The notes below the pieces were generated by a model that did not search any database, had not been told where the DNA came from, and saw only the letters and a list, made by a program, of their open reading frames with translations. From an uncultured virus (IMG/VR IMGVR_UViG_3300006358_000001) (taxonomy: Duplodnaviria > Heunggongvirae > Uroviricota > Caudoviricetes), in IMG/VR virus record IMGVR_UViG_3300006358_000001: a stretch of DNA of 20,720 bases; one strand, written 5' to 3'. The position numbers were made by a program, and so were the translations under genes. Below, piece after piece: positions 1 through 20,720 of this stretch; position 1 is the first letter of the stretch, and each line of letters starts with the position of its first letter.

Positions 1-345
1 GGTCGATGGCGTGATCGATATCATGACTGAGACGTCAGCCGCCTGATCGGTTGCGTTGGCCTTCGATCCCGCTCTCACCTTGAGCCAGCCCAGCGCCTGC
101 GTCCACACCTGCGCTACGTGGATCGATGTGCCGCGCCTCGCCGTGATCGTGATCTGCTGACCTTCGTCATTGACCAGATCGAAGTAGTTCACACCATCGA
201 CCGAAGTTTGAAACGTCATCACTGGCGTTGCGTGTTCGGTGTAGTCGTCGGGAATGGTGATGCGCACGACGCGACCGCCGGAGCAATCGACGCCTTCGGA
301 CAAGCTCTCACCGGCTGCGATGTTGGCTGAAAGGTTGGCGAGCAT
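1..345 (-). CDS. Probable virion-associated beta-rich protein, runs off the window (MLANLSANIAAGESLSEGVDCSGGRVVRITIP...TFQTSVDGVNYFDL...)
   Basis: Translated by hand: ATG at 345-343 overlaps the TGA of the upstream ORF; frame open to base 1; lies downstream of the portal. Function inferred from position only. Confidence 0.7.
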   Translation of the reverse strand, partial: MLANLSANIAAGESLSEGVDCSGGRVVRITIPDDYTEHATPVMTFQTSVDGVNYFDLVNDEGQQITITARRGTSIHVAQVWTQALGWLKVRAGSKANATDQAADVSVMISITPST

Positions 346-557
346 CACTTGTTCTCCCACTTGCTTTCGACGGAGTCATAGACCCACTCACCCGTGCGAT
401 AGATGCCGTCCTTCTCATCCTGATACTTCTGGATGCGAAGCTGCATGTCCTTGTAGTCCTCGAACTCCCAGTAGCCGGGACCGAACTGGCTGTAGTCCGG
501 CGGATCAGGATCGTCGATCCACGGCGCGAAGTTCGGCTCGCTGCGAATGCGGCTCAT
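345..557 (-). CDS. Small acidic/aromatic hypothetical protein (70 aa)
   Basis: ORF track; start overlaps the portal stop (ATGA) and stop overlaps the next start (TGATG). Confidence 0.75.
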   Translation of the reverse strand: MSRIRSEPNFAPWIDDPDPPDYSQFGPGYWEFEDYKDMQLRIQKYQDEKDGIYRTGEWVYDSVESKWENK

Positions 558-3500
558 AGCTTGATGCCCTTCTTCTTCGCGAGATTGATCAGGCTCTTCT
601 CGTAATCGGAGTCACGCTCCTTCGGCATCACGCCCATTTGCTCCCACAAATCTTTCTCAGGCCACCACCATGTCGCCTGCGCACCTGCGGGTGTGAGCCG
701 ATAGCCGTCTTCCTTGTTCAGCTTGTCGATTGCGCCGTGCATGATCTCGGTGATCCACTTGCGCTGAGCACCCGATGCAGGTTGCTCGTTGAGCTTGCCC
801 TTGTCGTACAGCACGAGCCGCTCAGCAGCGCCGACCAGTTCGCTCTTCTTGTACTTCTCGCCGGGCTTCTTCGTCTCCTGCCACTTCTTGTACGCCTTCT
901 CGTGACGCGCCTCGACTTCGTATGCACGCGCGATCAATTCCTTCTTCGATAGTTCGCCATCACCACCGTGAGCGAGCACGCGCTGCATGCGCTCAAGCTG
1001 TCCGCTCATGTCATCGTTGACGCCTGTGCCAGTGAGACGTCCCCACGAGCGCATCAGCCACAAGTCCATCGTGATCGGATTAAAGTTGCCGTTGAGGTTC
1101 TGATAGAAGCCGTTGCCGATCTTCGGTCCGAGATACGCGGAGCCGAGCACCATGTCGTCCTTGTTGGTCGCGCCGGGCTCGACGCCCTTCTTCGTGCCAA
1201 GGATCACGCCAGTGCGCTTCTCCAGATCACGCGCCGTCATCTCCTCGTTGAAGAACTCGATGGTCTTATCGATCCCGATCTGATCGATCATCTTGTTGAC
1301 CTTGATCAGGTTGTTCGAGATGTTCGGATCAGCAGCGCTGATGTCGAGCGGGAAGCGACCGTTGCCCGGCGACTTCTCTTCCTGTTCGAGATAGCTGGTG
1401 TAAGCCTGATCGGCGAGATCGGCAGAACGGGAAACGATCTCACCCTGCGATGTGATCGCGAGCGCCACCGTGTACATGAACTTCTGACGCGGATCGTCGG
1501 CCATGCCGGGATATATCTTCTCGGCAACGCTCATCGCCCGCTTCATCGTGTCGTCGTACCAATACTCGCCACCCTTGCCGTTGATCAGCGCATCGCGCAT
1601 TTCAAGCGCAACGAGATCGGTCAGGAATTTGTCGCTCTCCGGCGTGCGGTTCTCGACGGTCAATTCCTTGACGCCGAACTTCTCTTCGATGATCCCCTGC
1701 GCACGCTTCATGATCATCTTCGCGGCGTCGCCGACGTTGACCTCGCCACGCTTGATGTTCGGATGCTCCGACGTCAGCGACATCGATGTCAGTCGGTATC
1801 CCGGCGTGTCGGTTCGCTGGCTCCAATGATCGCTGACACCCTTCCAGATGTCTTTTGCTCCCGGTACTTGGGATTCTGCAATGACGCTTTCGTATACTTC
1901 TCGGCTGCGGTCTCTTTGCTGTCGCTCCGTGCCGTCTTCTGGGAGTGTTTCTGGTGGGACGAATTCTCCGTGTCCCTTCTCGTAGTCGATGGGGTTGTCA
2001 TTGCCGTACCTCTCTGCAGCCTTGTTGATCGCATCGAAGCTCTCGCCGTCGAGATCAGCGACGTAGACTGTAGCGCCGCCACCTTCCTTCGGCACGATGG
2101 TATGGAATGCGAGTCCGTCCTTCAGCAGGTTGCGATGGATCGCAGCGAGTTCACCCTCCGCCTCGAAGTGTGCGAGCACCGACTTGCCGCCGTCCTCCTG
2201 CTTGAACACCAGCACCTGCTTCTGATCGAAGATGTGGCCCTTCATCACAGCAGCGAGCTTGATCTCTTCGTATGATCCCTGCGCCGTGGTCATCAGCGAA
2301 TTCTCTGCACCGTCTGCCCACGCGCCGAGAATGTTGACGTCCTTCGCGCTCTTCAGCCCGACCTTCTCGTTGATGTCGTCGGACACGACGCGCATCTTCT
2401 TCTGCTGTGCGGAGCCCAACTCGCGCACGGCTTCCTTGAAGTCGAGGTTGGTCTTCACGCTGGGCGATACGAACTCCGTGCTCCTGCCACCCTTGCTCGC
2501 GTTCTGCAGCTTGCTGTGGATGACGGTCTCGCCCTTCTCGTTCTTGCTGGTGAACGTCGCGCCTTCCTTCGTCGCGGTGTACTGCGCACGCGCGTGCTGC
2601 AGATATCCCTCACGCGCAGCCTTCTGCGCTTTCCTCACAGCGGGATGAACCTTCTCGCCCTTCTTGTGCGGCGCTGGCTTGCCTTGCTTGCCGCCGCTGT
2701 ATCCACCGGGACCGAACTGGCCAGCGTTCTCAGGTTGACCGCGCGGGTGATCCTCTTCACGCCAGATCGCATCGAAGATGCGCTTCACCAGCCAGCCCTT
2801 GAAGCCTGCGTCCTCGCTGTCCTCCGCGAATTCCTCTTCCTCGATGCGCTCGCCGTTCTCATCGAAGCCCGGTGCTGGCAGCAACTTCTGTTCGTGCTGA
2901 TGCAGCGCGTGTTCTGCGATCATGTCTTCATCGATAGCGGACTCTTCCAGCGCAGCTTCGAGACCGGGATACGTTCCGTCCTCGATCAACTGGTTCTGCC
3001 GACCCTTCGCCAATGCATCAGGCGGAATCAATCCGGCGTTGACGTCGATCATGTTCGCCTGCGCCTTCTGCAAAGCAATCGACGCTTTCTCTGCATCGCT
3101 CTGCTGCCAGAGCGAAGTCCATTCGTAATAGATGTTCTTGTCGGTCTTCCCCAGTGCCGATTGCTGGATCACCCTGTCGAGCTTCTCCAGCGCTGGCGTC
3201 AGCCGCAATATCTGATCGGAGTGAATGCGGTCGTAGTAATTCTGCAGATCACTATCGCCAGTCGCATTCAATCCTGCAGGCGACATGCCAAGGAAGCGCG
3301 TCACCGGAATATCGGCAGCACCTGCCGCGATCTGCAGATACATCTGCAGTATCTCCGGCATGCCACGGAATTGCACTTGGATGCGCTGCCAGTCCTCTTC
3401 AGCGTCGATCAGGATGGAATTGACAATCGACTTCGCGACGTTCGCTTCCGTCATGCGCTTGACCATGCGCTGCGTGCCGTCGGTGGTCGAGAAGATTTCA

Positions 3501-4198
3501 GTGAGACCGGGAATCTTGATGACGTCGATCTTCGCTTCAGCGATCAACGTGGCCAAGCTGCCCATCACCGATCCCGCCGACGACACCGCGTCGTGGATCA
3601 CTTGCAACATCGGATCGCCCCAACCGAAGTTCGCCATCGGGTCAGGCGGATCGAGACCGATCAGGCGCACCATGCGCGATGGATGGATCATCACATCGCC
3701 GAACGTGCCGTTGGTGTCGTTGATCTTGTAGTGCTCCGGCATGCCGTAGTACGGCGACGAGATGTCCTTGATGATTTCCTGCGGCGCGAGTTGATGCGGT
3801 GCGAACACGTGCACGAACTTCAGCCCGTCTTTCTTCACCGTCTTCGGATCAAGCTCGCTCGCCATGTCACCATCAACGCCGATCAGCATGCACGAGCCGC
3901 CATAGAGCCGCGACTTGACCAGCGCATCCTGCAGCTTCTGCTGTATCAGCAGCCGCTTCTCCGTCTCTTCGAGTAGCTCGATCTGATTCTGTTCGGCCTG
4001 CCACGCACGCCATTCGCGCACGCTGTCCATTGCAGGGATCGCGATTGCCTTGCGTGCGATCCAGTCGGATTGATACGACGCTTCGAGTTGCTCGCGCGTC
4101 CACAGTTGCTTGACGTACCTGAACCCAGTCGACTTATCCCGGCCAGCGATGCCGAGCCCGGACAGGAAGTTCGTGAACGTGTCGAACATGTAAGCCAT
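554..4198 (-). CDS. Phage portal protein (DUF1073/HI1409-like) with long C-terminal extension
   Basis: N-terminal ~420 aa carry DUF1073-type motifs (YQSDWIARKAIAIPA, SRLYGGS, IHPSRMVR, AGAADIPVTRFLGMSPAGLNATGDSDLQNYYD); downstream of TerL; then an acidic linker and ~750 extra aa. Confidence 0.88.
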   Translation of the reverse strand: MAYMFDTFTNFLSGLGIAGRDKSTGFRYVKQLWTREQLEASYQSDWIARKAIAIPAMDSVREWRAWQAEQNQIELLEETEKRLLIQQKLQDALVKSRLYGGSCMLIGVDGDMASELDPKTVKKDGLKFVHVFAPHQLAPQEIIKDISSPYYGMPEHYKINDTNGTFGDVMIHPSRMVRLIGLDPPDPMANFGWGDPMLQVIHDAVSSAGSVMGSLATLIAEAKIDVIKIPGLTEIFSTTDGTQRMVKRMTEANVAKSIVNSILIDAEEDWQRIQVQFRGMPEILQMYLQIAAGAADIPVTRFLGMSPAGLNATGDSDLQNYYDRIHSDQILRLTPALEKLDRVIQQSALGKTDKNIYYEWTSLWQQSDAEKASIALQKAQANMIDVNAGLIPPDALAKGRQNQLIEDGTYPGLEAALEESAIDEDMIAEHALHQHEQKLLPAPGFDENGERIEEEEFAEDSEDAGFKGWLVKRIFDAIWREEDHPRGQPENAGQFGPGGYSGGKQGKPAPHKKGEKVHPAVRKAQKAAREGYLQHARAQYTATKEGATFTSKNEKGETVIHSKLQNASKGGRSTEFVSPSVKTNLDFKEAVRELGSAQQKKMRVVSDDINEKVGLKSAKDVNILGAWADGAENSLMTTAQGSYEEIKLAAVMKGHIFDQKQVLVFKQEDGGKSVLAHFEAEGELAAIHRNLLKDGLAFHTIVPKEGGGATVYVADLDGESFDAINKAAERYGNDNPIDYEKGHGEFVPPETLPEDGTERQQRDRSREVYESVIAESQVPGAKDIWKGVSDHWSQRTDTPGYRLTSMSLTSEHPNIKRGEVNVGDAAKMIMKRAQGIIEEKFGVKELTVENRTPESDKFLTDLVALEMRDALINGKGGEYWYDDTMKRAMSVAEKIYPGMADDPRQKFMYTVALAITSQGEIVSRSADLADQAYTSYLEQEEKSPGNGRFPLDISAADPNISNNLIKVNKMIDQIGIDKTIEFFNEEMTARDLEKRTGVILGTKKGVEPGATNKDDMVLGSAYLGPKIGNGFYQNLNGNFNPITMDLWLMRSWGRLTGTGVNDDMSGQLERMQRVLAHGGDGELSKKELIARAYEVEARHEKAYKKWQETKKPGEKYKKSELVGAAERLVLYDKGKLNEQPASGAQRKWITEIMHGAIDKLNKEDGYRLTPAGAQATWWWPEKDLWEQMGVMPKERDSDYEKSLINLAKKKGIKL

Positions 4199-4201
4199 CG
4201 A

Positions 4202-4399
4202 TCAGACCTTCAACTCACGTTCGATTTCCGAAACGATCTCTTCCCGTGAGCGACCGTTCTTGTTGATCAAATACAATTCGATGTCGTACAGCAGCGAGTT
4301 CAGCAGCGCCTTGCGCTCTTCCGTCGCCCCCAGCATTCCCTTGCCCGTCGCACGCTGGCTGATGATCTTCGCAGCGTCGCGTATCTCATCATCGGTCAC
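4202..4399 (-). CDS. Hypothetical protein (65 aa)
   Basis: ORF track; GTGA overlap with the upstream ORF; ends 3 nt before the portal start. Confidence 0.65.
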   Translation of the reverse strand: MTDDEIRDAAKIISQRATGKGMLGATEERKALLNSLLYDIELYLINKNGRSREEIVSEIERELKV

Positions 4400-4695
4400 A
4401 TGTCACCGCCGTTGCCAGAGCGACCAGTGCCGCTCCAGTGCGATGGCTTAACAACGCGCGGCCCATCGTCATCGATGCCCTGCGCAACCTTCATCGCGTT
4501 GGACATGTCGCCCATCGTGCGTGCGCACAGTCCATGCGGATCGAGCGACTGCTCCAGCATGATCCACGGCACCAGTCCGGCGATGGTGTGCCTGCCTCTT
4601 GCCAGAGTGAACAGCAGACCTTCGATCTCCAGCGCCACCGTGATGTCCATTGCCCATCCGGTCTTCGCTATGCCTGCGAGCGTTTCAACTTTCAT
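4396..4695 (-). CDS. Hypothetical protein (99 aa)
   Basis: ORF track; 4-nt overlaps at both ends. Confidence 0.65.
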   Translation of the reverse strand: MKVETLAGIAKTGWAMDITVALEIEGLLFTLARGRHTIAGLVPWIMLEQSLDPHGLCARTMGDMSNAMKVAQGIDDDGPRVVKPSHWSGTGRSGNGGDM

Positions 4696-4880
4696 TTGTC
4701 ATCCCACCTCTTGATCGCATCCATCATCAGCAGCGCAGGCACTTCCTGATTGCTGTACTCGCCTTGCGTAGCATGCGCACCGACGCGGATCGCGCACCAG
4801 TAGACCAGACGACGCGGCAGCTTCCACGCGATAGCAGCCAGTATCTTGTCGCGGTCAAACCATTTGTCGGCGTGGTTCAT
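4692..4880 (-). CDS. Hypothetical Trp-rich phage protein (62 aa)
   Basis: ORF track; ATGA overlaps at both ends. Confidence 0.7.
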   Translation of the reverse strand: MNHADKWFDRDKILAAIAWKLPRRLVYWCAIRVGAHATQGEYSNQEVPALLMMDAIKRWDDK

Positions 4881-5104
4881 CCGCGAAACCTTATCTTCTC
4901 AACATCGACGACAACGCCCGGATTGGTGAGCACGAAGCTCTCCTTCATCCGCTCCCACTTCGTGTGCCGCACGTACATGCGCAGCGAGTCGTTGCTCATC
5001 AGGATGTTCTCTTGCGTGAGCATCGCGAGGATGCCCGGCGGAATCTCCACAGCGAGCGCGTCGTCGTCTGGCACGATGATCACGTGGGTGCCCTTCGGCA
5101 GCAT
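4877..5104 (-). CDS. Hypothetical protein (75 aa)
   Basis: ORF track; GAGGA RBS upstream; coupled to the next ORF. Confidence 0.7.
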   Translation of the reverse strand: MLPKGTHVIIVPDDDALAVEIPPGILAMLTQENILMSNDSLRMYVRHTKWERMKESFVLTNPGVVVDVEKIRFRG

Positions 5105-5114
5105 CAGTCGATCC

Positions 5115-5279
5115 TCATAGGCTAAGCCCTATCGCTGCAAGAACGCTCACGGTGAGCACGATGCTGATCACTGCCCAGTCAGCGCGACCGCTCCAGTCCT
5201 TGACGTCGTCGATCCAGTCGCGCCGTCGCCCACGCAGAGCGTCCTGCTTGTCGGTGATCAGCTTCTCCAGATCGCACAT
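5115..5279 (-). CDS. Small membrane protein with C-terminal TM helix (~54 aa)
   Basis: 3' part of ORF 5115..5387; GGAG 6 nt before ATG 5279; ends WAVISIVLTVSVLAAIGLSL. Confidence 0.6.
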   Translation of the reverse strand: MCDLEKLITDKQDALRGRRRDWIDDVKDWSGRADWAVISIVLTVSVLAAIGLSL

Positions 5280-5295
5280 CACCATCTCCGCTCGC

Positions 5296-5490
5296 TCAGT
5301 GCACGCTCTGCATCTCACGCTCAACAGCGGCCACAATTTCGTGGCGCTGCAGAATTGTCTCTCTGCCTTCAAGCATGGCTTCAGCATCGAAGATCAAATC
5401 CCACCATGCGTGCTGCGGTCCGACACGTGCAGCAATCCCTCGCATGATCTCCACCGCTCGAACGAATTGCCGATGATCCATCATGCTCAC
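5296..5490 (-). CDS. Hypothetical protein (~62-64 aa)
   Basis: ORF track 5296..5496; GTG at 5490 overlaps the TerL stop; alternative ATG at 5484. Confidence 0.6.
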   Translation of the reverse strand: MSMMDHRQFVRAVEIMRGIAARVGPQHAWWDLIFDAEAMLEGRETILQRHEIVAAVEREMQSVH

Positions 5491-6953
5491 ACCCACGACA
5501 GCGAGCGATCATATGTGCCGACGGATGCGGCGAGCTTGTTGAACGCGCCCGCTGTTGCATCGACCTGATCGTCGTTCCTGCCATTCGGGAATTCTTCGTG
5601 CTCCTGCAGGAATTCCCTATTCCATCCTGCGGCCTTGATCGAGACCTGTCCAGCCTGAACCTGCGCTGCATAGGGTTCGGCGCGAACTTCTTTCGACCCG
5701 GTCACCTTGTCGAGCTTCACCGTGAAGCCCTTGAACTTGCGTGCCGACGCTTCGGCTGACTCCTTGCCGCCCGATCCCGGCTCTTGCTCGAACCAGATTT
5801 CATATCGAGGGCACATCGCCTTGTCTGCGATGGCTGCTTGCATGATGCGGTCGTCGCGTTCGAGCGATCCCCACTGGCCACGGATCACATCCTCGACGAC
5901 GGTCGTGCCGTTCTTCATCTCGTGCACCAGCGATGCGCAAGTGTAGTCGCCGTCGCCTTGCGATGATGCCTTGTCCACGTAGCGCACGCTGCGCTTGATC
6001 TCTCGTCGATCCACGGAAGCGATGACGTTGAAGCGCTCCGTCGGAAACATGTCGCCGCCTGCAGCGATGGGCGACTGCTGATAGATCGATTGCCAGCCCG
6101 ACAGCGTGAGCACCTTCTTGCGCTCCATCAGGAATTCGACTGGCTTCAATCTGGGGAAGAGCGCCTGACCTTTCTTGCGATACTCCTCATCGACCTCAGC
6201 GATGGCGGGATAGCGCAGCACCTTCGTCTTCGGAAACATCTCGATCCATCTGCCGAGCGGATCGTCGAGGTGCCAGCGTGTCATGATCATCAGGATGCCA
6301 GCCTTGTCGCTGAACCTGCCGAAGAAGTCGTCGGTCATCCACGCCCATGTCTTATCGCGGATTGTCTTCGACATCGCTTCGGCGCGACCCTTCATCGGAT
6401 CGTCGATGATGCCGAGATCGAGACCGAGCCCGTTGATCTGGCCCATCACCGTGGTGTTTCGGAAGCTGCCGTTCTTGCCGACGTATTCAAGCAGCGAGCT
6501 ATTGCGTATCCATCGAGCGCTATCGGTCGAGGTGTTCGAGGTGTTCAGCCGCGTCTCAGGGAATGCGACCCGGTACGCGTAGCTGTCGAACAGGCGCTGC
6601 AGCGAGAGGTTCACGCGCACGCCGAGATCGTCAGAGTAGCTGCCGAAGATCGTCTTGAGATTTGGATTCTTGCCAGCGCACCACGCGGTGAAGTCGGTCA
6701 CGGTCTCTGTCTTGCCGTGCTGCGGCGGTGCCATCATCACGAGCGCAGGACGTTTGCCTGCGACCATGTCCTCGTAGAATTGCTGGAGATGTCGAGCGGC
6801 ATCGCGTTGCCACCAGCCCTTGATCATCGTCGGATGCATCAGCTTGCGGAATTCCCAGAAGTTATTCTGTGCACCGAGAGCCGCAGCACCCTCAAACACT
6901 TTCACATCTGGAGCAAAGAATTCCTCCGTCCTCTCCGGAGCGAATTGAACCAC
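5487..6953 (-). CDS. terL: Terminase large subunit
   Basis: Walker A MAPPQHGKT, Walker B LGIIDDP, motif III IMTRWH, YQQSP linker, nuclease motifs YVDKA, EQEPGSGG and DDQVDA. Confidence 0.95.
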   Translation of the reverse strand: MVQFAPERTEEFFAPDVKVFEGAAALGAQNNFWEFRKLMHPTMIKGWWQRDAARHLQQFYEDMVAGKRPALVMMAPPQHGKTETVTDFTAWCAGKNPNLKTIFGSYSDDLGVRVNLSLQRLFDSYAYRVAFPETRLNTSNTSTDSARWIRNSSLLEYVGKNGSFRNTTVMGQINGLGLDLGIIDDPMKGRAEAMSKTIRDKTWAWMTDDFFGRFSDKAGILMIMTRWHLDDPLGRWIEMFPKTKVLRYPAIAEVDEEYRKKGQALFPRLKPVEFLMERKKVLTLSGWQSIYQQSPIAAGGDMFPTERFNVIASVDRREIKRSVRYVDKASSQGDGDYTCASLVHEMKNGTTVVEDVIRGQWGSLERDDRIMQAAIADKAMCPRYEIWFEQEPGSGGKESAEASARKFKGFTVKLDKVTGSKEVRAEPYAAQVQAGQVSIKAAGWNREFLQEHEEFPNGRNDDQVDATAGAFNKLAASVGTYDRSLSWV

Positions 6954-6954
6954 G

Positions 6955-7296
6955 TCACTTTCCCTTCAGCTTCTGCCTTGCCAGTTGCGCTTCGAGTATA
7001 GCGACGTCGCGAGTGTACGCGTTCATCAGCTTCTGCACTCGCTTGTATTCCGACTTGGTCGGACCGTGCTTCGCTGCGCTGTCGATCAGGCCCTCGAACT
7101 TCGGCGCACGTGCAACGGCACCAGCGAGATCGAACTTGCCCGGACCGCCATGCGTCGCGCTGATCTCATCCTTCAGCGTGCGCTCGTTGTCCCACACCGG
7201 CTCAAGGCCTGTCTTCAATCGAGCGAACAGCTTGTTCAGTTCAAGCAGTTGCTCTTGCAGCGCAGCAATGGCTTCGGGCGATGCTTCGTCACTCAT
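6955..7296 (-). CDS. Hypothetical helical protein (113 aa) between TerS and TerL
   Basis: ORF track; overlaps the TerS end and stops 1 nt before the TerL start. Confidence 0.7.
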   Translation of the reverse strand: MSDEASPEAIAALQEQLLELNKLFARLKTGLEPVWDNERTLKDEISATHGGPGKFDLAGAVARAPKFEGLIDSAAKHGPTKSEYKRVQKLMNAYTRDVAILEAQLARQKLKGK

Positions 7297-7693
7297 CGGG
7301 ATCGAGATCGTCCTCGACCAGATCGGGACGCATCACCCTCAGTGCGATCTCCATCGAGATGCCACGGCTGGCCAACTCGCGGCGCACGTCATCGACCGAA
7401 TGGTAGGTGACCTCCTCCTTCTGATCCAGACCGCCACGGGTCTCGATCTGGAGCGGGATCACCTTGCCCAGCATCGAACAGAACGCCTTCATGTCGTCAC
7501 GTGCGACGCGGCGCATGTAGCCGACCAGCTTGCCCTTGCCCTTGCCGTCTTCGCCTTCGAGTTCAGCGGCGAGGAGGAGGGCGTCGCGCAGGATGCGTGT
7601 CGTCTTCGTGCTGGTGCCCGGCCTGCGACCGGGATTGCCCGGCTTGAACCGTTGCGGAAACCGTTCTGGTTCTGGTGTGGGTTGCTGATCCAT
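7289..7693 (-). CDS. terS: Probable terminase small subunit
   Basis: ATG 7693 with GAGG RBS; FKPGNPGRRPG N-terminal motif typical of small-terminase-like (DUF5681-like) proteins; upstream of TerL. Confidence 0.7.
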   Translation of the reverse strand: MDQQPTPEPERFPQRFKPGNPGRRPGTSTKTTRILRDALLLAAELEGEDGKGKGKLVGYMRRVARDDMKAFCSMLGKVIPLQIETRGGLDQKEEVTYHSVDDVRRELASRGISMEIALRVMRPDLVEDDLDPDE

Positions 7694-7734
7694 GCTCGTA
7701 GTCCTCTCGTTAATTACGTGAGAAATCGAGCGAC

Positions 7735-7764
7735 AGCCTACCGGCGGGCCACGGTGAACGTCAA
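7735..7764 (-). promoter_or_regulatory. Candidate late promoter TTGACG-N18-TAGGCT, overlapping an ops-like GCCGGTAGGCTG
   Basis: Minus strand -35 at 7764-7759 and -10 at 7740-7735; inverted repeat CGGTGA/TCACCG flanks the -35. Confidence 0.5.
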
Positions 7765-7797
7765 TCACCGATCAACCGCACACGTGATGGTCCCTGA

Positions 7798-8274
7798 CTA
7801 TGCGGTTTGCAGGAGACCCGGTGCCAGTTCGACGCGTCCCAACGCATCTAGCAGAACAATCTCACGCTGGCGAGATGTCTGCCCTTGGTAGATGCCGCGC
7901 TGTCCGTCGAGTAGTCCGCCGACGACCTGCACACCCTGTCCCTGTTTGAAGCGTGACTTCTTCAGGTGGATGAGCCCGTCGGAATGTTCTTGTTGTTTCA
8001 TTCGATCAACCCAGCCCTTCGGAAGATAGGCCGGGCGTTCTCCGTTCATGATCAGGTTCGAGACGCCGAACGTCGAGAGGATGGCGTGCCACTGGTGCTC
8101 GATCCAGACGAACACGTAGCGAGGAAACAGCCAGCGTGCTTCGTGGACTTTGCGACCGCGCACGACGCGCACGATCTTCTCTCGCGGCGCGTAGCAGGAG
8201 AAGCCTTGTCGCTCAAGGTGCCGGATCGCGCGGTGTTCGCTGGATGGCTGAGCTTGCACGACGGACCAGAACAA
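7798..8274 (-). CDS. NusG/RfaH-family transcription antitermination factor
   Basis: NGN domain (WSVVQAQPSSE, LFPRYVFV, STFGVSNLI) plus KOW motif (FKQGQGVQVVGGLLDG); likely TTG start at 8274 with GGAGG 6 nt upstream (ORF track extends to 8307). Confidence 0.9.
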   Translation of the reverse strand: MFWSVVQAQPSSEHRAIRHLERQGFSCYAPREKIVRVVRGRKVHEARWLFPRYVFVWIEHQWHAILSTFGVSNLIMNGERPAYLPKGWVDRMKQQEHSDGLIHLKKSRFKQGQGVQVVGGLLDGQRGIYQGQTSRQREIVLLDALGRVELAPGLLQTA

Positions 8275-8305
8275 CGGCGACCTCCCTGATTCGCAGTTGC
8301 CGCGC

Positions 8306-8336
8306 ATTCTGCGGAGCGCTCTGCCGCAGCGTCAAG
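8306..8336 (-). promoter_or_regulatory. Candidate leftward promoter cTTGACG-N18-CAGAAT for the NusG-like gene
   Basis: -35 at 8335-8330, -10 at 8311-8306; same -35 hexamer and spacing as the candidate at 7764. Confidence 0.45.
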
Positions 8337-8489
8337 CCTGTCCCTTGGGACAAGGGCGAATCGCAGCCTTCGGAATTCCAGCATTTATCGCTCCCGGTGT
8401 GCGCGATTTGGCCCTGTATCCCGGCGCACCCTGCCGGACAGGCCGGATTTCGGCTGTGTTTCCAGCGCCTTAACCCCATACAAATATCG

Positions 8490-8518
8490 CTTGTAGACTA
8501 GGCCCTGAAGGCCTATAT
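8490..8518 (+). promoter_or_regulatory. Early rightward sigma70-type promoter CTTGTA-N17-CTATAT with overlapping inverted repeat TAGGCC-N5-GGCCTA
   Basis: Close match to the rhizobial RpoD consensus CTTGAC-N17-CTATAT; heads the plus-strand arm; palindrome at 8499-8515. Confidence 0.7.
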
Positions 8519-8524
8519 CTGGGT

Positions 8525-8912
8525 CTCGGCCCGGTCATCTACCGGGTCGGTGGCGGCAGGCCTCGCACCCTGATCGCCCGCACGGGACCCGGATCAATCC
8601 CGACAGGCAACGTCCTGCAAGAAAGTCCGGTCGCTCTTGAGAGGGCGTGGGCACGGAATGAGCAGGACATCTTCCTCCCCCCACGCTGGCTTGAGACGGT
8701 GATTTCGCGGGACGCCTCATTGGCCAGCCACGCGGCGGAAACGGTCCAGACTGCGGGCCATCGTGACCTGAATAGACAGGCAGCAAACACAACAAAGACC
8801 ACTCGCTTACGAGCGAGTGCATCTGAGCACGGCGAAGACGTAACCGGGACAACGCAGTTTGCAATGTCAGCCCGCATCGTTCGCGCCGTGTCGAGATGCA
8901 CTTCCGCATCGC
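8525..8912 (+). ncRNA. Candidate ~390-nt structured leader RNA or ncRNA
   Basis: No credible CDS between the promoter and the first RBS; successive stems 8526-8550, 8612-8668, 8685-8728, 8767-8780, 8800-8819 (UACG loop) and 8817-8901. Confidence 0.5.
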
Positions 8913-8933
8913 GCCATCAACGGAGCAACCTAC

Positions 8934-9158
8934 ATGGCACGCAAATATTTCACCCTCATCGAACGCGACCCGATCTCGAAGACATGGTCGCCGCAGTTCG
9001 GCGACTACGACCGCAACGTCGTCGTCGAGGAAGGCCAGAGCATGCACGACCAGATCGGCTTCACGATCTCGAAGGGCACCAAGTTCAAGATCATCTCCAC
9101 CACCGGCAAGCAGGCGGACATCAATGCCGCCGTCGCTGCCATCAACTCCCGCATCTGA
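8934..9158 (+). CDS. Hypothetical early protein (74 aa, MARKYFTLIE...)
   Basis: 3' part of ORF 8859..9158; GGAGCAACC before ATG 8934. Confidence 0.8.
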   Translation: MARKYFTLIERDPISKTWSPQFGDYDRNVVVEEGQSMHDQIGFTISKGTKFKIISTTGKQADINAAVAAINSRI

Positions 9159-9169
9159 AAGGAAACCCC

Positions 9170-9937
9170 ATGCGTACCATCTCGAACCTCATCAACAGCA
9201 AAGCGCTCTTCGTCATCAACCACTCTGGCGGCAAGGACAGCCAAGCCATGATGATCAAGATGCTTGAGATCATCCCGGCCAGCCAGATGCTGGTCGTCCA
9301 CGCCTCACTCGGCGACGTCGAGTGGAAGGGCGCACTTGAGCTTGCTGAGAAGCAGGCTCGCGACGCTGGCGTCGAGTTCATCGTCGCTCGCGCAGAGAAG
9401 AGCTTCCTCGACATGGTCGAGAAGCGCTTCGCGGATCGGCCCGGCGTGCCCTCGTGGCCGTCGGCGAAGTATCGTCAGTGCACCAGCGACCTGAAGCGCA
9501 ACCCGATTGAGCGCGACATCCGCCGCTACATGAAAGCACGCGGCCTCACGCTGGTCGTGTCGTGCACCGGCATCCGCGCAGCGGAGAGCAACAGCCGCTC
9601 GAAGCTGAACCCGTTCAAGCTCAGCGAGAAGAACTCGAAGGCCGGTCGCGAATGGTACGAGTGGTGCCCGATCTTCAACCTCTCCACCGCTGAAGTGTTC
9701 GCGACCATCAAGGCTGCGGGTCAGCAGCCCCACGAGGCATACGCTCTGGGTAACGAGCGCCTGTCTTGCGTGTTCTGCATCATGGGCAGCAAGGGCGACC
9801 TTGCTCTCGGTGCGAAGCACAACCCTGAACTCTTCGCTCGCTACGTCGAACTCGAAGAGCGCACTGGCTACACGATGCACATGAGCCAGCGCAGCCTGAC
9901 CGATCTGGTCAATGACGCGCAGCAGTTCGCTGCTTAA
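9170..9937 (+). CDS. Phosphoadenosine phosphosulfate (PAPS) reductase family protein
   Basis: PP-loop SGGKDS, RQCTSDLKRNPI, GIRAAESxxR, PIFNLSTAEVF, RLSCVFC; ATG 9170 after AAGGAAACCCC. Confidence 0.88.
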   Translation: MRTISNLINSKALFVINHSGGKDSQAMMIKMLEIIPASQMLVVHASLGDVEWKGALELAEKQARDAGVEFIVARAEKSFLDMVEKRFADRPGVPSWPSAKYRQCTSDLKRNPIERDIRRYMKARGLTLVVSCTGIRAAESNSRSKLNPFKLSEKNSKAGREWYEWCPIFNLSTAEVFATIKAAGQQPHEAYALGNERLSCVFCIMGSKGDLALGAKHNPELFARYVELEERTGYTMHMSQRSLTDLVNDAQQFAA

Positions 9938-9962
9938 TCCCACGCTCGAAAGGAGCAACCCA

Positions 9963-10322
9963 ATGTCATCCATCACCGACAAGATCAACTCCGCCACGCT
10001 CGATCACGCCATCGCATGGGACGCGGAGATCGACCGCTTCGTCTTCTGCATCGACTTCCTTGAGATCAGCGCCAGCCACTCGCGTGCTGATCACTGGGTC
10101 GATCAACTCGAACTGGTGTTCGAGGGCCTGATCGAACAGCGCGATGCGATCCGCGCACAGCGCAACGCGATCACCAAAGCGGCCAGCTTCGACGCTGACC
10201 GCAGCGTGCTCACCGTGTGGCTCTCGCCGAACATGTTCGGTGAGCGTCCCTGCCGCTCGATGGCAGAGGCTCGCCGCATCGTCGCCTTCACCGGCATCAA
10301 GCAAGCCATCGTCAGGGAGTAA
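9963..10322 (+). CDS. Hypothetical protein (119 aa)
   Basis: GGAGCAACC before ATG 9963, in frame with ORF 9912..10322. Confidence 0.8.
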   Translation: MSSITDKINSATLDHAIAWDAEIDRFVFCIDFLEISASHSRADHWVDQLELVFEGLIEQRDAIRAQRNAITKAASFDADRSVLTVWLSPNMFGERPCRSMAEARRIVAFTGIKQAIVRE

Positions 10323-10325
10323 CCC

Positions 10326-10499
10326 ATGAGCCGCATGACCCACCGCTGCGAGCGCTGCCCGCGCGTCACCGACCTGTATCACTGCCGGTCGGTCGATGAG
10401 TATCTCTGCGAGGACTGCATCGACCTGCTGGCCGATGAAGAGAACGACGAACCGCTCGACCCTCCCGGCTGGGAGGGCGGGTTCGCCGCCAATCACTAA
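10326..10499 (+). CDS. Small Cys-rich (zinc-finger-like) protein, 57 aa
   Basis: Translated by hand: MSRMTHRCERCPRVTDLYHCRSVDEYLCEDCIDLLADEENDEPLDPPGWEGGFAANH; GGAGTAACC RBS; below the ORF track cutoff. Confidence 0.75.
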   Translation: MSRMTHRCERCPRVTDLYHCRSVDEYLCEDCIDLLADEENDEPLDPPGWEGGFAANH

Positions 10500-10565
10500 G
10501 CGACTTCTTCGACACTGCGCATCTCGGTGCGCAGCACGAAGCATTCCGCTTCAGGAGCAACCACC

Positions 10566-12164
10566 ATGACTGAACTTCCCATCTCTGAACTGAAGACGCG
10601 TGGCCAGATCGTTGCCGACGATGTGTCGGCTCTTCTCCGCGCTCGAAACCCGCTGATCTGGATCGTCTCTCGCGAAGAAGCTCGCGTCGAGGCGCTCTTG
10701 ATCGAAGCCGCTGCCGCCGCTGCCTACGTGCCTCGCATGTGGGACGCTGCGCAGGGCATCACCGACATCTCCGGCAAGCAGATCGCGGAGATGCGCGACC
10801 AAGTGGACGTCGCTGCAGCGCTCACCATGATCGGTGCTCGTGCGCAGGGTCGCGAACGCGGCGCGTGGATCATGCGCGATCTGCCGGTGTGGCTCGATGG
10901 TGCCATCGGCATCGTCACGCTGCGCCAACTGCGCAACCTCGCTCGCTCGCTTCCGGGCGCTCCACGTGAGAGTGCGCAGGCGATCATCGTGATCTCTCCG
11001 AAGGCTGAGGTGCCGCCGGAGCTTGCCGGTCATGCCACGGTCATCGATTGGCCGATGCCTGATCGTGCGGAGATCGCGGCGATCCTCGACGCTGCCATCG
11101 AAGGCCTGCCCGACGACCTGCGCGACAGCGCAGCGCCGAACGGCCAGCGAGAGGCGGCGATTGATGCCGCTGTCGGTCTCTCCGGTGAAGAGGCGCAGGC
11201 TTGCTACGCTCGCTCGCTGGTGCAGCTTCGCAAGATCGACCCGGTGCTGGTCGCATCGGAGAAGAAGCGCGTCGTGTCTCGCGAGCGCGTCGTCGAATGG
11301 ATCGAGCCGATGAAAGGCGGACTCGATGCGGTCGGCGGTCTTGAGAACCTGAAGGGCTGGCTGCAGGTGCGCAAGTCGGCCTACAGCCCGGCGGCGCGTG
11401 CATACGGTCTGCCCGCACCGAAGGGCATCTTGCTGGTCGGCATTCCCGGCACCGGCAAGTCGCTCACCGCGAAGGCGGTCTCCACGGCGTGGCAGTGCCC
11501 GCTGCTGAAGGTCGATCTCGGTGCACTGAAGTCGAAGTTCGTCGGCGACAGTGAAGCGAACCTGCGGCGGCTCTTCAAATTGATCGAGGCGATTGGACGA
11601 TGCGTCGTCTGGTTCGACGAGATCGAGAAGGCGCTGCAGGGCGCGACGTCAGGCTCTGCTGACGGCGGCGTCTCCAGCGATGCGCTGGGTGCGGTGCTGA
11701 ACTGGATGCAGGAGCGGCAGGGTGAAGCGTTCGTCATCGCGACGGCGAACGATGCATCTGCGCTGCCGCCTGAGTTGCTGCGCAAGGGCCGGTTCGACGA
11801 ACTGTGGTTCGTTGATCTGCCGACCAAGGCGGAGCGTGAGGCGGTGCTGTCCGCAGCGCTGCGCCAGTACAATCGCGGCGACGTTGCCGTGAACGCTGCC
11901 AAGGTGGCGAAGGCCACTGAAGGCTTCACTGGCTCCGAGATCGCGGCCCTCGTCCCTGATGCGCTGTTCACGGCGTTCAATGACGGTGCTCGCGAGATCG
12001 TCACCGAAGACCTCTGCGCTGCTGCCGGATCGGTGGTGCCGCTGAGCGTGACAGCGCCTGAGAAGATCAAGGCGCTGCGTGAATGGGGCGCTGGCCGGGC
12101 ACGTCCCGCGTCTGCACCCGAAGTCGCTGCGAAGGCTGGCAAGGTGCGAGCCCTCGATCTCTAA
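10566..12164 (+). CDS. AAA+ ATPase, Ycf46-like (degenerate N-terminal domain plus one intact AAA domain)
   Basis: Walker A GIPGTGKS, Walker B VVWFDEIEK, sensor ATAN, SRH LPPELLRKGRFDE; GGAGCAACC before ATG 10566. Confidence 0.9.
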   Translation: MTELPISELKTRGQIVADDVSALLRARNPLIWIVSREEARVEALLIEAAAAAAYVPRMWDAAQGITDISGKQIAEMRDQVDVAAALTMIGARAQGRERGAWIMRDLPVWLDGAIGIVTLRQLRNLARSLPGAPRESAQAIIVISPKAEVPPELAGHATVIDWPMPDRAEIAAILDAAIEGLPDDLRDSAAPNGQREAAIDAAVGLSGEEAQACYARSLVQLRKIDPVLVASEKKRVVSRERVVEWIEPMKGGLDAVGGLENLKGWLQVRKSAYSPAARAYGLPAPKGILLVGIPGTGKSLTAKAVSTAWQCPLLKVDLGALKSKFVGDSEANLRRLFKLIEAIGRCVVWFDEIEKALQGATSGSADGGVSSDALGAVLNWMQERQGEAFVIATANDASALPPELLRKGRFDELWFVDLPTKAEREAVLSAALRQYNRGDVAVNAAKVAKATEGFTGSEIAALVPDALFTAFNDGAREIVTEDLCAAAGSVVPLSVTAPEKIKALREWGAGRARPASAPEVAAKAGKVRALDL

Positions 12165-12171
12165 GCCTACC

Positions 12172-12208
12172 GGCGGCGCTGCAATCCTGCGGCGTCGCCA
12201 TTTCATTT
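12172..12208 (+). terminator. GC-rich hairpin followed by an interrupted U-tract (terminator or attenuator candidate)
   Basis: GGCGGCGCTGCA-ATCC-TGCGGCGTCGCC then ATTTCATTT, just after the ATPase stop. Confidence 0.5.
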
Positions 12209-12232
12209 CCCAACGCTCAAAGGAGCAACCCC

Positions 12233-13042
12233 ATGTCTGCACTCAATGCTGTTCGTCCCGCCGCTTCCATCCAGACGCTGCGTCCCGGTCTCCTCGTGTC
12301 GCTGAAGACCAGCGTCAGCGGGAATGCCAAGTACATCCCGCACGAGCGCACGGTCACCATCGACGACGAAGGTCGCGAGATCACGGAGATCGAGACCACG
12401 CGCGTGATCGCCGATCCGGAAGAGTTCAAGAAGGCTGGCGAGGCACGTGGCCGCGCACGGTCGATCATCAACTCGGTCTGCGTCGGATCGAACTTCGGGC
12501 TGCTGTGCCCGGAGGGCGACAAGGCGAAGCTCGATGCTGCACTCGCCGACGCTCGCAAGGTCGTCGATGAGTTCAACGCATCGGCAACGGTGACGCACGT
12601 CAGCGTCTACGCGATGATCGGTCGCGTCGCATCCGACGACGTCGAAGCGGTGCGCTCGATCAACAGCGAGGTGAGCGACCTGCTTCAGCAGATGGAGCAA
12701 GGCCTGCGCAATCTCGACGTCAAGGCGATCCGCAAGGCGGCGAACGATGCGAAGGAGATCGGCCAGATGCTTTCGCCCGACGCTGCAGAGCGCGTTGCGA
12801 AGGCGGTCGAAGCGGTGCGCTCTTCCGCACGGCAGATCGTCAAGGCTGGCGAGACCGCTGCGGTCGAGATCGATCTCAACGCACTGCGCACGGTGACCAA
12901 CGCACGCACGGCGTTCCTCGACATCGACGATGCGAAGCCGGTCGCTGCGCCGAAGGCCAAGGCCAACGCGCTCGATCTCGCGCCGGTCGCTGCACCGAAG
13001 AAGAAGGCTGCGAAGGCGAAGGTCCCGCAGCTTGAACTGTGA
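12233..13042 (+). CDS. Hypothetical protein (269 aa), helical, next to the AAA ATPase
   Basis: GGAGCAACC before ATG 12233; Lys/Ala/Pro-rich tail. Confidence 0.85.
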   Translation: MSALNAVRPAASIQTLRPGLLVSLKTSVSGNAKYIPHERTVTIDDEGREITEIETTRVIADPEEFKKAGEARGRARSIINSVCVGSNFGLLCPEGDKAKLDAALADARKVVDEFNASATVTHVSVYAMIGRVASDDVEAVRSINSEVSDLLQQMEQGLRNLDVKAIRKAANDAKEIGQMLSPDAAERVAKAVEAVRSSARQIVKAGETAAVEIDLNALRTVTNARTAFLDIDDAKPVAAPKAKANALDLAPVAAPKKKAAKAKVPQLEL

Positions 13043-13050
13043 TCGACACT

Positions 13051-13076
13051 GCCGGGCGGCAATCACGCCGCCCGGT
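13051..13076 (+). other. Intergenic hairpin
   Basis: GCCGGGCGGC-AATCAC-GCCGCCCGGT; no U-tract. Confidence 0.45.
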
Positions 13077-13102
13077 CCTCATCTCAACTGGAGAATCTTA
13101 AC

Positions 13103-13450
13103 ATGGCTTGCGACACCCAACCGATGAAGAACCAAACCCTGAGCCAGCGCAAACAGCAGGTGAAGGAGATCATCGCGTTCACCGACGAACTGATCCGCAA
13201 GGGCAAGGTCAAGGTGATCGTCGATAAGCGCACCGGAGCGATTGCCTTCGACGGCATGACATCGTCGGAGCGCGGCAACGTCAGCGACGCGTGCACCTAT
13301 CGCGTCATCATGGCGACCGGCTCACCGATGGCGAAGATGGCCATCGCTCGCGCTGAGCAACTGGCCGGGCGCGGCGTCAGCCGACAGGCGCTGGCGAACG
13401 GGACCCACTCGCACGACGGAGGTGCCACGTGGTCCTCGCACAAGCACTGA
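13103..13450 (+). CDS. Hypothetical protein (115 aa) with His-containing C-terminus
   Basis: ORF track; GGAG RBS; ends THSHDGGATWSSHKH. Confidence 0.8.
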   Translation: MACDTQPMKNQTLSQRKQQVKEIIAFTDELIRKGKVKVIVDKRTGAIAFDGMTSSERGNVSDACTYRVIMATGSPMAKMAIARAEQLAGRGVSRQALANGTHSHDGGATWSSHKH

Positions 13451-13581
13451 TCTGGCTGGCCATCGTGCTGGCTGGCGTGTCCGTCGCATGGTTCTTCCTC
13501 AGAGCCATGTGGCGGTTCGGTCCCTTCACCTTCCTCGCACTGATCGCTTTGATCACCGTCATCTCTGGAGTTCAATCATGA
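13429..13581 (+). CDS. Small two-TM membrane protein (50 aa)
   Basis: Translated by hand from GTG 13429 (GGAGG 6 nt upstream): MVLAQALIWLAIVLAGVSVAWFFLRAMWRFGPFTFLALIALITVISGVQS; stop overlaps the next ATG. Confidence 0.65.
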   Translation: MVLAQALIWLAIVLAGVSVAWFFLRAMWRFGPFTFLALIALITVISGVQS

Positions 13582-13691
13582 AACGAATCATCGTCGCCGT
13601 CGCGCTGTTGCTGTCATCACTCACGGTGAGCAACGCGCATCCGAACCACTCGTGCCACTCACACGCAAACACCACGAGCCACTGCAAGTAA
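13578..13691 (+). CDS. Secreted His/Cys-rich micropeptide (37 aa)
   Basis: MKRIIVAVALLLSSLTVSNA then HPNHSCHSHANTTSHCK; GGAG RBS; signal-peptide pattern. Confidence 0.65.
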   Translation: MKRIIVAVALLLSSLTVSNAHPNHSCHSHANTTSHCK

Positions 13692-13831
13692 GTCCATCGA
13701 CGAATGCGCCGCTCCAACCTGAAGAGGGGAGCGGCGCATTACGATGCACTTCCCGCATCTCAGTACGTGATCGCGTACTGAACCTTTCATCACTGCTGTG
13801 GGCGCTGCCCACCAGATGAGGATATCTGAAC

Positions 13832-14221
13832 ATGACTGACACTACCACTACCACCACCGAGGCTGCCGTGGTCCGTCTTCCGGTCCCGGCTCGCCTCACC
13901 GCTCCCGGCGGATCACGCGCCATCATGACTGGCGTGCGGTCCTACTTCTACCCGCTGTGGAATAACAGCGAGACGTTTCGCGATTACCTGTCCTCCGTTT
14001 CCAATAAGGACTCGATCACGAAGAACCGGCTGTTCGACCGCTTGCGTGCTGTCGATATGCTGAAGGCCGCTGCCAAGCGGGCGAACGATGACTTCGTCTG
14101 CGGCATCGAGGAAGGCAAGGTCTACCAGTGCATCGTGCATATCCTGCGCGAGAACGACATGGGCCTGAAGCTGCGGCGTGCCGCCTATCTGGCGCTCACG
14201 CATCAGCAAGCTGCTGAGTAA
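13832..14221 (+). CDS. Hypothetical protein (129 aa)
   Basis: ORF track; GAGGA RBS. Confidence 0.75.
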   Translation: MTDTTTTTTEAAVVRLPVPARLTAPGGSRAIMTGVRSYFYPLWNNSETFRDYLSSVSNKDSITKNRLFDRLRAVDMLKAAAKRANDDFVCGIEEGKVYQCIVHILRENDMGLKLRRAAYLALTHQQAAE

Positions 14222-14231
14222 GTGAACTACC

Positions 14232-14268
14232 GGCTGGGGGGAAGTCCCAGCCACTTCCTTTTCAATTT
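14232..14268 (+). terminator. Hairpin plus pyrimidine tract (terminator or attenuator candidate)
   Basis: GGCTGGG-GGGAAGT-CCCAGCC then ACTTCCTTTTCAATTT. Confidence 0.45.
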
Positions 14269-14293
14269 CAATCTCCAATGAGGAGCAACCACC

Positions 14294-15124
14294 ATGACAA
14301 CATCGACTGAAAGAATCGTCCCGTTCCCGATCAAGACCAAGCTCGTGTGCTCTGGTTGCGGCGCGGCGGGTGAAGGCTCGTGCGGCTGCGGCGTTGCATA
14401 CGTCAAGGCTGGCGCGAAAGCTGAAGCTGCAGTGAAGGCCAACCCGGAGAAGTCGGATCGCGCCATCGCCGAAGAGATCGGAGTTCATAAGAACACCATC
14501 GCCCGCGCTCGCAAGGCAACTGGCCCACAAGGGCCAGTTGAGAAGCGCGTCGGCAAGGACGGCAAGGCACGCAAGGTGCCGGTGCAGTCCAAGCCAGCGC
14601 CCATCAAGGCCCCTGATCAGAAGGGTCGTCTCGCTGGCGTTGATATCAAGGGCGTCGATCCAATCGTCTGGAAAGAGTTCAACGATAAGGCGCGGCAGGA
14701 GAACAAGTCTGCCACCGCCAAGATCGCTGAGTTGATCACAGGCGCGATCAACGACACCTCTCCTCCTGTATTTGAGTTGCCCAAGTCGGCGCAGGAGAAG
14801 CTCGATGCGGCGCTGCGTCGTCAGCAGCGTGAGCTTGAGGCGAAGTTCGCGGATCGGATGCGCAACCTCGATGAGGAAGTTCGTCAGCGCGTTGTCGCTG
14901 GCAGCAAGGACCACATCGCCTCACTGAACGAGATGGAGAGGAAGGCTGAAGAGCAATTCTCCACCTACCGGCGGCTGAGCGGGCTCAAGGAATTCCCGCT
15001 GACCAAGGCAGAGTGGGACGTGCTCGTGCTGTGCGCCGGAGGCAATCCATCTCAGGCGAAGAAGGATGAGGCGTCTCGCCTCCTCATCGCGAAGAAGTAT
15101 CCGCTGACTGGAGAGAAGAAGTAG
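14294..15124 (+). CDS. Putative DNA-binding regulator: Cys-rich ribbon, HTH, ribbon-helix-helix-like segment and coiled coil
   Basis: CSGC...CGC; NPEKSDRAIAEEIGVHKNTIARAR (HTH); VDIKGVDPIVWKEFNDKARQENKSATAKIAELI (RHH-like); GGAGCAACC RBS. Confidence 0.75.
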   Translation: MTTSTERIVPFPIKTKLVCSGCGAAGEGSCGCGVAYVKAGAKAEAAVKANPEKSDRAIAEEIGVHKNTIARARKATGPQGPVEKRVGKDGKARKVPVQSKPAPIKAPDQKGRLAGVDIKGVDPIVWKEFNDKARQENKSATAKIAELITGAINDTSPPVFELPKSAQEKLDAALRRQQRELEAKFADRMRNLDEEVRQRVVAGSKDHIASLNEMERKAEEQFSTYRRLSGLKEFPLTKAEWDVLVLCAGGNPSQAKKDEASRLLIAKKYPLTGEKK

Positions 15125-15260
15125 GAGCCACGCCGGTTTGTCACCGGCTAGTCGGGTGGTCGCGCCATCGACGATGAAGCGAGATGACTCTCGCAAACAA
15201 CGCGGCTCGCTCTGCAGTGTGGATAGAGCCGGTGCCGGTGGGCACCGTAAGCGAGGCTCC
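15124..15260 (+). ncRNA. Candidate multi-branched structured RNA (~137 nt)
   Basis: Closing stem GGAGCC/GGCTCC enclosing five short hairpins in a ~210-nt intergenic gap. Confidence 0.4.
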
Positions 15261-15333
15261 CTGTAAGCCTGTGGGATTCATCATCCCCATCCTCGCACCC
15301 ACCACCCTTTCATCTCTCACCCGGAGCAACATC

Positions 15334-16197
15334 ATGTCACGGATACCAACTGAGTCCCGCATCTTCGCGGACCAATACATGCGCGAGCTTCGCAAACGCG
15401 AGGCTCAGAATTCCAACCACCTCTCACCCGGCACGAAGAACTGGACCGACGCGATGCTCAACGTGTTCGATCAGGTCGGCAACATGGGCAACCCGATCAA
15501 GCGAGCGAAGCGCATCCGCGAGATCGGCAGCTATCTCAACAGCGCCATCGACACCGCCGACGGCTTCGCTCACTTCGTTCTCGACTACGGCGGCTCGAAC
15601 CGCGCCGCCGGTTTACTTCTCGCGACGCTTGGCGTGGGCGAGCATCCGATCCAAGGCGTGCACGAAGACGGCGTCAACATCCTGCATCACTTCATCACGT
15701 CACGACGTGGCGGCACGGTGCGTGCGTGCGCTGATCTGAACCTCGCATACATCTCGAAGCACGCTCTGGCGCGAATGCACGAGCGTGGCCTCAACATGAG
15801 TGCCGATGCCATCACTGGCGTGCTCTCCTGCATCGGCGTGATGGGGATCATCCTCCGCAACGCCAAGCAACATGCCGACGGTGGCATGTGCCTGCGCTTC
15901 GACGACACCTTGATCGTCGGCTCGCTGAAGAACGCGGTCAAGGATGTCGGCGGCGGCAAGGGAGTCGAGTGCGCACTGTTCGACGTTCGCACCGCGCTGC
16001 CTGCCGACGAGGTGAAGGACTATCGGCAGGTGCATCAAGGCCAACAGGCCACGCTCGCCGTCAATCAATGGCTGCAGCATCGCTCGATGGCGACGCCGTG
16101 GCTCGACAAGCTGGCCGCGTCGATCCCGGCGCTGCCACGACGCGAAGACGACTACACCCTACAGGCCGCACGCGCGGCAATGGAGCAACCCACATGA
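15334..16197 (+). CDS. Hypothetical protein (287 aa)
   Basis: GGAGCAACA before ATG 15334, in frame with ORF 15184..16197; contains ISKHALARMHERG. Confidence 0.8.
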   Translation: MSRIPTESRIFADQYMRELRKREAQNSNHLSPGTKNWTDAMLNVFDQVGNMGNPIKRAKRIREIGSYLNSAIDTADGFAHFVLDYGGSNRAAGLLLATLGVGEHPIQGVHEDGVNILHHFITSRRGGTVRACADLNLAYISKHALARMHERGLNMSADAITGVLSCIGVMGIILRNAKQHADGGMCLRFDDTLIVGSLKNAVKDVGGGKGVECALFDVRTALPADEVKDYRQVHQGQQATLAVNQWLQHRSMATPWLDKLAASIPALPRREDDYTLQAARAAMEQPT

Positions 16198-16688
16198 CTG
16201 AGAACCACTGCGGCACGTGCACTGCGTGCTGCCGGGTCTTCGCTATCGCGGAGATGCCGGAGAAGAAGGCTGGCCAATGGTGCCAGCACTGCGCTGTCGG
16301 CGAGGGCTGCAAGGTCTACGCTGAACGGCCACGGACCTGCGTCGAGTTCGAGTGCCTCTGGCTGCTGAGCCAGAAGCGCAGCGATCCACGCGAGCAACTC
16401 GCACCGGAGCTTCGGCCTGACCGATGCAAGGTGGTGTTCTCGCCATCGACCGACGACACCATCATGGCGGCAACGCTGATGCCGAACGCGCCAGCGGCGC
16501 ACCATCGCCGCGACGTGCAGGCATTGATCGGCACGATGGTGCGCGGCGGCATGCGCGTGGTGGTCGGCACACCAGCCGCGACGACGCGGATGATGTTCGA
16601 CCGCGACGGCAATCACGAAGTCTACATGACCGAACCTGATGAGGACGGCATGCAATGGTCAATTCCAACCGAAGGAGCAACCCAATGA
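16194..16688 (+). CDS. CxxCxxCC (YkgJ-like zinc/iron-chelating) family protein
   Basis: CGTCTACC...WCQHC...GCKVYAERPRTCVEFECLWL; GGAGCAACC RBS. Confidence 0.82.
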   Translation: MTENHCGTCTACCRVFAIAEMPEKKAGQWCQHCAVGEGCKVYAERPRTCVEFECLWLLSQKRSDPREQLAPELRPDRCKVVFSPSTDDTIMAATLMPNAPAAHHRRDVQALIGTMVRGGMRVVVGTPAATTRMMFDRDGNHEVYMTEPDEDGMQWSIPTEGATQ

Positions 16689-17035
16689 CGACCCTACTGA
16701 AGCGACCTGATTTGATTCTCTGGCTGAGCGATGCGCGAGGGCAATACATTCCTCGCGACTTCGCGAAGAGCTTCGCTGATCGAGCGAAGAGCGTGGCCAA
16801 CGTGAGCGATGAAGACTGGGCGATCCTCGATGCCGGTCCCGATCATCACGAATACTGGGACGCGTGGCTCGACGTCTGCGACGCGGCGAGGGTCACCGAC
16901 AATGATGGCGTGGTCTATCACGTCTATCAGGACGGTGATTGCTGGCTCGTGCCTATGGGGATGGAGTGGGACGAAGAGGCTGACGCGTGGCGCTGGCCTC
17001 ACCCGTTCACAACGGGAGCGAACGACAATGGCTGA
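16685..17035 (+). CDS. Hypothetical acidic, Trp-rich protein (116 aa)
   Basis: GGAGCAACC before ATG 16685. Confidence 0.8.
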   Translation: MTTLLKRPDLILWLSDARGQYIPRDFAKSFADRAKSVANVSDEDWAILDAGPDHHEYWDAWLDVCDAARVTDNDGVVYHVYQDGDCWLVPMGMEWDEEADAWRWPHPFTTGANDNG

Positions 17036-17222
17036 GCATATCGGCGAGTTGCGGGAATATCTCGGCGACGGACTCTACGCCGAGTTCGATGGCTTTCAAT
17101 TCCGTCTCTACGCCAGCGACGGCATCCGCGTCACCAACGAAGTCTTCCTCGATGAACTGGTCGTGCGTTCGTTCTTCCAGTTCGTCAAATCATCTCTAGA
17201 GAAATTGGAGCGACCACAATGA
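17028..17222 (+). CDS. Hypothetical protein (64 aa, ...EYLGDGLYAEFDG...)
   Basis: 3' part of ORF 16809..17222; GGAGCGAAC RBS. Confidence 0.75.
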   Translation: MAEHIGELREYLGDGLYAEFDGFQFRLYASDGIRVTNEVFLDELVVRSFFQFVKSSLEKLERPQ

Positions 17223-17452
17223 CTGACCACACCGAAGGACTACGGCGAGCGATGCTCGCTGACAATCAGCCGCTGCACGATCTCGCGGTGGCCGACCAGC
17301 GCTGGACGACGGAAGAACTCCAGCGTGACTTCACCGTGCACAGCTTCGCTGCGCCGTTCGTCGTCGTCACCCGCAAGGCTGACGGCGTGCGCGGCTCGAT
17401 GGAGTTTCTGCACTCCCCTCGTTTCTACTTCAACTTCGTAGCAGACAGATAG
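17219..17452 (+). CDS. Hypothetical protein (77 aa)
   Basis: ORF track; GGAGCGACC RBS; ATGA overlap. Confidence 0.8.
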   Translation: MTDHTEGLRRAMLADNQPLHDLAVADQRWTTEELQRDFTVHSFAAPFVVVTRKADGVRGSMEFLHSPRFYFNFVADR

Positions 17453-17460
17453 GAGCAACC

Positions 17461-17739
17461 ATGAAACCGAACTTCCCTCGCCTCATCGACAACGATGAAG
17501 GTGAGATCACCGTAACCGTCAACGGCGTTGAGATACGCGGTTGGTCCTACGCAACGCGCGACGAGCAATGCCTGAAGATCAGGATGGCTCGCGAGTTCTG
17601 CGAGGGATGGCACACCGGCTTCGACGCCGGACTCGTGCGAGCGAAGGAGGTGTTCACCACGACGATGGACATGAACGAGAAATTTATTTCCGTCGTCGCC
17701 ACCCCTTCTATTGCAGGCACAAATCTCAACGACGTGTGA
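17461..17739 (+). CDS. Hypothetical protein (92 aa)
   Basis: ORF track; GGAGCAACC directly before the ATG. Confidence 0.75.
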   Translation: MKPNFPRLIDNDEGEITVTVNGVEIRGWSYATRDEQCLKIRMAREFCEGWHTGFDAGLVRAKEVFTTTMDMNEKFISVVATPSIAGTNLNDV

Positions 17740-17923
17740 TCCTCACACGCGTTTGCCCCTGCAATTCTCGGAGTCAAGTTTCCCAAATCCGCGGGTTCGA
17801 GCCTTGTGCTGCAGCGTTTGCTGCACGCGCATCGCTCGACTCTGCGATTTGGCGGAAGGTCGTTTGCTACACTTCACTCGCTCGCTCATGAGGCGAGCTT
17901 CACACGCTCAAAGGAGCAACCCG

Positions 17924-18421
17924 ATGGCGAGAGCCAAGAAGATCACCAGCATCGAGCACCTCGATACGCTGGCGAAGAGACTGCGAGCCAGACTGAAGCG
18001 CACGATGAACGCGCTCGACAAGCTGGAGAAGCAGAAGGCCCGGCTGCTGAAAGCAGCGAAGGCACCGACGGTGAAGACGGTCACGTTCGAGCCGATGTTC
18101 GAGGATGCGGTGCCGGTCTCCCCTCCGGCATACCCAACTGTTGACAGCGAGACCACGCTTGGGGCTTTGCCGCCGGTCAACATAGCACGCGCCGGTCTCG
18201 CTGGCAGTCACGACGATCTCGGCATCCCTGACTTCCTGCGCAGGCAGGGCAGGACCGATGCCGACGTCGCTGCAGCCGAAGCGATCAAGGTCGAACAGGC
18301 TGCGGTCGCCAAGGCGAAGGCGTCTGGCCGCATCGCGAAGATGAAGGCGAAGAAGTCTGGTGAGACTCGCAAGATGCCGTTGACAGGCAAGGCGGCTCTG
18401 GCACTGATCAACGAAGGCTGA
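17924..18421 (+). CDS. Basic coiled-coil protein with an internal FtsZ C-terminal-peptide-like motif (165 aa)
   Basis: GGAGCAACC before ATG 17924; DDLGIPDFLRRQ at aa 97-108 after a Pro-rich linker. Confidence 0.8.
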   Translation: MARAKKITSIEHLDTLAKRLRARLKRTMNALDKLEKQKARLLKAAKAPTVKTVTFEPMFEDAVPVSPPAYPTVDSETTLGALPPVNIARAGLAGSHDDLGIPDFLRRQGRTDADVAAAEAIKVEQAAVAKAKASGRIAKMKAKKSGETRKMPLTGKAALALINEG

Positions 18422-18442
18422 TCCCGTCATCGCATCAACCAA

Positions 18443-18472
18443 CCCGGCAGCATCCCGCTGCCGGGCTTTCTT
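18443..18472 (+). terminator. Probable intrinsic terminator
   Basis: CCCGGCAGC-ATCCC-GCTGCCGGG followed by CTTTCTT. Confidence 0.6.
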
Positions 18473-18487
18473 ACGTGGAGCAACCAA

Positions 18488-18853
18488 ATGACACCGACTG
18501 AAATGGTCCGCACGCTGCAAAGCAACATTGAGCGGGCACGTGCGGCGATGGAGGATGGCGCTGTCGGCTACATCCTGCACACCCGCGACCACGTTCACTT
18601 CCTTTGCCAACGCCGCGACGGCAACGGCGTCACCGGCTCGCCAAGCCTTGGCAGTCCGCTGGATGACTGCGTCGCTGTGATGACCACGCACGCCACCGCA
18701 GTGTCGCTCCAGCGATACTGGAATTCGTTTCACCCTGACCGCTTCAACTCCGTGGTGATCTCACTGCGGCGCGAGGCGCTGGTTGGTTACGTCGATGTTC
18801 AGCAACGATCCATCGATGCCCTCACTCAAATGCAAGAAGGAGCAAGCCTATGA
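18488..18853 (+). CDS. Hypothetical protein (121 aa)
   Basis: ORF track; GGAGCAACC RBS. Confidence 0.8.
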   Translation: MTPTEMVRTLQSNIERARAAMEDGAVGYILHTRDHVHFLCQRRDGNGVTGSPSLGSPLDDCVAVMTTHATAVSLQRYWNSFHPDRFNSVVISLRREALVGYVDVQQRSIDALTQMQEGASL

Positions 18854-19266
18854 GGTTCGTCATCATCGACCCGAAGACGCGCACCATCACTTCGGAGGAC
18901 TGCGAGACCATCATCGAAGCGCAGGCCATCGCCGGTCTCGGCAACGTCGATCACGGTGTGCTTGGCGTTGGCCCGCGCAGCGGCATCGGCTACTGCGTCG
19001 ATGAGTATGGAATGTTCGAGCCGCCTGCGGCTCAGCAATCCTTCTGCGGTTGCGCCGGTCACCTGATCGCTGGCGCTGCCGTGCTCTACGGCTTCGACGA
19101 AGCCGGTGAGACCATCGACCTGATGCGGTCGGCGGTGCCTGACGTCCACTTCTATCTGGGCGTCAACGATGTCGAAGCCGCGATTGATCGCGGTGAGATC
19201 AAGCGCCCGGTCATTGCCGTCGGTGACGCGGTGATCTGGAAATGGCCGCAGCCTCAGATGGGGTGA
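18850..19266 (+). CDS. Hypothetical protein, possibly DUF3846-like (138 aa)
   Basis: VIIDP...YCVDEYGM...IAGAAVLYGFDEAGETIDL pattern; GGAGCAAGC RBS. Family call tentative. Confidence 0.7.
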   Translation: MRFVIIDPKTRTITSEDCETIIEAQAIAGLGNVDHGVLGVGPRSGIGYCVDEYGMFEPPAAQQSFCGCAGHLIAGAAVLYGFDEAGETIDLMRSAVPDVHFYLGVNDVEAAIDRGEIKRPVIAVGDAVIWKWPQPQMG

Positions 19267-19367
19267 TGACCATGTGGAGCGAAGACCTTGCGGCAGCGGT
19301 CGCCGTGACTTTGTTCTCCGCAATCATTCTAGCAACCGCCGTGATCCTGATGGGTCACGGCTACTGA
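19266..19367 (+). CDS. Single-TM micropeptide (33 aa)
   Basis: Translated by hand: MTMWSEDLAAAVAVTLFSAIILATAVILMGHGY; TGATG coupling; fills the gap. Confidence 0.55.
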   Translation: MTMWSEDLAAAVAVTLFSAIILATAVILMGHGY

Positions 19368-19389
19368 TCAACCAACAGGAGCAACCACA

Positions 19390-19890
19390 ATGAGTGACTT
19401 CAAACTAACTGAGGCGCAGATGCGCTCTCACTTCGAGATGCAGGAGAAGGCCTTCGGCGCGAACGTCTACACGAAGTTCATGCTGAAGTATGGCCGGGCC
19501 TACGTGCCGGGACCAGCGACGTTCACTGGCGAGGGCGAGCCGAAGCAGTGCTTCGCGAACGCGATCCACCTCGCTCTTCGCAACGAGAACCTGACCTACT
19601 GCGAAGGCAAGGTGTTCGTCTATGGCGTCGCCATCGATCACGCGTGGTGCATCGACGACGACCGCAACGTCTACGATCCGACGCTCATCGACAACGATGA
19701 CGGCAGGATCGGCGGCTACTACGGCATGCCCTTCATCACTGAGTACGTGAAGAAGGCGAACAAGAAGAACGGCACCTACGGCGTGCTCGACTACTTCTAC
19801 GCGGGCAAGACCGCGCCTGATCTGTACAGGCTTGGCCTCACGGTCGGGCAACAGGCGTTCCTGTTTCCGAAGAAGAAGAGGGCAGCATGA
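19390..19890 (+). CDS. Transglutaminase/papain-like Cys-His-Asp protein (166 aa)
   Basis: KQCFANA ... YCEG ... DHAWCID ... VYDPT; GGAGCAACC RBS. Confidence 0.7.
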   Translation: MSDFKLTEAQMRSHFEMQEKAFGANVYTKFMLKYGRAYVPGPATFTGEGEPKQCFANAIHLALRNENLTYCEGKVFVYGVAIDHAWCIDDDRNVYDPTLIDNDDGRIGGYYGMPFITEYVKKANKKNGTYGVLDYFYAGKTAPDLYRLGLTVGQQAFLFPKKKRAA

Positions 19891-20051
19891 CCAGAGAGGA
19901 AGCCGACAAGATCGCTGACTTGATAACAGAGCTTGTCGAGGCAGCGACGCAAGCGGTGCGAGACGGAGACATCACCTTGGCTGAAGCGAAGCTGCAGCAG
20001 GCCCACGATATCGCACTGACACTCCCACAGAAGAAAGAGCCACTACAATGA
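19887..20051 (+). CDS. Small helical hypothetical protein (54 aa)
   Basis: Translated by hand: MTREEADKIADLITELVEAATQAVRDGDITLAEAKLQQAHDIALTLPQKKEPLQ; ATGA overlaps at both ends. Confidence 0.65.
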   Translation: MTREEADKIADLITELVEAATQAVRDGDITLAEAKLQQAHDIALTLPQKKEPLQ

Positions 20052-20293
20052 AGACCATCATCATCGCCATCATCTTCGCCTGCATCAGCAACGTCGTGCT
20101 GGCGCAGGTGATCAACCGCACCTATCAGGACTCGATGGGTCGAGAAGTTGGCCGATCATCGACCGACGCTCGCGGTGCGACGACCTACTCCGACAACATG
20201 GGTCGTAACACCGGGCGCTCCAGCGAGAGCAACGGCGTCACCACGTTCTACAACAGCAAGGGGCAACAGACCGGAAGGAGCACCCGCAAGTGA
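20048..20293 (+). CDS. Secreted small protein with three internal repeats (81 aa)
   Basis: Signal peptide MKTIIIAIIFACISNVVLA; repeats TYQDSMGREVGRS, TYSDNMGRNTGRS, TFYNSKGQQTGRS. Confidence 0.75.
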   Translation: MKTIIIAIIFACISNVVLAQVINRTYQDSMGREVGRSSTDARGATTYSDNMGRNTGRSSESNGVTTFYNSKGQQTGRSTRK

Positions 20294-20583
20294 CTCAGGA
20301 TGAGTTCAACGATCTCGCCATCGTGGCGAGAGACCGCGTGCGCAAAGCCGTCACGCTGACCACGCAACTGTTCGAGGACGACAGAGAAGCCGCAGCGCTG
20401 CTGATGGCTGTCTCTACCGATCTCTTCCACGGTGCAGTGACCTATCTCTCCGACGGCGAAGACGGCATGTCGGAGAAGGATGCCTTCGCTACGGTGTTCG
20501 GCCTGATGCTGTCGGCATTGGGCAAGCAACGCGTCGTCGATGCGCTTCGTCACGGCAAGGCGAAGTGGTCGGAGGGCTCGTGA
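20290..20583 (+). CDS. Hypothetical protein (97 aa)
   Basis: ORF track; GGAGCACCC RBS; GTGA overlap. Confidence 0.75.
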   Translation: MTQDEFNDLAIVARDRVRKAVTLTTQLFEDDREAAALLMAVSTDLFHGAVTYLSDGEDGMSEKDAFATVFGLMLSALGKQRVVDALRHGKAKWSEGS

Positions 20584-20720
20584 TGTGGCGTCTCATGGCG
20601 TCGGTGCTGGTGATGTCCGACACGGGTAGCGTGTCGGTCACGTCGGAGCACACCGATTGGAATAGCCAGTATGCCTGCGAGCAAACGCTGCAGACAATCT
20701 ACGTGGCTCCTCCACCGCAG
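20583..20720 (+). CDS. Hypothetical protein, truncated by the window end (MWRLMASVLVMSDTGSVSVTSE...)
   Basis: TGATG coupling, GGAGG upstream, frame open to the window end. Confidence 0.55.
   Translation, partial: MWRLMASVLVMSDTGSVSVTSEHTDWNSQYACEQTLQTIYVAPPPQ

Follow-up and report, generated by a model that had tools for sequence, protein, structure and literature searches.

A phage portal protein with two mobile C-terminal modules, a probable head-loaded cargo

Introduction

What would a phage gain from a portal protein that continues, in the same chain, into a long C-terminal extension? The question is raised by one gene in a 20,720-nt stretch of viral DNA (hereafter the window), which derives from a tailed phage of soil or rhizosphere that is uncultured and has a genome of ~80-88 kb. 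An initial annotation, made from the letters alone, had described the gene product as a portal protein fused to a multi-domain cargo and had proposed that the portal is used as a handle by which effector domains are loaded into the head. The idea of the portal as a handle has already been published for other types of cargo, and portal fusions to PBECR, 2H, NUDIX and ART domains are listed in the main texts of two studies (Iyer et al. 2017, PMC5512222; Iyer et al. 2022, PMC9503650). A general literature search on portal-fused effectors returned nothing closer than these two papers. Here we examine whether the fusion is genuine, what the extension is made of and what it might do.

Results

The portal-cargo gene lies in the packaging and head operon

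The features of the locus are collected in Table 1. The gene is a single unbroken ORF of 1214 codons, as first described. Its start codon at 4198 is preceded by GAAGG ~9 nt upstream, and its stop codon TGA shares bases with the start codon of the next gene (ATGA). GC3 is even (0.61-0.84) over the full ORF, the junction between portal and cargo included.

Table 1. Positions of the portal-cargo gene, its parts and its neighbours in the window.
Feature	Position	Strand	Remarks
Whole portal-cargo gene	554..4198	minus	1214 aa, intact single ORF, ATG start
Portal domain, aa 1-430	2909..4198	minus	PF06381 / TIGR01555 / PHROG 146
Acidic linker, aa 431-474	2777..2908	minus	20% Glu; contains EEEEFAEDSED
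Header peptide, aa 475-496	2711..2776	minus	FDAIWREEDHPRGQPENAGQFG; fits family consensus
Lys/Gly/Ala-rich spacer, aa 497-568	2495..2710	minus	length varies between orthologues
Domain A, aa 569-796	1811..2494	minus	two ferredoxin-like units and two C-terminal helices; no named family
Domain B, aa 804-1214	557..1789	minus	all-alpha; HhH-GPD glycosylase-like structural matches
70-aa ORF, translationally coupled	345..557	minus	begins with FAPW.DDPDPPD motif
Terminase large subunit (TerL)	5487..6953	minus	upstream of portal-cargo gene, same operon

The portal domain of ~420 aa that had been claimed for the N-terminal part was matched by all of the models and the structure that bear on it. Pfam PF06381 covered aa 37-381 with E 2.3e-96 (323 bits vs a cut-off of 33.8) and was aligned over profile positions 2-354 of 357, while PHROG 146 (portal) covered aa 3-428 and TIGR01555 (the HI1409 family) covered aa 6-403 with 243 bits vs a cut-off of 196. 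The best solved relative was the portal of phage Pam3 (PDB 8hds, 12 chains), which matched aa 6-420 with E 2.3e-94. No Pfam family besides the portal was found in the 1214-aa protein at E values up to 1, and no MuF domain (PF04233 or PF06152, MuF3/4) was detected in it with the Pfam, PHROG and TIGR models.

The presence of TerL upstream on the same strand places the gene in the packaging/head operon. PHROG and Pfam scans assigned no family to the small ORFs that separate TerL from the portal gene or to most other ORFs of the window. For the context downstream of the gene we used a near-identical locus (L006) and the contig of a 94%-identical relative (G001). A separate MuF-like gene of 330 aa lies two genes downstream of the portal-cargo gene in a locus that is identical across the overlap. 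The contig of the 94%-identical relative carries genes for a head protease (phrog_530/DUF2213) and the major head protein downstream of the portal; this contig is the only one in which the head maturation protease was seen. The motif that opens the coupled 70-aa ORF is found in relatives either C-terminal to domain B within one chain or at the start of the next cargo gene.

The fusion is genuine and conserved

A portal gene and a downstream cargo gene could have been joined artificially, either in assembly or because a stop codon or a frameshift was lost through a sequencing error; in favour of this, one sister species has the portal and the cargo in different frames. The initial annotation had itself named an assembly fusion as a finding that would overturn its reading. 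We give this explanation practically no weight. The exact protein was present in two contigs from four sources, the longest of 82,720 nt, and an IMG/VR contig was 100% identical over aa 1-1137. Contigs of two independent runs (X5 and X6) together span positions 2590-3257 with zero differences and zero gaps, and the junction was identical and free of indels in the contigs of four runs, two of which came from samples that could not have supplied the window; at 2700-2950 these contigs showed neither a stop codon nor an indel. The even GC3 across the junction also argues against an artefact.

Relatives told the same story. When aa 470-1214 were used as the cargo query, PF06381 was present in 26 of 45 homologues, and 21 of these were 1127-1217 aa long and matched at least 85% of the query. 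A single reading frame is kept in the 21 orthologues, which have ~46-89% identity, and portal and cargo share one frame at 15 further loci, some of which are near-duplicates. The same protein in independent assemblies, together with orthologues that keep the fusion, excludes an assembly product; the portal-cargo fusion is genuine and conserved.

A candidate frameshift in a sister phage

In one sister phage, portal and cargo can be read as one chain only if the ribosome slips by -1 at the junction, where the heptamer C CCT TTC is a candidate programmed frameshift site. No in-frame slippery heptamer of the form X XXY YYZ was found in the window's own portal-cargo ORF.

A header peptide stands ahead of cargo modules

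The segments that join the portal to the cargo were as first read. The run EEEEFAEDSED occupies aa 453-463 (nt 2842-2810) of the acidic linker, the header motif FDAIWREEDHPRGQPENAGQFG lies exactly where it had been placed, and the segment that had been called a Lys/Gly-rich spacer contains 16% K, 15% A and 12% G over aa 500-560. The spacer is variable between orthologues and is nearly gone in some, such as P0010. No protease site or other cleavage site was identified near the header.

The header is part of a family with the consensus [WF]-[DN]-E-x-x-H-P-R-x(3-8)-G-x-[FW], after which comes a run of Gly. That motifs of the type HPR..G.F recur in head-associated cargo proteins had been put forward in the initial annotation, and in the related proteins the motif does stand ahead of cargo modules. 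We counted 87 occurrences of the pattern HPR.{2,10}G.[FW], spread over 59 of the 192 related proteins, compared to a mean of 0.44 and a maximum of 2 in 100 shuffles. Residues outside the pattern are also kept: position -5 is W or F in 95% of the occurrences, and position -3 is E in 94%. The header is directly ahead of 60 of the 116 A domains and is repeated up to four times within one chain. A literature search on the motif returned unrelated papers only, and the HPR motif is absent from the main texts of Jamet et al. 2017 (PMC5576092) and Iyer et al. 2017 (PMC5512222).

Domain A is a tandem ferredoxin-like module

Both regions that had been described as globular-looking are predicted to be folded. 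The AlphaFold2 model of the first (aa 565-800) has a mean pLDDT of 92.2 and consists of ferredoxin-like beta-alpha-beta-beta-alpha-beta units in tandem. Invariant residues include GAW.DGAENS (aa 625-634), Q659, F665, P703, R762 and R766. Foldseek against the PDB returned just weak tandem-ferredoxin rows (TM ~0.25), a profile of domain A had no match among PDB sequences, and the best score in an Atlas search was 0.79, under the useful range. Taking Foldseek, the PDB profile, Atlas and hhalign together, no convincing relative of domain A was found by structure or sequence.

One candidate identity, a SAM lyase of the T3 gp0.3/Svi3-3 type, gained no support from sequence comparison (hhalign E 0.27).

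Domain B resembles glycosylases in predicted structure and is probably a divergent DUF7178

The second region was modelled with a mean pLDDT of 93.5 (aa 801-1214). The only consistent structural matches of this model were HhH-GPD DNA glycosylases, namely endonuclease III, OGG, MutY, AlkA, MagIII and AGOG; other matches were the queuine-salvage enzyme DUF2419 and the 5-PmdU glycinyltransferase gp46 of phage PaMx11. Foldseek against the PDB gave no match with E <0.2. Unlike HhH-GPD enzymes, domain B has large insertions and is ~2x their size, and it shares no significant sequence or profile match with them. A profile of domain B against PDB sequences yielded three chance-level matches, none of them a glycosylase; PF00730 (HhH-GPD) matched 0 of the 26 members of the domain B alignment (A2); and hhalign against E. 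coli Nth and MutY gave non-significant E values of 0.38-0.66.

Domain B contains an invariant block at aa 1020-1054, S...GPKIG.GF.QNL.GN..P.T.D.W..R...R, in which G1024, K1026, G1028, G1030, P1041, T1043, D1045, W1047, R1050 and R1054 do not vary. These residues look like the LPGVGRK...PTIAVDTHIFRVCNR of Nth, and an hhalign run that was greedy and non-significant set the Asp-containing segments of domain B and Nth opposite each other.

Several comparisons suggest that domain B is probably a divergent DUF7178 (PF23802). The Pfam model leaves the window's own domain B unmatched and is matched by two of 26 relatives, with a best E of 7.2e-5. When domain B was compared with five DUF7178 regions by hhalign, E values of 0.0095 and 0.034 were obtained, and 26 of 30 Atlas feature matches were DUF7178 clusters with scores of 0.95-0.96. 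DUF7178 also replaces domain B behind domain A in at least 14 proteins. No paper mentioning DUF7178 was found in a literature search.

The extension is built from mobile modules

Had the extension been a conserved structural domain of the MuF or head type, a role as cargo would have been in doubt; instead it is neither a portal nor a MuF structural domain and consists of two portable modules. Searches with domains A and B gave 2152 representative matches, among them proteins as long as 3452 aa in which the two domains occur separately. Among 192 related proteins, A was present in 115, B in 123 and both in 46. The Pfam families that accompany them are Acb1, ADPrib_exo_Tox, ART-PolyVal, InPase, NUDIX, Zeta_toxin, Topoisom_I, LPD38, Phage_Mu_F and DUF2213, with ART-PolyVal and LPD38 in proteins of 3341-3452 aa that contain domain B. 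Proteins of 2792 and 3125 aa in two 39-kb phage genomes, encoded where an ejection protein is expected, also contain domain B, as do polyvalent proteins of BFVD (TMq 0.76-0.79), some of which are named 'Large polyvalent protein associated domain'. Domain A is often ahead of variable enzyme modules, and its commonest partner is B or DUF7178.

The C-termini of portal homologues are likewise interchangeable after the header, as the initial annotation had suggested might be found: the header of PF06381 portals is followed by A and B, by A and DUF7178, by A and a Zeta toxin, or by other modules and then A. The window's protein has the marks of a polyvalent protein, with portal, A and B in one ORF, a head-gene context and modules that recombine elsewhere. 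Judged by this distribution, all three elements (A, B and the header) move as modules among phage polyvalent proteins, where their partners include topoisomerase IB, MuF and head-protease domains.

Discussion

Proposed role of the portal-cargo protein

The use of the portal as a loading handle is well supported by comparison, since A, B and the header recombine with enzyme and head domains. We think it probable that the protein is a portal-anchored polyvalent cargo protein, the A-B part of which is loaded in the head and most likely freed and delivered with the DNA. The N-terminal 430 aa would form a portal subunit with its C-terminus facing the capsid interior, from which the acidic linker, the header and the flexible Lys/Gly spacer would lead to domains A and B. 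Every procapsid would receive the portal as a 12-mer; given the in-frame fusion, up to 12 A-B units of ~86 kDa would therefore be present in the head, a load of ~1 MDa in total, beside the DNA end that exits first. Cleavage by the head maturation protease, somewhere in the linker or header, would then release A-B to exit with the DNA. Domain B, with the predicted fold of base-flipping HhH-GPD enzymes and an invariant Asp in a glycosylase-like motif, would have DNA bases or a nucleotide as its substrate at an early stage of infection, and domain A might be a partner of domain B or a delivery adaptor. Space may be a difficulty for twelve tethered units of 86 kDa each, and full occupancy is perhaps not optimal, since one sister phage has the gene split.

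Some of the same observations would suit a permanent structure, in which A-B stays on the portal as an inner body or core that arranges or holds the DNA end, like a T7-like core or SPP1 gp7, the HhH of domain B being a mere grip on DNA and nothing being injected. Portal and cargo are as a rule fused in frame, the search for a cleavage site was negative, an HhH-type fold fits DNA binding alone, and the mass range of podovirus internal cores takes in the ~1 MDa total of the cargo. We nevertheless consider this unlikely because A and B shuffle with the host-directed enzymes Acb1, ART, NUDIX and Zeta toxin and are found in giant proteins at ejection positions. Domain B moreover retains an invariant Asp/Lys/Arg block of a kind typical of active sites, and the long disordered linker and header, found in front of enzymes that are unrelated to one another, look like an element for release or addressing.

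It is less likely still that A-B is co-expressed with the portal without being virion cargo, working late in the producing cell (in counter-defence or in DNA processing at packaging), either within unassembled portal or once cleaved. A portal protein can itself act on the host: the T7 portal Gp8 acts against RelA/SpoT, a case of moonlighting without a fusion (Kronborg et al. 2026, PMC13483052). Against this, the same modules are carried on the portal, on MuF and on the DUF2213 protease, three distinct anchors inside the head, which is hard to explain except by capsid loading, and they are also present at ejection-protein loci.

Comparison with known systems

The portal-anchored cargo proposed here is closest to the polyvalent and portal-fused effectors of Iyer et al., as described in their main texts. 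Both have a head-assembly domain joined to modules that recombine with ART, NUDIX and InPase, both are encoded by a terminase-adjacent gene, and for both the predicted logic is that a protein is packaged in the head and delivered with the DNA. Unlike those systems, the cargo here consists of domain A and a DUF7178-like domain B, which are not named in those main texts. No glycosylase, SAM lyase or ferredoxin is mentioned there and HhH appears once in another context, although the supplements may list such architectures.

MuF polymorphic toxins of temperate phages (Jamet et al. 2017, PMC5576092) similarly combine a constant N-terminal head protein with a variable C-terminal domain, and their genes lie beside portal and terminase genes. 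In contrast to MuF toxins, the anchor here is the portal itself and the MuF-like gene is separate; the cargo does not correspond to a recognised toxin, and there is no evident immunity gene. The text of Jamet et al. makes no mention of a linker or of cleavage.

A third comparison concerns the header. It differs in sequence from the targeting sequence of phage T4 and is present in up to four copies per chain. In T4 the internal proteins IPI-III and Alt carry a capsid targeting sequence that is cut by the prohead protease. In both systems a short peptide, an N-terminal address in T4 and a putative one here, precedes unrelated proteins, which in T4 are carried in the head and ejected with the DNA. 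The T4 sequence acts via the scaffolding core and not by covalent fusion to the portal.

A broader reading would join these threads, and as a whole we regard it as speculative and rather doubtful. The header would be a general, undescribed address or cut tag, read by the head machinery of many phages, that loads and releases enzymes; here the portal would deliver the glycosylase-type domain B together with A. Within seconds of the start of infection, A-B would act on DNA, either that of the host or that just entering, or on a nucleotide messenger. The number of copies per virion would itself have evolved, from 12 by in-frame fusion in this phage to a few by programmed -1 frameshifting at C CCU UUC in the sister phage, with free header-tagged proteins elsewhere.

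Significance

Portal-anchored cargo would be a simple and genetically readable route by which phages bring ready-made enzymes into cells, and so any new type of cargo may turn out to serve early counter-defence or take-over. This locus adds two widespread modules without functional annotation, domain A, which belongs to no family, and the DUF7178-like domain B with its predicted DNA-glycosylase fold. It also offers a clean natural series of one portal family and one header with differing end modules, and a sister lineage that may set its cargo dose by frameshifting. If domain B is an enzyme that acts on DNA bases or nucleotides, this would provide a first function for DUF7178 and for part of many giant 'ejection' proteins.

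A single-frame portal-cargo gene

The portal-cargo gene had been annotated initially as one uninterrupted frame, and it proved to be so (see the table). It opens with a portal domain, as claimed: PF06381 matches residues 37-381 (E 2.3e-96), PHROG 146 covers 3-428 and TIGR01555 covers 6-403, and the nearest solved structure is the Pam3 portal 8hds (E 2.3e-94). An acidic linker (EEEEFAEDSED, aa 453-463), the motif FDAIWREEDHPRGQPENAGQFG (aa 475-496, nt 2776-2711) and a Lys/Ala/Gly-rich spacer follow where they were first noted, and the large C-terminal cargo is borne out by some 650 further residues that hold two confidently predicted domains, A and B. A search of the phage collection with the whole protein returned 1323 matching records, limited to the first ~35% of the query (the portal part), and none of these reaches 80% of it.

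Coordinates of the features discussed (window positions unless a contig is named)
Feature	Position	Strand	Remarks
70-aa ORF	345-557	minus	ATGA overlap with the portal-cargo stop; starts with ..FAPWIDDPDPPDY..
Portal-cargo ORF	554-4198	minus	1214 aa, uninterrupted; ATG preceded by GAAGG
Large terminase	5487-6953	minus	upstream of the portal-cargo gene, same strand
NusG-like protein	7798-8307	minus	PF02357, E 2.9e-17; upstream of the operon with terminase and portal
AAA ATPase domain and lid	10527-12164	plus	545-aa ORF; PF00004, E 2.2e-27
Collagen-repeat proteins, near-identical locus	L006:1932-8070		1255 and 793 aa
Sister-phage junction	L011:5953-5983; L023, L024, L025 ~2465-2495		C CCT TTC heptamer
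Extended portal-cargo frame of a relative	L013/L026:1-5238		stop-to-stop; at least 1745 aa, open at contig end

Fusion of two genes during assembly was considered and rejected, as the same protein occurs in several sources, the junction lacks indels in independent runs and the fusion is kept in orthologues. The identical 1214-aa protein is recorded from four sources and two contigs, the longest of 82,720 nt, and residues 1-1137 have a 100% match in an IMG/VR contig. When public contigs were aligned to window 2300-3300, two runs, possibly the window's own source, spanned the region with zero differences. Two further runs, of different samples and studies, showed 0 differences and 0 gaps where they covered it (X6, 2590-2754 and 2809-3257; X5, 2558-2708 and 2737-2962). 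Among 45 cargo-part homologues, 26 carry PF06381. Of these 26, 21 measure 1127-1217 aa, are 46-100% identical and span at least 85% of the cargo query (aa 470-1214); several come from contigs of 80-88 kb. Portal end and cargo lie in a single frame at 15 further loci, near-duplicates among them. Third-position GC is steady (0.61-0.84) along the entire ORF and therefore gives no hint of two genes with different origins.

Genomic setting

Two sources gave the gene order 3' of the portal-cargo gene: a locus that is identical where it overlaps, and a contig of 94% identity. A 70-aa ORF, a 175-aa ORF, a 330-aa MuF-like gene and two collagen-like fibre genes are followed by genes for a head maturation protease (phrog_530, DUF2213), the major head protein (phrog_264) and the baseplate wedge. 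MuF is therefore a separate gene in this phage, which also encodes a protease able in principle to process head proteins. The fibre genes, between the MuF-like gene and the protease/capsid genes of the near-identical locus, are unusually placed, and the second of these large collagen-repeat proteins carries a Peptidase_S74 intramolecular chaperone domain. The NusG-like protein, a PHROG 'transcription antiterminator', is possibly a phage-encoded factor for late-gene read-through. The AAA ATPase ORF overlaps several long minus-strand ORFs for which no family was matched, which places the genome's strand switch close to it.

Domains A and B are portable modules

An exhaustive HMMER search with the cargo query (E <= 0.001) matched 2152 representative clusters. 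The matches form two blocks, A (query 100-327, aa 569-796) and B (query 335-745, aa 804-1214), which are found jointly or separately in proteins of ~200 to 3452 aa; predicted folds were of high quality for both (A, pLDDT 92.2, pTM 0.89; B, pLDDT 93.5, pTM 0.88). Among 192 collected proteins, HMMs built in the analysis found A in 115, B in 123 and both in 46.

Partners were sought with Pfam in one set of 23 proteins and in 47 of the 69 proteins with A and no B (of the other 22, 10 were already in the 23-protein set and 12 short ones were omitted). The 47 proteins carry DUF7178 (10), portal (4), Zeta toxin (4), DUF7689 (3), ADP-ribosyltransferase (2) and, once each, Acb1, NUDIX, MuF, DUF2213, a PI3/4-kinase-like domain and topoisomerase IB; 22 had no Pfam family. 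The 23-protein scan adds InPase, ART-PolyVal, LPD38 and pyridine-nucleotide oxidoreductase. B also lies within BFVD proteins named for RelA/SpoT, ART-PolyVal and 'large polyvalent protein associated' domains (TMq 0.76-0.79). In two phage genomes of 39 kb it forms part of proteins of 2792 and 3125 aa. One of these genes has neighbours annotated as peptidase M23, 'stabilization protein' and tail fibre, which is an ejection-protein position. Such mixing of modules is the signature of polyvalent proteins (Iyer et al. 2017, PMC5512222). The 3125-aa protein belongs to Limnohabitans phage DC33 (PQ492659.1), recorded under Inoviridae; this classification looks wrong given a gene order resembling that of the tailed phage MW202640.

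One header, several C-terminal ends

The motif FDAIWREEDHPRGQPENAGQFG is one case of a strongly conserved header element, with [WF] at -5 (95%), E at -3 (94%), H-P-R, a spacer of 3 or 6-8 residues, G-x-[FW] and a glycine run. The initial suggestion that HPR..G.F motifs recur in cargo proteins holds: 87 headers were counted in 59 of the 192 proteins, compared with 0.44 expected from shuffling, and they are placed ahead of modules, up to four per chain. The header directly precedes 60 of 116 A domains at a median distance of 29.5 residues, and it also stands ahead of ART, oxidoreductase and other modules; in related phages it lies near the start of genes 3' of the portal gene. The main texts of Iyer 2017 (PMC5512222) and Jamet 2017 (PMC5576092) do not mention it.

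Behind the header, proteins of the same portal family carry one of several ends: A-B (the window's phage and 20 orthologues), A-DUF7178 (P0037, P0066, P0128), A-Zeta toxin (P0187), other modules and then A (P0040), and A followed by a part without a Pfam family (P0093, P0174). The C-termini are thus interchangeable after the HPR motif, a point raised for checking at the outset. In one relative (L013/L026) the cargo behind A extends further than in the window's gene.

The FAPWIDDPDPPDY motif lies directly behind B in the same chain in 7 of the 7 proteins having it. In relatives (L005, L011, L012, L014, L015, L016, L019, L020) it opens the next gene, ~50 aa before a header and a further cargo module; in the window's phage its ORF stands on its own, without cargo.

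A split junction in a sister phage

In a sister species, a 492-aa portal ORF stops 22 nt past the heptamer C CCT TTC, with the cargo carried on in the -1 frame. Three contigs from different metagenomes (mutual identity 99.6-100%) share this junction without a difference, and split gene calls (~492-aa portal and separate ~717-aa cargo) come from several more assemblies. Homology to fused relatives leaves frame 0 for frame -1 precisely at the heptamer's Pro-Phe codons, in line with the X XXY YYZ rule for -1 slippage. A second cargo gene call, of 78% identity (P0012), begins at the same place. By eye, no Shine-Dalgarno-like AGGAGG precedes the cargo ORF's in-frame TTG. As a candidate programmed -1 frameshift, the site may yield mostly plain portal and few portal-cargo chains, setting their ratio. 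The break could also be a fixed gene split. No X XXY YYZ heptamer was found in the window's portal-cargo gene.

Nature of domain B

B is predicted to be all-alpha, and Foldseek found no match to it in the PDB. Its most conserved block, S...GPKIG.GF.QNL.GN..P.T.D.W..R...R, is invariant across 26 sequences and looks similar to two elements of E. coli endonuclease III, its HhH hairpin and its Asp-bearing helix; profile comparison with Nth/MutY gave nothing significant. B probably belongs to Pfam DUF7178 as a divergent branch: the DUF7178 model matched 2 of 26 relatives, hhalign gave E 0.0095-0.034, DUF7178 clusters make up 26 of 30 Atlas feature matches of B, and in many proteins DUF7178 takes the place of B behind A. 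A literature search found no paper naming DUF7178. B would act on DNA bases or on a nucleotide.

A portal-anchored polyvalent protein

At the packaging vertex, portals form 12-mers whose C-terminal parts point to the capsid interior. Portal barrel helices reaching into the inside of the capsid are described in passages of the phi24B preprint. Up to 12 copies of a ~86-kDa cargo unit (784 residues x 110 Da) would thus be built into each head. The main rival reading is that the units remain on the portal as an inner structure. In the reading we prefer, the head protease would release them and they would exit along with the DNA.

The arrangement can be counted among phage-type polyvalent proteins, with a portal as the anchor, and works in their manner. 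This kind is already published, in passages of Iyer 2017 and Iyer 2022 (PMC5512222, PMC9503650), for portals fused to PBECR, 2H, NUDIX and ART cargo, whereas the window's phage carries A and B. What is new is these particular cargo domains, a fold-based lead for B/DUF7178, a naturally occurring series in which the ends are exchanged behind a single header, and a possible frameshift variant.

Follow-up and report, generated by a model that had tools for sequence, protein, structure and literature searches.

The last ~360 to 425 residues of a 1214-residue portal fusion protein from an uncultured tailed virus could well be a highly divergent N-glycosylase of the HhH-GPD superfamily, likely a DNA glycosylase, carried as capsid cargo and nearest in predicted shape to Ogg2 and EndoIII; we hold this reading with middling confidence. 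If so, it is probably a glycosylase/lyase. The family to which it belongs is large, yet it is unnamed and unpublished, and no Pfam model recognizes it; on this reading, the domain adds to a known superfamily a new branch that HMMs miss, in a setting that is also new.

Gene and domain layout

The gene lies on the minus strand of the window, by which we mean the whole 20,720-nucleotide stretch of DNA that was analyzed. Its features are listed below, with the basis for each.

554-4198, minus strand: portal fusion ORF, 1214 aa, from the ORF list and its translation (stop codon, 554-556); portal, linker, middle module, and glycosylase-fold domain
2909-4198, minus strand: portal domain, aa 1 to ~430 (Pfam Phage_portal_3, PHROG 146, 8hds, TIGR01555)
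2489-2908, minus strand: variable linker, aa 431-570 (low conservation, gap-rich among portal fusions)
2714-2758, minus strand: junction peptide EEDHPRGQPENAGQF, aa 481-495, within the linker (pattern search of family proteins)
1832-2488, minus strand: middle module, aa 571-789 (conserved; tandem ferredoxin-like alpha/beta fold)
557-1831, minus strand: C-terminal domain as searched and modeled, aa 790-1214 (family search, AlphaFold2 model)
620-1663, minus strand: glycosylase-aligning core, aa 846-1193, model residues 57-404 (HhH-type glycosylase structures)
1031-1144, minus strand: HhH, Gly/Asn/Pro loop, and Asp-capped helix, aa 1019-1056, GSAYLGPKIGNGFYQNLNGNFNPITMDLWLMRSWGRLT (model helices, near-invariant columns, profile placement)
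1121-1123, minus strand: codon of K1026, candidate Schiff-base or substrate-positioning Lys (201 of 201 members; aligned with Nth K120 and the Ogg2 HhH Lys)
1064-1066, minus strand: codon of D1045, candidate catalytic Asp (201 of 201 members; aligned with Nth D138 and the Ogg2 Asp)
788-1021, minus strand: antiparallel coiled-coil insertion, aa 1060-1137 (model helices 276-288, 296-320, and 331-343)
620-781, minus strand: C-terminal helices with P1140, R1146, and QAxxWxPE, aa 1140-1193 (hhalign versus Ogg2)

The minus-strand frame is the real coding frame, because it has 1628 homologues and encodes a fold predicted with a pLDDT of 94; the plus-strand ORFs over the region (638-952 and 968-2275) are antisense frames of a gene with 58% G+C. 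Residues 37 to 381 match Pfam Phage_portal_3 (E 2.3e-96), and the N-terminal part also matches PHROG 146 (portal; E 1.8e-120), the Pam3 portal 8hds (E 2.3e-94), and, in NCBIfam, TIGR01555. Among 21 portal-fusion homologues, identity across the linker was 0.06 to 0.37 per 30 residues, with a gap fraction of up to 0.83. The interval 600-1600, where the initial annotation had placed an HhH-glycosylase-like domain, corresponds to approximately aa 867 to 1200.

The junction peptide has the general form D/E-x-x-H-P-R-x(3-9)-G-x-F/W; it stands after the portal and recurs between modules. The pattern [DE]..HPR..G.F gave 47 matches in 36 of the 222 stored family proteins, versus 1 in shuffled copies, and the matches fell mostly at module starts, for example at positions 21, 300, 569, and 1019 of family protein P0006. 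This peptide may serve as a signal for cutting or docking. A SAM-lyase identity for the middle module was not adopted and is a lead only, its structure match list being heterogeneous, with Atlas scores of 0.79.

Predicted fold of the C-terminal domain

An AlphaFold2 model of aa 790-1214, built from a 34-sequence alignment, was all-alpha with a pLDDT of 94.0 and a pTM of 0.90, and its predicted shape is two-lobed with an inter-lobe active-site cleft. The chain of the model runs from a helix at 230-234 through the hairpin G-P-K into a helix at 238-246, then through the loop N-G-N-F-N-P-I-T-M to D256 (D1045 of the protein), which is followed by a helix at 257-267. The superfamily order of an HhH, then a Gly/Pro loop, then an Asp that starts the next helix is present in the model.

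Foldseek returned no PDB match at an E value of ≤0.001 (best row, E 0.23); the match at rank 23, an 8-oxoG glycosylase from an archaeon, had the top target-normalized TM-score, 0.42, and matches in BFVD were unannotated polyvalent phage proteins only. VIA-align, a structure search independent of Foldseek that covered 48,161 PDB representatives, gave its top scores to NTHL1 (8.7) and to Qng1/DUF2419 (8.1 and 7.9). Ranks 1 to 23 also held MutYX, EndoIII (three chains), ROS1, OGG1, MIG, AGOG (two), Mag1, MUTYH, CacOgg, AlkA (three), MagIII, MutY (two), and the phage enzyme PUGT (6.2), and from rank 24 the matches were mostly unrelated coiled coils matching model positions 271-348. The identity of the domain to its structural matches was 7 to 13%. 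At the level of a model, the glycosylase-like fold proposed in the initial annotation is borne out, in that the best-ranked matches of the predicted structure are exclusively HhH-type DNA glycosylases.

Two other identities were considered for the domain and rejected. The lytic transglycosylase or lysozyme reading fell because no such fold is among the structure matches of either list, and InPase, reported as portal fused in the polyvalent-protein paper, because it has an OB fold whereas the domain is all-alpha.

Conservation within the family

When aa 790-1214 were searched exhaustively with HMMER, the representatives of 1628 clusters (50% identity) were recovered at an E value of ≤1e-3, 1222 at 1e-10, and 315 at 1e-30, and the family was found on at least 537 viral contigs. 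The cultured-phage collection held only 3 records with the domain (29 to 35% identity). Limnohabitans phage DC33 is an example of a cultivable carrier. In the genome collection, 25 contigs, mostly from MAGs, carried it as solo copies. Two of these 25 (L007 and L017) are contigs binned into archaeal MAGs (Methanobacteriota and Bathyarchaeia) and may be either viruses of archaea or errors of binning.

Conservation was read from an alignment of 201 domain copies cut from 221 stored proteins, the query left out. S917, G1024, K1026, G1028, F1031, N1034, L1035, T1043, D1045, W1047, and R1054 were kept in 100% of these members, W880, Y881, and R1050 in 99%, and Q1174, A1175, and W1178 in 97%; conservation at G1024, P1025, G1028, G1030, G1037, P1041, and D1045 was 90 to 100%. 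The distance from K1026 to D1045 was 19 residues in 198 of the 201 members and 18 in the remaining 3. Cys was absent from the conserved positions of the alignment.

The five peptide strings that the initial annotation had picked out are all present in the translation of 554-4198 (minus strand), at W880, G1024, K1026, D1045, and QATWW 1174-1178, and its motifs turn out to be the most conserved alignment columns of the family. The motifs go beyond chance: their residues are kept in 97 to 100% of the 201 members. Neither of the outcomes that it had named as contrary to its proposal, an unrelated fold or a Lys and Asp that were not conserved, was found: K1026 and D1045 are invariant in 201 of 201 aligned members. 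A rival explanation, to which we give very little weight, is that the resemblance is one of common helical arrangement only, the domain being an unrelated all-alpha enzyme or scaffold with a coincidental K...D pattern.

Comparison with glycosylase sequences

With aa 471-1214 as the query, no match was obtained in Pfam at an E value of ≤10 (the PF00730 HhH-GPD and LPD models included), in NCBIfam, or in the PDB by phmmer, and PHROGs gave no match beyond the portal part of the ORF. A family-profile search of the PDB returned only 2d1l (E 0.01), which was dismissed as a coiled-coil artifact. PF00730 matched 0 of 34 family members at an E value of ≤0.01 and 0 of 35 at ≤0.05; PF22175 (Ogg-HhH) matched 0 of 5 relatives' records, and searches of 151 genomes from the same phylum as genome G002 and of 2 archaeal MAGs yielded no Ogg-HhH.

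For profile comparisons, the glycosylase sets were 9 Nth/MutY genes (E. coli nth plus 8 loci) and Ogg2 sequences from 19 of 30 loci, used after a motif filter. By hhalign, the 201-sequence family alignment against the 9-sequence Nth/MutY alignment (Prob 0.2%) and the whole domain against the 19-sequence Ogg2 alignment (Prob 5.4%) were not significant. The whole-domain Ogg2 alignment was discarded as wrong at the coiled-coil insertion, where the Ogg2 HhH is threaded, and that of the HhH piece alone, which set TMDLW on the LDLyLW of Ogg2, was taken as spurious. Model positions 345 to 425 aligned with Ogg2 over 46 columns ending at its C-terminal LDLyLW (Prob 27.5%, P 6.5e-4). Q-A-x-x-W, picked out in the initial annotation, is also weakly aligned with this C-terminal L-D-L-x-L-W motif of Ogg2.

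A directed test tried a 36-column profile window (aa 1019-1054) at every placement, with one single-residue indel allowed. The best of the 197 to 198 Ogg2 placements paired K1026 with the HhH Lys and D1045 with the Asp, scoring 15.1 versus 0.5 for the next (z 4.6); when the columns were shuffled, that score was reached once in 300 trials. On Nth/MutY, the best of 175 placements set K1026 opposite K120 and D1045 opposite D138 (z 3.8), a score not beyond shuffles, being reached by 20 of 300. In the top-scoring of the 175 to 198 placements, the Lys and Asp that had been proposed as catalytic are thus matched with the catalytic pair of both Ogg2 and EndoIII/MutY, a putative equivalence by sequence placement. 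The structural half of the earlier interpretation (fold, invariant Lys and Asp, and catalytic placement) stands, and the standard glycosylase sequence models miss the domain. According to the Qng1 paper (PMC9881137), the HhH glycosylases and Qng1 share just two invariant residues, an Asp and a Lys of the HhH motif.

Relation to known enzymes

To the Ogg2-type 8-oxoguanine DNA glycosylase/AP lyase of Thermotoga maritima (Tm1821; PDB 3n0u, PF22175) the domain is 8% identical. It exceeds that enzyme by ~150 residues, the additions being N-terminal helices, a beta-hairpin, and a coiled-coil insertion of 78 residues; classical glycosylases lack the coiled-coil hairpin that follows its Asp helix. 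The Lys-Asp spacing is 19 in the phage domain, compared with 18 in Ogg2 and 18 in Nth. Ogg2 is a cellular repair gene, whereas the phage domain is part of a portal or polyvalent protein. EndoIII, NTHL1, and MutY (PF00730) have a four-Cys [4Fe-4S] cluster loop, but the sole Cys of the 1214-aa protein is C103, in the portal, and because the glycosylase-fold domain contains no Cys, no such cluster is possible in it.

A rival reading, patterned on Qng1/DUF2419, is that the domain would be a nucleotide and not a DNA N-glycosidase, whose Asp and Lys hydrolyze a free nucleotide (a host signaling or defense nucleotide or a metabolite) early in infection. We regard this as unlikely. In the queuosine-5'-monophosphate N-glycosylase Qng1 (7u07, 7ugk) the Lys-Asp spacing is 32 (K199, D231), and the spacing of 19 in the phage domain fits the DNA glycosylases instead; the best single structure match and the profile placements are likewise DNA enzymes. 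About half of the family is basic, with a pI above 8 in 97 of 201 members, a property that argues on the same side, although pI is uninformative as a test of DNA binding. Qng1 also lacks the coiled-coil insertion and is a salvage enzyme of eukaryotes and bacteria, not a virion protein.

PUGT represents phage enzymes of the aGPT-Pplase/PUGT kind, which have a glycosylase-like fold and decorate 5-hydroxymethyl-pyrimidines of phage DNA after replication. That the domain is a base-modifying transferase of this sort is highly improbable. PaMx11 gp46 PUGT, of the aGPT-Pplase-type thymidine hypermodification (PDB 8z2m), uses the nucleophile Cys247 and a metal ion, whereas the phage domain is Cys-free. 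In the structure search, PUGT came after 20 chains that are true glycosylases or Qng1. Five related viral records, of which 2 are 100% complete, showed neither a thymidylate-synthase-like hydroxymethylase nor TGT/DpdA.

By language-model features, the nearest family to the domain is the uncharacterized viral Pfam family DUF7178 (PF23802), with scores of 0.95 to 0.97. The DUF7178 HMM, with 193 positions versus ~350 in the phage domain, runs over the N-lobe through the HhH at sub-threshold scores in 3 of 33 members (22 to 25 bits versus a cut-off of 27), scores 12.8 bits in 1 of 5 relatives' records, and gives no match to the window protein at an E value of ≤10.

Genomic setting

A large terminase is encoded upstream at 5487-6953, with five small ORFs without assignment separating it from the portal gene. 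With several unrelated modules in one polypeptide set among portal-terminase head genes, the ORF has the makeup of a polyvalent or head-fused protein. The same architecture was found on other contigs at 88% and ~50% identity, several of these contigs being 80 to 88 kb long, and the PF06381 portal domain was present in 23 of 88 near-length homologues. Other genes lie near the packaging genes of the window: a NusG-like protein (7798-8307, minus strand), a 412-aa PAPS-reductase-domain protein (8699-9937, plus strand; PF01507), and an AAA ATPase (10527-12164, plus strand; PHROG 8638, E 1.7e-173). In L028, a relative 94% identical to the window, the head module downstream of the portal gene includes a protein with collagen-like repeats (4328-7297; at least 990 aa) that matches many tail-fiber PHROGs via these repeats.

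The domain is found in three settings: fused to a portal, just downstream of a portal gene, and inside giant polyvalent phage proteins. For the top 80 viral loci, the host ORF was identifiable in 79, among which 10 were fused to the same portal family, 19 had the middle module, and 37 were at least 1500 aa long. A neighbor scan of 115 flanking ORFs at 71 loci, which left out five ORFs of at least 1000 aa and five duplicate loci, found a head/packaging, tail, or DNA-ejection gene as the adjacent ORF in 29 of the 71 loci and a separate portal gene directly upstream in 9. Fourteen large carriers were scanned, with LPD38 in 3, LPD22 in 3, ART-PolyVal in 4 (one weak), a portal in 1, Pyr_redox in 1, and no match in 4; some polyvalent-type carriers with LPD22, LPD38, and ART-PolyVal reach 2000 to 4400 aa.

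In three relatives (L038, L039, and L065), the portal (491 aa) and a middle-plus-glycosylase-fold protein (717 aa) are encoded separately by neighboring genes, which in L038 occupy 3614-5086 and 5095-7245. The window gene is therefore the fused form of a portal and downstream-cargo pair.

Solo copies of the domain also occur on non-mobilizable megaplasmids of cultured alphaproteobacteria, namely, Methylorubrum extorquens AM1 (NC_012811.1, 926682-927779), Bosea (NZ_AP022849.1, 510436-511992, equivalent to 8797-10353 of L116), and Rhizobium leguminosarum. In Bosea, the copy is annotated as a hypothetical protein (518 aa) and adjoins a transposase, with an LPD1-domain protein nearby. These copies are possible laboratory handles.

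Disparate modules on a head protein, encoded in the head module, likewise characterize the polyvalent and portal- or MuF-fused effectors of Iyer et al. 2017 (PMC5512222), where PBECR, 2H, and InPase domains are described as fused to portal domains and injection is predicted. The word "glycosylase" is absent from the main text of that paper (PMC5512222).

Another rival is a reading without catalysis, in which the HhH would only grip DNA, whether the genome end at the portal or DNA being piloted during ejection. The portal fusion does place the domain beside the DNA channel, several neighboring genes at related loci carry annotations as DNA ejection or pilot proteins, and HhH motifs bind DNA independently of sequence, as stated in the Qng1 paper (PMC9881137). 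We nonetheless consider such a DNA-handling module decidedly unlikely: all 201 members keep the Asp at the catalytic position and surround it with invariant W, R, N, T, and F, as expected for an active site and not for a phosphate-binding surface, and the domain also occurs far from portals, within giant multi-enzyme proteins.

Proposed function

We return to the glycosylase reading. Given the glycosylase-like fold and the kept Lys and Asp, the phage would probably carry a DNA-base-cutting enzyme inside its capsid. The domain would cleave an N-glycosidic bond, most likely in DNA, with D1045 stabilizing or attacking C1' and K1026 acting either as the Schiff-base (AP-lyase) nucleophile or as a substrate-positioning Lys, as in bifunctional glycosylases. 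In solved portals, the C-termini point into the capsid interior, and for this reason the middle module and the glycosylase-fold domain would be built into the head as cargo, in twelve copies. The cargo would then act on DNA at or just after genome entry, either released into the cell or still tethered. Its injection, an attack on host DNA, or the protection of phage DNA, all put forward in the initial annotation, are roles that we infer as possible.

We also considered a bolder arrangement, in which twelve tethered Lys/Asp glycosylase-lyase domains ring the inner portal face and inspect or edit the genome during packaging or ejection. We think this very improbable; if it were true, the assembly would be a translocation-coupled base-excision device instead of a freely diffusing injected effector.

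Implications

A literature search found DUF7178 mentioned in no paper, no paper linking a glycosylase to phage polyvalent proteins, and none on an HhH-GPD glycosylase as injected or capsid phage cargo; a broader search gave nothing relevant among the matches listed. Activity of the domain would mean that the capsids of phages contain an enzyme of DNA base excision, a setting for which, in the case of HhH-type glycosylases, no describing paper was found. Judged from the model, the HhH-GPD superfamily would reach well past the coverage of its sequence models, and the family is a possible source of new glycosylase specificities as reagents. The domain family would offer a testable way into the role that head-fused and polyvalent phage proteins play upon arrival in the cell and into whether phages attack or repair bases as DNA enters.

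Follow-up and report, generated by a model that had tools for sequence, protein, structure and literature searches.

Why would a phage encode a small protein that carries, in its interior, what looks like the conserved peptide from the C-terminus of FtsZ, a bacterial division protein? The question is raised by a gene at positions 17,924 to 18,421 of a 20,720-nucleotide stretch of DNA from an uncultured virus (Caudoviricetes; IMG/VR record IMGVR_UViG_3300006358_000001), here called the window. The original prediction held that the encoded protein, here P0001, imitates the FtsZ tail, either as a decoy that competes for the anchors of FtsZ or as a tether between phage DNA and the divisome. We examined the gene and its control region, the protein family to which it belongs, the specificity of the FtsZ likeness, and the readings that could account for it.

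The gene, its control region and its product

To judge from its gene content, the window is phage DNA. The features to which we refer below are as follows.

554-4198, minus strand: portal protein (profile match to PF06381, E 2e-96)
5487-6953, minus strand: large terminase
7798-8307, minus strand: NusG-like antiterminator
8699-9937, plus strand: PAPS-reductase-like gene
10527-12164, plus strand: AAA ATPase
17810..17825, plus strand: inverted repeat TGCAGC-GTTT-GCTGCA, a candidate operator upstream of the conserved block, partly conserved in alignments
17844..17873, plus strand: conserved non-coding block, a candidate promoter/operator, nearly invariant in 7 phages
17910..17916, plus strand: ribosome-binding site AAAGGAG, 7 nt ahead of the ATG, read from the sequence
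17924..18421, plus strand: coding sequence of P0001, 165 aa, stop codon included (translation of the ORF)
17951..18061, plus strand: N-terminal basic helix, aa 10-46 (AlphaFold2 pLDDT above 90)
18062..18211, plus strand: Pro-rich disordered linker, aa 47-96 (pLDDT ~60, without secondary structure; alignment columns mainly gaps)
18212..18247, plus strand: FtsZ-tail-like motif DDLGIPDFLRRQ, aa 97-108 (conservation and FtsZ-tail match)
18257..18358, plus strand: long Lys/Ala-rich helix, aa 112-145 (AlphaFold2 pLDDT above 90)
18359..18418, plus strand: C-terminal loop and short helix with GETRKMPLTGKAALALI, aa 146-165, the most conserved element of the family
18443..18475, plus strand: intrinsic-terminator-like hairpin with a 9-bp stem containing 8 G-C pairs, followed by CTTTCTT, 22 nt past the stop codon

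The 180-nt intergenic region upstream of the gene (17743-17923) is better conserved than the coding sequence. By blastn it is 81% identical at the nucleotide level to the related loci L007 and L008, compared with 48% protein identity there, and the AAAGGAG ribosome-binding site is kept in nine of the ten upstream regions aligned. Covariation is absent from the conserved block, and its predicted fold is weak (-9.5 kcal/mol), which indicates a signal at the DNA level and not a structured RNA. A structured RNA was also considered for the upstream region and rejected, as we found no Rfam family, a weak consensus fold without covariation, and no tRNA. A scan of the same region for sigma-70 promoters, which relies on an E. 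coli-type consensus, returned no promoter. We take the conserved block to resemble an alphaproteobacterial housekeeping promoter with a short spacer, and it may function as a promoter. With its own terminator, the gene seems to form an independent unit. P0001 may be an early protein, as originally proposed.

The structure of P0001 was modeled with AlphaFold2 from an alignment of 99 homologues. The model has a mean pLDDT of 79 and a pTM of 0.33, without a compact fold: a helix (residues 10-46) is followed by disorder (47-100), a helical turn formed by D-F-L (103-105), a second helix (112-145), a loop and a final short helix (156-164). This agrees with the anatomy proposed from the sequence, namely a basic N-terminal helix, a Pro-rich disordered linker, the motif and a Lys/Ala-rich helix, and on the translation DDLGIPDFLRRQ falls exactly where it had been placed, at nt 18212-18247 of the plus-strand gene at 17924-18421. 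Within the N-terminal helix, residues R19, L24, R26, K33, L34 and R40 are conserved in an alignment of 50 members. The 3-4 hydrophobic spacing (heptad pattern) of this helix is that of a presumed coiled-coil or oligomerization element. The linker ahead of the motif is highly variable in both length and sequence among homologues in the same alignment.

The P0001 family and its portable module

An exhaustive search placed P0001 in a family of 277 representative clusters (E ≤ 1e-3), and a word-indexed search recovered 171 homologues (E ≤ 0.01). The sources are almost all metagenomes. Sixty-eight family loci lie on IMG/VR viral contigs, and near-identical DNA is present in rhizosphere and soil metagenome runs of several studies; this habitat statement leaves aside runs that shared few of the sequence words. 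Of the 185,579 species genomes searched, just two have a family gene, those of a Bradyrhizobium sp. and an Eremiobacterota MAG, and both genes are prophage copies. Using tblastn, we found the family to be absent from 50,697 GenBank phage records and from plasmids; the family member P0210 matched plasmids through its DUF3102 part alone. In RNA libraries a relative left a single trace, a 221-nt contig that is ~92% identical over 18261-18465; it may stem from DNA carry-over and does not demonstrate transcription.

P0001 matched no Pfam family at E ≤ 10, and comparison with PHROGs gave two non-significant rows (E 0.09 and 0.25) and no match to an annotated PHROG. When the 99 aligned members were searched against Pfam (E ≤ 10), the 25 most-matched of 154 families were mainly weak matches to coiled-coil or helical regions, and there was no tubulin/FtsZ family among these 25. 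A sequence search of the PDB with P0001 returned coiled-coil rows only, together with the tail of a Pseudomonas FtsZ, which fell short of significance (E 0.3). Foldseek found no match to the P0001 model in the PDB, and the ESM Atlas gave no usable match. This is a large, new and unannotated phage protein family.

On many related contigs, the family gene closes a block with Xre-like regulators or integrases, and on many it faces opposing endolysin and tail-fibre genes. In prophages it lies beside integrases and repressor-like regulators. The family occurs on phages with three terminase types (phrog_38, phrog_2 and phrog_9), and we identified no phage gene that constantly accompanies it, the best neighbour being present at 13 of 70 loci. 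The varied backbones, together with the lack of a constant neighbour, point to a conserved host target.

We then counted conserved positions over all 249 retrieved family proteins. A C-terminal signature, MP[LVI]xG[KR], is present in 242 of them, and 230 have the motif [ILVM]Px[FYW][LMIF], in each case 44-58 residues ahead of this signature. Within these 230 motif-bearing members, the first position is I in 219 (V in 7, M in 2 and L in 2), P is present in all 230, F in 223 and L in 228. Position +5 is R in 130, Q in 51, K in 36 and D in 6, and position +6 is R in 223. Upstream, D occupies position -3 in 169 and L position -2 in 110, and the x position is free. Residues I101, P102 and L105 are invariant in 50 diverse members, and F104 and R107 are kept in 90% or more of these; in the 99-member alignment I101, P102 and L105 remain at least 90% conserved.

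The original prediction proposed, as a check, that the motif should be the conservation peak among homologues. Its near-invariant I101, P102 and L105 show that it is a peak, though one of two, and the other is stronger. That second peak is the C-terminal block GRIAKMKAKxSGExxKMPLxGKAALxxI (core KMPLxGKAAL), in which G146, M151, P152, G155, A157, A158 and I162 do not vary across 50 sequences. It is retained in distant homologues with an altered motif (xPxFLDRR, IPEWMKR, IPAIFRR or IPAALKR), and the motif is degenerate or decayed in the distant members L044, L048, P0209, P0249 and P0221. The fixed distance of 44-58 residues between the two elements reflects the constant length of helix 112-145; the motif is thereby coupled to the basic element behind it and not to the helix at the N-terminus.

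The two elements and the helix between them (residues ~95-165: motif, helix and KMPLxGKAAL) form a module that is joined to varied partners in other phages. It lies behind DUF3102 and a coiled coil in P0210 (DUF3102 at 40.5 bits), P0240 and P0225, ahead of DUF3102 in L043 (29.1 bits against a cut-off of 24.4), and ahead of a Lys/Pro/Ala-rich stretch and DUF3489 in L041 (30.7 bits against a cut-off of 29.5). It is also found within the Lys/Ala-rich protein L069 and the 1733-aa ORF L050, and as stand-alone proteins of 72-94 aa. The helix-linker-motif order is seen again in fused forms. A separate search with residues 95-165 recovered no longer fused forms at E ≤ 0.01; this null result carries little weight, because the exhaustive search did reveal them.

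In a single-sequence model, the DUF3489 part of L041 consists of three helices and a beta hairpin (pLDDT 80-88). Most of its best 50 structural matches in the PDB have titles of winged-helix or DNA-binding regulators, at middling Z scores of 5.1-7.2, the top match being DriD (Z 7.2, rmsd 2.0, 57 residues aligned). PDB sequence searches with the DUF3102 and DUF3489 carriers found nothing. Going by domain matches and this model, the module travels with DNA-binding-type partners or coiled coils. The C-terminus of P0001 itself has a helix-loop-helix shape in the AlphaFold2 model, and we take the shape of residues 130-165 to recall the helix-extended-loop-helix (SAP/HeH-type) DNA-binding motif. No SAP/HeH-type domain was found for this region among the 25 most-matched of 154 Pfam families or by Foldseek against the PDB.

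The motif compared with FtsZ tails

FtsZ genes were taken from 41 alphaproteobacterial genomes and from 31 genomes of the phylum of the Eremiobacterota host, and 59 FtsZ tails were compared (30 alphaproteobacterial and 29 from that phylum). I-P-x-F is present in 28 of the 30 alphaproteobacterial tails, for which ...LDIPAFLRRQAN is a typical ending; the tail of the Bradyrhizobium host reads DDHLDIPAFLRRQAN. Aligned with hhalign to the last 100 residues of 29 alphaproteobacterial FtsZ proteins, the family alignment matched with a probability of 92.9% (E 3.8e-7, score 44.9, 20 columns). The same family alignment gave 0.05% against an FtsA alignment. Column-shuffled tail alignments (100 made, 92 with a readable top row) reached a probability of 0.2% and a score of 11.4 at best, and reversed FtsZ tails scored 9.4.

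The likeness is also specific within a host genome. A six-frame search of the 9.7-Mb Bradyrhizobium genome with the profile of the family (E ≤ 10) had two matches and no others, the prophage copy at 3e-51 and, at E 0.002, the tail of FtsZ. In the second host genome, the profile missed the FtsZ tail at this threshold. When the Bradyrhizobium genome was scanned with a degenerate DNA pattern encoding IPxFL[RKQN]R, 8 matches emerged, 6 in frame and 2 with F for L, and three of the 8 lie in real ORFs, namely two FtsZ paralogues and the prophage protein. The other matches considered, in an antisense low-complexity frame and two frames of 21-25 codons, were rejected as non-genes. In a six-frame regex scan of the window together with 70 related loci (919 kb), 47 ORFs of the family carried the motif, and outside these it turned up in just 3 frames of 28-35 codons.

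The shared features extend beyond I-P-x-F-L. DDLGIPDFLRRQ conforms to the FtsZ-tail consensus acidic-x-L-acidic-[IV]-P-x-[FY]-L-[RK]-[RK], the match spans ~12 positions, including upstream acidic residues and a Leu, and I, P, F, L and a basic residue are conserved in both. As in FtsZ, the peptide ends a Pro-rich disordered linker of variable length (pLDDT ~60, gap-rich columns). Some family variants of the motif (IPAIFRR, IPAALKR, V-P and L-P) resemble variants of FtsZ tails (IPAILRR, V-P and L-P). There are also clear differences. FtsZ has a tubulin-like GTPase domain (PF00091 and PF12327), whereas P0001 has no detectable FtsZ homology beyond the motif. The FtsZ peptide lies near the C-terminus, with 2 to ~10 residues after it in motif-bearing tails, whereas the motif of P0001 is followed by 57 conserved residues. 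Of the 30 alphaproteobacterial tails, 25 have A at the x position, which is free in the P0001 family, and the D at +5 of the xPxFLDRR subfamily was seen in none of the 59 sampled tails.

The proposed likeness to the conserved C-terminal peptide of FtsZ thus stood up to the comparison, with a probability of 92.9% against at most 0.2% in the controls and with genome specificity in Bradyrhizobium. At the level of sequence, the motif of P0001 copies the docking peptide of FtsZ with statistically supported specificity. The original observation is confirmed, and its interpretation has partial support.

The two prophage copies allow the motif to be compared with the FtsZ of its own host, and FtsA is encoded in both host genomes. 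In the Eremiobacterota MAG, the prophage gene and ftsZ/ftsA share one 594-kb contig. The host FtsZ ends ...DDIDVPAFLRYRG (V-P-A-F-L) and the prophage protein reads ...KDDLTVPTFLQRA (V-P-T-F-L). V-P occurs in 6 of the 29 FtsZ tails from the phylum of this host, three of which nearly share the host FtsZ ending, in none of the 30 alphaproteobacterial tails, and in 7 of the 230 motif-bearing family members. P0229, the closest relative of the prophage protein (65% identical), has I-P. On this one case, the V-P pairing fits a motif that would track the host FtsZ.

Possible roles and comparison with known systems

PMC4117426 gives the E. coli FtsZ tail as DYLDIPAFLRKQAD, names ZipA, FtsA, MinC, ZapD, ClpX and SlmA as its partners, and reports I374 and L378 of E. 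coli FtsZ as critical for binding to ZipA, FtsA, MinC and SlmA. According to the same source, a monomeric tail peptide binds weakly (20-81 µM, against 0.21 µM for whole FtsZ; PMC4117426), and for this reason display of the peptide on a coiled coil would make sense through avidity.

P0001 probably plugs into or jams the division machinery of its host, given the sequence likeness described above. The explanation that we rank first, tentatively and with confidence somewhat short of even, is that P0001 is an FtsZ-tail mimic that docks on receptors such as FtsA and, as a decoy in competition with FtsZ, loosens the Z ring. Its N-terminal helix, which is probably oligomeric, would bear a copy of the host FtsZ C-terminal peptide on a floppy Pro-rich linker, a layout that would reproduce the linker-plus-peptide arrangement of FtsZ itself. 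The peptide would dock on the host receptors of the FtsZ tail, chief among them FtsA where the host is an alphaproteobacterium. Competition with FtsZ could then loosen the Z ring from the membrane, and division would be delayed or blocked during infection. The conserved basic C-terminal helix-loop-helix may be a second functional element, held at a fixed distance behind the peptide. We infer the binding to FtsA or other tail receptors, the oligomerization and the effect on division.

The decoy is favoured by the FtsZ-tail match and its specificity in the host genome, by the shared conserved positions and the disordered-linker context, and by the V-P host match, the varied phage backbones and the avidity argument. 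It is weakened by the internal position of the motif, with 57 residues after it, by the FLDRR subfamily, which is without a counterpart in the 59 sampled FtsZ tails, and by the family profile missing the FtsZ tail of the second host, the V-P case being a single one. The C-terminal element is more universal and the motif is degenerate in distant members, so the motif may be dispensable for the core job of the family. The occurrence of the gene in prophages also weighs against the decoy, since an unregulated division blocker would be costly there.

Prophage occurrence would better suit a non-lethal role, in which docking does not inhibit division but brings P0001 to FtsA or the divisome, along with a cargo such as DNA of the phage or of the host. 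This reading, which we consider possible though rather improbable, draws on the portability of the module, which is fused to DUF3102 at either end and to DUF3489, on the winged-helix model of the DUF3489 part of L041, on the further carriers L069 (Lys/Ala-rich) and L050 (1733-aa ORF), and on the 44-58-residue spacing that binds the motif to the basic C-terminal element. However, P0001 itself has no recognizable DNA-binding domain, DNA binding by its C-terminal element is a guess from charge, and the L041 evidence consists of middling Z scores of 5-7 for a model built from one sequence. The same fixed spacing would also be expected if IPxFLRR and KMPLxGKAAL formed a bipartite module for another host or phage partner, and the FtsZ likeness were convergent or an old relic. 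We place this on a level with recruitment, as a similarly doubtful explanation. The C-terminal element is the stronger peak and outlasts decay of the motif, the motif lies away from the C-terminus, the subfamily with D at +5 is absent from the sampled FtsZ tails, and fold and family searches give no hint of function. On the other hand, the likeness spans ~12 positions and not I-P-x-F-L alone, FtsZ is the sole other match in the Bradyrhizobium host genome, the motif variants of the family mirror those of FtsZ tails, and a constant phage partner gene was not found among the family loci.

Two further explanations rank well below these. The FtsZ-tail copy could be a protease address to ClpX, which would shorten the life of P0001 or saturate the protease. 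ClpX is reported to interact with the FtsZ tail in E. coli (PMC4117426), and a short-lived, timed protein would suit a gene with a conserved control region and a terminator. We nevertheless regard this as very unlikely, as nothing in the data indicates proteolysis and the strictly kept I, P, F and L correspond to positions critical for ZipA, FtsA and MinC (PMC4117426). Lowest of all, and strongly disfavoured, is a chance pattern in an unrelated protein or an ORF that is not a real gene. Its one point of support is that the RNA-library trace is a single 221-nt contig of a relative, maybe carried over from DNA. Against it, homologues number in the hundreds and keep the frame, the start and the ribosome-binding site, the motif is near-invariant, and the shuffle, reversal and unrelated-profile controls fall far under the real score.

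We regard as evenly poised the broader proposal that soil phages use a portable FtsZ-tail module on varied carriers to plug phage proteins, perhaps DNA, into the tail receptors, with the motif tracking the host FtsZ.

Phage interference with bacterial division is already known, and copying of the FtsZ tail would be a new side of it. Lambda Kil, T7 Gp0.4, Qin DicB, Rac KilR and CbtA are reported to act on FtsZ itself or via MinC or ZipA. They are small accessory phage proteins directed against the Z ring, as we propose for P0001, and to our knowledge none of them has been described as a copy of the FtsZ tail. No sequence relation between P0001 and an annotated phage family was seen in the PHROG and Pfam comparisons or by tblastn against the 50,697 phage records. 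In the literature, subscription journals aside, we found no phage protein described as an FtsZ-tail copy, and the matches to the FtsZ tail sequence all concerned E. coli FtsZ itself. If the mimicry is real, the phage would act opposite FtsZ, at the hub where FtsA, MinC and other partners read the tail. P0001 would then be a natural, evolution-tuned competitor peptide for the interface between the FtsZ tail and its receptors, a long-discussed antibacterial target. Since the motif should track the host FtsZ variant, host range could be read from the phage sequence, and the family is easy to test in laboratory alphaproteobacteria.

The closest functional parallels are cellular. SlmA and MinC/MinD use the same interface of FtsZ tail and receptor that we propose for P0001 (PMC4117426). 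SlmA and MinC bind the tail, whereas P0001 would imitate it and so bind the receptors, facing the interface from the other side. In its fused forms, with a winged helix or DUF3102, the module recalls a DNA-bound factor that addresses the division machinery. Eukaryotic viruses copy short host docking peptides into disordered regions of their proteins to hijack host hubs. If the FtsZ-tail mimicry is true, this hallmark of eukaryotic viruses operates in phages too, and P0001 would be the first described viral short-linear-motif mimicry of the bacterial cytoskeleton: compared with the eukaryotic cases, the virus here is a bacterial one, and so is the cytoskeleton that it would imitate.

Upstream region and metatranscriptome match

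The intergenic region immediately 5' of the family gene (17743-17923) is more conserved than the gene itself. In comparison with the loci of two related phages (L007 and L008), it retains 81% nucleotide identity, versus 48% identity for the encoded protein. Two elements lie within this region:

17810-17825, inverted repeat TGCAGC-GTTT-GCTGCA
17844-17873, near-invariant 30-nt block

We detected no covariation in this region and no Rfam match to it. A promoter scan of the same interval identified none of E. coli type. Based on its conservation, the region is probably a promoter or operator common to this phage group. A leaf-litter metatranscriptome library yielded one 221-nt contig with ~92% identity to positions 18261-18465, a match that spans the 3' half of the family gene and the terminator stem and falls short of proving transcription. 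Because identity is only ~92%, the contig derives from a relative.

Gene neighborhood

Three further genes in the window are of note:

8699-9937 (+), PAPS-reductase-domain protein
10527-12164 (+), FtsH-like AAA ATPase (PF00004 plus AAA_lid_3; phrog_8638, E 2e-173)
16197-16688 (+), small Cys-rich protein (CxxCxxCC ... CxxC) matching phrog_9155, function not assigned

The first two are located at the point where the structural genes (-) and the block of small genes (+) diverge. The most common neighbor of the family gene is the ORF at 20048-20293 (13 of 70 related loci), followed by the phrog_9155 gene, which lies 5' of the family gene in 12 of the 70.

The FtsZ-tail module in other proteins

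The module is also fused to the uncharacterized domain DUF3102, and both orders occur, in different phages (L043:7950-8897 (+) and the family protein P0210). This is a clear case of domain shuffling. P0210 has a weak match to UPF0137 (17.4 bits, under the cut-off of 34). The whole module is also found mid-frame in a viral contig:

L050:5652-10850 (+), 1733-aa open frame

Here the module reads IPDFLRV ... SMPLTGRAALEAI. Pfam has no family for this frame, which may encode a giant virion protein or an injected protein.

FtsZ tails in bacterial genomes

The prophage-bearing Bradyrhizobium sp. genome (G001) encodes two FtsZ paralogues with different tails, one of 611 aa ending in IPAFLRRQAN and the other of 418 aa ending in IPVFLNRKAN. 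Among FtsZ sequences sampled from the Eremiobacterota phylum (L135-L144), several tails are without the usual I-P-x-F-L, with endings such as EPAILRRNR and YYESAYRRRSR. FtsZ tails are far more variable in this group than in Alphaproteobacteria.
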